The notes: a model not told the origin generated them from the sequence alone. A stretch of DNA of 64,000 nt from Nitrosarchaeum sp. (GCA_965223865.1 OZ245020.1:448001-512000), one strand, 5' to 3'; positions 1 through 64,000 are shown, counted from the first letter of the stretch. A program made the numbers and translations.

Positions 1-62
1 CAGAGAAATCTACAAAAATTCTCAAGAAAATAGAGCACATTATTTTGTCCAAGAATCATTAA

Positions 63-254
63 CTAACTAATTTTATATTGACATTTTTCGCACTTGTCAA
101 AAGTTTCTCCCTCTAAATGATCAAAATGAGTGTTACATTGTTTACATGTGTGATGCATGTCAAAATATCCATCATCCTCAATTTGACCAATTCTATTTGA
201 TTCTAATTCTGTACTTCCACACTTTATGCAATGACACCCACATTCAACTTTCAT
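63..254 (-). CDS. small Cys-rich zinc-finger protein
   Basis: 63 aa with CxCxCxxC, HTCxxC and CxxC motifs. Confidence 0.7.
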   Translation of the reverse strand: MKVECGCHCIKCGSTELESNRIGQIEDDGYFDMHHTCKQCNTHFDHLEGETFDKCEKCQYKIS

Positions 255-299
255 AATTTTTCAATAATGTATGTATAGTTTAACCATGTATACAAACCA

Positions 300-455
300 T
301 TGGAAAAAAAGCGCGAGATACCTTTGGAGATAGATGATCATTTCAAACTTTATGGCAAGGAGCCATGGGAAGTAGATTATGGAGAAAAGTGCCCGATTTG
401 TGATGTACGAATTGATGAATATGGGTTTTGTTCATGTGGGTCTAGCGGAGATTAA
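300..455 (+). CDS. small zinc-finger protein (51 aa, not in ORF track)
   Basis: TTG start; MEKKREIPLEIDDHFKLYGKEPWEVDYGEKCPICDVRIDEYGFCSCGSSGD*; CPxC and CxC motifs; divergent from 63..254. Confidence 0.65.
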   Translation: MEKKREIPLEIDDHFKLYGKEPWEVDYGEKCPICDVRIDEYGFCSCGSSGD

Positions 456-1335
456 GTTTTTTTATAATTGGCAATATCATTATCATCAAAAAGCCAATTG
501 CCAAAGGAGCAATTATTGGAAATTCTGGTACTACCGTGGTTCCAATTATTGAAATCTCACCAGAATTCTCAGGTCTCATGTTTAACCATACATGAGTTCC
601 ATTATTGTTATATTCACGAAAAGAAATTTGCTCTTCATCTAAAAATACTGCATATGGTCCCCATAACAATTCTAAGGGAATAATAGTGTTAACAAATCTA
701 TTTTCTTTGGAAACATCAAAAGTAATGCTCTTTGTTGGTTGATCAAAAATAAATCCATCAATATTTGAATGACTTTGAATTTCTACAACAAATTCTTTAT
801 CTTCCCATTTCACATTCTCAGAAATTTTTGGTTCATTTATGGAATATTCCAAAACCATTTGGCATCCATGACATGCAATTCCTTTTTTTTCATCCAAATA
901 AACAGGTATTTTGTTTGCAAAAATCAGATCAACTTCCTCTGGTAAAATAAAAGAAGTTGTCTCAAGATACCTGAAACTCCATTTCCATACATTATCTTTT
1001 TGAACAAGTGCATTATCAAGGTCATATTCTATAATTGAATCCTCATCGGAGGGTTGAATCAATATGACATTTTCTCCAACCATTGAAAATTGTGTCTTTT
1101 CTCCTTGCTCATTTGTTACGGAAATATTTGAGACTGTTCCATAAACCAAATCAACTTGCTTTGGTGAATTTGATGAACTAATAACATGTTTAACATTAAC
1201 ATTACCTGCCGAATTTATGACAACTTCTAATGATTTGTGGTTAGCCTTTTCATCGATTGAAGTCTGGGCATAGACATCAGGAACAACAGTAATAAGTAAA
1301 AGAATAATTATTATTCCAAAAATCTTTACATTCAT
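442..1335 (-). CDS. secreted surface protein with PEF(G)-CTERM sorting signal
   Basis: signal peptide ending VYA-Q; C-terminal VPEFP + TM helix + basic tail. Confidence 0.8.
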   Translation of the reverse strand: MNVKIFGIIIILLLITVVPDVYAQTSIDEKANHKSLEVVINSAGNVNVKHVISSSNSPKQVDLVYGTVSNISVTNEQGEKTQFSMVGENVILIQPSDEDSIIEYDLDNALVQKDNVWKWSFRYLETTSFILPEEVDLIFANKIPVYLDEKKGIACHGCQMVLEYSINEPKISENVKWEDKEFVVEIQSHSNIDGFIFDQPTKSITFDVSKENRFVNTIIPLELLWGPYAVFLDEEQISFREYNNNGTHVWLNMRPENSGEISIIGTTVVPEFPIIAPLAIGFLMIMILPIIKKLNLR

Positions 1336-1815
1336 TTAATCCACTGTGACATGAATCATTTTTGCCTCTTCTAGAGGACAATCATTTTGGTCACGCTGCA
1401 AGTTTACAATTTTGTCGGCAACATCCATTCCTTCAATTACTTCGCCAAATACAGTATACTGTCTATCTAGAAAGGTGCTGTCAGTAGTTACAATGAAAAA
1501 TTGCGACCCAGCACTATCTGGATCCTGTGCTCGTGCCATCGAAACAATCCCACGAAGATGTGATCTAGAATTAAACTCTGCTTTTACAGTATATCCTGGT
1601 CCTCCCATTCCCCAAGAACTCTTATTGCTACTTTTTGTATTAGGATCTCCTCCCTGAATCATGAACCCAGGAATAACTCTATGAAATAATGTACCATCAT
1701 AGAATCCCTCTTTAGCTAATTTTTCAAAATTTCTTACGGTTTCAGGTGCTAGTTCAGGAAGAAGTTTAAATGAAATTCCTCCAAAATCAGTTTCTATTTT
1801 TACTGTACTCAACAA
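1336..1815 (-). CDS. cyclophilin-type peptidyl-prolyl cis-trans isomerase
   Basis: FHRVIPGFMIQGGDP and SAGSQFFI motifs. Confidence 0.95.
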   Translation of the reverse strand: MLSTVKIETDFGGISFKLLPELAPETVRNFEKLAKEGFYDGTLFHRVIPGFMIQGGDPNTKSSNKSSWGMGGPGYTVKAEFNSRSHLRGIVSMARAQDPDSAGSQFFIVTTDSTFLDRQYTVFGEVIEGMDVADKIVNLQRDQNDCPLEEAKMIHVTVD

Positions 1816-2065
1816 GAATCTTGTATAGTCTTATCATAAGAGTCTTTTTGTAATATTCTAAAAATTCTCATATTGTCTTTATCAAAATTGAAAAATCTAT
1901 ACCCATCAGTACGTTTTTCGTTGTAACTTTAAATTTACTTTTTTAAAATATAATTTTCTATTTGTAAAATTTTCATTCGTCCAATTATTTTATTTTATTT
2001 GAAATTACAATTTTTTCATTTCAGAAGTTATAGTCTTATATAGAACGATAAAAATCTAGAATTCG

Positions 2066-2293
2066 TTGAATCGTACAAATCAGAGCACGATCATTAAAGA
2101 AGCAATTAATTCTTATCTTGACAAGGGAGTTACCGACAAACAGGACATATACACCAAAGTTGTAGACGAACTAGGTGTTCCAAGACCAACTGTTAGAAGG
2201 GTTGCAAGAGATCTGAGAACTGAGTTATTACAAAAAATCCAGATCTTACAATCTGACATGCCTAAAGCCACCACTCCAGAAGAAGACCAATAA
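2066..2293 (+). CDS. small putative DNA-binding (HTH-like) protein
   Basis: 75 aa, LGVPRPTVRRV helix-turn-helix-like segment; TTATATA box about 25 nt upstream; T-rich tract downstream. Confidence 0.65.
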   Translation: MNRTNQSTIIKEAINSYLDKGVTDKQDIYTKVVDELGVPRPTVRRVARDLRTELLQKIQILQSDMPKATTPEEDQ

Positions 2294-2372
2294 ACTCGGC
2301 ACCTTTTTCTTTTTAATCTCATTTTTTGGTTTCAGCATTACTATTATAAACAATGAATTTTCCCCATATCTC

Positions 2373-2852
2373 ATGGGATATCTTGGAAACCATCTGGCTA
2401 CAGTGGTGACTGGAGTATTTGCAGCAGTTCTAACAGGACTTTGGCCTTATTTTGTTGACTTTGCACCCATACTTGAATTCGTTTTTATCATGGCCGTACC
2501 CATTACATGGTTCCTAACTCTAATGTGTTGGCTATCACAGAGAAGCGCTGATTATATGAAAAAATGGGAAGCTAGTCATACTCACACCGAAAAAAAAAGC
2601 TTGAGTAGTTCAGTAACTACGCAAGTCTATGCCACCCCTGAAAATCAAGTGAGTTATTCTGAAATCAAAAAAGCACAAAATCAACTATCTGGTGAATTAA
2701 ACCAATTAAAAGAATCTGTCAAAATAAAAGATGAGGAAATTGAACGATTGAATCAAGAGATCTCAAACCTCCAAACTCTAGTACAGATTGAATCATTAAA
2801 AACAGAACTCGCTAATCTGAAGATGTTAGCATCTGATAAGAAAAGTAAATAG
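2373..2852 (+). CDS. membrane-anchored coiled-coil protein
   Basis: two N-terminal hydrophobic helices and heptad-rich C-terminus. Confidence 0.7.
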   Translation: MGYLGNHLATVVTGVFAAVLTGLWPYFVDFAPILEFVFIMAVPITWFLTLMCWLSQRSADYMKKWEASHTHTEKKSLSSSVTTQVYATPENQVSYSEIKKAQNQLSGELNQLKESVKIKDEEIERLNQEISNLQTLVQIESLKTELANLKMLASDKKSK

Positions 2853-2975
2853 CTAATCCTTACAATGGCAACAAACAATGCCATGATTATTTTTGCAACT
2901 TGGACAACTTACTGCTCCACCATAATGGCATTTACATGAACACAATTCTGTTGGATCTCGTTTTTCGCTCATCAT
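2853..2975 (-). CDS. Cys/His-rich microprotein, metallothionein-like (40 aa, not in ORF track)
   Basis: MMSEKRDPTELCSCKCHYGGAVSCPSCKNNHGIVCCHCKD*; 8 Cys and 3 His. Confidence 0.6.
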   Translation of the reverse strand: MMSEKRDPTELCSCKCHYGGAVSCPSCKNNHGIVCCHCKD

Positions 2976-3420
2976 TTATCTCTAGAAATTGTTAATATTT
3001 GACTTTTATAGTTTAAGAGATGGTAGGAAAAAACATAACCTTGATAATTTCAGCACTAAGATCATTTTTGGTGTTAGTTTTTACTCTATCAACAAATTAC
3101 AGCATTTTTCCAAAACAATTTGTTTTGCCAAATTAACTCCAACAAATAATTCAATTCAGATTGAATAATTTCTGTTTTAAATTATATTATATATGCCGAA
3201 TTACAGTCGTTGTTTCAATAAAACCAAACTACAAAAAAGTATCAATTTATCCAGATTAATAATTTCAGTAAAGAATCTGATATTTTTTGAAAATATCTCA
3301 TACAAATTTCTGTGAAAAGAGTACTTCATTAAATAATATTTTTAGTTTTAAATTCTTTGAAAAAGAAAATTAATTTTGTTTAAAATTAACTATAAGAACT
3401 TCATTGGTATTTTCATAATA

Positions 3421-3948
3421 CTAATTTTGATGTAATTTTATGGCTAATTCTAAGGTACTGTCTACCATCTCTCTTAGCCTCTTCTTTGTGTCTTCTGAAA
3501 TACCATTATCTGAAATTGAATCAGTGGTAATAAACACGGCTTTTGGGTTTGCTATTATTCGAAAATATGATAATAATTGGGTAATTAGTGTCTGAACATC
3601 AATAAAACCTATGTTTCCAGCAGCCACAATTGTTATGCCTGCAACTTTTCCTTCAGTTTTTTTGTAATTTACATACTCAAATAGATTTTTCAGTGATGAA
3701 CTAAAAAATGAATTGTAAATAGGTGATCCAATCAGCCAAACATCTGCATCCATTAAATCATTGGCAGCATTTTTTGTTGCATCATTGTATTCTTCATCTG
3801 GTCCTCGATAACATTCAATTTGATCATCTGAAAGATTGATAAATTTCACATCAACACTTTTTGTTTGTATATATTCTACCACATACTTCATGATTAGAGA
3901 AGTGTTTGCATTTTTTCTTGGACTACCTGAAACAACTACAACTTGCAT
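3421..3948 (-). CDS. NADPH-dependent FMN reductase (flavodoxin-like fold)
   Basis: GSPRKNANT and SPIYN..SSSLKNL motifs. Confidence 0.9.
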   Translation of the reverse strand: MQVVVVSGSPRKNANTSLIMKYVVEYIQTKSVDVKFINLSDDQIECYRGPDEEYNDATKNAANDLMDADVWLIGSPIYNSFFSSSLKNLFEYVNYKKTEGKVAGITIVAAGNIGFIDVQTLITQLLSYFRIIANPKAVFITTDSISDNGISEDTKKRLREMVDSTLELAIKLHQN

Positions 3949-3996
3949 AATCCAAGCTATGAATCTTTGTATTTAAATTTCAAAAAAATTTGTAGA

Positions 3997-4009
3997 ACGG
4001 GCTTGGAGG
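3997..4009 (-). repeat. att site (distal copy of tRNA-Arg 3' end)
   Basis: identical to 10904-10916; followed on the minus strand by a T7 tract resembling the displaced tRNA terminator. Confidence 0.85.
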
Positions 4010-4137
4010 TTCTCGCCTTCTCCAGCATTCGAAACCTCTAATTTTATTGATTTTTTCAAGATTTTAAAGTACTATAATCACTATATTTTATAATGTTTTA
4101 GTTATTGCTATGTAAAATAAAAAATAGGATGTCTTTT

Positions 4138-5256
4138 CTATGATTCTGGCAAATTATAGTAGCCACGTATGTTATCGATATCTGTTTGAATCTTACCCTT
4201 TTGTTCTGATGATTCTGTCATGTCTAATGCAATATCAAACTGCTCTTCTGCTTTTTCAAGTGGTGCTTTTTCTATACTATACATGTAAGAGTAAGCTTCA
4301 CCTTGGCACATGTGCGAATTAATTGAATCAAATTTTGAACAATAATTTAATGCTATTTCTGGATGTTTATAAATCGCATTAATTGCTTTTCCAATCCATG
4401 CATTTTCTGTATTGAATTTGCCCTCGTATAGATCTATTGCATTTTGGTATTCCACTTCAGACTCTTCTGAGAAAGACTTTATCTGACCAAAGTTACTTTG
4501 TGCTTGTAAAGAACTTCCCATACCAATAATAGATAACATGTGAAGATACTGCCCTCGTTTCAAATGATCAGAATGCCAATTATTTGTATCAAATATGGTT
4601 TTTGCCTTGACGAATGTTTCATATGATTGAGAATATTGTTTCTCCTCATACTGATGATTACCCATAGAGATCAGATATTCCATATCGTATAATGCATTTG
4701 CACTAGCCCATACAGATACACCAACTATGAGTCCAGCAGATATGAGAGCCACAACAGAACCAATTATTAGATAAGATGCAACAGAAGAACCAAACATAGT
4801 AAATCCTGAGGTAATCTTCCCAGATACTTCTAACAATCCAATACCTGTAGCAATAGATGCAGCAAGTGCAATTGGTACTCTGTGTTGCAATATAGGATTT
4901 CCATAATCAGTATTGTTCTCTAATGCATAAAATGAGGTTGCTATTCTAGTATCATTATAACCAGTAGTAGATATTTCCCAATCTAGTCTATAATTTGGAT
5001 TATTTGGATCTGATGCAGGTGCTACAGATCCACTTATCAGCTTATATTGAATTGATCTTTGTATTCTAAATACATAGTCATATCCTTCTTGCTTTAGATA
5101 TTCTGAATCAAGCTTTTCTTTTTTTCCAGCATATTTTATTCTTGAAAATAATCGTTTTGCTGCGAATGGATCCTGTAAGTTTTCGTATACTGTCTTTTGT
5201 CGTTGTTTGACATCCTTATAAGTACAAGTAATTAAATCAGCACCCAAAACATCCAC
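4138..5256 (-). CDS. membrane protein with C-terminal TPR-like domain
   Basis: hydrophilic N-domain, two hydrophobic helices (about aa 128-185), TPR-like repeats (GNHQYEEKQYSQS, NAWIGKA, GEAYSYM, AEEQFDIAL). Confidence 0.65.
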   Translation of the reverse strand: MDVLGADLITCTYKDVKQRQKTVYENLQDPFAAKRLFSRIKYAGKKEKLDSEYLKQEGYDYVFRIQRSIQYKLISGSVAPASDPNNPNYRLDWEISTTGYNDTRIATSFYALENNTDYGNPILQHRVPIALAASIATGIGLLEVSGKITSGFTMFGSSVASYLIIGSVVALISAGLIVGVSVWASANALYDMEYLISMGNHQYEEKQYSQSYETFVKAKTIFDTNNWHSDHLKRGQYLHMLSIIGMGSSLQAQSNFGQIKSFSEESEVEYQNAIDLYEGKFNTENAWIGKAINAIYKHPEIALNYCSKFDSINSHMCQGEAYSYMYSIEKAPLEKAEEQFDIALDMTESSEQKGKIQTDIDNIRGYYNLPES

Positions 5257-5578
5257 CTTTGTTTACTGGTTTTTTCATTAATTTTTGAACAAATTCTCTG
5301 AAGTCAGATAAATAATCATCAAATGCGATAGACATATCGATAAACTTCTTTCCTTCATCTGTAACACAAAAGACAGGTTTTTTATCATCTTCACACCTCT
5401 CAACAAGTTCATGTTTTATTAAAATAGAAGTATCTCTACTAATTGAAGAAGGTAGTCTTCGTAATGAACGAACCATACAATCATTTGTATGAGGTCCTTC
5501 TTCTACTGCGAATAGTACCTCAAATGTAGAATTGTTTAATTGTATCTTTGAATCTGGTATTCTTCTTTTAGAAGTCAT
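5237..5578 (-). CDS. winged-helix transcriptional regulator
   Basis: SSISRDTSIL recognition helix and LVER...FCVTDEGKKF wing motif; overlaps downstream gene by 20 nt. Confidence 0.75.
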   Translation of the reverse strand: MTSKRRIPDSKIQLNNSTFEVLFAVEEGPHTNDCMVRSLRRLPSSISRDTSILIKHELVERCEDDKKPVFCVTDEGKKFIDMSIAFDDYLSDFREFVQKLMKKPVNKGGCFGC

Positions 5579-5584
5579 GCATTA

Positions 5585-5628
5585 TTAATCATAAATTCAT
5601 ATAAAACCATTTTTCACATATGTGAAAT
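5585..5628 (-). promoter_or_regulatory. 44-bp repeat copy 1: palindromic operator plus TATA box
   Basis: perfect palindrome TTTCACATATGTGAAA at 5612-5627; minus-strand TTTTATAT at 5599-5606, 21-28 nt before ATG 5578. Confidence 0.75.
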
Positions 5629-5688
5629 TTAGAGTAGCGTCACAACATTATAAAAACAATTTTTAAAGAAAAATAATAAGTGATTTTT

Positions 5689-5901
5689 TTACAATTGAGA
5701 TTTTATATTGTGCATTTTAAGCATTAATCCTCCTAATGTCCCACCTAACCCTATAGCCAAATGTGAGAAGATCGCTGATCGTTCATCAGATTCTACTAAT
5801 CCAGCTAGTATTAAAGACATCAAAAATCCACTACCCAATACTACTATGAGCAAATTGGTAAAATCATTATCCATTGTAATTTTGTTCTTTTTAGATTTCA
5901 T
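5689..5901 (-). CDS. small two-helix membrane protein
   Basis: 70 aa, basic N-terminus and two hydrophobic Gly-rich helices; lies between the two 44-bp repeats. Confidence 0.55.
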   Translation of the reverse strand: MKSKKNKITMDNDFTNLLIVVLGSGFLMSLILAGLVESDERSAIFSHLAIGLGGTLGGLMLKMHNIKSQL

Positions 5902-5962
5902 CAGTAAGAAAATAAATGTAAAAAAAATTATTTAATATTTTGTAACATATGTGAAAGTTTTG

Positions 5963-6006
5963 TTAATCATAAATTCATATAAAACCATTTTTCACATATG
6001 TGAAAT
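5963..6006 (-). promoter_or_regulatory. 44-bp repeat copy 2: palindromic operator plus TATA box
   Basis: exact match to 5585-5628; a third degenerate palindrome (14/16) at 5941-5956. Confidence 0.75.
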
Positions 6007-6395
6007 CATGCAAATTAATTTGGAGATGTCTTATTTTATTGTTGTATACAATTCTTATCTTGTAAATTCTTCTTAAACTTTCTACGTGATAGTTTTTAGA
6101 ATAAACTATATTCTATGTGTTTTTCTTTTCTTCAAATTTAGAATCATACTCAATAGATGGTCTTAACACATAATGCTTTGGTGACTTTTAGAGACTCTGA
6201 TCTAAGTGGCCGTTCAAGTTTCTATTGCTCTTACTTTCATGACAATATTTTCAACTTCTAGTTGTTGCAAAAATATCAGAAGATAATTGTTGAAGTATTG
6301 ACAAAATATAAAATAATTAATTTTCACTATCTACAAAAAAGGTATTATATTGTCTATATCTTAAATTTTAATCTAACAATATAATTCTAGATAAG

Positions 6396-7322
6396 GTGTA
6401 CGATCAAATCATCAGTATATTTCAAACCAAACCCCATTCTAGTTCAATCACGGCAAAAATAAAATACATTGAAAAAAACTTTAGAAATAAAACCCAAGAA
6501 CTACTTTATCACATAATCAGTATAGTAGAAGAATACGAAGAGATGGGCTACAACCTTACTGTAAGGCAAGTATACTATCAGCTTGTCTCACGTGATATCG
6601 TCCCTAACAATCTTGGTTCATACCAACTTACAAGCCGTGTCCTCAAAGATGCTAGAATGTCAGGACTAGTAGATTGGGATACAATAGAAGACAGGGTACG
6701 GCAGATAATTATGCCAAATGAGTTTGATGATGTAACCGAATTTATCACTGCTGCAATAAACTCATACAGACTACCAAGATGGAAAGACCAAGATCATTAT
6801 GTGGAGGTAATTGTAGAAAAAGAGGCACTTGCCGGAATACTGCGTACATTAACTAGTAGATACCATGTCCTTTTGCTTCCAAACAAGGGATACTCTTCAG
6901 CTAGTGCAATTCATGAGGCAGCTCAGAGATTCATATATCAAACATCAGAGGAAAAACAATGTCACATATTGTATCTTGGTGATCATGACCCAAGTGGGAT
7001 GGATATGGTACGAGACATACAAGACAGACTAGATGAGCTTTTGTGTACGGTATCAGTTGAAAAGATTGCCCTTACAATGGACCAGATAAAACAATACAAT
7101 CCACCTCCAAATCTTGTCAAAAAGTCAGATTCTAGGTCAAAAAAGTATGTCACTGAATATGGGGATAAATCATGGGAGCTAGATGCCTTAAAACCTGAAG
7201 TACTAAATGAATTGGTAGAGTCTAATATCAAAAAGTATCTTGATATGGAAAAATACGATGATATATTATCTCAGGAAAAACGTGAGAAACTGAGACTAGT
7301 TGAACTTTCTAATGCTGTTTGA
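6396..7322 (+). CDS. TopoVI-A/Spo11-like TOPRIM protein (Mini-A type)
   Basis: LTVRQVYYQLVS (5Y-CAP catalytic Tyr context), VIVEKEAL, YLGDHDPSG (TOPRIM E and DxD), WELDAL. Confidence 0.8.
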   Translation: MYDQIISIFQTKPHSSSITAKIKYIEKNFRNKTQELLYHIISIVEEYEEMGYNLTVRQVYYQLVSRDIVPNNLGSYQLTSRVLKDARMSGLVDWDTIEDRVRQIIMPNEFDDVTEFITAAINSYRLPRWKDQDHYVEVIVEKEALAGILRTLTSRYHVLLLPNKGYSSASAIHEAAQRFIYQTSEEKQCHILYLGDHDPSGMDMVRDIQDRLDELLCTVSVEKIALTMDQIKQYNPPPNLVKKSDSRSKKYVTEYGDKSWELDALKPEVLNELVESNIKKYLDMEKYDDILSQEKREKLRLVELSNAV

Positions 7323-7365
7323 GAATAAAATAGATAGTTAGTAGATTCCAAAATCTACCACCCAA

Positions 7366-7480
7366 CCAGTAACGGTTCACCAGTTCAGTTCACCAGAACA
7401 GTTCACAAAAAATGCCATATTCTATGTATTATAATAAAAAGTGTGGGAACTATACCGATGAACTGTGTCCATGAACCGGC
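7366..7480. repeat. phased inverted repeat array flanking an AT-rich core (origin-like)
   Basis: GTTCAC at 7375, 7388, 7401 and inverted GAAC at 7447, 7460, 7473; all spaced 13 bp. Confidence 0.7.
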
Positions 7481-7598
7481 ATAATTGTGATTTTCTTCCC
7501 ATATTCGGGGGCTATAGAGTCCAAGATCTTCTGAATCTTGTCTTGAGTGTCTTCATAGCACCAAACTTCAACTTTGGAGAACCATTTTAGATTCTTTG

Positions 7599-8891
7599 TC
7601 ATATTTGACTTGACCTGTTCTGGAGGGCTCGTATCTCTTGCGGTGATTCTATCTCTATTGCAACAGCATTTGCCACATCAAAACTCTCATTGTCCAGTAT
7701 TGGTATGGATATTGCATCTGGCTGCTCTATTATGATGTCTTGCTTTAGGACCTCAAAATAGTACGCATGGTCAAGATGGTGTCTTTTTGCCTCCTGAATG
7801 AGGAAAAATGACTCTATTCCCCCCTCACGTTGATTCTCAAGGACTGGATTGAACAGTTTTTCTAGATTGCCTGATAGGTTATGCTCTATTCGGGATGATG
7901 TTTCAGATGGACTAATTGATACTAATCCCATGTTTGCAAGATTTTGCAGTCGGATTTTGACATCAGCCTTGTTGACACCTGACATTCCTGCAATGTCAGA
8001 TAGACTTGGACGGTATGACTTGTTGTCTGTGTCCTGTCGGTTTTTGATTAGATTGTGCATTACTACGCATATTTTGTGATGTTTTGGTTTGTATTCTGCA
8101 AGACTAATAGATGTCATATTTAGAATCTTTTGACTCTTTTGGATGTCAGTTGGACCTGTTGGTTTTTGCCTTTGTTGTTCCTCTTTTATTTTTGCCCTAA
8201 TTGCGGTCTCTTGTGGTATTTGTATGTCCTCAGAAACAGAAGATGATGTCATTGTTTCTGTATTTTCATTGTTATCTATTTTCTCAAATAGCTTTTCTAT
8301 TCTGTCTACAAGTTCGTTGTTGTTTATACGACACATGTCAAGTGTTTCATTACAGTATCTGAATATTCGTGGAATATGCACATCTTCCATCTCCTTTTTT
8401 ACTGTTCTTTGCAGAAATTCACTTACCTTTTTATCCATTTTCAGAGTATCTGTAAATTTTGTCACCATGTCCTGAATAGAGTTTACATCTTGTCTGTGAT
8501 CTTCTCTCATTGATGTAGCTGTCTCTTTGATTGTAGTTACAGCCTGCTCTAGGTGTTCTGTAACTGAAGAAAGATTGTCTGAAAACAGCTCCTCTCCTCG
8601 TTTTGTTCCCCACGAAAATGTTTTCCACGATACTGCTCCGCATATGCCTGCTATTGCAACTGTTAGTACTGTATCTAGAGGCTGCATATCTACAATGACC
8701 TGTTGTACCAAAGGAGATATCACAATACCATTTACTACTGCGATTCCCAGTATTGTGAGAAATCGTACTGCATTCTCCTCAATTCTGATTCTCTGCATCA
8801 TTCCTGACTGGAGGGATCCTCCTATGGCAAATGGCAATCCAACCATACTGACAAGAGACACTATCAAAAGTATCATGTCCAATGGAGGCAT
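7599..8891 (-). CDS. membrane-anchored wHTH plus PD-(D/E)xK-like protein, apparently frameshifted near 7625
   Basis: 3 N-terminal TM helices, coiled coil, PSLSDIAGMSGVNKADV HTH, QPDAI...AIEIES motif; shifted frame continues to a stop at 7450; GGAGGTG SD upstream. Confidence 0.65.
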   Translation of the reverse strand: MPPLDMILLIVSLVSMVGLPFAIGGSLQSGMMQRIRIEENAVRFLTILGIAVVNGIVISPLVQQVIVDMQPLDTVLTVAIAGICGAVSWKTFSWGTKRGEELFSDNLSSVTEHLEQAVTTIKETATSMREDHRQDVNSIQDMVTKFTDTLKMDKKVSEFLQRTVKKEMEDVHIPRIFRYCNETLDMCRINNNELVDRIEKLFEKIDNNENTETMTSSSVSEDIQIPQETAIRAKIKEEQQRQKPTGPTDIQKSQKILNMTSISLAEYKPKHHKICVVMHNLIKNRQDTDNKSYRPSLSDIAGMSGVNKADVKIRLQNLANMGLVSISPSETSSRIEHNLSGNLEKLFNPVLENQREGGIESFFLIQEAKRHHLDHAYYFEVLKQDIIIEQPDAISIPILDNESFDVANAVAIEIESPQEIRALQNRSSQI

Positions 8892-9014
8892 TTTTACTGC
8901 TGCACCTCCTTCTGGTCATTCTTCTTCAGAGTTGTATTTTCTATTGTTTTTGTGTGATCTTTTTTCATGCAATATGATAAATGATTTGTATATAAGCGGA
9001 AAATTTTCCAATTT

Positions 9015-9407
9015 TTGCTTTTATACAAACCACAATACCATATTATGAAAGAAAATTGTTCAAATCAAAAGAAATCACATGCATTATTACTTGCAGAGCT
9101 AGATAGACTGCAAAAAATTACAGGCAATAACCAACAATCTGATCTAGTATGGTCTCCTCAAAGTGATTCGCAGATAGAGGGAAAAGTTGACGAAAACACG
9201 ATTACAATCTATTCTGAAAATATTGCAGATGCAATAGATACATTGCAACACGAGTTTGTTGACTATGTTATTAGTCAAGCAATCAAACCGTATATCAAAC
9301 TAGTAAATTTGTTGATGTCAATAATCACAAAAGATGCATATGAAACAAAAGAAGATGTAGTAGAATCATTGTTAAGATTAATGAATAATGATTCTACAAA
9401 AAATTAG
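9015..9407 (+). CDS. hypothetical protein with degenerate zincin-like motif (likely start ATG 9045)
   Basis: ITIYS...DTLQHEFVDY resembles HExxH with the second His replaced by Asp. Confidence 0.55.
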   Translation: MLLYKPQYHIMKENCSNQKKSHALLLAELDRLQKITGNNQQSDLVWSPQSDSQIEGKVDENTITIYSENIADAIDTLQHEFVDYVISQAIKPYIKLVNLLMSIITKDAYETKEDVVESLLRLMNNDSTKN

Positions 9408-9456
9408 TTGTTTCATTTTTGTTTTCTCACAATGACACGATTACGTGTTAATTCCT

Positions 9457-10863
9457 TTATCGGTTCCCACCCTTGACATATGTAATGTAATAATTGTTCA
9501 CATTTTTTATTATCTTTCCATCGTATTGTTTCTGTTGGATTTCGTTAGTAGATGTTACAGATGATGACATTGTCTTCATTATTTCTTGTCTTATTGCATC
9601 TGTTTCTTGTTCAATGTCAAAAATTATTTCGTTGTCTGTATCATTTGAATTATTAATTTTCTTTCTTTGTCTTTGTTTTTCAATCTTGATCTTTACAGGA
9701 TCAATTCCATATAACTTTGCTTGTTCTCTCCACATGTCAAGTAACATCTCTTTTTTGTTTTGAACAGAATTGCTGTTCTTACTATTTATGGTACACAGAA
9801 ACTGTTGGCTTTTAGAGTATGCACTTCTCATGTCTGAGATCATCTCATCAGTTAACCTTCCTTTGTTTGTAGTGTATCTTGCCTCAATGTCTCCCTTATG
9901 TCCCATAAAGAACTGTCTGTATGCATGAGTCATCTTTCCATGGCTTTCAGCTAATAGTAACTGAGTATCAAAGTATGCACGCAAGACATACGGTCTTGCT
10001 TTAGTTATGCTCCAGATTGCTTTTCTAATATCTGATGTAATTCGTGGTGTTGTGATTAATTCTGTAGATGATTTGAGAGTTTTACTTCCTCTTCTTGATT
10101 GATATCCTTGCTCCAAAGATATTACAGGTGAATTTTTGGTAAGGTTTTCGCCAGATGAGGTTCTTTTTCTCATATAGCCTAGAACATATTCGCATCCTTC
10201 TGCAGGCAAGAATGTAAAGTACTTATTTTTGGTCTTGCTTAGTGATGCTCTCACAGTAATCATTGCAGGTATTTGTGCAAAACTAACTGTTCTACCATCA
10301 TTTTCAATCACTAGATCATTCAAGTCAGCTAATTTGAGACCATCACTTGCGTCATAATTTCCCATTACTTGTGGTCTAATACCTGAAAATGCCATCAAAC
10401 TGATACTAGTTCTGGTTCTAGGATTTGCAACATTGAGGATCGACTGTAATTGTTCTTTGGTAGGTACCTGCTCGTCTTGTATGTTTACTGGTATTCCTGC
10501 ATTTGCAATTCTTATCTTTCTTTTTGGCTCTATGTAGTTGAAGACAAGCCATGATCTTATTGATTTGAGTATTCCATCGATATAGTTTGGTGCATAGTTT
10601 TGTGATTCAAGCCATGACACATGATCAAATAATATGTTCTCAAGCTTGATGATGTCTCTTTTTCCCATTTTTACAAGAAAAGATGGTGTAGTATTTGTCC
10701 TGTAACAAAATAGATTCAATCTGCGTAGTCTAATGTCTGCATTTAGCTTGCTACCTCTACTTGTGTTGTCATACCAGCGTTGTACATTTTTATCTTGCAG
10801 AAGAGCTTTTGTTGCAGATTTCTCCTTTGTTTTAGTAGACATTATTTTTCTCCACAATGTCAT
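9457..10863 (-). CDS. tyrosine recombinase / site-specific integrase
   Basis: SGIRP (R), SKTK (K), PYVLRAYF (xxLR), FMGHKG (H), ARYT (Y) catalytic set; adjacent to tRNA att site. Confidence 0.92.
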   Translation of the reverse strand: MTLWRKIMSTKTKEKSATKALLQDKNVQRWYDNTSRGSKLNADIRLRRLNLFCYRTNTTPSFLVKMGKRDIIKLENILFDHVSWLESQNYAPNYIDGILKSIRSWLVFNYIEPKRKIRIANAGIPVNIQDEQVPTKEQLQSILNVANPRTRTSISLMAFSGIRPQVMGNYDASDGLKLADLNDLVIENDGRTVSFAQIPAMITVRASLSKTKNKYFTFLPAEGCEYVLGYMRKRTSSGENLTKNSPVISLEQGYQSRRGSKTLKSSTELITTPRITSDIRKAIWSITKARPYVLRAYFDTQLLLAESHGKMTHAYRQFFMGHKGDIEARYTTNKGRLTDEMISDMRSAYSKSQQFLCTINSKNSNSVQNKKEMLLDMWREQAKLYGIDPVKIKIEKQRQRKKINNSNDTDNEIIFDIEQETDAIRQEIMKTMSSSVTSTNEIQQKQYDGKIIKNVNNYYITYVKGGNR

Positions 10864-10903
10864 ATTTGATTTGCTTAAAAGCAGGTCTCGGATCCTGGAG
10901 TAT

Positions 10904-10916
10904 ACGGGCTTGGAGG
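10904..10916 (-). repeat. att site within tRNA-Arg 3' end
   Basis: ACGGGCTTGGAGG identical to 3997-4009. Confidence 0.85.
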
Positions 10917-10998
10917 GCTTCGATCCCTCGACCTGTAACTTAGGAGGCTACCGCGCTATCCATGTTTCGCGTCAAAAATGACTCTGCGCCACAAGCCC
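10905..10998 (-). tRNA. tRNA-Arg(CCT) with ~19-nt D-loop intron (about 10965-10983)
   Basis: acceptor GGGCTTG/CAAGCCC; anticodon arm GTAGC-CTCCTAA-GTTAC; T arm GAGGG-ATCGAAG-CCCTC; insert AGTCATTTTTGACGCGAAA after position 15 forms a relaxed BHB. Confidence 0.9.
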
Positions 10999-11022
10999 AG
11001 AAAAAAAAATACTTGTAATTAT

Positions 11023-11730
11023 TTAAGCGTAATCAAGGTTGCTTTTGATCATTTCCTGAATTTCTTTCCAATCAGAATTGTCTTTTTGTTCCCATTTTTC
11101 AAAAAATACTACATCTTTAAGATCAAGTCTAGGAAGCCAACCTGCCTTTTCAAGATCTGGTTTTTCTGAAAACTCATCAACATATCCTAAACATAGATAT
11201 GCAATTGGAACAACATGTTCGGGTAGTTCTAAAACATCTCTAAGAATATCATTTGAAAGTATACTTACCCATCCAAGACCAACTCCTTCAGTTCTTGCTG
11301 CAAGCCATAAATTCTGAATTGCACAACAAACACTGTATAATCCAGCTTCTGGAATGCTAGATCTACCAATTACAAAAGGACCAAATTTTGATGGATCATA
11401 TGTTACACAAAGATTGACAGGTGATTCTAAAATTCCCTCAAGTTTGAAGGAAAGATATTTTGATCTTCTTGGTTCTTCGACTAGTTGTGAAGAACGGTTT
11501 TTTTCAATTTCAAAAGACTCTTTGATCTTCTTTTTTGTTAAATTATCTTTTATCAAAATGAAATTCCAAGGTTGAGAAAATCCTACTGAAGGTGCATGAT
11601 GCGCTGCATGTAGAATTTTTGATAAAATCTCATTTTCAATCGGTTTTGAAGTAAAATGGGATCTTACATCTCTTCGAGAATAAATAGCCCTGTAAAGACC
11701 TCTTTTTTCTTCTTCAGTGAATCCTGACAT
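11023..11730 (-). CDS. bluB: 5,6-dimethylbenzimidazole synthase
   Basis: RRDVR, APSVGFSQPW, LKLEGI and GWVSIL nitroreductase/BluB motifs. Confidence 0.93.
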   Translation of the reverse strand: MSGFTEEEKRGLYRAIYSRRDVRSHFTSKPIENEILSKILHAAHHAPSVGFSQPWNFILIKDNLTKKKIKESFEIEKNRSSQLVEEPRRSKYLSFKLEGILESPVNLCVTYDPSKFGPFVIGRSSIPEAGLYSVCCAIQNLWLAARTEGVGLGWVSILSNDILRDVLELPEHVVPIAYLCLGYVDEFSEKPDLEKAGWLPRLDLKDVVFFEKWEQKDNSDWKEIQEMIKSNLDYA

Positions 11731-11802
11731 TTCTTTAGCCTTTTCTCATTTCATGCTTTTGTTAAACGTTAATAATGTCAGTACCTAGTCTTGTACTTCA
11801 AT

Positions 11803-11876
11803 GGGCCGGTAGTCTAGCTGGTTAGGATACCGCCTCGACACGGCGGTGATCATGAGTTCGAATCTCATTCGGCCCA
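11803..11876 (+). tRNA. tRNA-Val(GAC)
   Basis: cloverleaf: GGGCCGG/TCGGCCC, CCGCC-TCGACAC-GGCGG, ATGAG-TTCGAAT-CTCAT; followed by T tract. Confidence 0.93.
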
Positions 11877-11881
11877 CTTTT

Positions 11882-12490
11882 TTAATTTAAACTAGTCTGA
11901 AATTCTTTTTCAATTACACTCCAAGAAGTTTCAGTTGTAATACTTCCTTCAGCCCTAAAACTAGATATCTCATCATTCAACACTGAATCATAAACCTGAG
12001 AATCTACCTTAGACTTTACAAGAACAAATGTATTTTTCAATGGAATCTCTGCTCCTGAATAAAACACTGCTCTACCTGGCATCGAAATATCTTCTGTAGA
12101 ATATTGTCCTGAACCTAACAATTGCCCATCAGCAAATAATTGATAACCAATTACTGGAACAGTAAATGTTTTCTCACTTGGATTCTTTACGAGAAATACA
12201 ACTTCTAACTTTGCAGTATTTTCAATTTTATTCACATCCTTTACTTTAACTTCTCCTAATTTAATTTCCACTTGTTCTAATTCGGTATTATCCAAACTTG
12301 CATAATATACAATTCCTCCCATCATTGCTAGTAGGCCTGCGATAGCGGCGTATACAATCATCTTACTTTGAAGTGCCAATTTACTGGTATCACATTCTGT
12401 ACAACTAAAAAAGGTTATCAAGATCCAAATACATAATATTTGATTTAAGAGCCGATATATTGTGTCACCATTAGAACAAGCAATTCTCAC
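11882..12490 (-). CDS. LEA-2/WHy domain membrane-anchored protein (true start likely near 12360-12380)
   Basis: TM helix then VKNPSEK..IGYQLFADGQLLGSG pattern; annotated 5' end overlaps the opposite gene. Confidence 0.75.
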   Translation of the reverse strand: MRIACSNGDTIYRLLNQILCIWILITFFSCTECDTSKLALQSKMIVYAAIAGLLAMMGGIVYYASLDNTELEQVEIKLGEVKVKDVNKIENTAKLEVVFLVKNPSEKTFTVPVIGYQLFADGQLLGSGQYSTEDISMPGRAVFYSGAEIPLKNTFVLVKSKVDSQVYDSVLNDEISSFRAEGSITTETSWSVIEKEFQTSLN

Positions 12491-12959
12491 TTGGATTCAT
12501 TTAATCTCGGCTGCAATATGGGTAGGTGGCTCATTATTCATTGGAATAGTTTTCTCGCCACTTCTTAAAACCATGTCAAATTCAATTGAGGATAGATTAC
12601 AAATTATGATTAGAGTTGGAAAAAGATTCAACAAAATTGCAGTGCCATCTTTGATAATTCTCATGGGAACTGGTTTGTATAATTCCCATATGCTTTTGAG
12701 TAAACCTGAATTGTTAATAGCTACAAGCTATGGTACCTATCTTATAATTAAGATAATTCTGGTTATTGCCTTAATCATTACATATACTGTGCATGTAAGA
12801 ATAATTCGAAAAGATGTTGAGGAAAAAATAATGTCAAAGCAAATGCCCAAGGAGCAGATTCAAAAATTAAGAAAAAAAATTATAATTTTAGGAGAAATCA
12901 CAGTAGTTATCTCTATAGCAATTCTATTTTTTGCATCTTTATTGGATGCTGGAGTTTGA
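12462..12959 (+). CDS. CopD/DUF4149-like membrane protein
   Basis: WIHLISAAIWVGG motif and 4 TM helices. Confidence 0.75.
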   Translation: MSPLEQAILTWIHLISAAIWVGGSLFIGIVFSPLLKTMSNSIEDRLQIMIRVGKRFNKIAVPSLIILMGTGLYNSHMLLSKPELLIATSYGTYLIIKIILVIALIITYTVHVRIIRKDVEEKIMSKQMPKEQIQKLRKKIIILGEITVVISIAILFFASLLDAGV

Positions 12960-13964
12960 AACTCCCTCTATTCTAACCTCATAACCATTTTGTAATTTAC
13001 CAATACCATATCTGCATCCTGTAATTTTTGAAGTAACAAACAGGTTTGTTTCTAAGTGTTTTGAAATCTTTGGTACTCTAACAATAGTCATGCCATTTGC
13101 TAAACTTGCAGGTAGAACTAACATATCTGCAAGATTTTCATCGACTCCTAAATCGTTTTCAATAATTTCTCTCAAATCTAAATTAAATTCATCACATTTT
13201 TTATCATACACACAATCAATGCCAATAATAGAATTCTTATCTATACTAGCAATTAGTAAAGAAGAGCCTGAATCAATGGCATCCTCCCTTTGAATTATAG
13301 ATTTTACAACAAAATCGTTTTCAATCAATTTTTCTTTTATCTTTTCAATCTTTTTAGTAATAATTTCTTTTTTCAATTTAGAAAATGAACAAAACAGTCT
13401 TACATTTTTGGTTTCTCTATTGATTAGAGATATTGGTTTGATTTTAGAAGGAAAAACTTTCAACATTATTTCTCCTCCACCCTTGGGATAGTAACCTCGT
13501 TTGATTAAATTTACTGAAAAATTTATTCCCAGTCTTGCATATGCTTCTTTTAAAACATGTTGAGTATAATCCATTGTTGGACTCCAAAGAACATCAGTCC
13601 CACCTTTGATGACTAGTTCAAGTTTTTTTTGACAAATTGCTGATGCGGGAATTATGACTTGAAGAATTAAAGAAATACTTCCAGCCGTTCCAACATCTTC
13701 TTTTGTACTGACATCTTTTACCTTACCAGGAACAAATTTTAAACATGTTGAACCAATTACTCCTCCTTCTACTGTAGCATTACAAATTTTTTCCAGAATT
13801 TTAATGGCTGTTATATGCTGACGTTTTAATCCGGGATTTTTTCTGTTTCTCCTAATATTTTCTATAATTATTGGTGTATTTGTTATACACGACAATGTAA
13901 TGGCAGTTCTGACTATTTGCCCACCCCCTTCTCCAAATCCACCATCAATTTTTACAAAATCCAT
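12939..13964 (-). CDS. rtcA: RNA 3'-terminal phosphate cyclase
   Basis: GEGGGQIVR, RKNPGLKRQH, GGTDV, GYYPKGGG, HLETN motifs. Confidence 0.93.
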   Translation of the reverse strand: MDFVKIDGGFGEGGGQIVRTAITLSCITNTPIIIENIRRNRKNPGLKRQHITAIKILEKICNATVEGGVIGSTCLKFVPGKVKDVSTKEDVGTAGSISLILQVIIPASAICQKKLELVIKGGTDVLWSPTMDYTQHVLKEAYARLGINFSVNLIKRGYYPKGGGEIMLKVFPSKIKPISLINRETKNVRLFCSFSKLKKEIITKKIEKIKEKLIENDFVVKSIIQREDAIDSGSSLLIASIDKNSIIGIDCVYDKKCDEFNLDLREIIENDLGVDENLADMLVLPASLANGMTIVRVPKISKHLETNLFVTSKITGCRYGIGKLQNGYEVRIEGVSNSSIQ

Positions 13965-14026
13965 AAACTAGATCTTAACAAACTCTTTATGATAGTTTTT
14001 TAAAAAGAAATTTTCCTACCTTTTCT

Positions 14027-14521
14027 ATGAATGGTCTGCTAATTGGAAGATTTCAACCATTTCATTTAGGTCACTTGGATGCATTACATTTTGCTTTATC
14101 TAAAGTTGAAAAACTGTGGGTAGGATTGGGAAGCTCAAATAAACCTCCTCAAAAAAACAATCCATTCTCTGCTGAAGAGCGAAAGGAGATGATTTTAGAT
14201 TCAGTTGATGATTCTGTTAAAAAAAGAATCGAGATCTATTTCATTCCTGATCTTGAAAATCATGTTAAATGGATTGAGTTGATAGGTACTATTGTTCCAA
14301 AATTTGATATAATTTTTACAAATGACGAATTAACCAAGCATCTTTATTCAAAAAGAAACGTCAAAGTTATTTCAATTCCTTTTACTAAAAGGGAAACGCT
14401 TTCGGGAACAAACATACGAGATTTAATAATCAGCGATCAAGAATGGGAAGATCTAGTACCTGAAGGAACAAGAAATTTTTTGAATAATATTTCTGTAAAA
14501 GATCGTCTTTCAATTCTTTAA
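14027..14521 (+). CDS. nadM: nicotinamide-nucleotide adenylyltransferase
   Basis: GRFQPFHLGH and SGTNIR motifs. Confidence 0.9.
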   Translation: MNGLLIGRFQPFHLGHLDALHFALSKVEKLWVGLGSSNKPPQKNNPFSAEERKEMILDSVDDSVKKRIEIYFIPDLENHVKWIELIGTIVPKFDIIFTNDELTKHLYSKRNVKVISIPFTKRETLSGTNIRDLIISDQEWEDLVPEGTRNFLNNISVKDRLSIL

Positions 14522-14563
14522 TTATAAATAAACCCCAAGAAGTACACAGTCAGGCGAAATTAT

Positions 14564-15709
14564 TTGGAATATTTAGTAATGTTACCAGGACCAACAAACG
14601 TTCCTGAAAGAGTAACTAGGGCAATGTATGTGCCTATGATTAATCATAGAAGTGATGATTTTGTTCAAGTCTACGAACCATGTGTTGAAAAAACAAAACA
14701 AGTCTTTCAAACAGAAGGAGATGCGGTATGTCTTTCAGCTTCTGGAACTGGTGCTGTAGAGGCAGGTGTTGTAAACTTGATTAAAAAAGGTGATAAAGTA
14801 ATAATTCCAGTAAATGGAGAATTTAGCACCCGACTTTCTCAAATGATAGAATGGGCAGGTGGTGAAACCATAAAAATTGAAACCCCTCCTGGTGAAAATG
14901 CTACCTTTGATCAGATAAAAGAAGCATTTGACAACAATAAAGATGTCAAGGCATTCTATTGTGTTTGGAATGAAACATCTACTGGAACAATGATAAATTA
15001 TCTTGATAGAATTAAAGATCTCACCTCTAGAAATGACTCTTACTATGTTGTTGATGGCGTATCAATCGTAGGTGGAGAAGAACTCCAAATGGACAAATGG
15101 GGAATCGACATTGCAATGACAGGTGCACAAAAAGCATTTGCATGCCCACCAGGAATATCTCCAATCTGTATTAATGCTAGAACCAAAAAGTACATGATAG
15201 ACAATCCACCAAATACAATGTACTTTAACCTTCCAAGATATTTCAAATATTATGAAGAAGCAAAACATACTCCTTTCACACCTGCACTTCCTTTACTTTA
15301 CGCATACCGAGAAGCAATGGATATTATTCTTGAAGAAGGACTAGATGCTAGAATTAAAAGACACAGAATTTGTTCTGAAGCTCTCTATTCAGGCCTAAGT
15401 GCAATTGGTCTTACTCCATTTGCAAAAGAAGACTCTCGTTCAACTGTTGTAATTGCATTGAACTATCTAGATGGATTAGAAGATAAAACATTCAGAACAA
15501 CACTCTCTGACAAATTTAGAGTACTAGTGGCTGGAGGATTTGGAAATCTAAAAGGCAAAGTGTTTAGAGTTGGATGTATGGGAGAAGTTAACAGATATCA
15601 TGTAATGAGAACAATTTCTTCAATATCATCGACATTAGCTATGATGGGATATCAAACAGATGCTCAAGCAGGTCTTAACACAGCAGAAGAAAAACTCAAA
15701 GCTCTCTAA
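14564..15709 (+). CDS. class V PLP aminotransferase (serine-pyruvate/alanine-glyoxylate type)
   Basis: MLPGPT, NETSTG, VDGVS, GAQKA motifs. Confidence 0.9.
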   Translation: MEYLVMLPGPTNVPERVTRAMYVPMINHRSDDFVQVYEPCVEKTKQVFQTEGDAVCLSASGTGAVEAGVVNLIKKGDKVIIPVNGEFSTRLSQMIEWAGGETIKIETPPGENATFDQIKEAFDNNKDVKAFYCVWNETSTGTMINYLDRIKDLTSRNDSYYVVDGVSIVGGEELQMDKWGIDIAMTGAQKAFACPPGISPICINARTKKYMIDNPPNTMYFNLPRYFKYYEEAKHTPFTPALPLLYAYREAMDIILEEGLDARIKRHRICSEALYSGLSAIGLTPFAKEDSRSTVVIALNYLDGLEDKTFRTTLSDKFRVLVAGGFGNLKGKVFRVGCMGEVNRYHVMRTISSISSTLAMMGYQTDAQAGLNTAEEKLKAL

Positions 15710-15750
15710 TTCATGTTAACTTAATATAAGGAAATTCGAGACCGATCACA

Positions 15751-16497
15751 TTGACTTTCGATAAAGGTTCATTGATACTTGTAGACTATACTGCTAAAGT
15801 AAAGGATACTGAAGAAATTTTTGATACCACTATCGAAGAAGAGGCAAAAACACATTCAATCCATGAATCAAATGTAAAGTATCAACCAAAACTTGTTTCA
15901 ATTGGTGAAGTTTCTTATCCTGTCCTCAAAGGACTTGATGAAGCACTAACAAAAACATCTGTTGGGGACAAACTTACTGTCGAAGTTACTCCGGACAAGG
16001 GATTTGGTGAAAGAGATTCAGGTAAAGTTAGAATGATTCCAATCAGAAAACTTGGTGAAGATGCAGAAAAAGTTTCCGTAGGTGACACAATAGAGATTGA
16101 CAACAAAAGAGGAATTGTAAGATTCATTGGTTCAGGAAGGGTTCAAATTGATTATAACCACAAGTATGCAGGAAAAACTATTCTTTATGATGTTAATGTA
16201 AAAAAATCCCTTGATTCTTCAAATGACAAGATAGAAGGAATTTTACAAAATAGATTACCCTTGGAAAACTCAAAAATAAATTTTGAATTAAAAAATAATG
16301 AAGTCAACATTACCATTCCAGAAGAAATTTTGAGAGCAGATGGATTACAAATTATGAAACACTTTATCCAATTAGATATCTTCAAGTTTGTCCCATCTTT
16401 AGAGAAAATCAATTTTGTAGAGACATACCTAAACAAACAAACTCAAAAGAAAACTGAAACTACAGAACAAAAAGCTCCTGAACCTAAAGCAGCATAA
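15751..16497 (+). CDS. FKBP-type peptidyl-prolyl isomerase (archaeal long type)
   Basis: FDTT, GLDEAL, GFGER, DYNHKYAGK motifs. Confidence 0.9.
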   Translation: MTFDKGSLILVDYTAKVKDTEEIFDTTIEEEAKTHSIHESNVKYQPKLVSIGEVSYPVLKGLDEALTKTSVGDKLTVEVTPDKGFGERDSGKVRMIPIRKLGEDAEKVSVGDTIEIDNKRGIVRFIGSGRVQIDYNHKYAGKTILYDVNVKKSLDSSNDKIEGILQNRLPLENSKINFELKNNEVNITIPEEILRADGLQIMKHFIQLDIFKFVPSLEKINFVETYLNKQTQKKTETTEQKAPEPKAA

Positions 16498-16498
16498 A

Positions 16499-17563
16499 TC
16501 AAATTACTTTAGTACTTTTTGCTAGATTTAATGCAATTCTTTCTGTCATTTTAATTTCTTTGAGTATGGTGTATCGTTCAGGCCTCAAATTTTGTGCACT
16601 CATTAATGCATCTATCACTTCTTTGTCTTTTAGGCCAATTTGCTTTGCAGTTGTTGGTGCACCAACTTCTTTTAATGTCTTGACAATTTTTTTCCAGTTT
16701 TGTCCCTGTAACTTTGCCATCATTATTGATCCAATTCCACATTTTTCACCATGTAAGCCTTTTTCAGGTGCAATTTTGTCTAATGCATGAGAAAAAAGAT
16801 GCTCAGCTCCAGAACATGGTCTACTGCTTCCTGCTATGCAAGAGGCAACACCTGCACTAATTAATGCCTCAACAATAACTCTAGCATCTAATCCCTTTTT
16901 GGCAAACTTTTTAGAATTCTCAAAAACTATCTTGGCACTCATCATCGATAAATCAGCTGAGTACATACCATAATATTCTCCAGTTTTTTCATGACCTAAC
17001 TGCCAATCTTTGACTGCAATCATATTTGCTATCAAATCTCCACATCCACTGGACAGAAGCTTTGTCGGAGCTTTTTTGATAATATCAATATCTACAAAAA
17101 CCCCTAGAGGTGCTGTGGCAACCATTGAATGAGGCTTGTCACTTTTTATGGACACAAAGGGACTTGCCATCCCGTCATGTGAAGCTGCAGTTGGAACACT
17201 CACAAATGGAATATCTAGGTTAAATGCAACCATTTTTGCAGTATCTACTGAGCGTCCTCCTCCTAGTCCAGCAATAAGATCGCTACGATCTTTTTTTACA
17301 TCTTTTTGGATCTGATTCAGAGTTTCTATCTTGTTATCTTTTGAGGTATGCCAAGTAAAAGCAATTTTTTTTCTTTTTAACGACCTTTCAATTTGTTGTT
17401 TGAAAATTTTTTTAACATGAATTCCAGAAATTAATGAAACTTTTTTTGGCTTGTTTAATGAAAGTACAAACTCCCCAAATTCACCAATATTTTTATCACC
17501 AATTACAATCAGCCTGGGCAGTTCCATCGTATGAGATTGCATGCGATCTTGCTTTGTTATCAT
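16499..17563 (-). CDS. egsA: sn-glycerol-1-phosphate dehydrogenase
   Basis: GGGRSVD, PTAASHDG, SRPCSGAEHLFSH, HGEKCG motifs. Confidence 0.95.
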   Translation of the reverse strand: MITKQDRMQSHTMELPRLIVIGDKNIGEFGEFVLSLNKPKKVSLISGIHVKKIFKQQIERSLKRKKIAFTWHTSKDNKIETLNQIQKDVKKDRSDLIAGLGGGRSVDTAKMVAFNLDIPFVSVPTAASHDGMASPFVSIKSDKPHSMVATAPLGVFVDIDIIKKAPTKLLSSGCGDLIANMIAVKDWQLGHEKTGEYYGMYSADLSMMSAKIVFENSKKFAKKGLDARVIVEALISAGVASCIAGSSRPCSGAEHLFSHALDKIAPEKGLHGEKCGIGSIMMAKLQGQNWKKIVKTLKEVGAPTTAKQIGLKDKEVIDALMSAQNLRPERYTILKEIKMTERIALNLAKSTKVI

Positions 17564-17631
17564 TATTTATCATTTGAAGGGATCAAAAAGTTATTTAAAA
17601 GGGTGTCATGCCACTTAGATCATCTCTATAG

Positions 17632-18273
17632 GTGTATTTTTTGTCAAATAACGTTGAAGAAAAAATTCTGCACGGGACAACCACTGTAGGTATCAAGGCT
17701 AAGGACGGCATAGTCTTATGTGCTGACATGAGAGCTAGTGCTGGCTATTTTATTGCAAATAACAATACAATGAAAATTCAAAAAATTGATGATCATGCAG
17801 GACTAACCCTAGCAGGTGGAGTAGCTGATGCTCAAAATATTGTCGATATTCTTCGTTACCATTCCAATCTACATAGAGTAGAAAAACAAGAACCAATTGC
17901 AATTCATTCTCTTGCAAGACTTTGTTCACTCATCTTTCACCAAAATCGTGGTTATCCGTTTATGGCAGATATCTTGATAGGTGGTTATGACTCAAATGGA
18001 CCTGCATTATTCAACGTTGACATGTTTGGTTCAGTTGAAGCAAAAAACTATGTAACAACAGGAAGTGGTTCTCCTGTTGCATATGGTACGTTAGAGGAGG
18101 AATATAGTCCTGATCTAACTATCGAAGAAGCAAAGAAAGTTGCTCTTAAGGCAGTAAAAGCAGCAATCGTAAGAAATATTGGAACTGGTGACGGAATTAA
18201 CGTTGCCATCATGGATAAAGACGGATTCCGTCTATTAACCAATGAACAAAAGAAAGCAATTATAGAACTTTAG
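17632..18273 (+). CDS. psmB: proteasome subunit beta
   Basis: propeptide then HG-TTTVG Ntn-hydrolase start; GSGS motif. Confidence 0.95.
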   Translation: MYFLSNNVEEKILHGTTTVGIKAKDGIVLCADMRASAGYFIANNNTMKIQKIDDHAGLTLAGGVADAQNIVDILRYHSNLHRVEKQEPIAIHSLARLCSLIFHQNRGYPFMADILIGGYDSNGPALFNVDMFGSVEAKNYVTTGSGSPVAYGTLEEEYSPDLTIEEAKKVALKAVKAAIVRNIGTGDGINVAIMDKDGFRLLTNEQKKAIIEL

Positions 18274-18280
18274 TGATTTA

Positions 18281-20218
18281 ATGCAACGAAAACAGCAACA
18301 AAAAGAAATACCTTCTAGCCAAAATATAATGGCCACCATACTGCAAAGTATTCCAAAAGAAGCAAATGTAACTAAAATTGAATATGAAGGACCACGAATA
18401 GCACTTTACACTAATGCACCTCGTTATTTGATGGAAAATAACGAAAAAATTTCTAATCTTGTAAATATCATAAAAAAAAGAATTGTAGTTAGAACAGACG
18501 AATCAATTCGTAAAACAGAAGAAGATGCTAGGAAAATCCTTACAGAATGTATTCCAAAGGATGCTAACTTTCAAGGTGCATTCTTTGACACAGCTACAGG
18601 TGAAGTATCAATTGAAGCAAAAAGACCCTGGTTACTTCAAAGAGACGCAAAAGAATTCAATCATGCTGAAGTTACTGAAAAAATTGGTTGGAAGTTAAGA
18701 ATACGAAAAGCAACAACAATCCCTTCTCGTACAATTCAAACAATAAATTCAAACCTAAAACTTTCATCAGCTGAGAGAAGTAAGCAATTCAGACAGATTG
18801 GAGATGAAATTTTTAGGCCGAGATTGGCGCAAAAATCCGAGGTTTCTCTTCTAACCCTAGGAGGCTTTGGTCAGGTAGGAAGATCCTGCATGTTATTATC
18901 CACACCTGAAAGCAAAATCCTAGTAGACTGTGGAATTAATCCGGGGGCAAAACATCCAATGGATGCATTTCCAAGACTAGATTGGGCAAATATTACCCTT
19001 GATGAACTTGATGCAATAGTAATAGGACATGCCCATTTAGATCATACGGGATTTTTGCCAGCCTTGTGTAAATATGGGTATAAGGGACCAATCTATTGCA
19101 CTGAACCAACACTACCCATGATGAATCTAATTCAATTAGATGCAATCAAAGTTGCTGCTGCTCAAGGAAGAACACCAATGTATGCTGAAAGAGATGTAAA
19201 ACAAATCATGAAGCAAGCTATAACCTTACCTTATGGAACCGTAACAGACATCTCTCCTGATATTAAACTCGTTCTTGCAAATGCCGGCCACATACTTGGT
19301 TCAGCATTATGTCATTTCCACATTGGAAATGGCGATCATAACTTTGTGTATTCTGGTGATATTAAATACGGAAAGAGTATTCTCTTTGAGGCGGCAAGTT
19401 GGAATTTCCCAAGAGTTGAAACACTTCTAGTTGAGAGCACTTATGGCGCAAAAGAAGACATTCAGCCATCAAGACAAGAGGTTGAATCTGCTTTCATTAA
19501 TGCAGTAAACAATACACTTGCTGATGGCGGCAAAGTTCTCATACCAATTCCTGCAGTAGGTCGTGCTCAAGAGATCATGATGGTAATAGATCACTACATG
19601 AAATCAGGAGAAATGGTAGAAGCTCCTGTTTTTACTGAGGGAATGATTTCAGAGGCATCTGCAATTCATGAAGCATACCCTGAATATCTTGCAAGAGAAC
19701 TAAAACAAAAAATCCTTGAAACAGATGACAATCCTTTTGATTCTGAATACTTTACAAATATAGAACATGCAGATGCAAGAGAAGAACCAATGAGAGACAA
19801 CTCTCCTTGTATAATTTTGGCAACATCTGGTATGCTTGAAGGAGGACCTGTTTTAGAATACTTCAAAAACATTGCTCCTGATGAAAAAAACAAGGTACTT
19901 TTTGTTTCATATCAAGTGAATGGAACTTTAGGTAGAAGAGTTTTAGATGGTTCAAAACAAGTTTCAATGTTAGGCAAAGAAGGAAAAGTTGAGGTTATTA
20001 CAATAAACTGTGGAGTTGAAAAACTAGATGGATTCAGTGGACACAGTGATTATAATCAACTGATGTCTTTCGTCCAGAAACTAAGACCCAAGCTTCGTAG
20101 AGTTCTTGTCAATCACGGAGAACGAAAAAAATCAGAGAATCTTGCAATGAATATAAGAAGAATGTATAGAGTTCCAGCTCACTATCCACAAATCCAAGAA
20201 GCAATAAAATTATTTTAG
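18281..20218 (+). CDS. fttA: KH-domain beta-CASP ribonuclease aCPSF1 (transcription termination factor)
   Basis: N-terminal KH region, HAHLDH, AGHILGS, FSGHSD, HGE motifs; follows psmB. Confidence 0.93.
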   Translation: MQRKQQQKEIPSSQNIMATILQSIPKEANVTKIEYEGPRIALYTNAPRYLMENNEKISNLVNIIKKRIVVRTDESIRKTEEDARKILTECIPKDANFQGAFFDTATGEVSIEAKRPWLLQRDAKEFNHAEVTEKIGWKLRIRKATTIPSRTIQTINSNLKLSSAERSKQFRQIGDEIFRPRLAQKSEVSLLTLGGFGQVGRSCMLLSTPESKILVDCGINPGAKHPMDAFPRLDWANITLDELDAIVIGHAHLDHTGFLPALCKYGYKGPIYCTEPTLPMMNLIQLDAIKVAAAQGRTPMYAERDVKQIMKQAITLPYGTVTDISPDIKLVLANAGHILGSALCHFHIGNGDHNFVYSGDIKYGKSILFEAASWNFPRVETLLVESTYGAKEDIQPSRQEVESAFINAVNNTLADGGKVLIPIPAVGRAQEIMMVIDHYMKSGEMVEAPVFTEGMISEASAIHEAYPEYLARELKQKILETDDNPFDSEYFTNIEHADAREEPMRDNSPCIILATSGMLEGGPVLEYFKNIAPDEKNKVLFVSYQVNGTLGRRVLDGSKQVSMLGKEGKVEVITINCGVEKLDGFSGHSDYNQLMSFVQKLRPKLRRVLVNHGERKKSENLAMNIRRMYRVPAHYPQIQEAIKLF

Positions 20219-20488
20219 ATCATATTCTGGTTTCCAGATTTTAATATTTGATGGTGCTACAATTATTCTCTCTTCACCTAACCTTGCAATATCGGCACCG
20301 GCAGTCTTTGCTATAGAATACAGCTCTTCTACAACTTTTCGTAGTTGCTCTACATCTTTTTGGGCCAAAGGCGTAACCCTTAGAATTAAAATCATTTCTT
20401 TTTTGATGTCTTCTTTGATTGAATGCACATCACTAATGTCACGAATAGTAATTGCTTTCAAATATGTTGGATTTTCCTGCTTTTGCAT
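20210..20488 (-). CDS. sepF: SepF-like (DUF552) protein
   Basis: 92 aa with GADIARLGEERIIVAP C-terminal signature. Confidence 0.75.
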   Translation of the reverse strand: MQKQENPTYLKAITIRDISDVHSIKEDIKKEMILILRVTPLAQKDVEQLRKVVEELYSIAKTAGADIARLGEERIIVAPSNIKIWKPEYDLK

Positions 20489-20561
20489 CCTTGAGGAAAA
20501 TGTGATCTACTCCCTCAAAAACTCTTCCTTAGCTTCGGCTATTTTTTTAAAAAATTTACGC

Positions 20562-21614
20562 CTAAATTCTAAATTTAATGTAATCTTCTTCTTTGGCACC
20601 CTGAGTTAAGATTTCTTCTTTGAAATTTTTCGTATTAGAGACTACATATGCTTGTTTGTCTTTTGGAGCATCAGAATACCTTAGAGTTACAGATACTGCA
20701 AATGAAATATGACTTGATGCATTTTTTCCACGTAATATAGAGACTGGTCCAACATGATCACGTGCTTCAAGTAAAATATCATCAGGTAATGCTACCGCTT
20801 TAATGATTTCATTTTCATCTTTGTTTCTTCCAACAACAAATTTAGTTTCTTCATCTAATCTAAAATGCCTTCCAATTTTTAGCAAATCAATATCATTAAT
20901 TGTTGGAGTCTCAGTATGTTCAAACAAATCTTTTGCCTTTATTCCAAAAGCTGGATCAGTTAAGAGACACCCACCACCAGCATTTGGTGGATTTTCTATT
21001 CCATACTTTTTTGCCATTTCTAATTGTGCTCGTCTTGTTCTTCCTTTGATCATTCCGAGGTTTTCTCTTTTGATTAATCCCCCTTTTTCTGGATCGGTTT
21101 CTGGTAACAAACCAGCAGATAATGGTCTGACAATTTTTCCAACAAGTCCAGATTCTTTTTCAATAGTCCTTAGAGCAGGTGCATGCTGACTCATTGGTCT
21201 TTGTCCTAAAACTTCACCTGAAATAATAAACTCTGCACCAATCTCTTTCATGTGTTTTTTTGCAGCTTCAAACATCATAGACCTGCAATCTACACACGGA
21301 TTGAATCCTGCACCTGTACCATATTTTGGATTTTTTAGCATCTCAATATATTCATCACCAAGATAAACTGTTTTTAGATTAACATTGAGTTCATCAGATC
21401 TTTCTCGAATCTCAAAACCACAACCCCTACCACAATCAAAGTCACAAAATGGGGTCTTTATTGCAACTGCTGAAACATCAAAACCTTGCTCCTGCATCAT
21501 TCTAACGGCAAGCTGACTATCCAATCCTCCTGAAAGCAAAGCAACTACTTTCTTTTTTTCCTCAGTCACAATTTCAAAGCAAAAAATCGCATATACAAAC
21601 TTTGCATCATACAT
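20562..21614 (-). CDS. PP-loop tRNA thiolation-type enzyme (ThiI/MnmA-like with DUF814-like C-terminus)
   Basis: LLSGGLDS, NPCVDCR, GEVLGQRPMSQ, AGGGCLLT, VVGRN motifs. Confidence 0.8.
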   Translation of the reverse strand: MYDAKFVYAIFCFEIVTEEKKKVVALLSGGLDSQLAVRMMQEQGFDVSAVAIKTPFCDFDCGRGCGFEIRERSDELNVNLKTVYLGDEYIEMLKNPKYGTGAGFNPCVDCRSMMFEAAKKHMKEIGAEFIISGEVLGQRPMSQHAPALRTIEKESGLVGKIVRPLSAGLLPETDPEKGGLIKRENLGMIKGRTRRAQLEMAKKYGIENPPNAGGGCLLTDPAFGIKAKDLFEHTETPTINDIDLLKIGRHFRLDEETKFVVGRNKDENEIIKAVALPDDILLEARDHVGPVSILRGKNASSHISFAVSVTLRYSDAPKDKQAYVVSNTKNFKEEILTQGAKEEDYIKFRI

Positions 21615-21640
21615 AAATTAAGAATACACAAAACTGTCTC

Positions 21641-22705
21641 GTGAAACAGCGAAGAAAAAACCTCCTTAAATTTGCCAAGAAAATAAACTGTGACACACTA
21701 GTTACTTTTGAGCCTGAAAATCTATTTTACATGACAGGATTTTGGGGTGAGGCAATTGGATTACTAGAAAAAAATGGAAAAACCACAATTATTACTCCTG
21801 AATTGGAAGTTGGGCGTGCAAAAGCAGAATCTGAAGACTGTGATGTAATTACTGCTGAACGGGGTACTGGGCTTATATCCTCACTGGTAAATAAAATCAA
21901 GAAAAATAGAGTATGCACTGACTGTCAGAACTACTCTGTAATGATGTCTCTGAAAAAATCAATTCCAAAAATAAAATCCTCTACTGAACCGTTTTACAAT
22001 TCTCGGATTCTCAAAGATGAAAAAGAAATTACAATTCTCAAAAAAGCTTCAAAAATAATTGATGAGATGTTTGAGATTTGCTCAAAAAAGATGAGAATTG
22101 GACAAAAAGAGACTGAACTCCAAGCAATTCTAATGTCTTATGCCATAAATCAGAAGATGTTTGACACTGGATACAAATCCACTCTCAACCCGCTTATAAT
22201 CGCAGGTGGACCAAATGGAGCATTACCACATGCACAGGTAACTGAAAGAAAATTCAAGAAAGGTGACCTTGTGGTAGTTGATCTTACACTTCGATACAAG
22301 GGATACGTCTCAGATGCCACAAGAACATTTGCGATAGGAAAAATTTCTCCATTAGCTGATCAAGCTTACGAAATTGTCAAAGAATCACAGAGACTTGGAT
22401 TAAAAGCCGTAAAACCTGGTAATGATTGTAAAAATGTAGATCTTACTTGCAGAAAATACATTGAAGATAAAAATTTTGGAAAATACTTTATTCATTCTAC
22501 CGGTCATGGTATAGGCCTTGAAGTTCACGAGTTACCAAACATATCATACAAAAGTCAAACCAAACTAGAAAAAAATATGGCAATTACAGTAGAACCTGGA
22601 ATTTACATTGAAAACAAATTTGGAATTAGAATTGAGGATTCATTAATTGTAAAAGAAAAGCCCATTGTAATGCACAAATTTACCAAAGATCTTGTTATAA
22701 TTTGA
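21641..22705 (+). CDS. Xaa-Pro aminopeptidase / prolidase (M24)
   Basis: SDATRT, HSTGHGIGLEVHE, EPGIY, GIRIED motifs. Confidence 0.92.
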   Translation: MKQRRKNLLKFAKKINCDTLVTFEPENLFYMTGFWGEAIGLLEKNGKTTIITPELEVGRAKAESEDCDVITAERGTGLISSLVNKIKKNRVCTDCQNYSVMMSLKKSIPKIKSSTEPFYNSRILKDEKEITILKKASKIIDEMFEICSKKMRIGQKETELQAILMSYAINQKMFDTGYKSTLNPLIIAGGPNGALPHAQVTERKFKKGDLVVVDLTLRYKGYVSDATRTFAIGKISPLADQAYEIVKESQRLGLKAVKPGNDCKNVDLTCRKYIEDKNFGKYFIHSTGHGIGLEVHELPNISYKSQTKLEKNMAITVEPGIYIENKFGIRIEDSLIVKEKPIVMHKFTKDLVII

Positions 22706-22707
22706 GC

Positions 22708-23235
22708 CTAGTCATAAAAGTCTACTAAATCAATAATGTGCTTTGACTCTGGATTATTCCCTTTAATCTCTCCAGTTTCTGCATTAACATTCCAATCATA
22801 ATTTAGCTCACCCTTATATGATTGAAAATTCAAAGTAACCTGATGGTCTTTTGATTCTGTAATGGTAACCAAAAGATTTACAGATGTTTTCTTGTTGTCA
22901 TAAATTTTTTCATCAGGATATTCTTCACTTATTTTATTTGATATTGCATCTAATACACTAAGACCCACGTCATTTGGCCCTTTGTAGGACATTAGAGTAT
23001 CTACAATCTTCCTCTCTTCTTCTGAGAGATTTTCTGGAAATTTACTTTGTAGATCTCCTTTGGTTAGTTCAGGAACAACAAAGACAACAATTAATGCAAT
23101 TACACCCAAGTAAATTGGAGCACGTTTTTTTACAAATTTTTTAAATTCAGATTCTTTTGCCTTTTCTTCTTTCTTTTTTGAACCTCTTGCCATGACCATC
23201 ACTAGTTTTTTGCAGTTAAAATTAAAACTTCCCAA
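22708..23235 (-). CDS. membrane-anchored hypothetical protein
   Basis: basic N-terminus, one TM helix, soluble C-domain. Confidence 0.7.
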   Translation of the reverse strand: MGSFNFNCKKLVMVMARGSKKKEEKAKESEFKKFVKKRAPIYLGVIALIVVFVVPELTKGDLQSKFPENLSEEERKIVDTLMSYKGPNDVGLSVLDAISNKISEEYPDEKIYDNKKTSVNLLVTITESKDHQVTLNFQSYKGELNYDWNVNAETGEIKGNNPESKHIIDLVDFYD

Positions 23236-24056
23236 GGAAACTTGATTATTCCATTTCTTTTTGTATACTGATTGGTATTTTCTAGAACCTTTTCTTTCAA
23301 TTCCCTTTTTGTTTTTATTTCCAGGGAATCAAGTTTTTCCTTTAGGGGCTTTGCAACGTATTTTAGATAATTTCTCCAGTAATCTTCAAATTTTCCTGGA
23401 CTATACTTGAACACATAATCTTTTACTGATATGTTTGAAAATCCTGCTTTTTTTGCTTCCTTGCTAAGTGAAGATTTTGTTCCAAATCTATCCAAATTTG
23501 GAGATTCCGGGGGAACATAGTCTGGAATAAATTCCAAAACTGCATCAAGTATGTTGCTAAAAAATGGAACGTTATCTCTATTGCCATGAACTGAGATGCC
23601 TATCTTTCCATTTTTTTTCAGGCTGTTTTTCATGTTTTTAAGGGCTCTTTGTGCATTTGGAAAAAAGAACAGTGCATACTGACATGTAATTGCATCAAAG
23701 CATCTAGTAAAATTAAATTTCTCAGCATCCGTGTTTACAAAATCTAAATTTGATTTTGAATCATTCCATTTTTTTGCAATTTTGATTGCAGTAGCTGAAG
23801 TATCTACACCAACAACATATCCTGACTTTCCAATTCTTTGACTAATCTTTTTTGTGACTACTCCCGTACCACATGCAACATCCAAGATTGTATCCCCTTT
23901 TTTTAATTCCATTAATTGAACTAGTTTTGATGTACTCTGAAAAGGTCCATCATTGATACTAGCCCATCTTTTATGATACCTAGGCGCTACCTCATTCCAG
24001 ATACTCATGTTCCTTTGCTTGTATTGTATCTGATTGAATCTCATTTTACATTTCAT
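23202..24056 (-). CDS. class I SAM-dependent methyltransferase (UbiE-like)
   Basis: ILDVACGTG motif I. Confidence 0.88.
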   Translation of the reverse strand: MKCKMRFNQIQYKQRNMSIWNEVAPRYHKRWASINDGPFQSTSKLVQLMELKKGDTILDVACGTGVVTKKISQRIGKSGYVVGVDTSATAIKIAKKWNDSKSNLDFVNTDAEKFNFTRCFDAITCQYALFFFPNAQRALKNMKNSLKKNGKIGISVHGNRDNVPFFSNILDAVLEFIPDYVPPESPNLDRFGTKSSLSKEAKKAGFSNISVKDYVFKYSPGKFEDYWRNYLKYVAKPLKEKLDSLEIKTKRELKEKVLENTNQYTKRNGIIKFPWEVLILTAKN

Positions 24057-24073
24057 CTCTTAATTTATGCAAT

Positions 24074-24226
24074 TTAATCTGATTCTAACTGCCGACCTGT
24101 TTCATGATAATACCTATGCTGAAGCTCTCCTAACTTTTCAACATATTTTTTACTGTATGATTTTTTCAACTTTATCTTAATTCCTTTATACTCTGCAACA
24201 AGTTTTCGAAGCTCTGATTTTTTCAA
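24074..24226 (-). CDS. small basic protein (50 aa, not in ORF track)
   Basis: TTG start 1 nt after coaBC stop; MKKSELRKLVAEYKGIKIKLKKSYSKKYVEKLGELQHRYYHETGRQLESD*; fills the operon gap. Confidence 0.6.
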   Translation of the reverse strand: MKKSELRKLVAEYKGIKIKLKKSYSKKYVEKLGELQHRYYHETGRQLESD

Positions 24227-24227
24227 T

Positions 24228-25487
24228 TTACTTTTTCAATTGATTTTCTAGTTCTCTTCTGATAAACTTTGCAATTTTTTGCTTTTTTACCCAACCTGAT
24301 GAACTTACTTTTTTTGAATTTACAATAATTACCTCATTGTTGTCTGGATTTTTTCTATACCTTGTACTGCCAATATCATTAGCTACTATCAAATCTGCTT
24401 CTGATTCGACCATCTTCTTTTTTGCTTCATTAATCAAATCTTTTTTTGATAAATTTGTCTCTGCTTTGAATCCAATCAAAAGGACATCTTTTTGGATTTT
24501 TTTTACTTGATTGATAATTTTGGGGGTTTTTTTGAGGCTAACTTCTAGCGTACTTTGGGAGCTTTTGATCTTCTTTTTACTTGGCTTTTCAGGAGTATAG
24601 TCTGCAGCTGCTGCCGCCATAATTACAACATCAAGTTTTTTCTTCATTGTTTTTTTTACTGCATCAAACATTTCTTTGCCAGTTGAAACCCTAATCACTT
24701 TAGCTCCTTTGGGTGGTTTTTCTGTGCCGGGCCCATAAACCAAGGTTACTTTGGCCCCTGCTGAAATTAATTCCTTAGCTAATAACACTCCTGTTTTGCC
24801 TGAACTCTGATTAGTTATCACCCTTACAGGATCAATGTATTCTATTGTTGGACCTGCAGTCATTAGCACTTTTTTATTTTTTAATTCAGATGAAAATCCA
24901 AACTTCCTTAACACATGATCTAAGACATCTTCAGGCTCTGGAGCTTTTGCTTTTCCTTCAATCATTTGTGGACTAAGAAATTGGATTTTTCTTTTTAGAA
25001 AATCTATGTTCTTTTTTACTGCAGAATTATCATACATTGATTCATGCATAGCAAGACACATCAGAATTGGAATCTTTGATCCAAATCCTACCGTAAGAAC
25101 CGTAGATATTGGAGTATCATCAATACCATTTGCAAGTTTTCCAAGAGTATTTGCTGTAGCTGGATATACTATTATCAAGTCTGATTGATTATAATCTGCC
25201 AATCTGATGTGTTCTAATTCGCCAGTAAGTTTTGAAATGACTTTATTTCCAGTTGCCCATTTGAAATAATCTGGTTGAACGAGTTTGGTAACTGCACTAC
25301 TAGCTACACATGTAACATTTGCACCATGTCTCATCAATAGTCTGGCTAACTCAATTGCTTTGTATGCAGCAACGCTTCCTGCAACGCAAAGAACTATTCT
25401 TTTACCTGTTAATTCAACACCATGAGAAAAAACAATATCTAATGAAGGATGATCGTTTTTTGAGATTTTTTTAGCTACCAATTTCAT
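24228..25487 (-). CDS. coaBC: phosphopantothenoylcysteine decarboxylase/ligase
   Basis: GSVAAYK, PATAN, TAGPT.EYIDPVRVITNQSSGKTG, GFKAE motifs. Confidence 0.95.
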   Translation of the reverse strand: MKLVAKKISKNDHPSLDIVFSHGVELTGKRIVLCVAGSVAAYKAIELARLLMRHGANVTCVASSAVTKLVQPDYFKWATGNKVISKLTGELEHIRLADYNQSDLIIVYPATANTLGKLANGIDDTPISTVLTVGFGSKIPILMCLAMHESMYDNSAVKKNIDFLKRKIQFLSPQMIEGKAKAPEPEDVLDHVLRKFGFSSELKNKKVLMTAGPTIEYIDPVRVITNQSSGKTGVLLAKELISAGAKVTLVYGPGTEKPPKGAKVIRVSTGKEMFDAVKKTMKKKLDVVIMAAAAADYTPEKPSKKKIKSSQSTLEVSLKKTPKIINQVKKIQKDVLLIGFKAETNLSKKDLINEAKKKMVESEADLIVANDIGSTRYRKNPDNNEVIIVNSKKVSSSGWVKKQKIAKFIRRELENQLKK

Positions 25488-26310
25488 CTCGTAATTTTTT
25501 TAGCTCTTCTTTTTCCATTGAAAACCAATTCTCTTGGGCAGGAAATGTTCCTGATTCTATGTCAGTTTTGTATTTTTTTAGGGACTCTACGATATCTTCA
25601 GATAAATTCATGTATCTTTTTGCAAATTTTGGTTTTATCTTATCATACATACCAAGTAAATCTTGAACCACAAGAACTTGACCGTTACATCCGGCACCTG
25701 AACCAATACCTATAGTTGGCACACTGATAGTTTCAGAAATTATTTCTGTCACTTCATGGCTTATCATTTCTAATGCAATACTGAAAACTCCAGCTTCTTC
25801 AAGCTTCTTTGCGTCTTGAATTAATTTCATGGCTGTATCTTTTGTTTTTCCCTGAACTTTGTATCCTTCTGATAACATTGTTGTTTGTGGTTGTAAACCA
25901 ATGTGACCCATTACAGGAATTCCAATATCAACAATTGCACTAATTGTTTCAGCCATTGGAGATCCTCCTTCAAGTTTTATGGCGTCTGCTCCTGCTTTAA
26001 CCAGTCGTCCAGAATTTCTTATTGCATCATCAACACTTACTTGATATGACATAAAAGGCAAGTCTGCAACTAACAAAGAATTCTGTCGTGCTCTACTAAC
26101 TGCTTCAGTAAACATACACATCTGTTCCATTGTTACAGGAATTGTATTTTCATATCCCAGCATTACCATACCAGCACTATCACCAACAAGTAATACATCA
26201 ATTCCAGCTTTATCACACAATGATGCTAAAGTATAATCATAACTTGTAATGACTGAGATTTTTTCTCCAGTTTTTTTCATTTTAATAATGTCTTGAACTG
26301 ATTTATGCAA
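25471..26310 (-). CDS. panB: ketopantoate hydroxymethyltransferase
   Basis: LLVGDS, KLEGG, GHIGLQPQ motifs. Confidence 0.95.
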   Translation of the reverse strand: MHKSVQDIIKMKKTGEKISVITSYDYTLASLCDKAGIDVLLVGDSAGMVMLGYENTIPVTMEQMCMFTEAVSRARQNSLLVADLPFMSYQVSVDDAIRNSGRLVKAGADAIKLEGGSPMAETISAIVDIGIPVMGHIGLQPQTTMLSEGYKVQGKTKDTAMKLIQDAKKLEEAGVFSIALEMISHEVTEIISETISVPTIGIGSGAGCNGQVLVVQDLLGMYDKIKPKFAKRYMNLSEDIVESLKKYKTDIESGTFPAQENWFSMEKEELKKLRDEIGS

Positions 26311-27067
26311 TTTTAGATCTCCTGGATAAATTATTTTTTATTTCAAGAATATTTTCTGAAAGATTTTTCTTGTTATCAAAATCTTTAATGATTTTTTGAA
26401 GAGATGAACGATTTTTTTTAGACATTTTTTTACATAGATCAATTAACAAATCTATACCTCGTGTGACGTTATCTACAATTGTTATGTTTGCAGTCTGCGA
26501 TGTTCTTGAGAGCGGGTTTAGATCAAATGTAATGACTGTTTTTCCAGCCTTTCTTAATGCCAATGTCCTGTCTCCATCCTCTAGGGGAACAACTACAACA
26601 TCTGCTGAAAAAATTCCATTTTTATCTACAATCCTTCTTGACGAATCAATTCCAGGCAATGTGGCCTTTGAATCCTTATCTGTGCCTAGAATCTCCTTTG
26701 CACCGCTATTTTTTAGGATCTTAACGATGTTTTCTTTTCTTTTCTCGTTGGCATAAAACAAATTTACTTCAATTTTGGCGTTTACAGTCTTTGCTAATCT
26801 AACAACTTCCTTTGGGCATAATGCGGCAAGATTTCCATTTACAGAAATTACTGGAAAATCTGCTAAAAGAATCTGAGCAGCTGATGCCCTGATCGCCTTT
26901 TTTGCTGTCTTGCCAGTTTTTTCACCTAACAAATAATCAAATGCCTCTCCTCTACCTTGAGCAAGAAGTCCTTCCTTTGCAACTAGTCCATTATCAAAAC
27001 CACTAACTAGCCTTTCTCTAATTAATAATGATTTAACTCTGGGATGGGATTTTGGAATTATAGTCAT
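26303..27067 (-). CDS. 4-phosphopantoate-beta-alanine ligase (phosphopantothenate synthetase)
   Basis: GRGEAFDYLLGE, VPLEDGDR, DLNPLSRT motifs; CoA cluster context. Confidence 0.92.
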   Translation of the reverse strand: MTIIPKSHPRVKSLLIRERLVSGFDNGLVAKEGLLAQGRGEAFDYLLGEKTGKTAKKAIRASAAQILLADFPVISVNGNLAALCPKEVVRLAKTVNAKIEVNLFYANEKRKENIVKILKNSGAKEILGTDKDSKATLPGIDSSRRIVDKNGIFSADVVVVPLEDGDRTLALRKAGKTVITFDLNPLSRTSQTANITIVDNVTRGIDLLIDLCKKMSKKNRSSLQKIIKDFDNKKNLSENILEIKNNLSRRSKIA

Positions 27068-27077
27068 CTGGATTCAA

Positions 27078-27989
27078 TTAGTTATTTAGAACTCTTGCAC
27101 CCAAATTGTCTAATTCAGATCTTATAATAATTCCTTCAGTATATTTTTTAAATATTTTCAAAACATCACCTTCTTTTCCTTTTGGAACCATTGAAAAAAT
27201 CGTTTCACCGAAAAATGCTACTCCACATTTAATTTGATTAGAAGCGAGATCTTCAATTATTGTTTTCATTCTTGGTGTCATTACATCAACATATTTTGCA
27301 AACTCCAAAGACATATCTTGAAAATGTTCATAATTCTTCGATTCTAATAATCTATCAACCATCTTTTCACCTAAACCATTTATCTGTGAGAGTCTTTCTT
27401 TTAGAAAGTTGTTTGTTGAAATTGGAGAAAAGCAAATCATAATTATAGAAATAGGATCTGTGTCAATTTTTTCAACTTTGCCAATTCCTGGTGCACCTGG
27501 TTTAACTCTAATTTCAAAACCTCCAAAATATGAAGCCAAAACATCTCCCAATCCTGTTTTGCAATTTACTTCTGCATTATGGGCAATCTTTCCAATGATA
27601 TGATCATCTAATCTTGTCTGAAGAGCCTTATCTAATGCAAAGGCAAGTGATAATGCAACTGCACTACTAGAACCTAACCCATACCCAACTGGAACAGACA
27701 CATCATGTGTAATGTTGAAAAACAAATCATCAAATTTTCCAAGTTTTAGAAATTCCTTTAATACAAATTCAGAAACATCGGTTTTATCTGATTGATATCC
27801 ATGAGCAGAAATTTTAAAGTTTGAATCACCATTTGTCTTTGGTGTGATTGCTACCTTTGTGGTAACTCCATCTTTGATTGAAAAACCAGCACCCATCGAA
27901 CCAAGTTGCTCAGAATTCTTTTGATTTTCCTCCAAATGGGCCTTAAAAAAACCCGTAATGTGAGCAGGACAAAATGCTGTTGCTTCCAT
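27078..27989 (-). CDS. pantoate kinase (GHMP family)
   Basis: PAHITGFF, PVGYGLGSS, TGLGDV motifs; CoA cluster context. Confidence 0.9.
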   Translation of the reverse strand: MEATAFCPAHITGFFKAHLEENQKNSEQLGSMGAGFSIKDGVTTKVAITPKTNGDSNFKISAHGYQSDKTDVSEFVLKEFLKLGKFDDLFFNITHDVSVPVGYGLGSSSAVALSLAFALDKALQTRLDDHIIGKIAHNAEVNCKTGLGDVLASYFGGFEIRVKPGAPGIGKVEKIDTDPISIIMICFSPISTNNFLKERLSQINGLGEKMVDRLLESKNYEHFQDMSLEFAKYVDVMTPRMKTIIEDLASNQIKCGVAFFGETIFSMVPKGKEGDVLKIFKKYTEGIIIRSELDNLGARVLNN

Positions 27990-28054
27990 TGATCTGAGTT
28001 TAAATTTTACACAAAATATAAGAATATGGCTTAAATTAATTAAATTAGTATAAA

Positions 28055-29035
28055 TTGACTAAATTTGTTCGACGCCTACAAAAGATTGGAAGTAGTATTC
28101 TAGTTTCTCTTCCAAAAGAATGGGTTGATGCTAATAATTTGGACAAAAGTAGCCAGGTGGAAATTGAGACAGGCCAGGACAGCATTTCAATTTCAGCAAA
28201 TAAGGAAATGCGACCGACAAAAGAGCTAGTCATATCGTATCCCTTACCAAAAGAAGAAAATATTGTAGCTGACATTACTGGAGCTTATCTTTTGGGATAT
28301 GACATTATCCAAATTAATTCAAAATCAATTATTCCTAGTGAAGACAGAGAAAAAATTCGAAATTCAATGAGGCGTTTAGTTGGTATGGAAATCATTGAAG
28401 AAGATGCATCTAAAATAAATATGCAGTTTCTATTAGATGCAACTACCCTAAACCCAGAAAAAATTCTCAAAAGAATGAGCTCAATTGCACTTGGAATGTA
28501 TGAGGATGTATGCAATGGATTAACATCTGATGATAAATCAAACCTACCAACATTATCAAACAGAGATGTAGAAGTAAATCGACAATACTTTCTTCTTGTC
28601 AGATTAATTAGAAGTACTCTTGTTGATAAACGACTTGCCAATGTATTTAATTTAGAAAATATTGATGTTCTTGATTATAGGGTAGCTGCCAATCTTTTAG
28701 AAAATGCAAGTGACACAATAGTAGAGCTTGGAGATTTCATTTACAAATCATCGTTATCGGAGGATCATCTAAAAAAAGTATTTGATTTAGTACAACATTT
28801 TGAGGAGCTTGCAGAAAAATCAATTGATGCATTTACAAAACCTGATAGATTACTGGCAATTGAAGCTATATCCTTGCACAAAAAATATCAAGAAAGACTC
28901 TCTAAACTAAAAACCTCACTAGGAAATAAAAAAAATATTCCAATAGATTTTCTTGATCTTATCTACATGTTTGAGAGAATTGCAAAATCATGGGCAGATG
29001 TTGTGGATCTTGTAAAGCCTATTTACAAGGGATAA
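28055..29035 (+). CDS. AbrB-PhoU phosphate uptake regulator family protein
   Basis: RRLQKIG..VSLPKEW AbrB domain followed by PhoU repeats. Confidence 0.88.
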   Translation: MTKFVRRLQKIGSSILVSLPKEWVDANNLDKSSQVEIETGQDSISISANKEMRPTKELVISYPLPKEENIVADITGAYLLGYDIIQINSKSIIPSEDREKIRNSMRRLVGMEIIEEDASKINMQFLLDATTLNPEKILKRMSSIALGMYEDVCNGLTSDDKSNLPTLSNRDVEVNRQYFLLVRLIRSTLVDKRLANVFNLENIDVLDYRVAANLLENASDTIVELGDFIYKSSLSEDHLKKVFDLVQHFEELAEKSIDAFTKPDRLLAIEAISLHKKYQERLSKLKTSLGNKKNIPIDFLDLIYMFERIAKSWADVVDLVKPIYKG

Positions 29036-29551
29036 CTAGTTTAGTTTCTTTTTTGAAGCAAAAGTCATTACGGCACATATGGTTTTTGCATCTTGAATTT
29101 CTCCTTTCTTTATCATTTTCATCAATTTATCAAGCTCTATTTTTTCTACTGATAATATCTCATCTGCGTCTAGCTTCAAATCAGCAATTTTTTTCAGTCC
29201 TGAGGCTACATAACAGTGGATAATCTCTGAATTGTACCCAATTGATGGGTAAAATGAGATAAGAGGAGTCATTTTTTTGGCCCTATAACCTGTCTCTTCT
29301 TCTAGCTCCCTGAATGCACACTTTGTTGGATCTTCATTTTTCTCCAAAGTCCCTGCAGGTATTTCAAGAACATATCCATGAGGAAACCTATGCTGCTTTA
29401 CAAGAATTACCTTTTTATTCTCATCAAAAGCAAGCATCGCAGCTGCACCGCGATGCTCAATCATTTCTCGTTTTACTTTTCTTCCTTCAATAATACCATC
29501 ATAAACACTTAGGCCTAAAATTTTTCCTTGGTAGATCTTTTTCTTTTTCAT
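29036..29551 (-). CDS. NUDIX hydrolase (ADP-ribose pyrophosphatase-like)
   Basis: PAG..E.....CAFRELEEETG Nudix box; DAKT. Confidence 0.92.
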   Translation of the reverse strand: MKKKKIYQGKILGLSVYDGIIEGRKVKREMIEHRGAAAMLAFDENKKVILVKQHRFPHGYVLEIPAGTLEKNEDPTKCAFRELEEETGYRAKKMTPLISFYPSIGYNSEIIHCYVASGLKKIADLKLDADEILSVEKIELDKLMKMIKKGEIQDAKTICAVMTFASKKKLN

Positions 29552-29575
29552 GTGGGTTATTAATTAAATTATTAT

Positions 29576-30478
29576 TTAATTTGTTTGATAAGTTAAGTGA
29601 AGTGTTGGTGATTGTTTTGCATCTTCAATACTTTTCTCAAGCCACTTTTGAACAAAGGTAATTTTTTTTGGTATAAACAAGTCAGCTGTTTTCACATTTT
29701 CTTGGTTTCTAACCTTTTGAGTAATCTCATCCATTTTGAAAATATCATTGCTATACATAAACAAGACAATCTGATTTTTTGATATGAATGGAATTTGCAT
29801 ATAGGATTCTGAAAATTTTTTATTCATCTTTGATAATGTATCTTTAAGATCTCCTTCAATCCATGTAAGAATAGCATGAGGAATAAATCCCTGAATCTTT
29901 GTTGGGTTATAAATTAATGTGAATTGAATTCCCTCATTTTCTTGTAGCTTTTCTAAACAACGTGTTACAGTTTTTGTTGATAGGTTTGTACTCTTTGCAA
30001 TTGAATCTATTTTTTGTCTTGGATTTTTCATTAATTCTTTTATTATTTCCAAATCTGTCTTTGTAAGATTTGAAGAATATCCTGGATTTTCTGCTTCAAA
30101 AATTGATAGAACCCTAACATCTTTCATTAATTGTTTGGCTAGCTGAATTTTTTGATCCAAATCCTCTTTTACAACAATACTACAAACTGTAACTCCACCA
30201 ACACATGGTACAACAAAAAAAGGCTCTCCTACGAGACTGACTTGTTCTAAAATCTCCTCCATGTTTTGTCCAGTGACTACAAAATACAATACACTATACC
30301 CCAAAACAGGTGGCTCAACTCTTATAGTAAATTTCTCTATAATCTGGGAATCTTCCATCTTTCGAATCCTTGCTCTAACTGCTCCGCCTGAAATTCCCAA
30401 ATCTTTTCCTATTTGTCGATCAGATTCTCTACAATTATTCAGCAGTCTGCTGAGGATTTTTATATCTAAATTGTCCAA
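29576..30478 (-). CDS. double-domain Lrp/AsnC transcriptional regulator
   Basis: two LDxKIL...HTH modules. Confidence 0.85.
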   Translation of the reverse strand: MDNLDIKILSRLLNNCRESDRQIGKDLGISGGAVRARIRKMEDSQIIEKFTIRVEPPVLGYSVLYFVVTGQNMEEILEQVSLVGEPFFVVPCVGGVTVCSIVVKEDLDQKIQLAKQLMKDVRVLSIFEAENPGYSSNLTKTDLEIIKELMKNPRQKIDSIAKSTNLSTKTVTRCLEKLQENEGIQFTLIYNPTKIQGFIPHAILTWIEGDLKDTLSKMNKKFSESYMQIPFISKNQIVLFMYSNDIFKMDEITQKVRNQENVKTADLFIPKKITFVQKWLEKSIEDAKQSPTLHLTYQTN

Positions 30479-30584
30479 TTTATCACCTAATTGTTAATTT
30501 ACAATATGTAAAGAACTAATTCAATATAAAAATGTCTATACTATTAGCACTAGGCATCATAGACATTAAATATTAGACTATTTT

Positions 30585-31781
30585 ATGATATGTGTGGAAT
30601 ATCGATTAACGCTTGCAAAACGAATGCTTTTCAACAAAAAAGGCAGTTTGATTGGGGCGGTTCTTGCAGTTACAATTGGGATTTTAGTAATTCATGTTAA
30701 CTTTGTAATTTTTCAGGGACTCTTTGATGCCATTGTTCGTGATATTAGTGACTATAGAAATGGAGATATCCTAGTTACAGATGAGGCAGATTACATTGAC
30801 AAATCAGATCTGTCTGTGGTAAGCTGGTTTGAAAGAATCCCCTATGTAGATGCCGCGACTCCGCGGCTTTCATCGTCTGCTGAGATGAACATGACTAAAA
30901 ATGGAAAATTAATTGAGGAGACAAGAATTCCAATAGTTGGAGTAGATCCATTCAGGGACATTAGAGCATCTACAGTTCATAAAACAGTCTCAGATGGTTC
31001 TTACGTTTTTTCGAGAAATTCTATAGTATTAGGTTCTAATGTCGCAAGAGATTTGGGTGGTGCTGAAGTTGGTGACAGTGTCAAAGTTTTAGTGGTTGAT
31101 AGATTCGGAGAGGATCAAATTAGGAGATTTACAGTATCAGGAATTGCAAAGTCTCCAGGTGGACAAGGATTTGATTACACTGCCGTAGTTCACATTGATA
31201 CTTTACGTGACATGATGAATAGACAAGGAGAAACCGGATCATTTATGGTAAAACTTAATGATCCTACTAAAGCATTTGAAGTAAAGGAATTCTTTTTGGC
31301 AGCGTTTCCAAATGATGACTTTTTGGCAGAAACAATAGAAGAATCTGCGGAAGAACAACTTGCTGGATTTAGGTCTGGTATTGCAATGATCAACATGATT
31401 GGATACTTTGGAATGATGTCCTCAGCGTTTGCTATTGTTACAATCCAGATGATGTTAGTTAACGGAAAAACAAGAGAGATTGGTGTAATGAGATCAATTG
31501 GCGCAAAGAGAAAAGATATTTTGATAATCTTTATCTTTCAGGGAATGATAATTGGTGCAATTGGTGCAGGTGTTGGAACTGCAGCAGGATTAGGATACAC
31601 ATTTTATGCAAAGGAGACAAAGATGTCCTTTAACAACAGTCTGCCTTTGGAGGTAAGCTATGATTGGCCTAAGATCATCCAAACAGCTATGACCTCATTT
31701 ATTTTGGCTATAATTGCATCTTTGTATCCCTCGTATAGAGCTACAAAACTATTACCAGTGGAGGCGATGAGAGCTGTCTAA
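30585..31781 (+). CDS. ABC transporter permease (MacB/FtsX/LolE family)
   Basis: KTREIGVMRSIGA and PSYRATKLLPVEAMR motifs. Confidence 0.9.
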   Translation: MICVEYRLTLAKRMLFNKKGSLIGAVLAVTIGILVIHVNFVIFQGLFDAIVRDISDYRNGDILVTDEADYIDKSDLSVVSWFERIPYVDAATPRLSSSAEMNMTKNGKLIEETRIPIVGVDPFRDIRASTVHKTVSDGSYVFSRNSIVLGSNVARDLGGAEVGDSVKVLVVDRFGEDQIRRFTVSGIAKSPGGQGFDYTAVVHIDTLRDMMNRQGETGSFMVKLNDPTKAFEVKEFFLAAFPNDDFLAETIEESAEEQLAGFRSGIAMINMIGYFGMMSSAFAIVTIQMMLVNGKTREIGVMRSIGAKRKDILIIFIFQGMIIGAIGAGVGTAAGLGYTFYAKETKMSFNNSLPLEVSYDWPKIIQTAMTSFILAIIASLYPSYRATKLLPVEAMRAV

Positions 31782-32478
31782 GGTACTTGAAATTCAAAAT
31801 CTCAGTAAAATTTACGGTGAAGGAGAAAACAAAGTAAAAGCATTAGATGATGCAACATTTTCTATAGAGCAGGGAGAAGTCGTGCTAATCGTTGGCAGTT
31901 CTGGCTCTGGAAAATCAACACTTCTAAACATGATAGGACTCTTAGACAGGCCAACTCACGGCAAAGTCTTCATTGATGGAGTAGACACTACAAAACTTGA
32001 TGATAACAAGATCTCATCATTTAGAAATAAAAAACTGGGATTCATCTTTCAATTCTCCAATCTCTTATCTGACTTGACCGTACTTGAAAACGTGTTACTC
32101 CCAAGACAGATTGCCGGAACAAATAGTTCTGCTGAAAAAGATGCTAGGGAATTGCTTACTGCTGTAGGACTGGAAAGTCAAATTAACAAGAGGGCCAACA
32201 AAATTTCTGGTGGTCAAGCCCAACGTGCAGCAATTGCCAGAGGGCTGATAAACAGTCCGTCAATTGTTCTAGCTGATGAACCAACAGGAAACTTAGATTC
32301 AGTTACTTCGGAAACTATAGTTCAGCTGATGAAGTCAATGGCCAAAAAACTTAATCATACATTCATCATTGTTACTCATGACAGACAGCATTTTGGAGAG
32401 GTTGACAGAGTAATTACAATTAAAGATGGACGTGCATTTGAAGGCGATCTTCCACCAGAGATGGAGGTTTTGACATGA
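31774..32478 (+). CDS. ABC transporter ATP-binding protein (LolD/MacB-like), apparent CTG start
   Basis: Walker A GSSGSGKST, ISGGQ, LADEPTGNLD; frame open upstream of 31882 as (L)SKVLEIQNLSKIYG back to TGA 31768; GGAGG at 31760. Confidence 0.9.
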   Translation: MSKVLEIQNLSKIYGEGENKVKALDDATFSIEQGEVVLIVGSSGSGKSTLLNMIGLLDRPTHGKVFIDGVDTTKLDDNKISSFRNKKLGFIFQFSNLLSDLTVLENVLLPRQIAGTNSSAEKDARELLTAVGLESQINKRANKISGGQAQRAAIARGLINSPSIVLADEPTGNLDSVTSETIVQLMKSMAKKLNHTFIIVTHDRQHFGEVDRVITIKDGRAFEGDLPPEMEVLT

Positions 32479-33782
32479 TCAGTTCAAAAATCATTATTCT
32501 CTTTGCATCTTTGCTACTCGTTCCTGCAATAGTTGATAGTTCATTTGCCCAAATCACGTCTGGTGGATTTGGTGATTCTCCATTTGAGAGAGATTTTGGA
32601 GATGTAAAATTCCTTGATGCATACTTTGGAACAAACGATGAAAAATTTGAAGTTAGTCCAGGAGACAAAAACATACCATTTACTGTAATAATGGCAAATG
32701 TTGGAACTCAAGATATCACTGGAATAAGAGGCCAATTATCATTACCTCTTGGATTCACAGCCTCTGATGGGCCAGGCTCGATAATCTATGCAGATGCTGA
32801 TTCAAATGCACTTGCCGGTGAGAATTTTCATCTTACATTTTTTGTAGATATTGGTAACGGTGCTCAAATTCAGCAATATCCCGGCACTGTCAAGGTGGAT
32901 TATTCCAGACTACGAGAATCTGGGATCCGAACTGCCTTTGAGGATTTCGATTTTAAAATAACTGGGGAAAGCGTCATAAACATACGTGCCCTCAACCCAT
33001 TTCTTGTATCATTACAACAACAACGTGTAGCAATTGAAATTTCAAATGATGGAACAGCCCCAGTCTCAAGTGTAGATGTCGAACTAAAAAATACGCAAAG
33101 TGAGAGGGCATCAACTACCCAATCTATCACAAATGTAGAAAATGTTGTAATCCTAAACACACACTGGGAAGTAGGTGAAATCAAACCAAAATCAAAAAAA
33201 ATTATAGAAGCTGATGTGTATGTGCCAGAATCTTTGAAGGGTGATACACTTCGTGCACCAATAGATATAACTTACTTTAATGCACATGGTGATCAACATA
33301 CAGTTTCACGAATTGCAGATTTCTTTGTTAAAGGGTTTATTGACATATCAATTTACAATATTGATGTAATTGAGTTATCTGGTAAACAAATGGTAATTGG
33401 TGAAATTATTAATGAAGGAAACAATGATGCATTGTTTGGGTTTGTTACAGTTCAACCAATGGGTGATTCCAACATTAAAACAACAACTCAATTCATTGAT
33501 GAAATTGAGATAGATTCTCCAGTACCATTTAATGTTCCAATCGAGTTTAACGGAGAGCCAGAATATAGAGAGCATGACATTCAAATTTCAGTAAGATACA
33601 AAGATGACATTAGAGAAGAGCACTTTGTAACTTTGGATACAACCATCTTTGTAGAGAACAACTCAAACTCGGAAGAATCTGAAGATAACACACAGTTCAT
33701 TATCATTCCAATTATAGCTGCTATTGTAATTGGAATCTTCCTATATCGTAGACGTAAAAAAGCACAAATTGAGGCAAGTTAG
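32475..33782 (+). CDS. COG1361-like S-layer domain surface protein
   Basis: signal peptide, repeated NxG beta-sandwich domains, C-terminal TM and RRRKK; in ABC operon. Confidence 0.75.
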   Translation: MISSKIIILFASLLLVPAIVDSSFAQITSGGFGDSPFERDFGDVKFLDAYFGTNDEKFEVSPGDKNIPFTVIMANVGTQDITGIRGQLSLPLGFTASDGPGSIIYADADSNALAGENFHLTFFVDIGNGAQIQQYPGTVKVDYSRLRESGIRTAFEDFDFKITGESVINIRALNPFLVSLQQQRVAIEISNDGTAPVSSVDVELKNTQSERASTTQSITNVENVVILNTHWEVGEIKPKSKKIIEADVYVPESLKGDTLRAPIDITYFNAHGDQHTVSRIADFFVKGFIDISIYNIDVIELSGKQMVIGEIINEGNNDALFGFVTVQPMGDSNIKTTTQFIDEIEIDSPVPFNVPIEFNGEPEYREHDIQISVRYKDDIREEHFVTLDTTIFVENNSNSEESEDNTQFIIIPIIAAIVIGIFLYRRRKKAQIEAS

Positions 33783-33822
33783 ACTCAAATTACAAATACC
33801 AAAAAAATACAACTAACTATAG

Positions 33823-34164
33823 TTGAGAATATCAATCGTTGTTTTAATTGTTGTAATAGCTGTTGGCGGATCTGTCATATCCTTTGGGTTTTTGACAAAT
33901 CAAGAACAAGAGATGCATCAAGACCTTACTCCTTTTGAAAAGCTGCAAAACTACAAGAAAGAACTAGAGAAAATCAACCAATACAATCAGAATGTCTTAG
34001 ATGAGCTAGAACAAACTGTTACAAATTCTGATAATATTGAAGACGAGGTTGATTTAGAGCAACTAAAAGAGGAGATCAAAGTTCTAAAGCGAGTAATTAG
34101 TGAAAACCAAGCAGAACTTGAAGAGATCACTCAAAGACTCTCTGAAATGGATTCTGAGCCATAG
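33823..34164 (+). CDS. membrane-anchored coiled-coil hypothetical protein
   Basis: N-terminal TM then Glu-rich heptads. Confidence 0.65.
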   Translation: MRISIVVLIVVIAVGGSVISFGFLTNQEQEMHQDLTPFEKLQNYKKELEKINQYNQNVLDELEQTVTNSDNIEDEVDLEQLKEEIKVLKRVISENQAELEEITQRLSEMDSEP

Positions 34165-34224
34165 GATAAACTCAAATTTTAGAAATTTCTTTAATTCATA
34201 TACTAATTTTCAAAATCATGATTA

Positions 34225-34428
34225 TTGGAGACACATAGAAAACTCACAATTTTGGGCGTAGTCTTACTTGTGGCCACCATTGCAATCTATTACTATCATG
34301 AAGAAGATCATCCTGATGATGGATTCAACTATGCATATGTTACCGGCGTTGCTATGATAGTAGTATTTATGGCTAGTTTGGCAATAATCAACAAGGACAG
34401 ATTCAAAGAATCAAAAACTAAAAAATAA
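34225..34428 (+). CDS. small two-TM membrane protein
   Basis: 67 aa, two hydrophobic helices with His/Asp-rich loop. Confidence 0.65.
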   Translation: METHRKLTILGVVLLVATIAIYYYHEEDHPDDGFNYAYVTGVAMIVVFMASLAIINKDRFKESKTKK

Positions 34429-34540
34429 TTATTATAACAAAAAATTTTCTAATCAGTCTTTAAGCACAGTATTTTTCAATTACTAGCCTCAAATTTTCAA
34501 AAGCCTTTAAGATTATAAACAATTACTGGATCTTGCGATC

Positions 34541-34927
34541 ATGCCATGTGATGAGATTGAAGTTCCAAAGGAATTACGTGAATTCATGCTTGAGGGAGCA
34601 GAAGAAACATACCTTGGAAAAATAAATGGCGCGAAAAAGCAATACCGTTATGGTAATTTACACATCAGAGAATATGATGATAAATTTTTGGTCCATACAG
34701 ATAGAATTGATCCAAGAAAAGATCCATTAGGTCATTTGGTTTATGATGCACCAGAAGTATTGATTGGACTAGCTTGTGCAGTATTTGGTGGTTCTCAAAT
34801 TGCAAAAACTCTTCAAAATAAAAATAAATCAAAAAAATCCTTAGTTGGAGTAGGACTGTTGTCTTCAGTTATTTCAGGCTACCTTGGATATGTTGCAACA
34901 AAAAAAATTAAAAATTATTTGGAGTAG
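34541..34927 (+). CDS. conserved-type hypothetical membrane protein
   Basis: HIREY..HTDRIDPR.DPLGHL motif plus two C-terminal TM; coupled to aarF-like gene. Confidence 0.7.
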   Translation: MPCDEIEVPKELREFMLEGAEETYLGKINGAKKQYRYGNLHIREYDDKFLVHTDRIDPRKDPLGHLVYDAPEVLIGLACAVFGGSQIAKTLQNKNKSKKSLVGVGLLSSVISGYLGYVATKKIKNYLE

Positions 34928-34929
34928 AT

Positions 34930-36486
34930 ATGTCAACTGCTAGAACAATAAAAGTACTGGTAAAACTTTTGCCATCAATTATAGCTTTGCGAAAAGATAG
35001 AAGAAAATGGGTAAAACACGAACGAAGAGAAGAACTTGATCTAGAAATCTTTCGCAAAAATGCAAGAAAAGTTCTAAACACTTTCATTTCATTAGGTCCT
35101 GTATACATAAAACTTGGACAGTGGTTATCCTCTAGAGCTGACATCTTACCACAACCATACCTTGAGGAACTTGGAAAACTACAAGACAGTGTTCCTGCGG
35201 CTCCATTTGATCAAGCAAAGGCAATCATTGAAAAAGAAATTGGTCCAATAAATGAAAAATTTGATAAGATAGATCCAAATCCACTATCTGGTGCATCCTT
35301 AGGTCAAGTATATCGAGGGACTTTGTCTGGTCAAGAAATTGTTGTTAAAGTAAAAAGACCTGGCATCGAAAACGTGGTTGAGGAAGATCTCAAAGTATTA
35401 AAAAAAATTCTTCCGCTGGCACTGCGATTTGTAGATCCAAATCTTCGCTATTCTGCCAAGGCAATGCTTTCTCAGTTTATTGAGACAATTCATGAAGAGA
35501 TGGATTATACAATAGAATCGGACAATCTAAAAAAAATAAAGCATGACATGAAAAAAAACAGCAAAGTTGTAGTCCCTTCAGTATATGATGATTATTCCTC
35601 AAAAAATGTCCTTACAATGGAGTATCTTCCAGGAATCAAGGTAACAAATGTAGATGCCCTCGATAAGAAGGGAATTGACAGGCAGAAACTAGTCATTGAT
35701 GTACACAAGGTCTTTTTTACAATGCTTCTAAGATACTCTATTTTCCATGCCGACCCACATCCAGGCAATATTTCAGTGACTGATGATGGTAAATTGATAC
35801 TATATGACTATGGGATGGTAGGAAAACTAGACAATGAGACTCGGCTTAAACTAATCCGCCTATACCTTGCACTAGTAGAAAAAGATCCTCCAAGAACAGT
35901 AAACGCAATGAATGATCTTGGAATGCTTACTCCTGACTTTAACCGCTCAGTCATTGAAAAAGGAATAGAACTTGCAGTTCGCGCAATGCATGGAAAAAAG
36001 CCTGATGACATGGAAGTAGAAGGATTGATGGAGCTCTCAAACAAAACCATGAGCAGATTCCCATTTGTTTTGCCAAAGAACTTGGCTTTGTACATGAGGA
36101 TGGCTTCAATCATTGAGGGAATCTACAAGACGCATAAGATTAATTTCAAGTTTGTCAAAGTTATAAGAGAAATTCTTGAAGAGGAGAGTCTAATTAAAGA
36201 TGCATACATTGAGGAGCTCAAATATTCCTTTGATAGATTTGCAAAATCAATTGACGCTACAATTTCAATTGCACCTGAGCTCAAAAAATTTCTAGATGAG
36301 AACAGATCACTACAAATGCTAAATGCAAAACCAAAATCAAATGTCCTGCTTTCAGGCAGTATACTTTCAGCTGCAATCTTTATGGGTTCGGCAATTTTGC
36401 ATACAACAAATGAGACAGCTGGAATAACTGGAATGATCGGTTCATTATTGATAATGGGTATATTTGTGATATTTAGAAAACGATGA
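34930..36486 (+). CDS. AarF/UbiB/ABC1 atypical kinase
   Basis: LGPVYIKLGQ, ASLGQVY, VKVKRP, HADPHPGN, DYGM motifs. Confidence 0.93.
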   Translation: MSTARTIKVLVKLLPSIIALRKDRRKWVKHERREELDLEIFRKNARKVLNTFISLGPVYIKLGQWLSSRADILPQPYLEELGKLQDSVPAAPFDQAKAIIEKEIGPINEKFDKIDPNPLSGASLGQVYRGTLSGQEIVVKVKRPGIENVVEEDLKVLKKILPLALRFVDPNLRYSAKAMLSQFIETIHEEMDYTIESDNLKKIKHDMKKNSKVVVPSVYDDYSSKNVLTMEYLPGIKVTNVDALDKKGIDRQKLVIDVHKVFFTMLLRYSIFHADPHPGNISVTDDGKLILYDYGMVGKLDNETRLKLIRLYLALVEKDPPRTVNAMNDLGMLTPDFNRSVIEKGIELAVRAMHGKKPDDMEVEGLMELSNKTMSRFPFVLPKNLALYMRMASIIEGIYKTHKINFKFVKVIREILEEESLIKDAYIEELKYSFDRFAKSIDATISIAPELKKFLDENRSLQMLNAKPKSNVLLSGSILSAAIFMGSAILHTTNETAGITGMIGSLLIMGIFVIFRKR

Positions 36487-36500
36487 AATAGTTTTTGCTA

Positions 36501-36896
36501 TTATTCTATTTTGATATTTGTTCCATGTTTTTGAACAGGGATTGTAACTGTTAAAACACCCTTATCATATTTTGCAGAGCTAACAGATTCTTCTCCTTCT
36601 TTTACCTCAATTGGCAATCGCATCTTTTTATCAATGATGTTTGGTCTTTGATTCCAAACCATGTTGTGTTTTTTTTCTTCAGACATCTCTTCTTTGCAGG
36701 CCTGAATTGAGAGAACGTTTCCATCAAGTGATAGCTTGATGTCTTTTTTTTCAAATCCTGGAATATCAATTAGTAAAGTTAGCTTGTCATCCTCTAGATG
36801 CATATCCACAGGCGGTAAAACAAACTCGTAAAACTCTCTTGACTTAGTCCCTATCTCTTTTATGACCTCTTTTGCCATAGCGTTTACTAATCCCAT
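36501..36896 (-). CDS. small heat shock protein Hsp20
   Basis: DIPG, RLP, AKYDKGVLTVTIP alpha-crystallin motifs. Confidence 0.9.
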   Translation of the reverse strand: MGLVNAMAKEVIKEIGTKSREFYEFVLPPVDMHLEDDKLTLLIDIPGFEKKDIKLSLDGNVLSIQACKEEMSEEKKHNMVWNQRPNIIDKKMRLPIEVKEGEESVSSAKYDKGVLTVTIPVQKHGTNIKIE

Positions 36897-37093
36897 TTTG
36901 TAATATATGCTTGATTTTTGGTTATAAACCTTGATAGGATTCAGACATGAATATTGTTAATGAATTTATTTTCCAAGTTCAAATCTCATTGAGAGCACAA
37001 AGTGTATGGGGATATAGTTAGGGAGTGTAATTCAATACCCACGTGGAATGAAATTTGTTTTTAAAATCTAGGCTATATGAAAAAAATTAAATT

Positions 37094-37195
37094 CTAACAG
37101 TCGCAACTGCAACCTTTACCTTTCTTTGGGTTGCATATCTTACAATCAAGCAGACACTTGTCCTCAGGACAATAACCGCAAAACTGTTTTTTCAC
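37094..37195 (-). CDS. Cys-rich microprotein, metallothionein-like (33 aa, not in ORF track)
   Basis: GTG start; MKKQFCGYCPEDKCLLDCKICNPKKGKGCSCDC*; 8 Cys. Confidence 0.55.
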   Translation of the reverse strand: MKKQFCGYCPEDKCLLDCKICNPKKGKGCSCDC

Positions 37196-37196
37196 A

Positions 37197-37598
37197 ATGT
37201 ATAATTTATCAAGTTACAAAAAAAATCTTGTTTTAATGAATTTTCAAAATACCATATCTTCGGTCATCTTGTTTTTTCTGGCAGGACTCTGTGAAATAGG
37301 TGGAGGATACCTTGTATGGCTCTGGCTGCGCGAGGACTTTGGATTTGTAATAGGCGCATTAGGTGGATTTGTGCTGTTTTTGTATGGTATAGTTCCAACA
37401 TTTCAGAAAACCCATTTTCACAGAATCTATGCCGCATATGGCGGTGTATTCATTGTAATGTCGGTATTTTGGGGCTGGCTTATTGACAGTGTACAACCTG
37501 ACAACTATGACATTATTGGAGCAATCATTACAGTAATTGGTGTTCTGATAATTTTCTATTATCCGAGAAAAGGTGAGAGAATTTGGCAGAAGGAATAA
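37197..37598 (+). CDS. YnfA (UPF0060) family small multidrug-type membrane protein (likely start 37236)
   Basis: CEIGGGYLVW and RIYAAYGGVFI motifs. Confidence 0.88.
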   Translation: MYNLSSYKKNLVLMNFQNTISSVILFFLAGLCEIGGGYLVWLWLREDFGFVIGALGGFVLFLYGIVPTFQKTHFHRIYAAYGGVFIVMSVFWGWLIDSVQPDNYDIIGAIITVIGVLIIFYYPRKGERIWQKE

Positions 37599-37921
37599 CT
37601 GTTCTCTCAACTCTTGGCGTGTTCTTTTTTGCAGCATTATTAGAGATTGGTGGTGGATACTTGGTATGGAAGTGGCTGCAAGATCACAAAGGAAAGATTC
37701 TGGGTTTAGTTGGAGGATTGATTCTGTTTTCATATGGGATAGTAATGACTCTACAGCCTGAAAACTTTGGCAAGGTCTATGCCGCATACGGTGGAATCTT
37801 TGTGGTATCTTCAATTATCTGGGGTTATTGGATAGACAAGAAAAGGCCAGACAGGTTTGAGATTATTGGTTCTGCTATAGTTTTGATTGGGGTTGCTGTC
37901 ATGTTTTACATACCTCGTTAG
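37583..37921 (+). CDS. YnfA (UPF0060) family protein, second paralog
   Basis: LEIGGGYLVW and KVYAAYGGIFV motifs. Confidence 0.88.
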   Translation: MAEGITVLSTLGVFFFAALLEIGGGYLVWKWLQDHKGKILGLVGGLILFSYGIVMTLQPENFGKVYAAYGGIFVVSSIIWGYWIDKKRPDRFEIIGSAIVLIGVAVMFYIPR

Positions 37922-38221
37922 CTTTCATATCTACGCTAAGTGTTTGTTTCCACAAGAAACAAATCAATTAATCAAATAGGTGTAGATGACATCGTCGTTA
38001 ATCGCCTGAATCTACAAAAAATACTAGTATACTACATTTGATAACAATATTCTATTATAGAATTTTTTTCATGTATTATTTGTGATGACCCAATTGTAAA
38101 TTATCCAAAAACTTCAAAAAATAAAAATTACATTTTCAAAAATCACTTTCATCTAAAATGCATAGAATCCTTGTTTAGTTGAGTCAAGCATCAAAACATA
38201 GATGAAAATAGTTAAAAATTT

Positions 38222-39460
38222 TCATCTTTTGTTAGGTTTACGACGATTAGAATTCTGATTTCGGTAAGATAATCTCAAAAGTTCTGGTGCAACGAAAATT
38301 GTGGTCAAAACAACAAAGATCATCATAGAATACAATGCCTGATCAATTACTGCATAAGACAAACCCAATCCAACTGTGACAAATGCTATCTCGCCTCTTA
38401 CAATCATTCCATATCCTACTCGCAAACCTTTTTTCCGATTTTTTAGCAAAAATGATGCCGGAATCCCACAACCTAGAATTTTACTAAATATGGCAACTCC
38501 CAAAATACCAAGAAACACAACAATATTGATATCAAAAATAGCCCCCAGATTTACATGCGCACCAATTACTGCAAAAAACAGAGGAGTAAAAATCACCTTG
38601 AGCCTTCCAGCAAATTCACGCGCTTGCATTGCTAGCTTGGAATCAGCTAATCCCATTCCTGCAGCAAATGCTCCAATTATGGGATTCAGACCAAGTCCTC
38701 CAGCAATTGCAGCAAGTCCAAAGGCAGAACCTAAAGCCACAGCTTGATTTATTCCACGTGATTCAAGTGAAGTTGGACGCGCAATAGTCGTTGCATGAAC
38801 AATTCTGGGCAGCAAAAATACCGCACCCAATAACAACACAAACCAAAACCCAATGGATTCTATTGTCTGCAGCGTAATTGTTTCAATTGTAGGAATAGAG
38901 TTTGTCACTATAATTGAGAGAATTACAGACAAGATTGCGATTCCCAAAATATCATCTAACACTGCTGCATTGACAAGTACGTTTCCTTCAGTGGTCTTTT
39001 CTTTTCTGAGCTCTTCTAATGCTGTGACAGAAATTGCAATACTGGTGGCACTTAGAGTGGCCCCTATTACAATGGCAGCTTGCCACTCATATCCGAAGAT
39101 ACTCGTCACAAGATATCCCAGAATCAGCGGCACTATCACGCCACCAATTCCTACAGAAGCTGCCTTCATTCCGGCTCGGCGCAAATCATGAAAGGTAAAG
39201 TGCAGTCCTGCAGAAAACAGAATGATTATTCCTGAGACTTGCCAAATTGACAACATTAGATCATCCATTACAACTATAGGTTCATCGTGGAATGGAATTA
39301 ATCCACCAATTGCAAAATGGCCAAAAATAATCCCACCCAAAATAAATCCAAATATTTCAGATATTTTAAATCGGGCACAGAGTCTTCCGAGCAACATGGA
39401 AGGAATAACAATAACCAAAATTCCAATAATGGTAGGAACTACATCAAATTCAGTTACCAC
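38222..39460 (-). CDS. CPA2 cation:proton antiporter
   Basis: LSATS, AAVLDD, IIGAFAAG, MIVRGE motifs; many TM helices. Confidence 0.9.
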   Translation of the reverse strand: MVTEFDVVPTIIGILVIVIPSMLLGRLCARFKISEIFGFILGGIIFGHFAIGGLIPFHDEPIVVMDDLMLSIWQVSGIIILFSAGLHFTFHDLRRAGMKAASVGIGGVIVPLILGYLVTSIFGYEWQAAIVIGATLSATSIAISVTALEELRKEKTTEGNVLVNAAVLDDILGIAILSVILSIIVTNSIPTIETITLQTIESIGFWFVLLLGAVFLLPRIVHATTIARPTSLESRGINQAVALGSAFGLAAIAGGLGLNPIIGAFAAGMGLADSKLAMQAREFAGRLKVIFTPLFFAVIGAHVNLGAIFDINIVVFLGILGVAIFSKILGCGIPASFLLKNRKKGLRVGYGMIVRGEIAFVTVGLGLSYAVIDQALYSMMIFVVLTTIFVAPELLRLSYRNQNSNRRKPNKR

Positions 39461-39645
39461 TAATAGAAAATAACATTACAATCTTTTAATGTTGTAACAT
39501 AAAATCAAGTTTAAAAATCAATATTTTTAAAAAAAGAGAGTCAGGGTTAAGCAACAAGGTTTCCCAATTATCTTCATTACGTATTCATCCAATTGGACAT
39601 AACTGTTAATGAAAAGCTATAAAATTACAATTAATTCGAAGCATC

Positions 39646-39774
39646 GTGATAGAAATTTTGAAATGTAAACACTGTGATTCGGAATTAATAGATATAGAAT
39701 CTCCAAACGGTTTTCCATTAGGTTATTGTCCTAACAAATTTTGTGATTTTTATGGTAAATCTGTAGACATTTAG
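39646..39774 (+). CDS. zinc-ribbon microprotein (42 aa, not in ORF track)
   Basis: MIEILKCKHCDSELIDIESPNGFPLGYCPNKFCDFYGKSVDI*; TATAAA about 25 nt upstream. Confidence 0.6.
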   Translation: MIEILKCKHCDSELIDIESPNGFPLGYCPNKFCDFYGKSVDI

Positions 39775-39853
39775 AGAAAAAACAAATCAAGATTTTTTAT
39801 TATCTAATCTATTCTCTGCAATTCTTAATTATTTTGATGGTTATCTACAATCA

Positions 39854-40102
39854 TTGTCTGAGAATGTTAAGCATTCTTTTGTACTTTTGACGTGCGATGA
39901 GAAACACATTGATTCTGCAATAGATGAAATAAAATCAATACCTATTGTAACCAATGTAGGTCGTATTCAAGGAATCTATGACATATTAGTACAGTTAAAG
40001 GCATCAAATGAGACAATAAAGGAGACAATAAGAACCAAAATAAGATATGTTACTGGAGTGCGTTCGGTGCTCACATTATTTGTATATGATACATCACCAT
40101 AA
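39854..40102 (+). CDS. stand-alone Lrp/AsnC ligand-binding (RAM) domain protein
   Basis: FVLL...GIYDILV...IR.V.GVRSVLTL pattern. Confidence 0.8.
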   Translation: MSENVKHSFVLLTCDEKHIDSAIDEIKSIPIVTNVGRIQGIYDILVQLKASNETIKETIRTKIRYVTGVRSVLTLFVYDTSP

Positions 40103-40122
40103 CCATGTATCAGTATTTTTAA

Positions 40123-40278
40123 TCAGATCCATTCGGGCTCTTCATCATCCCATGTTTCTATGGGCATTCCGCTTACAGACTTGCTGTTCCAGATATTTGC
40201 AAAAAGACATTTGCTTGAACAGTGCGTAATTATATAATTATCCAGCTTTCTTCCACACGCCCTGCATTTCTTGCTCAA
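40123..40278 (-). CDS. treble-clef-like metal-binding microprotein (51 aa, not in ORF track)
   Basis: MSKKCRACGRKLDNYIITHCSSKCLFANIWNSKSVSGMPIETWDDEEPEWI*; CxxCG and CSxxC. Confidence 0.6.
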   Translation of the reverse strand: MSKKCRACGRKLDNYIITHCSSKCLFANIWNSKSVSGMPIETWDDEEPEWI

Positions 40279-40423
40279 TTTATGTAATATGACAAAAAGT
40301 TATTGAAAAATCCTGCCATCTTTTTCTTAGTATGTTTTGGGTTATTTCATATTCACATACATATTGAAAGTGCCGTAACTCGATATCAAAGATAAATTGA
40401 TAGTATAGTACCAAAATCCACAG

Positions 40424-40612
40424 TTATCTTGTAACTAAGACAGGAACCTTGGATTTGTGAATTATGATTGGTAGTACTGCCAAAAAATACCTCTTTTGGA
40501 AAACTCCTCCCTCTTCGACCATTATGATCAGGTCAATTGTATTGGATTTGCTCTCAGCAAATGTTAGAATGTCATATCCTGCAGTTTTTCCTCCTATAAC
40601 TAATTGCACCAT
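40424..40612 (-). pseudogene. universal stress protein (USP) remnant
   Basis: DLIIM and HKSKVPVLV in one frame; RGRSFPKEVFFGST in an alternate frame; N-terminal half absent. Confidence 0.75.
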
Positions 40613-40650
40613 AATCTACATTCTTTTTTTCTGCCAAATTTTGGAATAAA

Positions 40651-40893
40651 ATGGACAAAACTGGACAAAACAAGGCAAGATCTGATAAAAAGGAGGATAC
40701 CGGCTATGATTTAATGAAAATTCCGGATGGCTATGTAGTAGGATTTGTCATTTCAGAAGATAGTAAAGATATTGAAATTATTGGAACAAAAGTGATTCCT
40801 GAATTTGGAACGATTGCAATTATGATTCTTGCCGTTGCAATCACAAGTATCATCATAGTCACTGCAAAATCTAGAATCTCATTACGAGTATAA
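40651..40893 (+). pseudogene. C-terminal fragment of a PEFG-CTERM surface protein
   Basis: IEIIGTKVIPEFGTIAIMILAVAI sorting signal but no signal peptide or body. Confidence 0.6.
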
Positions 40894-40978
40894 CTCTATT
40901 TTTATTTCAAAAATTTTCTTAATCATCCTTCTTAGTTATTGATTCCAAATTGGTATTGAATTTTTGAAATGGTATATG

Positions 40979-42076
40979 CTAACTCAGATTGTCTTCAAAA
41001 AATTTCAATGTCTTTTGCCATGCATCTTTTGACTCTTCAGGTGCATATCTATCTCCCGATGGATTTGCAAATGCATGATTCACTCCAGGATATATGGTAA
41101 TGTCATTTTGAATCCCAACTTCATCTAGCGATGATTTGAACTCGTTTACTGTTTCTGGCGGAATTCCAGAATCAAGTTCTGCAAATATTCTCAATAACGG
41201 CCAGTCGATCTTGGATAACTCTTCAGTATCTGTTACCAGTTGTCCATAATAGATCACAGTTGCATCCATGTTTTCGTTATTTAATGCTAAGTTCAGTGAT
41301 TGTGCTCCTCCAAAGCACCAACCAATAGAACCCAAACTTGATGGGGTGTGTTGTTCTTCCAGGTAGGATACTGCAGCATTCATGTTATTTGTCCACTGGG
41401 ACTGCTCAAATGAGCTGCGTAACTGTCTTGCTTCGTCAGCAGTTGTTCCTACTTGTCCTTCATACAGATCAACTGCAAACACGGCATATCCGTGCGATGC
41501 AAGTTTTTCAGCCATCTGCTTTATGTTGTCATTTAGACCCCACCACTCGTGGATCATTATTATTCCAGGATATTGTCCATCTGTTGCAGGTTTTGCCAAA
41601 TATCCATTAGAATTTCCAAAGTATGAAACATTTGTCGTCTCTACATCCAGTTCTCCTGTTTCAAATATCACAGAATTGTTATTATCATTTTTTTCATAGT
41701 CAGGTAGTATGTGTATTGCCCATCCTCTCTCGATGAGTTTTTCAACAGATGATGGTTTGACACATGCAGGTTGCCCATTTGAGATCTTCATTACTAATTC
41801 CAAGCCTTCAGTACATGTTACTTTAGAAGGATCCGTACCCTCCTGAATCTGTTTTAATGGTGGAGTAAAATAAGCAAAGCCGTATGAAAAATCAAGGGTT
41901 TGTGATGATAAGGTCAATAATGATGTTGAAATTACAAATACGACAAGAAGCGGAATTCCCACAATTCGTATTCTTTTTTGCAATATTTTACCTTTAAGTA
42001 GAAAACAACTGGAATTTTTTTTATCTGGTGTTTTTATTTGATTCAAGGATGATACTGTTACATTTAGTGTAGACAA
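40979..42076 (-). CDS. secreted dienelactone hydrolase family protein with N-terminal Cys-containing domain (true start likely near 41960-41985)
   Basis: IHEWWGLN, GWCFGG, NHAFAN motifs; PPLKQ..C..C..LIERGW N-domain. Confidence 0.88.
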   Translation of the reverse strand: MSTLNVTVSSLNQIKTPDKKNSSCFLLKGKILQKRIRIVGIPLLVVFVISTSLLTLSSQTLDFSYGFAYFTPPLKQIQEGTDPSKVTCTEGLELVMKISNGQPACVKPSSVEKLIERGWAIHILPDYEKNDNNNSVIFETGELDVETTNVSYFGNSNGYLAKPATDGQYPGIIMIHEWWGLNDNIKQMAEKLASHGYAVFAVDLYEGQVGTTADEARQLRSSFEQSQWTNNMNAAVSYLEEQHTPSSLGSIGWCFGGAQSLNLALNNENMDATVIYYGQLVTDTEELSKIDWPLLRIFAELDSGIPPETVNEFKSSLDEVGIQNDITIYPGVNHAFANPSGDRYAPEESKDAWQKTLKFFEDNLS

Positions 42077-42165
42077 ATCAAAAGTGATTCAAAATTAGAA
42101 ATTAAATAAAAAAATTAGAAAGTTTGAATTTCTTCAAACATATTTTCCAATTCGAGGACTCATTA

Positions 42166-42723
42166 TTATTTCATCATTGAATGATGCTTACAATACTGAA
42201 ATCCTTCCTTGTCAAATCTTTCTTTCATTTCAGCAATTTTGACATCTAGTTCTGCAAGAGATATTCCTTCACTTGTATGAAGAATTTCTCCATTTCCTGC
42301 ATCAACGATTACTCTATACAGATGATCATCTGCATATGATGCTACGCCATAATGATACATCAGATATCCTTGTGTAGGAATTATTCCTCCTAGAATCACT
42401 TTTCCTTCTTCAATGGACTCTGCAGCTATTGTTCCTGCTTCTAATGCATCAATCTTTACAGATTCAATGTTTTCTCTAATGGATTCACCAACAGCTATTG
42501 TTCCTTCAATTTCTGGAATATTGTGCATCATCATCTTTCCATAAAATCCATGGTCCATACCAGGTGGTCCAAAGAATCCGGGTTGAGCTTGTGCAATTGG
42601 ATGTACTCCAAATGAAGCTACAACTGCGATTGCCAACACTACAATCCCTGCAGGCATTCCAATTTTGTATATTTTTGATTTCATATACTGTAATACATTT
42701 GGTAAACTTAAGGCATTGTTCAA
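42166..42723 (-). CDS. secreted PepSY-domain protein (likely start 42684)
   Basis: signal peptide, Met/His-rich segment, VIVDAGNGEIL PepSY signature. Confidence 0.7.
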   Translation of the reverse strand: MNNALSLPNVLQYMKSKIYKIGMPAGIVVLAIAVVASFGVHPIAQAQPGFFGPPGMDHGFYGKMMMHNIPEIEGTIAVGESIRENIESVKIDALEAGTIAAESIEEGKVILGGIIPTQGYLMYHYGVASYADDHLYRVIVDAGNGEILHTSEGISLAELDVKIAEMKERFDKEGFQYCKHHSMMK

Positions 42724-42728
42724 CCAAG

Positions 42729-42749
42729 TTACTTAACGTCGTTAAGTAA
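42729..42749. promoter_or_regulatory. perfect 10-1-10 palindromic operator candidate
   Basis: TTACTTAACG-T-CGTTAAGTAA between divergent PepSY and wHTH genes. Confidence 0.7.
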
Positions 42750-42848
42750 TACTTTATTTTCTAAAATAGAAATTACAATAGTGAGTGAAAAGTATACGTC
42801 GGAGATATGGGTAAATGCCAATAAAACTAAGCTTCAAGGAGTAGTAGA

Positions 42849-43169
42849 TTGGTCAAGGAACCAAGAGATAGAACATACATTAGAAAAGACATCATGTTTA
42901 TGTTATCAGAACATGGGGAATTGAACAAAACAAGACTATTGAGCTACTGTGGATTGAACATGGCAAAACATCAAGAAATATTAGATGACATGATAAAAAA
43001 AGAGTTAATCAGCGAATCAAAAGAACCCTGGGGAAACAAAACCATTACAAAATACAAAATGACTGAAAAAGGAAGACGATTTTGGAATGCAATTCTAGAA
43101 CCATATGAGAAAATGTTTCCAAGAGATGAAAAATTACAAATCAAAGAAGAAGATAAGGAGAAAGACTAG
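42849..43169 (+). CDS. winged-helix transcriptional regulator (HTH_45-like)
   Basis: RDR..I..DI, KTRLLSYCGLN, YKMTEKG wing motif. Confidence 0.85.
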   Translation: MVKEPRDRTYIRKDIMFMLSEHGELNKTRLLSYCGLNMAKHQEILDDMIKKELISESKEPWGNKTITKYKMTEKGRRFWNAILEPYEKMFPRDEKLQIKEEDKEKD

Positions 43170-43171
43170 AC

Positions 43172-43588
43172 TTGTCAAAACCAAACAAAAAAGACAATCA
43201 CAAAGAGGGTGAAAAACCAGAAGGCGCATTTGAGATAATGGATGGGCTTATGTCCCAACTAAACTCCACAAAAAAGATGTTCTTGGCCCTGATTCTTACA
43301 ATTATTGTATTACCTGCAATTGCAATGCTGATTGTGGTTGCCACGTTTGATCCTCCTTTTGATGATTTTGAAATAAGAGAATCTTATAGAGGACCGTTTG
43401 GTCCAGGAGGAGGACCTCCCTTTTTGCCAGGCTTGATAATCTTTGTTGCGACATTAGTGTGGCTTGGAATAGCAGTAAGGAAGTGGTTTGTCATATCAAA
43501 ATGGAGCAAAAAATACAAGCAATTCAAACAAAGACAGGAACAACTAGAACGACAATTCGAAGAAGAGGATGGCAGCAACCAGAGATAA
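43172..43588 (+). CDS. two-TM membrane protein coupled to the wHTH gene
   Basis: starts 2 nt after wHTH stop; two TM helices with Gly/Pro-rich loop; charged tail. Confidence 0.75.
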   Translation: MSKPNKKDNHKEGEKPEGAFEIMDGLMSQLNSTKKMFLALILTIIVLPAIAMLIVVATFDPPFDDFEIRESYRGPFGPGGGPPFLPGLIIFVATLVWLGIAVRKWFVISKWSKKYKQFKQRQEQLERQFEEEDGSNQR

Positions 43589-43681
43589 AACTTTCTTTAA
43601 TTGTGGTGGTTTAGAATTTACAACATAATTCCATATATTTTACTTGAAAATCTAGGCTTGATAGATTTTTAATTAATTGAC

Positions 43682-44281
43682 TTGGATGGTTTGGTATCTA
43701 TGATTATTGTTATTGAAGGTGGAGATCAGGCAGGCAAGCTTACTCAATCTAAACTCCTAGCACAAGCATTAAAAAAAAGAAAGATCAAGACTGCACTGTT
43801 TCATTTTCCAGACTATATGACACCAGTAGGTAAAGAAATCAGAAAGTATCTTGATGGCAAGAGAAAATTTCCTCCACAAGTAATTCATTGCCTTTTGGCT
43901 GCAAATAGGTGGGAAAAGTTAAATGAAATTGTAGAGGCCCAGTCAAAAAATTCTGTTGTAATTATGAATCGATACTATCAATCAAATCTTGTGTATGGTC
44001 TTGCAAATGGAATGAAGCTAAAATGGCTTGAAAATCTAGATGCTGGACTTCCAAAGGCCGACCTTGTAATCGTGCTTGATGTCACACAAAAAGAATCATT
44101 TCAGAGACAAAAAACTAACAGAGACAAGTTTGAAAAAGACATTGATTTTTCTCAAAAAATTTCCAATCTATATAAAATCACTGCAAAGAAAAAACGGTGG
44201 AGAATTATTGATGCATCAAAACCAAAAAAAGAAATTCACAAAGAGATTCTAAAAATTTTCTCAAAAAAAATCGGCTTATGA
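43682..44281 (+). CDS. tmk: thymidylate kinase
   Basis: IEGGDQAGKLTQ P-loop and NRYYQS motif. Confidence 0.92.
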   Translation: MDGLVSMIIVIEGGDQAGKLTQSKLLAQALKKRKIKTALFHFPDYMTPVGKEIRKYLDGKRKFPPQVIHCLLAANRWEKLNEIVEAQSKNSVVIMNRYYQSNLVYGLANGMKLKWLENLDAGLPKADLVIVLDVTQKESFQRQKTNRDKFEKDIDFSQKISNLYKITAKKKRWRIIDASKPKKEIHKEILKIFSKKIGL

Positions 44282-45513
44282 AAAAAAACTATCTAGACAT
44301 TATTGATCCAATTCATGACTTTATCCGAGTATATGATAATGAACTGCAATTAATTGATAGTCCAATTTTTCAAAGACTAAGACGAATCAGACAGCTTTCA
44401 GGAGCTCATCTAACTTATCCTGCAGCTCAGCATACCCGATTTGAGCACTCACTAGGTGTAATGCATATCTCTGACCAAGCAGGTCATGCACTAAATGAAA
44501 AAGGAATTCTCAAAACAGAAGACATTGAAATTCTAAGACTGGCAGGTTTACTTCATGATATAGGTCATGGTCCATTTTCACATCTTTTTGAGGAAATTAT
44601 TTCAAAAAAAAAAATATCACATGAAGATTTTGGCAAGCAAATAATTTTAAAATCTGAAATAGGAGATATCTTAACTAAATCAGGTCATGATAAAAAATTA
44701 GTAACAAAGATTGCCTTTGGTGATTCAAAGTTACAGTTCATGAATGAGATTGTTTCTGGTGCACTTTCTGCTGATATGATGGATTATCTACTAAGAGATG
44801 GCTACTTTACAGGAGCAGAGCACGCAAAGATAGATCACAAAAGACTAACGCAATCCCTAGAAGTATACAGAAAAAAACTAGCACTTGAGCGCTCAGCACT
44901 GTACTCTTTTGAATCAATGATGCACTCTAGATACCAGATGTTCAAGGCAGTCTATTTTCACAAGACTGTAAGGGCAGCTGAAGTTATGCTCTTAGAAGCA
45001 TTACGACTATCTGATGATGAGTTTGGATTTACCTCATTTGATATAGATGAGTATGTACAACTCACAGACGAATATGTCTTATCAAGATTAATCTCATCTA
45101 CATCCTCAAAACTAAAACGAGCAAGACAATTTGCCATAGACTACCAAAACAGAAAATTGCTAAAATGCGTATATGAGAGAATTTTGACTAGTCCAAGTAA
45201 TTTAGGAAAAATCAAAACTTATGAGCTAAGAGATTCCATCTCAAAAAAATCTAAGATAAGCGAAGATGAGATTTTTGTTGATAGCTCTGTAACTCCATCT
45301 ATTCCACTTGCACCATCAAAAAAAGAATCAAAACAAATTATTCTCATTACTCATGAAAAGGGAAAATTATTTGCCCAAGAGATGCCTATTTCTAAAATCC
45401 CTGTGGTTTCAGCAATTTCTGGATTTATGAATATTCTAAGAATCTATACGCACCAAAAGAATCGAAACAAAGTTGAAATTGCCGCAAAATCAATACTTGA
45501 TGATTTAAAGTAA
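44278..45513 (+). CDS. HD-domain phosphohydrolase (dNTPase-like)
   Basis: [37 protein letters not shown] motifs. Confidence 0.92.
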
Positions 45514-46196
45514 TGAAGAAAAGAATTGTAATCAAACTTTCAGGAAGAGTTTTTGGCATTGATAATGTCAAAATTCTAAAAGACTATGCGTCATTCTTGG
45601 TCAAAATTAGCAAGGTCTGCCAACCAATAGTAATAGCAGGTGGAGGAAACATCGCAAGACACTACATTTCACACGCAAGATCTTCAGGAGCAGATGAATC
45701 AACCTTAGATGAGCTTGGAATTGAAATCTCAAGACTAAATGCAAAGCTATTGATTTACGCTCTAAAGAACAAGGCTTATTCACATCCCCCCACCACACTA
45801 CAAGAAGTAAGACATGCAGTAGATGATGGGTTGATTGTAGTAACTGGAGGTTTGCATCCTGGACAAAGTACTAATGGAACAGCTGCTCTAATTGCCGAAA
45901 AAATTGATGCTGAACAATTCCTTAATGCAACTGATGTTGATGGAGTTTATGATATGGATCCAAACAAGTTCAAAAAAGCCAAAAAGTTTAATCGAATAGA
46001 ACTCAAAAATCTAAAGAATATGCTAGTACACGAGGACTCAGTTGCAGGTGGATATGACTTGATGGATATTGTAGCCCTTAAAATCATAGAGCGCTCAAAG
46101 ATAAAGACTAGAATTCTAAAAGCAGATCCCAAAATTATTGAAAAAGCAATAAAAGGCGTTGACGTGGGAACAGAGATTGCTCTTCCTTCTAAATAA
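45513..46196 (+). CDS. pyrH: uridylate kinase
   Basis: KLSG, GGGNIAR, PGQSTN, DVDGVY..DP motifs. Confidence 0.93.
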
Positions 46197-46553
46197 TTAA
46201 TCAGAAATTTCGTTTTGTATAGTTGGACGCGTCTCAGACCAAATTTGGATTTGGGTGCCAGGATATTCAGGAATCTCAGAATCTTTTAGTTTCTTGTAAA
46301 TCTTAATTGCTTCTTCTTTTTCAACTGCTTTTGATTGTGCTTTTGTAAATCCATCATTGTCTACAAGAATGGCAACATATCCATCAGGTGAATTAATTAC
46401 AGCAACAAGATCTTCTTCTCCTACTGGAACAAATTGCCCATCAACCTTCTTTGTAGTCAATGTAAGCATTCCAAATCCTGCAGCATCAAACATTTTCATT
46501 TGTGATTTGCTTGCTCTTTGTTTTCCTTTCTGTACTGCTTGAAAGTACTGCAT
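46197..46553 (-). CDS. hypothetical protein
   Basis: 118-aa ORF with normal composition and T-rich upstream region. Confidence 0.7.
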   Translation of the reverse strand: MQYFQAVQKGKQRASKSQMKMFDAAGFGMLTLTTKKVDGQFVPVGEEDLVAVINSPDGYVAILVDNDGFTKAQSKAVEKEEAIKIYKKLKDSEIPEYPGTQIQIWSETRPTIQNEISD

Positions 46554-46593
46554 ATTTTTTTCCTATTTTTATGATATAATAACTATCTTTGTC

Positions 46594-46944
46594 TTAATCC
46601 ATTGGTTTTGCCTTACCGATCTCAGTTGATTCGTCTTGTTTTTGAAAAATTCTGTATTCACCAATAACTGAATTGCATTTCTGACATATGTATTGGCCCC
46701 TTTCAATTAGATTCAAGTTTTCTGCTACCTCTTCATTTGGATTCTCTTCTATCTGAATTTTAGGAGGATTGCCAAATTCTTCCTCACAGTTTTTGCAAAA
46801 ATGTTTTAACATTTTCCCTTCTTCAATCTTTCCAAGTGGAGCCAAAAATAATTTCCCAACTCCCAAGTCTGCCTTCTTGGTCTGTTCTTCAGTCAAATCT
46901 GCAATGATGTAACCGCCAGAGCCATGTACTGTTTGTTCAGCCAT
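46594..46944 (-). CDS. zinc-ribbon hypothetical protein
   Basis: CKNC and CQKC pairs. Confidence 0.75.
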   Translation of the reverse strand: MAEQTVHGSGGYIIADLTEEQTKKADLGVGKLFLAPLGKIEEGKMLKHFCKNCEEEFGNPPKIQIEENPNEEVAENLNLIERGQYICQKCNSVIGEYRIFQKQDESTEIGKAKPMD

Positions 46945-47051
46945 TTTAAATTGATGATTATTTAGACCTTAAAATACTATGTTGTTACTATTTAGAATCC
47001 CTTTTACTTTGTACCTTAACATTTAAGATATCAAAAAGGTGATCAGATACA

Positions 47052-47600
47052 GTGAATCCAAAGATCTTTGTTATTGCTGCAATTGCTGGATTGGTTATTG
47101 TTATTGGGGGAATCTTTCTTTCTGGTTCTACTCTTGAAAACCTTACATCACCACAACCTGAAAGAGTACCTGTAACAATTGAACCGATTGGAATTGAGCT
47201 GGATGATATTTCAGTACTGAACATTTCTGAGAGAGCTGCAACAATCGAGATCAAATTCAAACTCACAAATCCAAATCCAACTTCTGTAATTGTTCAAACA
47301 ATGGATTATCAACTTTTTGAGAGTAATTTTTCAGAGGATAGACCAATTACTGGTGGTCAAATTGGTAGCAGACCAGAAGGAATGGTAGAATTTGGTTCAA
47401 ACTACTATACTTTGCTTAGTGGAGCTGAGATGCTTCTAAAAGAGAAAGTAGAATTGAAAAATAACGGAAATATTCCAGAATTATGGTCTGCCATTGAAGA
47501 TAATACTGCAAAATGGAGAGTCACTGGAGATGTTTTCTTTAATTTAAGTTCCATGACAAGTGGTCAAGAAAACGAAATCCATTTTGAATTTACAAGATAA
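47052..47600 (+). CDS. LEA-2/WHy domain membrane-anchored protein
   Basis: N-terminal TM, LTNPNP..MDYQL pattern. Confidence 0.75.
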   Translation: MNPKIFVIAAIAGLVIVIGGIFLSGSTLENLTSPQPERVPVTIEPIGIELDDISVLNISERAATIEIKFKLTNPNPTSVIVQTMDYQLFESNFSEDRPITGGQIGSRPEGMVEFGSNYYTLLSGAEMLLKEKVELKNNGNIPELWSAIEDNTAKWRVTGDVFFNLSSMTSGQENEIHFEFTR

Positions 47601-47612
47601 AAGAAATTCTAT

Positions 47613-47648
47613 TATAGTAACATAAAAATTAAAAATTATGTTACTATA
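47613..47648. promoter_or_regulatory. perfect 13-10-13 inverted repeat
   Basis: TATAGTAACATAA-N10-TTATGTTACTATA about 26 nt upstream of a TTATAAAA box. Confidence 0.65.
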
Positions 47649-47706
47649 TTTTTAGAGAAAAAATATTAGCAAAATTATAAAAGCCCATAAGGTAGCAATT
47701 GATCAG

Positions 47707-47817
47707 ATGGCAGAAGCAGGAATGGCCGCGTATGGCTCGGCAATCGGAATTGCAATTGCAGTAGCAGTACTATGTTTTGCTCTTCGTGGAAAAGGACACC
47801 CTGAACCAATAGACTAA
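47707..47817 (+). CDS. single-TM microprotein (36 aa, not in ORF track)
   Basis: MAEAGMAAYGSAIGIAIAVAVLCFALRGKGHPEPID*; TATA box at about 47675; GC-richer than flanks. Confidence 0.7.
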   Translation: MAEAGMAAYGSAIGIAIAVAVLCFALRGKGHPEPID

Positions 47818-47857
47818 GCACAGGAAATCTATCCTTTTCAATATTTTTCATAAATTC

Positions 47858-48505
47858 TTAGTTGTCTTTGCGCAGACCTAACATTTCAGCTATCGAAACA
47901 TTCTCTGTGTTTTTCTTTGTGATGTAGCATCTTTGATAATATTGACAATCATTACAATCTTGGGAAGGCTCCAATATCGGAGTCTTTTGCTCCTTTAGAA
48001 GATCATTTAGAACTCTGACTCGCCTGACAACTTGTTCGAACATTTTCTTGTTACGTGTTACTGAAAAGCTCGTTTCTTCTCTATTACCTGAAATGTATAC
48101 TAGTATCCCATCTATTTTATCATAAATCCACATGCAAGCATTTAGGTAAAGTAAATCCCCTGATAATGGTGACTCTGGTGTGCTCTGAGCAGGTCTAAAC
48201 AAAATAATTGAATCATCTACAAGCATGTCTACTTGTCCTCTTAATTTGATATCATCAATTGCAAATTCTTTGGGGTCACTGCCATAATGCAGTTTTCTAA
48301 GCAGTCCTGCTAAAAGATCATTGAATCCTCTTCTATCAACTTGCTCGGGATCTATTCTATCATAGTATGAACGCCTCATACACTGCACTACTTCTTTCAG
48401 GTGGATAGTTTGGATATCTTTTGGTTCAATTTCAATTTCTAACTCTCTTCCAATAGAGTCCATGGCATTTTTTACGATATTTCTATAATCTCTATCTCCC
48501 ATCAT
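47858..48505 (-). CDS. cas4: solo Cas4-like Fe-S protein with degenerate nuclease motifs
   Basis: CMRRSYY and CNDCQYYQRC four-Cys staple; GQVD present but ExK replaced. Confidence 0.75.
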   Translation of the reverse strand: MMGDRDYRNIVKNAMDSIGRELEIEIEPKDIQTIHLKEVVQCMRRSYYDRIDPEQVDRRGFNDLLAGLLRKLHYGSDPKEFAIDDIKLRGQVDMLVDDSIILFRPAQSTPESPLSGDLLYLNACMWIYDKIDGILVYISGNREETSFSVTRNKKMFEQVVRRVRVLNDLLKEQKTPILEPSQDCNDCQYYQRCYITKKNTENVSIAEMLGLRKDN

Positions 48506-48537
48506 AGTAATTCACCTAACAAATCCATCCTTATAGA

Positions 48538-48798
48538 TTAACTCATGATTTTGGTCAAAAATCTAGAAATTTTATCTGAAAAAGCAAATATGACAAAATG
48601 GACTCCAAATCCTGCAACTGCTCCTATTATGAGATTTCCTGTACCAAAATAAATCCCAAGAAATAGACCTAGTGAGGGCAAGGCAAAAATCATTGCCATC
48701 ATTGTGCTAATCCAAATAGTCTTGATTAAAATCTCCGGAGTAATTTCAGTTTTTTTCCTTGGAAATTTGATCATCTTAAAAATACTATTCCTCTTCAA
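48538..48798 (-). CDS. small two-TM membrane protein
   Basis: two hydrophobic helices; directly downstream of atpC. Confidence 0.7.
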   Translation of the reverse strand: MKRNSIFKMIKFPRKKTEITPEILIKTIWISTMMAMIFALPSLGLFLGIYFGTGNLIIGAVAGFGVHFVIFAFSDKISRFLTKIMS

Positions 48799-49834
48799 GG
48801 ATTAACTTTGACATTGTAGTCTCTGTTGGTATTTTTTGTTCTATTGCATATGCAATAGCTGCCAAATTTCTGACCTCAAATGCAGTTAACTTTGTAATTC
48901 CAACAATTGTTGCAAAACTGAACATCTTTGTAAATGATCTTAGTGCTGCATGATAAATTGCCATTTCAAAGGCTCGTTCAAATTCAGCAATCGCATCTAA
49001 TTCATTTTCAACTTGAGGAAGCAAATTCTTGTATTTTGTATTAGATAGTTCATTAAATGCATCCCTTACAGATGTTGCTGCCATCATTCGTCCCAAAAGA
49101 TCTCTTGCAGGTGGACTGGTTGGAATTATCAAATCTTGAATTTGTTCTTCTTGTAGTCCCCAAAACTTTCCTCTAATTACACTTAGGATATTGTAAAAAT
49201 CTATATCCATTGCAACTAGTGTAACTGCAGTTTTATCCGAATAGTTTTTCATTGCACCAGCAAGATGTTGATACAAAATTTTATCAAAGTATGTGTCAAA
49301 GATTTGGATATTCTTTTTTTCATTGTATAGTGCTGCTGCTTTTGCGATTTCCTCTCCGAATTGCACAGAGTTCAAACTAGCTACTGCTTCTTCAAGATCC
49401 TTTGCAACAAGTGCTTTAACTACAATGTCTCTTTGTTTTATCAACTCCTCAGCATGAAGATTAAGGTGAGTTTCAATCTCTTCTTGAGATTTACCTAATA
49501 CTTTGCCTTTTAGAATTGATTTCAAATTAGAAATAATGAATTTCATATAATATGCATCTAAAACACCTGAACTACCTGATGTTTTTGCAATGGAAAAATG
49601 CACATCAGCAAGATGACTCCTTAAAGCAGATTCGATTCCTTGTGAAGTGTATGGTTTTTGCACATCAGCTACTGATTCACCATAAATAGTATTTTTGATT
49701 CTTGTCATTAATTCTTCAAGATCTCTTGATTCAGCAAGTGCCTGAAAATCAGCTTTTTTTAGTAATTTGCCTCTCTTGCCATAGGATTTCACCGAAGCAT
49801 AGACGTTTTTAGAACCGGCCATACTAATACACAA
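48785..49834 (-). CDS. atpC: A-type ATP synthase subunit C
   Basis: YASVK..GKRGKLL, ISNLKSILKGK, FEVRNL V0D/AC39 family pattern. Confidence 0.88.
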   Translation of the reverse strand: MCISMAGSKNVYASVKSYGKRGKLLKKADFQALAESRDLEELMTRIKNTIYGESVADVQKPYTSQGIESALRSHLADVHFSIAKTSGSSGVLDAYYMKFIISNLKSILKGKVLGKSQEEIETHLNLHAEELIKQRDIVVKALVAKDLEEAVASLNSVQFGEEIAKAAALYNEKKNIQIFDTYFDKILYQHLAGAMKNYSDKTAVTLVAMDIDFYNILSVIRGKFWGLQEEQIQDLIIPTSPPARDLLGRMMAATSVRDAFNELSNTKYKNLLPQVENELDAIAEFERAFEMAIYHAALRSFTKMFSFATIVGITKLTAFEVRNLAAIAYAIEQKIPTETTMSKLILEEE

Positions 49835-49847
49835 TAAGAAATAGATT

Positions 49848-50483
49848 TTAATGTTTAGTGCTTAGCCTTTCTAAAAAGCCTAACAACGTTCCTTGCTCTT
49901 CTTTACTACAAAGCAAAATTGATTCTATCAACTTTAAGTTATATGTTATACTCGTTTCATGTAACACAGATAGGTTCTCAAGAGTTATCGGTACTATTTT
50001 CGCTCTTTTTTTGCAATTTACGTATGCATATCTTTCTAATAATAAAAAGCATAAAGTTGGATTTATGCTAGATAATGCATTTAGATCCTCTCCTAGTTTA
50101 TCATCTGATGTAAATTCTGTAAAATTAAGTTCAATTTTCCCTTTTTCAATACAGTATAAAAGTAATCTTCCTGCCTTGGTCAATTCATAAAATGCAGTTC
50201 CTTCTTTTTGTAATGATTTTGGACCTCTTTTTAGTGGTACTTTTCCTTTTTCTACTATTATGCCTAATGGAATAAGTGTATTTTCAATATCATCGTATAC
50301 TCCAGAATATGTATTCCTCCAAGATTGATTTTTCTCAGCAGTAATTTTTTTTGCAATTTTAACTTTGGTGTATTTATTTAGATTTCCTACGCTAAGAATT
50401 TGTATTATTCTTCGTTGCCTTTTTGCTTTTCCAGTTAATTCGTCTTTTACCTTAAATGTATCAAAAATTGCAAGATTGTTCAT
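49848..50483 (-). CDS. winged-helix-like putative regulator divergent from amt
   Basis: basic N-domain, FYELTKAG wing motif. Confidence 0.6.
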   Translation of the reverse strand: MNNLAIFDTFKVKDELTGKAKRQRRIIQILSVGNLNKYTKVKIAKKITAEKNQSWRNTYSGVYDDIENTLIPLGIIVEKGKVPLKRGPKSLQKEGTAFYELTKAGRLLLYCIEKGKIELNFTEFTSDDKLGEDLNALSSINPTLCFLLLERYAYVNCKKRAKIVPITLENLSVLHETSITYNLKLIESILLCSKEEQGTLLGFLERLSTKH

Positions 50484-50601
50484 TTAATGACGTATGTTGA
50501 TATTTTAATTAACTTTTCGTTAGTTATTCTTTAAAAAATTAGAATTTAGTAACATGATTTTTTTAAAAAAATAAAATATACTTTTAAATTGCAATGAATT
50601 C

Positions 50602-52170
50602 TTGTTTTCGATGCAAAGGAAAAAAATTCATCTTTTGTTAATATTTACTAGTGTTGCGATTATATCTTCTACGGCTATGACACAAGCATTTGCTCAGTCT
50701 ACTTCTGACGGAATGGATGGTTATGTGCTTGGCACTTCTGGCATTTACACTGGTAATCCTCATGAATGTTGGTATTCTGATGACGAAGGTAACATGTTAC
50801 CTTGTAGAATTGATACAGGTGATACTGCTTGGATGCTTACAGCAACGTCTTTCGTTTTGTTAATGAGCCCAGGTGTAGCTGTATTTTATGGTGGATTAGC
50901 CAGAAGTAAAAACTCTGTTAATGTTTATGGAATGACTTTAGTTATTATGGGTGTTGCAGCTGTCCAATGGCTTGCGTTTGGTTATACACTTGCATTTGGG
51001 CCAAACTATGAAGCTGGAAACGCGTTTTATGGCGCTCTAGATTACGTAGGTTTTAACAATGTTTCCCACTTTGCTCCCTTAGGAACACCTGGACCATGTG
51101 GTGATACGTGGTCTGCTGCATATCAAATGAACCAGATGGTAGATGCGGATGAATGTAGCCAAGATTGGCCGGGTACTATACCTCATATGTTATTTGCAGC
51201 ATTTCAAGGTACATTTGCAATTATTACTCCTATCTTAATTATTGGCGCTGTAGTAGATAGGATGAAATTCAGTGCGATTCTCATATTTGTGGTTGTTTGG
51301 TCTACTTTCGTGTATTATCCAGTTGCACATTGGATTTGGGGCGGTGGATGGATGGCTGATGGTACATTAGATTTGGATCCATCATTAGCTCCTAGTGGTG
51401 TGATTGACTTTGCAGGAGGTGCAGTTGTACATATTACATGTGGTTTTGCAGCACTGGCTTGTGCACTAGTTCTTGGAAGAAGAATGGGTCTTGGCAAAAT
51501 TCCAATGGAGCCACATAATATTCCAATGGTCGTATTAGGTGCTGGAATACTCTGGTTTGGTTGGTTTGGATTTAATCCTGGAAGTCAAGTAATGGTTGAT
51601 GGAGTAACTGCCAGTGCTTGGATGATTACTAACATTAGTGCGGGTATGGGTACTGTTACTTGGGTATTACTTAGTTGGGCTCATACTGGAAAACCAAGCA
51701 TTGTTGGAGCTGCTACTGGAACTATTGCTGGACTAGGAACTATTACTCCTGCCTCTGGATGGGTAGGTCCTATGGGAGCATTGATAATTGGAATGTCTGC
51801 AGGTTGCATTTGCTATGGTGCAGTTGCATTAAAGAATGCTAGGAAATGGGATGATGCACTTGATGTTTGGGGTGTACATGGTATGGGTGGATTAACAGGA
51901 ACTATTCTTGTAGGTACTTTAGCAAGTCCTCATATTTGGGATACAGGTGATGGAATAGGCGCTTGGACAGGTACGCCAGAAGGAATGGAGCAACAAGCGA
52001 TTAATATTATAGGTGCCACTGTTACTGTAGGTTATACTCTTGCAGTTACTTTTGCTATTCTAAAAATAATGGATATTATTTGGCCTGGTGGAATTAGAGT
52101 GACTCCTAGAGAGGAAGATATTGGTCTTGATATTGCACAACATGGTGAACGTGCATACGTGAATGAATAA
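50602..52170 (+). CDS. amt: ammonium transporter with N-terminal extension
   Basis: GDTAW, FYGGL, DFAGGAVVH, WFGWFGFN, DDALDVWGVH, GLD..QHGE motifs. Confidence 0.96.
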   Translation: MFSMQRKKIHLLLIFTSVAIISSTAMTQAFAQSTSDGMDGYVLGTSGIYTGNPHECWYSDDEGNMLPCRIDTGDTAWMLTATSFVLLMSPGVAVFYGGLARSKNSVNVYGMTLVIMGVAAVQWLAFGYTLAFGPNYEAGNAFYGALDYVGFNNVSHFAPLGTPGPCGDTWSAAYQMNQMVDADECSQDWPGTIPHMLFAAFQGTFAIITPILIIGAVVDRMKFSAILIFVVVWSTFVYYPVAHWIWGGGWMADGTLDLDPSLAPSGVIDFAGGAVVHITCGFAALACALVLGRRMGLGKIPMEPHNIPMVVLGAGILWFGWFGFNPGSQVMVDGVTASAWMITNISAGMGTVTWVLLSWAHTGKPSIVGAATGTIAGLGTITPASGWVGPMGALIIGMSAGCICYGAVALKNARKWDDALDVWGVHGMGGLTGTILVGTLASPHIWDTGDGIGAWTGTPEGMEQQAINIIGATVTVGYTLAVTFAILKIMDIIWPGGIRVTPREEDIGLDIAQHGERAYVNE

Positions 52171-52330
52171 GCATCAAGTTTTCTTATTTTTTCACTATAA
52201 ATTATGAATTGATAATCTGTTGTGTTAAGCATATAATTGTTATAGAATAACTAGAAATAATTTAGTAAAAGTGAATGTTTCTATGACTTAAATGATTAAT
52301 TAATTTTAAAAATAATAATTTTGTGGCTAG

Positions 52331-52684
52331 TTATAGAGCCGATTCACCTGAGCTTTGAGATGCAATATTGACAACTCTATCAACATCAGTTATGATGATT
52401 ATTCCATCTCCTGATTTACCTGAACGAGCAGTATTATTGATTGCATCAACGATACTTTGAACTTGAGAATCCTCAACAATAGTCATTATAGAATCCATTG
52501 TATTGTACTCAGCACGATACTGTGTTGTTCCACGGCCGCCACGTATCATTGGCCTTTCGCCAGATCCTTGACCCTTTACTTGTGTAATAGAAACTCCTTT
52601 CGCACCTGCTCCACGTACTGCTGAAACAACTTCAGACAATCTATCACTTCTAATTATAGTTTCAATCCGTTTCATGAATATCAT
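52331..52684 (-). CDS. nitrogen regulatory protein P-II (GlnB/GlnK family)
   Basis: MKRIETIIR, VKGQG, ARSGKSGDG motifs; adjacent to amt. Confidence 0.92.
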   Translation of the reverse strand: MIFMKRIETIIRSDRLSEVVSAVRGAGAKGVSITQVKGQGSGERPMIRGGRGTTQYRAEYNTMDSIMTIVEDSQVQSIVDAINNTARSGKSGDGIIIITDVDRVVNIASQSSGESAL

Positions 52685-52753
52685 ATGATATAGTTATTAA
52701 AAAACATAACCGTATAGTTTTAAAATTTAATTCTAGTTTGTTCTATACTTCTA

Positions 52754-53611
52754 TTGAAGATATTTTTTGAAAAAACGGTTCTCATTTTTATTATTAACCA
52801 AATAAATTTACATTCCAAAATTTTGTTTAATTATATGATAATTTCAACTTCAGAACTTAATAAAACTCTAAAGTACTCTAACATCATTTTAGTTGATACT
52901 CGTTCATTCAAAGAATACTTGGAAGGTCATATTCCAGGAGCTGTAAACTTGGATCTTTTTGCATTTCATTGGATAGATACAACAAAAAATGGAATTGAAA
53001 ATTTTAACAGACAAACACAAACGCTTCTCTCTTTTCTTGGAGTGACTCCAGAAAAAAAAATAATCTTTTATGATGATGTCTCTGGAATGCTTGCTGCAAG
53101 AGGAGTTTGGATGTTGTTGTATTTCTCCCACCAAAATGTTTCAATGTTAGATGGAGGAATACAAAAATGGAAAAAAGAAAATCTTCCTCTTGAAACAAAA
53201 CCAAATGGATTCAAACCAACTACTTTTTCAGGAAAAATAAACTCTGATATCATTTCAGGATTTGAGTACATTTTAGACAACATGGATAACTTAAAAATCC
53301 TTGATGCAAGATCAGAAGGAGAATACAACGGTTCTGTCCTTCGCGCTGCACAAGGAGGACATGTACCTAACTCAATCAATATTGATTGGAATAAAAACAT
53401 CAACGAAAATGGTACCTTCAAAAATAATGATGAATTATCGCTCCTTTATGATTTTGATAAGAACTCTGAAATCATTACATACTGCCAAGGTGCCTATAGA
53501 GCCGCTAACACTTTCTTAGCCTTGAAAAAGATTGGATTTGAAAAAGTCAGAGTCTATTTGGGCTCCTGGGGAGAATGGGGAAATAAACTGGAACTCCCTG
53601 TGGAAAAATAA
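52754..53611 (+). CDS. two-domain rhodanese sulfurtransferase (likely start 52835)
   Basis: GHIPGA, LDGG, YCQGAYRA, YLGSWGEW motifs. Confidence 0.92.
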   Translation: MKIFFEKTVLIFIINQINLHSKILFNYMIISTSELNKTLKYSNIILVDTRSFKEYLEGHIPGAVNLDLFAFHWIDTTKNGIENFNRQTQTLLSFLGVTPEKKIIFYDDVSGMLAARGVWMLLYFSHQNVSMLDGGIQKWKKENLPLETKPNGFKPTTFSGKINSDIISGFEYILDNMDNLKILDARSEGEYNGSVLRAAQGGHVPNSINIDWNKNINENGTFKNNDELSLLYDFDKNSEIITYCQGAYRAANTFLALKKIGFEKVRVYLGSWGEWGNKLELPVEK

Positions 53612-53649
53612 TCTAATCTTTTATCTACATCTATCATCTTTATCCTATC

Positions 53650-53781
53650 ATGGGTTTTCTAAAGAAACTAAAAGACACTGCAGAGAAGGGAGTCGAAAAA
53701 GGTGCAGAATTAGGTACCAAAGGTTATGAGGGTGCTAAAGATGCTGCCAAAAAAGGACACGATAAAGCTAAAAGAGATTAA
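53650..53781 (+). CDS. hydrophilin-like microprotein with 11-mer repeats (43 aa, not in ORF track)
   Basis: MGFLKKLKDTAEKGVEKGAELGTKGYEGAKDAAKKGHDKAKRD*; TTTTAT box about 27 nt upstream. Confidence 0.7.
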   Translation: MGFLKKLKDTAEKGVEKGAELGTKGYEGAKDAAKKGHDKAKRD

Positions 53782-53801
53782 ACTTTAATCTTCAAAAATT
53801 T

Positions 53802-55901
53802 TTATTTTTTCTTCCAAACAAATTGATTGTAAATCAGTTCTGGTCTGATTTGCCTAAATGGCTGTGCGCCTCCGTCATACCACTTTGTAAAGAATTCATA
53901 CAAATGCAACCTTAGGGACTGAATATATACAATCAATCCTTCAATCATCATAATACCCAAGTTTCCTCCAACAATCATGGCAATTGCTCCCACAGACTCG
54001 GCACCACCTAGTGAGGTAAACGCATTGTTTACAGTCAACAATAATGCCGCATGTACAAGCAGCATAATACCAAGCCGAGCATAACTAATCGTATGCGCCA
54101 ACGCCTCTACTGTCTTTCCTAGAAAAACTTCCATCACCACACTTGCCGGATCTCCTCCATCTTCAGGGTGTTTCTTTGCATGCAAGATTCCTCCAACCAT
54201 CATCATTACCATTGATGCAATTACAACAACAACTGCAATTCTTGTAACAATCCAAACTTGAGCCCATTCACCGAGGAAAATAGTTACCCATGGAACTGCT
54301 TCTGTATGTGCTCTTGAATACATGTTCATCACATCATACTGTGAACCAATAGCACACATCATGATTACCACAATTCCACCGTATAGTGTAATGTTTGGAA
54401 TTGCTTCCATGTACATTACAAGTTTCTGACCTTTCTCAGCTAATCTCTTAATTCTTAGAACCATTGCCCAAACAAGATGAACTATTCCAAGGAATAATGA
54501 AACTTTGAGAATGTTAATTACTTGATCAAACGTTAACTCAGCTACGCTAAGTATTCCAACTATCCAACTAACCGAGTGTAGTGCTCCGCCTTCTTCTAAT
54601 AATCCTTCAAATGGGCCCATATGATCAAGATGATAACCAAATGCCTCTCCTGCTGCAACTCCTGCAATGGCTGCCGCTGCTCCAGAAATTGCAATTAACA
54701 TCCCCCATCTAGAAAGTTCACCTTGCCCTTTGACTTTGAACAAGAGACCCATTCCCATAAGCAATAATCCGTGACCCATATCTGCAAACATCAGACCATA
54801 AAATATTGGCCACATTAGAGCAATCATTGGTGTAGGGTCTGGCTCTCCTTTGTGAGGAATACCTTGACTCTTTGTAATAACCTCAAAAGTTCTTACGAAC
54901 CTTTTATTATCAAATAATGTTGGTGAGTCACTACTAAGCTTGGGATCAGTAACATCTTCAATGACTGATGTCCATTGTTTTGTAGAGTTGGCAAATTTCT
55001 CCTCCATCCGTCTTGGGATATATCCTTGAATTACTGCAAAATGTTTTGTTCCTCCTGGTTTTCTCAAAGTCTCAAGTACATCTTTTGCAACAAGTGCTTT
55101 TTCATGAATTGTTAGAATATCACGCCTAATTGACTTTTGTAAGCCAGCCAGTTCTTTTGTAATTGCTGTTTGCTTTGCAGTTAACTCTTTAATTTTTGAT
55201 TCTGCTAATGCATAAGCCTCACTAGGAATCTGAGGAAAACCCTCAGGAATTTTAAATAAATTTGAATTAAAACTTCTAAGTACCTTGAGTACTTTTTCAG
55301 AGTCTTCAGTATCAGAAATTACTAGTAGCGCAGACTTTTCTTTACTTTCTAAGTCGTATTTGTACATAGTAATATCCTCAAGGGAGTGACTAATTTCTTC
55401 AAAATCTGTTGAATTGATAACAAAAAGATTTACAAAAAAATATCTAGTTTGCCCAAAGCCTGATAAATCCATATTCATTTTTCTAATAACTTCTAGAGTA
55501 TCTTTGAGTGACTTGTATTCCTCAATTGAGAGTCTAGTGTTGGCTGCTTCTTCAAGCAGTTTTGCTGGTTTGTCAATAATGGCTGGCGCAGTTTTAATAA
55601 GATCATTTACCATATCTTCAATCTCATCAATCTCATAGTTTGATTTCTTGATTACAGTCCCTTTGAAAAGAATCTCCATTATTCCTACAGTAAGTGGGAT
55701 TCCCATTCCTTTGATTACATCGTCTATGGACTGGAATGTTTGCTGTGCCTTTAGCAGAAGATCATCAATTTCAGGTGTTACCTGATCACTTGGAGAATCG
55801 ATCTTGTGAAACCATTCAAACTCTGTTAGCCTAGATATTGCCTGTGGTGATTCACTTCTTGGCAAAATTACGGTTCCAAGTTTTAGATCGGCGGTTCCCA
55901 A
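53802..55901 (-). CDS. atpI: A-type ATP synthase subunit I (a)
   Basis: DPTP, YGLMFADMGHG, HTISYARL, LRLHLYEFFTK motifs. Confidence 0.95.
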   Translation of the reverse strand: MGTADLKLGTVILPRSESPQAISRLTEFEWFHKIDSPSDQVTPEIDDLLLKAQQTFQSIDDVIKGMGIPLTVGIMEILFKGTVIKKSNYEIDEIEDMVNDLIKTAPAIIDKPAKLLEEAANTRLSIEEYKSLKDTLEVIRKMNMDLSGFGQTRYFFVNLFVINSTDFEEISHSLEDITMYKYDLESKEKSALLVISDTEDSEKVLKVLRSFNSNLFKIPEGFPQIPSEAYALAESKIKELTAKQTAITKELAGLQKSIRRDILTIHEKALVAKDVLETLRKPGGTKHFAVIQGYIPRRMEEKFANSTKQWTSVIEDVTDPKLSSDSPTLFDNKRFVRTFEVITKSQGIPHKGEPDPTPMIALMWPIFYGLMFADMGHGLLLMGMGLLFKVKGQGELSRWGMLIAISGAAAAIAGVAAGEAFGYHLDHMGPFEGLLEEGGALHSVSWIVGILSVAELTFDQVINILKVSLFLGIVHLVWAMVLRIKRLAEKGQKLVMYMEAIPNITLYGGIVVIMMCAIGSQYDVMNMYSRAHTEAVPWVTIFLGEWAQVWIVTRIAVVVVIASMVMMMVGGILHAKKHPEDGGDPASVVMEVFLGKTVEALAHTISYARLGIMLLVHAALLLTVNNAFTSLGGAESVGAIAMIVGGNLGIMMIEGLIVYIQSLRLHLYEFFTKWYDGGAQPFRQIRPELIYNQFVWKKK

Positions 55902-55992
55902 TACAATTTCTGGGTTATTTCATTGAGTTTAATATCTTTCTGATTGCAACTTTTCCCAAACATTAAAATCCATTACGGATTTACGGCACTCA

Positions 55993-56592
55993 TTGGCATC
56001 TAATACTGCATTAGAAAAAACCATAGACAAAATCCTTGTTCAAACTGAAAAAGATATTTTGTCGAATATTCAAACTGCATTAACTGAATGTCAGCAAAAC
56101 CTAGATGATGCTCTTCCTAAATTAGAGCAAGAACATGATAAAATAATCTCAGATGGGAGAAAAGAGGCAGAAAAGATTGAAAAACAGATTATTGGCAGCT
56201 CTGACCTTGAGGCTAGGAACAAACAATTGATGACTTTGGAGGATGCAGTAGACAAAGTCTTTACCAAAGCCCTAGATCAAATTGCAAATAAAGATCGTAG
56301 TGGAGATTATGCAAATTTAATTAAATCCCTTTTAGATGAAGCAACAAAAATTTTGGGTACAACTGATGTATCTGTTCTTACAAATTCAAAAGATAAGGAG
56401 GCTGTTCAATCAACACTTTCACAATTTCCGGGAGCAGAACTATCTTCTGAGACAATTGATTGTCTAGGAGGAGTTATCATAAAATCAAAAGATGGTACAA
56501 TGACTTTTGATAATACTATTGATGCAAGGATTGAACGTCTGAAGCCTTTAATAAGGAAAGAAATAGCAACAAAATTCGGGGTAGGTAATTAG
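55993..56592 (+). CDS. atpE: A-type ATP synthase subunit E
   Basis: coiled coil plus [17 protein letters not shown]. Confidence 0.92.
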
Positions 56593-56593
56593 A

Positions 56594-58372
56594 ATGGCAG
56601 CACAAGGTAGAATTGTTTGGGTCAGTGGTCCTGCAGTAAAAGCTGATGGAATGTCAGATGCAAAAATGTATGAAACCGTAGTTGTTGGAGACTCTAAACT
56701 TGTTGGTGAAGTAATTAGATTAACTGGCGATGTTGCATTTATTCAAGTATATGAATCAACTAGTGGATTAAAACCAGGTGAACCAGTAATTGGTACAGGA
56801 AACCCACTAAGTGTACTTTTAGGTCCAGGAATTATTGGACAACTTTATGATGGAATTCAAAGACCCCTAAGAGAATTATCCAAAGCCTCAGGCTCATTTA
56901 TCGGCAGAGGTATTACTACAACCCCAGTTGATATGACAAAAAAATATCATTTTGTTCCAACTGTTAGCGCTGGTGATGAAGTCAATCCAGGAAATGTAAT
57001 AGGAACTGTTCAGGAAACAGACCTCATAGAACACTCTATTATGGTACCACCAGATCATCCTGGAGGAGTTGTATCAAATATTGTATCAGAAGGAGATTAT
57101 GATTTAGAAGCTGAAATAGCAAAAACCGAGAAAGACGGTCAAACCATTACACTCAAAATGTATCATAAATGGCCTGTTAGAAAACCACGTCCATACAAAG
57201 ATCGTTACGATCCTACTGTTCCACTTCTTACAGGGCAACGTGTAATTGACACATTTTTCCCAATTGCAAAAGGCGGTACCGGTTCCATACCTGGTGCATT
57301 TGGAACAGGAAAAACTGTAACACTTCACCAAATAGCAAAATGGGCAGACTCTCAAGTCGTAGTTTACATCGGTTGTGGTGAAAGAGGAAATGAGATGACT
57401 GAAGTGTTAGTTGAATTCCCTCATCTTAAAGATCCAAGAAGTGGAAAACCACTCATGGATAGAACTGTTCTTGTTGCAAACACAAGTAATATGCCAGTAG
57501 CTGCAAGAGAAGCAAGTATATACACTGGCGTAACAATTGCGGAATACTACAGAGATATGGGTAAGGACGTTGTCCTTGTTGCAGATTCTACTAGTAGATG
57601 GGCCGAAGCACTCAGAGAAATGAGTGGAAGATTAGAAGAGATGCCAGCAGAAGAGGGTTACCCATCATATCTTGCATCAAGATTAGCAGAATTTTATGAA
57701 AGAGCCGGTCGTGTAAGGGCAGCAGGAAGTCCAGATCGTGATGGCTCTGTAACTCTTGTAGGTGCAGTTTCTCCATCAGGTGGTGACTTTACAGAACCCG
57801 TTACAACACACACAATGAGATTTATCAAAACCTTCTGGGCTCTAGATGCAAAACTTGCATACTCTAGACACTATCCTTCGATTAACTGGATGAACAGTTA
57901 TTCTGGTTATCTGGCAGACATCTCTAAATGGTGGGGTGAAAACATTAACGAAGATTGGCTTAGTTTAAGAAGTGATGCATATGGTGTTTTGCAAAGAGAA
58001 GATACGCTTAAAGAAATTGTGCGACTCTTAGGTCCAGAAGCATTACCAGACGAAGAAAAATTAATTCTTGAAATTGCAAGAATGATAAAGATTGGTCTAT
58101 TACAACAAAATTCATTTGATGATGTTGATACCTACTGCAGCCCAGAAAAACAATACAAACTCCTTAAACTATTAGTTGATTTCTACAAGAGAGGACAACA
58201 AGCACTCAAAGAAGGTGCGGAACTCTCAGACATTCGCGCAATGTCAATTATTGGTTCCCTACTTAAAGCAAGAATGGAAGTTAAGGATGATGAAATGCCA
58301 AAACTTGAACAATTAGATAATGAAATGCAAGAACAATTCAAATCAATTACAGGAGTGAAAGTATCAAATTGA
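56594..58372 (+). CDS. atpA: A-type ATP synthase subunit A
   Basis: [25 protein letters not shown]; no intein. Confidence 0.97.
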
Positions 58373-59754
58373 CCGCAGAAGGTGGAGTTCAATACAGTAA
58401 AATCGCAGAAATTAAAGGTCCACTAGTAATTGTTGATGATGTTGAAAATGCAGCATTTGATGAACTAGTTGAAGTTGAAACTAAAGATGGAGAAAGAAGA
58501 TTAGGAAAAGTCCTTGAAGTTGGAAATGGGAAAGCAATTGTTCAAGTATTTGAGGGAACAACTGGATTATCTGTTTCTGGAACTAATGCAAAATTTGTTG
58601 GAAAAGTTATGGAGATGCCTGTATCAAAAGAAGTACTCGGTAGAGTCTTTGATGGATTAGGTAGACCAAAAGACGGACTTCCAGATCCAATAGCTGATAA
58701 ATTTATTGATATTAATGGTGAGCCAATGAATCCTGAACAACGAGAATATCCAAAGGACTTCATTCAAACTGGTGTTTCTGTTATTGATGGAATGATTACT
58801 CTAGTCAGAGGCCAAAAACTTCCAATCTTCTCTGGTTCTGGAATGTCACACAACCTCTTGGCAGCCCAAATTGCAAGACAAGCAAGTGTTATTGGTACAC
58901 AAGATGATTTTGCAGTAGTCTTTGCAGCAATTGGTGTGCAATATAGTGAAGCAGAATATTTCAGACGAAGTCTTGAGGAATCAGGTGCATTAAAGAGAAG
59001 TGTTCTATTTCTTAACTTAGCAGATGATCCTGCTATTGAAAGAATTATCACTCCTCGTGTAGCATTGACTGTTGCAGAATATTTGGCATTTGATCTTGGA
59101 ATGCATGTTCTTGTAATTCTCACAGACATGACAAATTATGCTGAAGCACTAAGAGAGATCAGTGCAGCAAGAGAAGAAGTTCCAGGAAGAAAAGGCTATC
59201 CCGGTTATCTTTACACGGACCTTTCCACCATTTATGAAAGAGCAGGAAAACTAAATGGAAAGAAAGGAAGTGTAACACAGGTTCCTATCTTGTCAATGCC
59301 TTCAGATGATATTACACACCCAATTCCAGACTTAACTGGATATATCACAGAAGGACAGATTGTACTTGGAAGAGATCTCTTTAGACAAGGAGTTTATCCA
59401 CCAGTTAACATTTTGATGAGTCTTAGTAGATTAATGAAAGATGGAATTGGTGAAGGAAGCACTAGAGAAGATCATGGTGAAATTTCAAACCAAAACTATG
59501 ACGCATATTCTAGAGCCCAAGAAGTCAGAGCACTTGCAGGAATTGTAGGTAAAGCAGGATTAACAGAAATCGACTTGAAATACATGGATGTAGGTGATGT
59601 CTTTGAAAAAGAATTTCTAACACAGGCAACTGATGAAAATAGAACAATTGATGAGACACTTGGTATTTTATGGAAAGTTGTATCCCAGCTTCCAAAGAAT
59701 GAATTGACAAAGGTCAAAGACAAATTCGTAGATCAATATTATCAGGAAAAGTAG
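58369..59754 (+). CDS. atpB: A-type ATP synthase subunit B
   Basis: [32 protein letters not shown]. Confidence 0.97.
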
Positions 59755-59758
59755 CAAA

Positions 59759-60391
59759 ATGTCATTTGGACAGAATGTAGCTGCAACAAAAATTGAACTT
59801 CTAAAATACAAAAGATCCAGTCAAGTCGCAACAATGGTTCAGAAAATTTTAGACGATAAACGTAAAGTCCTCTTAAAAAATATCGAAGAAATGATTGAAG
59901 AAGCTTCCAAAGCAAGAGGTGGAATATGGGAACCATTACAAGATATTTACAAATCAGTCAATGAAGCATATCTTGCCTTAGGAACTGCTACAGTTGACTC
60001 TGTTGCTGAATCTACTCCTCCCGTAATGGAAGTTGAGGTTAAGATACGAAGAGTAGTAGATGTAAAAATTCCTGCTTTATCTGTGACTGAAAAAGACACA
60101 AAATCAATGCCATATGGATTTGCAGATACAAACTCTTCGATTGATAGAGCAGCAAAACAAATCAAAGAACTACTTCCAAAAATTTGTAAAGCAGCCGAAT
60201 ATGAAAATTCAATTTTTAGCCTTGCAAAAGCCTTAGAAAAAACACAAAAACTTCTAAATGCACTTGAGAATGTTATTATTCCACAATATCAACAACGAAT
60301 TAGATTTATTCTTGCAACTCTAGAAGAAAGAGAAAGAGAAGAATTCGCAAAGTTAAAAAAAGTAAAGGCTAAGATGGAGAGTAGAAAATAA
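59759..60391 (+). CDS. atpD: A-type ATP synthase subunit D
   Basis: NALENVIIP and LEEREREEF motifs. Confidence 0.93.
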   Translation: MSFGQNVAATKIELLKYKRSSQVATMVQKILDDKRKVLLKNIEEMIEEASKARGGIWEPLQDIYKSVNEAYLALGTATVDSVAESTPPVMEVEVKIRRVVDVKIPALSVTEKDTKSMPYGFADTNSSIDRAAKQIKELLPKICKAAEYENSIFSLAKALEKTQKLLNALENVIIPQYQQRIRFILATLEEREREEFAKLKKVKAKMESRK

Positions 60392-60522
60392 TGGCAAAAG
60401 AAGAAATCAAAAAATTACTTGAAGAGTCTAAAAAACAATTAGATCAGGATCACGAAAAATTTGTAAATTCTGTTAAAGACGATCTAGCATCTTTCAAAAA
60501 GAAAACACTGGATCGAATTTGA
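60391..60522 (+). CDS. 43-aa helical protein in the ATP synthase operon (candidate minimal subunit H/G; not in ORF track)
   Basis: TAATG overlap with atpD and GGAG SD; MAKEEIKKLLEESKKQLDQDHEKFVNSVKDDLASFKKKTLDRI*. Confidence 0.7.
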   Translation: MAKEEIKKLLEESKKQLDQDHEKFVNSVKDDLASFKKKTLDRI

Positions 60523-60574
60523 ATTTAAAATATCATCATGATTTAAATATGGACCCAAAGGAGCCACATCATAA

Positions 60575-60880
60575 ATGAAAACTATCGTCTTGTTACTTTT
60601 GGTTGCAGCAGCAATTTCCTTTGCAGGATCTACAGGAGTTGCATTTGCACAAGAAGGCTCAGCTGGTAGTGCAGACTCTATGAAACTCCTAGGTGCTGGT
60701 TTGGCCTTTGGTATAGCCGCCGGTGGAGCAGGTATAGGTCTTGGTCAAGTGGGTGCAGCAGGTCTTGCAGTCATTAGTGAGAACCCAGCTTTACAGTCTA
60801 AGGTGTTCATCTTCGTAGGTATGGTCGAATCAATCGCAATCTACGGTATAGTTATGATGTTTATCATCTTAGGACAATAG
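60575..60880 (+). CDS. atpK: A-type ATP synthase proteolipid subunit K (c) with signal peptide
   Basis: AFA-Q cleavage site, GxGxG helix, ENP loop, essential Glu in MVESIAIY. Confidence 0.95.
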   Translation: MKTIVLLLLVAAAISFAGSTGVAFAQEGSAGSADSMKLLGAGLAFGIAAGGAGIGLGQVGAAGLAVISENPALQSKVFIFVGMVESIAIYGIVMMFIILGQ

Positions 60881-60900
60881 TCCTAACATCATCTTTTTCA
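60869..60900 (+). terminator. hairpin plus T tract at the end of atpK
   Basis: TTAGGAC-AATA-GTCCTAA followed by CTTTTT. Confidence 0.5.
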
Positions 60901-60919
60901 AATTTTTCAATTTTCTAAT

Positions 60920-61402
60920 TTAATTATATTTTAGCTTGTTAACATCTAAAACTCTAGAACAATATCTGCACTTTAGAACTCGCCCTTCTTTATCAATTAC
61001 ATCCATTACAGATTCAATATGTTCAGGACTATTAGTAATACAATCAGGGTTTGAGCAACGAAATATCCTATCAATCTCATTAGGAAGAGCCACTCTTCTC
61101 TTTTCTACAAGCTTGTAGTCTTTGATAATATTGATAGTTGCTTTTGGGGCAATTACAGCAAGCTTGTTTGTATCATCATCCTTTAGAAATTTATTTTCAA
61201 CTTTTATGATGTCTTTTTTCTTGAACTTTCCACTGGGTACATTTAATGCAATGGTAATTAGACTACCATCCTTTCCATCAATTCTAAGGGCATTGAGAAC
61301 CTGCAGACCTTTACCCTCATCAATATGATCTAACACAGTACCCTCCTTTATTCGTCGAACCAAAAGTTCGGACTCTTGCATCAGAATACTTTGTATAGTC
61401 AC
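60920..61402 (-). CDS. pyrI: aspartate carbamoyltransferase regulatory chain
   Basis: GTVLDHI, KKDIIK, CSNPDC, CRYC motifs. Confidence 0.95.
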   Translation of the reverse strand: MTIQSILMQESELLVRRIKEGTVLDHIDEGKGLQVLNALRIDGKDGSLITIALNVPSGKFKKKDIIKVENKFLKDDDTNKLAVIAPKATINIIKDYKLVEKRRVALPNEIDRIFRCSNPDCITNSPEHIESVMDVIDKEGRVLKCRYCSRVLDVNKLKYN

Positions 61403-61421
61403 CTGTATATATTATTGAAAG

Positions 61422-62351
61422 ATGAATGAGTTCTATCAAAAAGATATCATCTCAATTAAGGACTTTGACAAAGAGCAGCTAGAGAAGATCTTTATTGCAA
61501 CTGATAAAATTATGAAACTAGAGCCTGCTGAGAGAAGGGAGGTTTCAAAAGGAAAAACCTTAGCTTACTTGTTTTATGAACCAAGTACTAGAACTCGCCT
61601 AAGCTTTGATTCTGCAATTGCCTCAATAGGAGGAAATTCTTTAGGAATATCTGATATTTCTTCATCATCTACACAAAAAGGCGAGAGTCTAGGAGATACT
61701 GTAAAAATTATGTCCATCTATTCTGATGTACTTGTTCTAAGACATCCACTTGATGGTTCAAGTAGATTTGCAGCTGAAATATCCTCAAAACCAGTTATAA
61801 ATGCCGGAAGCGGAACTGAAGAGCATCCAACACAGGCAATTCAAGATTTGTTTACAATTAGAAAAGAAAAGAAAAAGATTGATGGACTAAAAATTGGGAT
61901 TGTAGGAGATTTAAAGTATGGAAGAACTGTTTACTCACTTTTATATGGACTAGGAAACTATGATGTTGACGTCCATTTAATTTCTCCAGAATCTCTGAGA
62001 ATTAGATCTGATTCTGTCTATGAAATAAAAAAGAGGTTGTCATTTAACGAGTCAACAGAAATTGAAGAATACATTGATGATCTTGATGTACTTTATGTAA
62101 CTAGAATTCAAAAAGAGAGATTTCCTGATGAGGAAGAATATCTGAAAGTTAAAGGAAGTTATGTTGTGGGATTGGATTTACTTCAAAAGATGAAAGATGA
62201 TTCCATCATTTTACATCCTCTTCCAAGATTAGATGAAATTTCTACTGATATTGATAATACCAAAAATGCAAAGTACTTTGAACAAGCAGAATATGGAAAA
62301 TATACAAGAGCAGCATTGTTGGGCTTGACTTTAAATGAAGAAGGTTTCTAA
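61422..62351 (+). CDS. pyrB: aspartate carbamoyltransferase catalytic chain
   Basis: EPSTRTRLSF, HPTQ, HPLPR motifs. Confidence 0.97.
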   Translation: MNEFYQKDIISIKDFDKEQLEKIFIATDKIMKLEPAERREVSKGKTLAYLFYEPSTRTRLSFDSAIASIGGNSLGISDISSSSTQKGESLGDTVKIMSIYSDVLVLRHPLDGSSRFAAEISSKPVINAGSGTEEHPTQAIQDLFTIRKEKKKIDGLKIGIVGDLKYGRTVYSLLYGLGNYDVDVHLISPESLRIRSDSVYEIKKRLSFNESTEIEEYIDDLDVLYVTRIQKERFPDEEEYLKVKGSYVVGLDLLQKMKDDSIILHPLPRLDEISTDIDNTKNAKYFEQAEYGKYTRAALLGLTLNEEGF

Positions 62352-62399
62352 ATCATAGCCGTATTCCATATATCTGAAGACAATTCAAATAATTACAGT

Positions 62400-63110
62400 T
62401 TGACTCAGAAAAAAATTCTACCTATATTTCCATTAGATTTGGTTTTGTTTCCAAGACAAGAACTTCCACTTCGAATATTTGAGCCTCGTTACAAGCAACT
62501 GGTTGATGATTGTATGTTAGGTGATGGGTTATTTGGAGTGTGCTTAATTGATCAAAGCAAATCAGTAAATGGTTGGAATGCACCAAAATCCATTGGAACC
62601 ATCGCAAAGATCACTAAATGTGAAGATGTAGAACTAGATGGTCTACAACTACACATTGAAACCCTAGGCCGGAACAAGTTCAAAATTAATAAAATAATTC
62701 CACCAACTTTGGCACCTCCAGAAAATTATGATCCATATACTGTTGAGGGACATAAGGTAATCTTTGATTTACATGAAAGTGTTGGAACTGATGAAAAAAT
62801 GTACATTTGTGCTGAAGTTGAAATGATTCCAGAAATTGACGACAACATTTCATTAGAAAAATGGAAAGATTTGGTTACATTATGGAAAAACAAAATCGTT
62901 TCACAAGCACTGCCTCAAATAGTGGAACCACATGCACTAGATCATGTTTTAGAAAAATACTATCTTACAACTGATCTTCCTACTATAGATTATATCTATT
63001 CATTATCTGCATTGGGTGCAAAGGATCCAAATGACCTACAACCAATCTTGGAAGCCAATACAATTGATGATCTATTGCAAAAAGTCGAAGAATTAATGAC
63101 AGTAAAATAA
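62400..63110 (+). CDS. stand-alone LON peptidase substrate-binding (N) domain protein
   Basis: LPIFPL.LVLFP...LPLRIFEPRY motif; no AAA or protease domain. Confidence 0.88.
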   Translation: MTQKKILPIFPLDLVLFPRQELPLRIFEPRYKQLVDDCMLGDGLFGVCLIDQSKSVNGWNAPKSIGTIAKITKCEDVELDGLQLHIETLGRNKFKINKIIPPTLAPPENYDPYTVEGHKVIFDLHESVGTDEKMYICAEVEMIPEIDDNISLEKWKDLVTLWKNKIVSQALPQIVEPHALDHVLEKYYLTTDLPTIDYIYSLSALGAKDPNDLQPILEANTIDDLLQKVEELMTVK

Positions 63111-63129
63111 CCCTAATGATGGCTTGATC

Positions 63130-64000
63130 ATGATGTTTGCTAAATTTGGAATTCTTGTTCTAGCAGCATTTTTGGTATTTCCTGTAACAAATGTCTATGG
63201 ACATGGATTAGGAATTGATACAATATCTTCTATAGATATTCATGGAAAGTCAATATCTATTTCAGTAGAACTTCCAATGTACTTTGAAAAAGATGACAAT
63301 AAGCAAATTACCATTACTGCAACAGAAGACGAAACAAACCAAACTGCAAAAAATGTAACATTTTTGATTGGGTTGTTTCATCAAAATGAAATGATTTTTA
63401 GAAATTACTTTTTTGCAGAGAATGGAGTACTTCCAATCAAAGTAAAGCCGACAACAGAGGGAGAAATTGAAATTAATGGAGACCAAGACTCTCTTTTGGG
63501 TGCGTGGCATGGAACAGAATCAAACCCAATTGAAATAACAGGACCTATTTTTAATTCAGGTGGGCTGTACAATTTTGAGATTGAAGTTAGAACTATTGAT
63601 GAGCCTACAAACATCATTGAAGATTCTGGAATCTACAATGCTGATCTGAGCATTGTAGAACTAACTGAACACATGCAAAAAGACGAGCAAGGAAATGATG
63701 TAAAGTTTAGATTAAAATCATATTTTGACAAAATCTCACAGCTAGAATACAACCCTACCACTAAAGAAGTATCCTTTGAGATGCCATTTGATTGGAGTGA
63801 AAAACAAATGTCCCATATACCTGTAGTCCATGAGGAAGTACATTTTCCAAAAGAATTTGCTGAATTCTTGTATCCAAGCTATACTGGAAAAGTAAATGGA
63901 ATTGATTTGTTTAAAGCATCCGTTACAATAGATGACTATACTGAAGAAGATGAAAGAATAGTTCATTTTGTTTTATTGCAGGATCATTTGAAATTCATAA
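63130..64000 (+). CDS. secreted surface protein, truncated by window end (not in ORF track)
   Basis: open frame from ATG 63130: MMFAKFGILVLAAFLVFPVTNVYG-HGLGIDT..., no stop seen before 64000. Confidence 0.8.
   Translation, partial: MMFAKFGILVLAAFLVFPVTNVYGHGLGIDTISSIDIHGKSISISVELPMYFEKDDNKQITITATEDETNQTAKNVTFLIGLFHQNEMIFRNYFFAENGVLPIKVKPTTEGEIEINGDQDSLLGAWHGTESNPIEITGPIFNSGGLYNFEIEVRTIDEPTNIIEDSGIYNADLSIVELTEHMQKDEQGNDVKFRLKSYFDKISQLEYNPTTKEVSFEMPFDWSEKQMSHIPVVHEEVHFPKEFAEFLYPSYTGKVNGIDLFKASVTIDDYTEEDERIVHFVLLQDHLKFI

Follow-up and report, generated by a model that had tools for sequence, protein, structure and literature searches.

A compact tRNA-integrated element in Nitrosarchaeum belongs to a recurrent and possibly mobilisable family of Nitrosopumilaceae

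The window analysed here, a stretch of 64,000 nt from Nitrosarchaeum sp., contains the 13-bp sequence ACGGGCTTGGAGG exactly twice, as a direct repeat at positions 3997–4009 and 10904–10916 with a spacing of 6,907 bp; by chance no occurrence is expected, even with one mismatch (0 of 100 shuffles). The proximal copy (10904–10916) forms the 3′ end of a tRNA-Arg(CCU) gene on the minus strand (10905–10998), the integration target, which is left intact, and the distal copy (3997–4009), its exact repeat, represents the displaced original 3′ end of the tRNA. This tRNA has an insertion in the D-loop and was called intron-bearing. Its Rfam RF00005 score of 26.9 bits (at 10910–10975) lies slightly below the gathering score of 29 bits, and ARAGORN did not detect it at 10905–10998; read from the sequence, its acceptor stem closes correctly. 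The relatives also keep tRNA-Arg(CCU) adjoining a nitroreductase gene.

Each core copy has a CTCCAG.AT.CGA.ACC motif directly on its inner side, and the two motifs are inverted relative to each other. In the distal arm (4010–4106), which was delimited by alignment to relatives, the motif reads CTCCAGCATTCGAAACCTC at 4020–4038 and is the inverted copy of the motif in the integrase-side arm (10838–10903), CTCCAGGATCCGAGACCTGC at 10881–10900 on the minus strand. Integrase binding sites in attP would be expected to have this layout, and we regard the motifs as putative sites of this kind. The distal arm shares ~90% identity with the far end of a 31.6-kb element in the genome G004, and the far ends of two further elements (L027 and L029) carry a matching arm, while the integrase-side arm is kept in five elements that use three different tRNAs. 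In 8 of the 11 relatives' loci compared, the flanks of the insertion abut, with the FMN-reductase flank at most ~200 nt from the tRNA flank; the remaining three comprise a related element (G004), a locus with no FMN-reductase gene and a locus with a 1.2-kb gap. The 6.9-kb segment, which is not syntenic across all relatives, is almost certainly an integrated element of a conserved family.

A tyrosine integrase is encoded next to the tRNA on the minus strand (9414–10863, with the ORF as present at 9457–10863). Its sequence matched nothing in Pfam, NCBIfam or PDB, the Pfam Phage_integrase profile gave no match at E up to 0.1, and none of the 120 homologues listed has a precomputed Pfam domain. 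The assignment comes from the fold: with the AlphaFold model as query, the top Foldseek matches were all tyrosine recombinases, headed by XerA (5hxy, E 3e-5) and followed by Cre and phage integrases (E 3e-5 to 1e-3, probability 1.0), at TM scores of only 0.25–0.41 and a mean model pLDDT of 69.7. The residues R156, K203, Y285-x-x-R288, H315 and Y323 do not vary among 18 homologues and would correspond to the catalytic R..K..HxxR..H/W..Y set, with Y where H is usual. A 1-bp deletion at ~9500/9501, after an A-run and downstream of the putative catalytic Tyr, displaces the conserved C-terminal GW..KEL..R tail from the frame. The 13-bp att repeats, the insertion at the tRNA, for which an empty-locus comparison had been proposed, and the integrase beside it had all been part of the original prediction, and they were borne out.

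The second gene inward from the tRNA (9045–9407, plus strand) encodes a protein of ~120 aa, its start being placed at M11 by inference, with the motif H79-E80-F-x-D83 invariant in the alignment. In the Atlas, this protein matches archaeal hypothetical-protein clusters (0.97), and the zincin leads are weak, limited to SprT-like (0.89) and M78 (0.86). The earlier label "zincin-like" was not borne out, as the motif is HEFxD and not HExxH.

Between this gene and Mini-A lies, on the minus strand (7450–8891), a gene for a membrane, coiled-coil, winged-helix and C-terminal-domain protein, recognised from homologues and by hhalign. A 1-bp deletion at ~7624/7625 splits it into a 430-aa ORF (7599–8891) and a 50-aa ORF (7450–7602), whereas the homologues have 480–530 aa in an uninterrupted frame. 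The convergent neighbour (6396–7322, plus strand) is an apparently intact Mini-A, a topoisomerase VI-A-like protein with 5Y-CAP and Toprim domains. It matches phrog_6247 with E 2.2e-96; the match to Pfam TOP6A-Spo11_Toprim (E 6e-4) falls short of that family's cut-off. All three motif sets are present: the 5Y-CAP catalytic tyrosine with its preceding arginine (R57 and Y61) and the Toprim residues E141 and D196-H-D198-P-S-G201 (DxDxxG) are invariant in nine sequences, and the xWELDAL signature reads SWELDAL here, with W260, E261, A264 and L265 of W260-E-L-D-A-L265 invariant. The earlier label of a Mini-A-like TOPRIM protein is therefore upheld. Takahashi et al. (2019, PMC7671362), who defined the 5Y-CAP motif, described Mini-A from viruses and proviruses as a protein of ~300 aa with Tyr in an RxxYY context, Toprim E and DxDxxG, xWELDAL and no B-subunit gene nearby, all of which fits the protein found here. 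In contrast to the viral and proviral genes of that description, Mini-A here belongs to the backbone of an integrative element that has no capsid, and the winged-helix/C-terminal-domain protein and a conserved iteron block always accompany it. The viral contexts reported there point away from mobilisation.

This block (7365–7449), delimited by TRF and alignment, is non-coding and separates the convergent Mini-A and 430-aa genes. It consists of iterated GTTCA(C) units at 7365–7406, where TRF reports a 13-nt unit repeated 3.2 times, and of a following ~45-nt stretch that is highly conserved. The block is conserved in six elements whose proteins share an identity of only 44–93%. Both the origin-like repeat array and the convergent gene pair around it had been noted in the original prediction; together they prove to be the conserved heart of the family.

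The remaining genes are variable cargo, all on the minus strand, and all six ORFs previously listed as cargo are present. ORF1 (4138–5256, 372 aa), designated earlier as a TM-TPR protein, has two hydrophobic segments and gave no TPR match. It belongs to no Pfam, PHROG or PADLOC family, and tblastn found no homologue in 29 related loci. ORF2 (5237–5578, 113 aa) is a probable winged-helix regulator, judging from weak profile matches to MarR and HVO_A0114 (E 0.01–0.05) and to PHROG transcription regulators (E 0.016). ORF3 (5689–5901, 70 aa) contains one hydrophobic helix. Directly upstream of ORF2 lies the first copy of a 47-nt repeat (5582–5628) with the 16-bp palindrome TTTCACATATGTGAAA; the second copy (5960–6006), upstream of ORF3, is 98% identical and contains TTTCACATATGTGAAA again. 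A third, degenerate palindrome is found at 5941–5956, giving three matches against 0.14 expected. These repeats, the late frameshifts and the inverted motifs inside the att copies were additions to the first reading of the locus.

The four genes described above recur as a backbone in fixed order, namely tyrosine integrase, small HEFxD protein, membrane/winged-helix/C-terminal-domain protein and Mini-A, with the iteron block between the last two. Twenty-eight further loci carry this backbone in matching order; a search of genomes for co-occurrence of the gene set had been among the checks proposed earlier. The order is identical in four of the five genome loci (L017, L018, L019 and L020), in a second family copy within the host genome (L022) and in 17 of the 23 metagenome loci; the remaining six are cut contigs compatible with it. 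Besides the 6,907-bp element, the delimited members are L027 (7,545 bp, at tRNA-Met), L029 (11,248 bp, at the same tRNA-Arg/FMN-reductase site) and the element of G004 (~31.6 kb, at the same tRNA-Arg). In the latter, OLD-like and KAP/QatA-like defence genes directly adjoin Mini-A, and metal and multicopper-oxidase cargo is present as well. Because the delimited relatives differ in cargo only and share both end arms, the compact size is a natural state and not the result of truncation. Far larger homologues, which the original prediction would have taken as the mark of a deletion remnant, do exist in the form of the 31.6-kb element; its extra DNA, however, is variable cargo, both arms are kept and a 7.5-kb relative exists, so that simple loss of DNA from a larger element does not explain the one described here. 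We place it, as a compact member, in a recurrent tRNA-integrating family of Nitrosopumilaceae, of which a literature search found no published description.

As had been predicted, scans of all ORFs against Pfam, PHROG and NCBIfam found no capsid, Rep or conjugation-apparatus genes in the element, and its proteins matched no relaxase family. With direct repeats of which one lies in the target gene, an empty site in relatives and an integrase in the absence of viral hallmark or conjugation genes, the element has the characteristics of the thaumarchaeal cryptic integrated elements (CIE) of Krupovic et al. (2019, PMC6563490). Likenesses include integration at tRNA 3′ ends, the integrase, short att sites (median 17 bp in CIE, some 8–13 bp) and metal and multicopper-oxidase cargo such as that of the G004 relative; small CIE of 5.4–5.5 kb at tRNA-Arg genes are listed as well. 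CIE range from 2.6 to 98 kb and have the integrase as their only universal gene and no signature genes, in contrast to the fixed four-gene backbone found here. Further, none of the seven tRNA-Arg rows in Table S2 of that study shows the anticodon CCT or the att sequence of the window, and its main text does not mention Mini-A or Toprim.

A link to conjugation comes from the 430-aa protein. When its family was aligned with 20 TraG/VirD4-like ATPases, hhalign gave a probability of 99.8% and E 2.3e-28 over 196 columns, limited to residues 280–480, i.e., the C-terminal ~200 aa. A profile of the C-terminal domain found 70 proteins, and among the 40 scanned, 23 were TraG/TrwB/VirD4/HerA-type ATPases with the domain at the C terminus. 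The topology predicted for this domain (pLDDT 74–89 over residues 410–478) would fit the alpha-beta-beta-beta-alpha-beta core with D...(D/E)xK of PD-(D/E)xK nucleases, and its invariant D395, E416 and E418 align with D986, E1001 and E1003 of the ATPases; it has no sequence match in Pfam or PDB, so that its nuclease nature is only putative. By these profile alignments, the winged-helix and C-terminal module is homologous to the C terminus of TraG/VirD4-like conjugative ATPases, a relationship that is new here. The coupling ATPases of thaumarchaeal integrative-conjugative elements thus have the winged helix and the PD...ExE...K-type domain in common with the element protein (99.8%) and differ in their ATPase domain, which the element protein replaces by membrane helices at its N terminus and a long helical linker. 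The P-loop ATPase families TrwB, TraG-D_C and T4SS-DNA_transf in Pfam were matched by none of 33 members of the element family. The host's TraG-like ATPases have no N-terminal membrane helices, which counts against a conjugative reading.

The host genome encodes two full TraG/VirD4-like ATPases in paralogous clusters, one of which has a prepilin peptidase, with a DUF87-type ATPase 10 kb away; no Pfam match to VirB4 was found in these clusters, and we infer their conjugative role. Among relatives the ATPase is patchy (49 of 269 genomes). It was matched in 6 of 8 carrier genomes vs 43 of 261 others, with a Fisher p of 0.0006 that is overstated since the genomes are kin. The carriers G151 and G166 have no ATPase match, and G129 and G196 only partial or stop-bearing ones. 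Genomes rich in mobile DNA could also hold both the family and the ATPase without mutual dependence.

Two of the four backbone genes in this copy, the integrase and the 430-aa gene, thus carry 1-bp frameshifts near their 3′ ends. In gap-free public contigs, all from one study, the break in the 430-aa gene was covered in four runs and that in the integrase in three. Public contigs spanning the locus showed no excision or circle junction; two joints that skip the element were rejected as precise excision, as they skip 6,954 bp or contain 16 foreign letters and were attributed to the empty sites of other strains. These findings, together with the split 430-aa gene of the second copy in the host genome, would suit an immobile fossil, a dead copy retained only since excision failed and whose anatomy says nothing of current function, and we give this reading a little less than an even chance. 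Against it, the two att copies have kept their exact match, the arms at both ends agree with those of undamaged relatives, and neither Mini-A nor the small protein is broken. Each break affects a single base close to the 3′ end of its gene, therefore any decay is recent. Both proteins may even function despite the breaks, the integrase Tyr lying upstream of its own. The earlier description as a decayed remnant thus agrees with the two frameshifts and fails in so far as the element is not a truncation product. On balance we lean towards this copy being impaired, and it is probably either that or already fixed in place. The fossil reading applies to this one copy and can stand beside a mobilisable-element account of the family.

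Were the excised circle to replicate by itself, as an integrative cryptic plasmid, the iteron block would be its origin, the winged-helix protein an initiator or partition factor anchored in the membrane, and Mini-A a DNA-breaking or topology enzyme, with no helper required for maintenance. The iterated GTTCA units and the conserved block beside a DNA-binding protein do resemble iteron origins, the winged helix has one weak PHROG match to a "replication initiation protein" (E 0.013), and winged-helix proteins were considered possible initiators in small cryptic elements (PMC6563490). Such a plasmid is nevertheless unlikely, given that profile scans of the ORFs found no polymerase, primase, helicase or Rep fold, that the DNA-binding module has its homologues in conjugative ATPases and not in Rep proteins, that in the 23 metagenome loci no whole contig overlaps itself at its termini by at least 15 nt and that L027, the sole whole contig to include both ends, is integrated. 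It is quite improbable that the segment is a genomic island moved by its integrase alone, with Mini-A and the membrane/winged-helix/nuclease-like protein as a defence or addiction module. Toprim nucleases are widespread in defence systems, and defence genes directly adjoin Mini-A in G004, but defence cargo usually turns over, whereas this pair is invariant while other genes vary and is, the integrase apart, all that stays constant; it comes with a conserved non-coding block that acts in cis, and it matches no PADLOC model. A virus-derived satellite or provirus remnant, packaged by a helper virus and with Mini-A as a viral genome-processing gene, could draw on the viral and proviral occurrence of Mini-A (PMC7671362) and on a PHROG being its best family match. 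We consider this origin very improbable: no capsid, portal, terminase or other viral hallmark occurs in any of the four delimited elements (6.9, 7.5, 11.2 and 31.6 kb), and the family marker protein, the partner of Mini-A, was found in 0 of 2.9 million viral contigs scanned, which deprives the "satellite" of the original prediction of support.

The best single account, in which we place about as much confidence as doubt, is that of an integrative and probably mobilisable family, of which this copy is probably impaired. Like integrative mobilisable elements (IMEs), the element has its own integration/excision module and no mating-pore genes. Bacterial IMEs (Guedon et al. 2017, PMC5704250) are likewise small, with their own integrase and att sites, share the genome with a conjugative system, to which the host's TraG-like clusters would correspond, and in some cases have genes related to the helper's coupling machinery. 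They differ in their canonical relaxase and oriT, neither of which was recognised here, and the present family resides in an archaeon. Mini-A and the iteron block are candidates for the relaxase and oriT counterparts. In the mechanism that we propose, the integrase would excise the element as a 6.9-kb circle, which, having no transfer apparatus of its own, would be moved by resident conjugative elements; the membrane-anchored 430-aa-type protein, through the module shared with TraG/VirD4-like ATPases, would present the DNA after binding at the iteron block, and Mini-A, whose cleavage chemistry combines a tyrosine with Toprim, would make its cut at this block. That resident conjugative systems mobilise the element is a tentative proposal. 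The term "mobilisable" of the original prediction gains support from the common C-terminal module and the two host ATPases.

More speculatively, these could be the first recognised archaeal IMEs, a rather unlikely case in which the shared winged-helix and PD..ExE domain would be a substrate-recognition/nicking module and Mini-A, through a 5′-phosphotyrosyl link like that of a relaxase, would cut the iteron block to start transfer. Our literature search found no archaeal IME, and accounts of archaeal conjugation describe no known relaxase (PMC6563490; PMC9905601). If this conjecture were true, the backbone would reveal the missing DNA-processing step of archaeal conjugation.

The 6,907-bp element is an insertion at a tRNA-Arg gene. 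The exact 13-mer ACGGGCTTGGAGG occurs twice in the window (3997-4009 and 10904-10916), against a chance expectation of zero with up to one mismatch allowed, and its right-hand copy forms the 3′ end of a tRNA-Arg(CCU) gene on the minus strand (10905-10998), in agreement with the original prediction of an att-bounded insertion. ARAGORN did not call this tRNA, and its Rfam score of 26.9 bits is slightly below the gathering score of 29 bits; its acceptor stem pairs properly (GGGCTTG/CAAGCCC), the anticodon loop CUCCUAA specifies Arg(CCU), and the D-loop carries an insertion. Seven ORFs lie between the cores, and the GC content of the element is not distinctive. Searching for the right flank in 41 related genomes yielded 11 loci, with which the left flank was then compared. 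In eight of them (L004-L010, L012), the FMN-reductase flank lies at most ~200 nt from the tRNA flank, i.e., relatives possess the empty site that had been anticipated. Of the other three, the FMN-reductase gene is missing from one, another shows a gap of 1.2 kb, and in G004, the closest relative (flank 96% identical), the same tRNA is occupied by a related element. Such an insertion is not in itself unusual, as small tRNA-integrated cryptic elements of ammonia-oxidizing archaea have already been catalogued.

We used the 430-aa protein (gene at 7450-8891, minus strand; 57 homologs) as a marker for related elements and fetched five genome loci, 23 metagenome loci and a second copy in the host genome. 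The order integrase, small HEFxD protein, 430-aa protein and Mini-A is kept in four of the five genome loci (in L021, just the last two genes are seen), in the second host copy and in 17 of the 23 metagenome loci, the other six being cut contigs compatible with it. Target tRNAs across the family are tRNA-Arg(CCT), tRNA-Met(CAT) and tRNA-Arg(TCT). The family is rare: across the 269 species-representative genomes available for the taxonomic family, it has 8 carriers from two genera.

The second host element (L022; G000:C1:636000-655500, outside the window) sits at tRNA-Arg(TCT) and has the full backbone, with 80–86% identity for Mini-A and 74–77% for the integrase; its 430-aa gene is likewise split. 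No distal att copy (exact, 10–11 nt or more) was found within the fetched 13–17 kb for this element or for those at the genome loci L017, L019 and L020, which are thus longer or have shorter cores. The backbone proteins of the window are nearer to those of L017 at a tRNA-Met (84–93% identity) than to those of G004 at the same tRNA, so the backbone is mosaic and the target tRNA switches. Compared with G004, the DNA on either side of 8177-8758 is ~80–84% identical, and the central part of the 430-aa gene has diverged beyond alignment. Eight metagenome contigs (L029, L033, L036, L038, L039, L042, L046, L048) stop 150–170 nt upstream of the integrase start, in or at the target tRNA, a pattern suggestive of assembly breaks at the integration junction, caused by mixed occupancy or by tRNA repeats within the population. 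Metagenome locus L044 has a second, distant integrase at 10532-11545 (39% identical), ~6 kb past Mini-A, which may belong to a tandem or nested element.

Four elements are fully delimited: the one studied here (6,907 bp, tRNA-Arg(CCT)), those of the metagenome loci L027 (7,545 bp, tRNA-Met, 14-bp core) and L029 (11,248 bp, the same tRNA-Arg/FMN-reductase site), and the G004 element (~31.6 kb, the same tRNA-Arg). Far larger relatives, named beforehand as a sign that the compact element is only a deletion remnant, thus do exist in the form of the G004 element; the remnant reading itself does not follow, because both ends and the full backbone are retained and a 7.5-kb sibling exists, so that compact size is a normal state of the family. 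Cargo differs between the elements: a PsbP-like and a TPR protein in L027, a beta-propeller protein and unknowns in L029, and in G004 an OLD-like ATPase-Toprim, a KAP/QatA-like NTPase, a multicopper oxidase, DsbD, thioredoxin, HtrA, a TRASH regulator, CbtA and others. The end arms are conserved irrespective of the tRNA, each with the motif CTCCAG.AT.CGA.ACC, inverted between the ends; judged from these arms, the core of an excised circle would be flanked on both sides by inverted integrase-type sites.

The integrase (9457-10863, minus strand) had no match among Pfam, NCBIfam and PDB sequences, and only chance matches to PDB chains even with an 18-sequence profile; it has 2,525 homologs, and none of the 120 listed carries a precomputed Pfam domain. 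Its AlphaFold model (pLDDT 69.7) was matched best by the tyrosine recombinases XerA, Cre and phage integrases (E 3e-5 to 1e-3, with low TM scores), and R156, K203, Y285-x-x-R288, H315 and Y323 are invariant in the alignment. The assignment of a Mini-A-like TOPRIM protein (6396-7322, plus strand) held up: it matches PHROG 6247 (E 2e-96), and the arginine-tyrosine pair, the Toprim E and DxDxxG, and the WELDAL signature, by which the family is defined (PMC7671362), are all invariant. The small backbone protein, whose start is probably at 9045, had been labeled zincin-like; this label was dropped, since its invariant motif is HEFxD instead of HExxH, which is absent, and its sole basis was Atlas leads below 0.9. 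PADLOC matched none of the backbone genes.

The cargo consists of a membrane protein with two segments (ORF1), a weak winged-helix protein (ORF2) and a 70-aa membrane peptide (ORF3), none of which has a homolog in the 29 related loci used for comparison. ORF1 was considered as a counterpart of the L027 TPR protein in the equivalent position, and rejected as the sequences have no similarity. Immediately upstream of ORF2 and ORF3 are two 47-nt repeats (5582-5628 and 5960-6006; 98% identical), each containing a perfect 16-bp palindrome, TTTCACATATGTGAAA, which recurs in degenerate form at 5941-5956 (three matches in the window vs 0.14 expected). By analogy, they resemble the paired operators of an autoregulated switch. 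The palindrome is absent from all 49 fetched loci and therefore belongs to the private cargo arm of the element.

Between the convergent Mini-A and 430-aa genes, the non-coding block 7365-7449 contains four GTTCA(C) units (TRF: 13-nt period, 3.2 copies) followed by a stretch of ~45 nt. It is nearly unchanged across elements whose 430-aa proteins are only 44–56% identical. This degree of conservation points to a cis-acting site, part of which may be a shared terminator.

The C-terminal domain of the 430-aa protein links it to TraG/VirD4-like ATPases. Its profile recruited 70 proteins from 1.84 billion representatives, 40 of which were scanned against Pfam, the family's own members and shorter or weaker matches being left out. 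Among these 40, 23 are TraG/TrwB/VirD4/HerA-type ATPases of 400–1,370 aa with the domain at the C-terminus, preceded in several by a MarR-type helix; the other 17 have no ATPase match, and five of them (P0181-P0184, P0213) share the membrane-helix architecture. In a profile-profile comparison with 20 ATPases of this kind, the aligned region comprised both the winged helix and the C-terminal domain of the family (196 columns, 99.8% probability, E 2.3e-28), with the D, E-x-E and K positions invariant in both. Against PDB chains, the family profile gave only chance matches; the C-terminal domain alone gave no PDB match and only chance matches to Pfam at E up to 10. The winged helix was the only part that Foldseek and VIA-align reported for the whole 483-aa model. 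An assignment to Replic_Relax, from an Atlas cluster with this domain on 12% of its members (score 0.86), was too weak to keep. A complex prediction for Mini-A with partner residues 255–483 gave a score of 0.00 and is no evidence on binding either way.

Two full-length TraG-like ATPases (1,054 and 1,058 aa) are encoded by the host, each in one of a pair of paralogous clusters that probably represent integrative-conjugative or secretion elements. A tRNA-Thr(CGT) adjoins the start of one cluster; a prepilin-peptidase gene belongs to the other, and a DUF87-type ATPase is found 10 kb from it. No VirB4 was identified in the clusters. Both lie outside the window (G000:C1:734308-737460 and 1600837-1604010; L023, L025) and have five or six genes in common; a third, fragmentary copy is at 1870459-1871896. 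The host ATPases end in a winged helix and a PD..ExE domain, and a crude hydropathy scan found no N-terminal membrane helices in them. Such ATPases are patchily distributed (9 of 41 and 49 of 269 genomes). A match was present in 6 of 8 family carriers, two of the six being partial or with stops, vs 43 of 261 others (Fisher p 0.0006, kin not being independent), and within the larger genus in 4 of 6 vs 21 of 100 (p 0.027, with the same dependence); both features may also simply accumulate in genomes that are rich in mobile DNA. A set of four genomes compared separately is already contained in the 269 and adds no evidence.

As far as its sequence tells, the window copy is damaged. In the integrase gene, one base present in G004 is absent after an A-run at ~9500/9501, and the C-terminal tail GW..KEL..R, nearly invariant in homologs, is still encoded in the wrong frame. 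Another base is missing from the 430-aa gene at ~7624/7625, where homologs of 480–530 aa are uninterrupted; the 50-aa ORF at 7450-7602 is its displaced end. Public contigs without gaps or differences span 7424-7935 in four runs and 9033-9602 in three, all from a single study, possibly the source of the assembly itself, so the breaks are reproducible but without independent confirmation. No circle joint or precise 6,907-bp skip occurs in these contigs, which drop rare forms and are uninformative on excision; two skipping joints are empty sites of other strains. In the runs X2-X5 (window 3554-4038 and flanks), the element co-occurs with a more abundant relative (depth ~240–510 vs 50–140) whose flank differs at 21 positions and whose contig reaches ~40 nt inside the distal arm. 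The sample is thus a mixture of two or more strains, of which one or more have a related element end.

We prefer a reading in which the integrase would excise the element and resident TraG-type systems would then mobilize it, the iteron block being the putative recognized site, the winged-helix/C-terminal-domain protein a candidate adaptor and Mini-A a candidate cutting enzyme; integration itself is directly evident from the cores and the empty sites. Four rivals were weighed against it. The two frameshifts fit a dead copy, against which stand the two exact att copies and the end arms that match those of intact relatives. For a defense or addiction island, there are the OLD-like ATPase-Toprim and KAP/QatA/PifA-like NTPase genes directly adjoining Mini-A in the G004 element (5219-8380 of its locus L013), which make the family able to carry anti-virus defense cargo, and on the other side the PADLOC result for the backbone. 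A virus-derived satellite would accord with the description of Mini-A from viruses and proviruses (PMC7671362); a scan of viral contigs with the family marker gave no locus. The element might also be an autonomous integrative plasmid, with the iteron block in its favor and, against it, the homology of the DNA-binding module to TraG-type ATPases instead of Rep proteins.

We classified the element among the cryptic integrated elements, as a member of a new family defined by its backbone. In the 2019 catalogue, such elements are said to have no signature genes, whereas the family here has a fixed backbone (PMC6563490). The seven tRNA-Arg elements in its Table S2 include none at anticodon CCT and none with the core of this element (PMC6563490). 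Literature searches found no archaeal integrative mobilizable element, nor a paper linking Mini-A with Nitrosopumilus; Takahashi et al. Table S2 on archaeal Mini-A contexts might list a thaumarchaeal one.

Mini-A, an orphan relative of topoisomerase VI/Spo11 whose function is not known, is found here in a non-viral setting, accompanied in every case by the same partner gene and the same conserved DNA site, which provides a concrete candidate substrate. By sequence comparison, its partner has a DNA-binding and nuclease-like module in common with TraG/VirD4-like ATPases. Conjugative elements of Thaumarchaeota and Sulfolobus are described as having no recognizable relaxase (PMC6563490; PMC9905601). 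With archaeal conjugation lacking a known relaxase, the module of the partner and Mini-A would therefore be candidates for the missing step.
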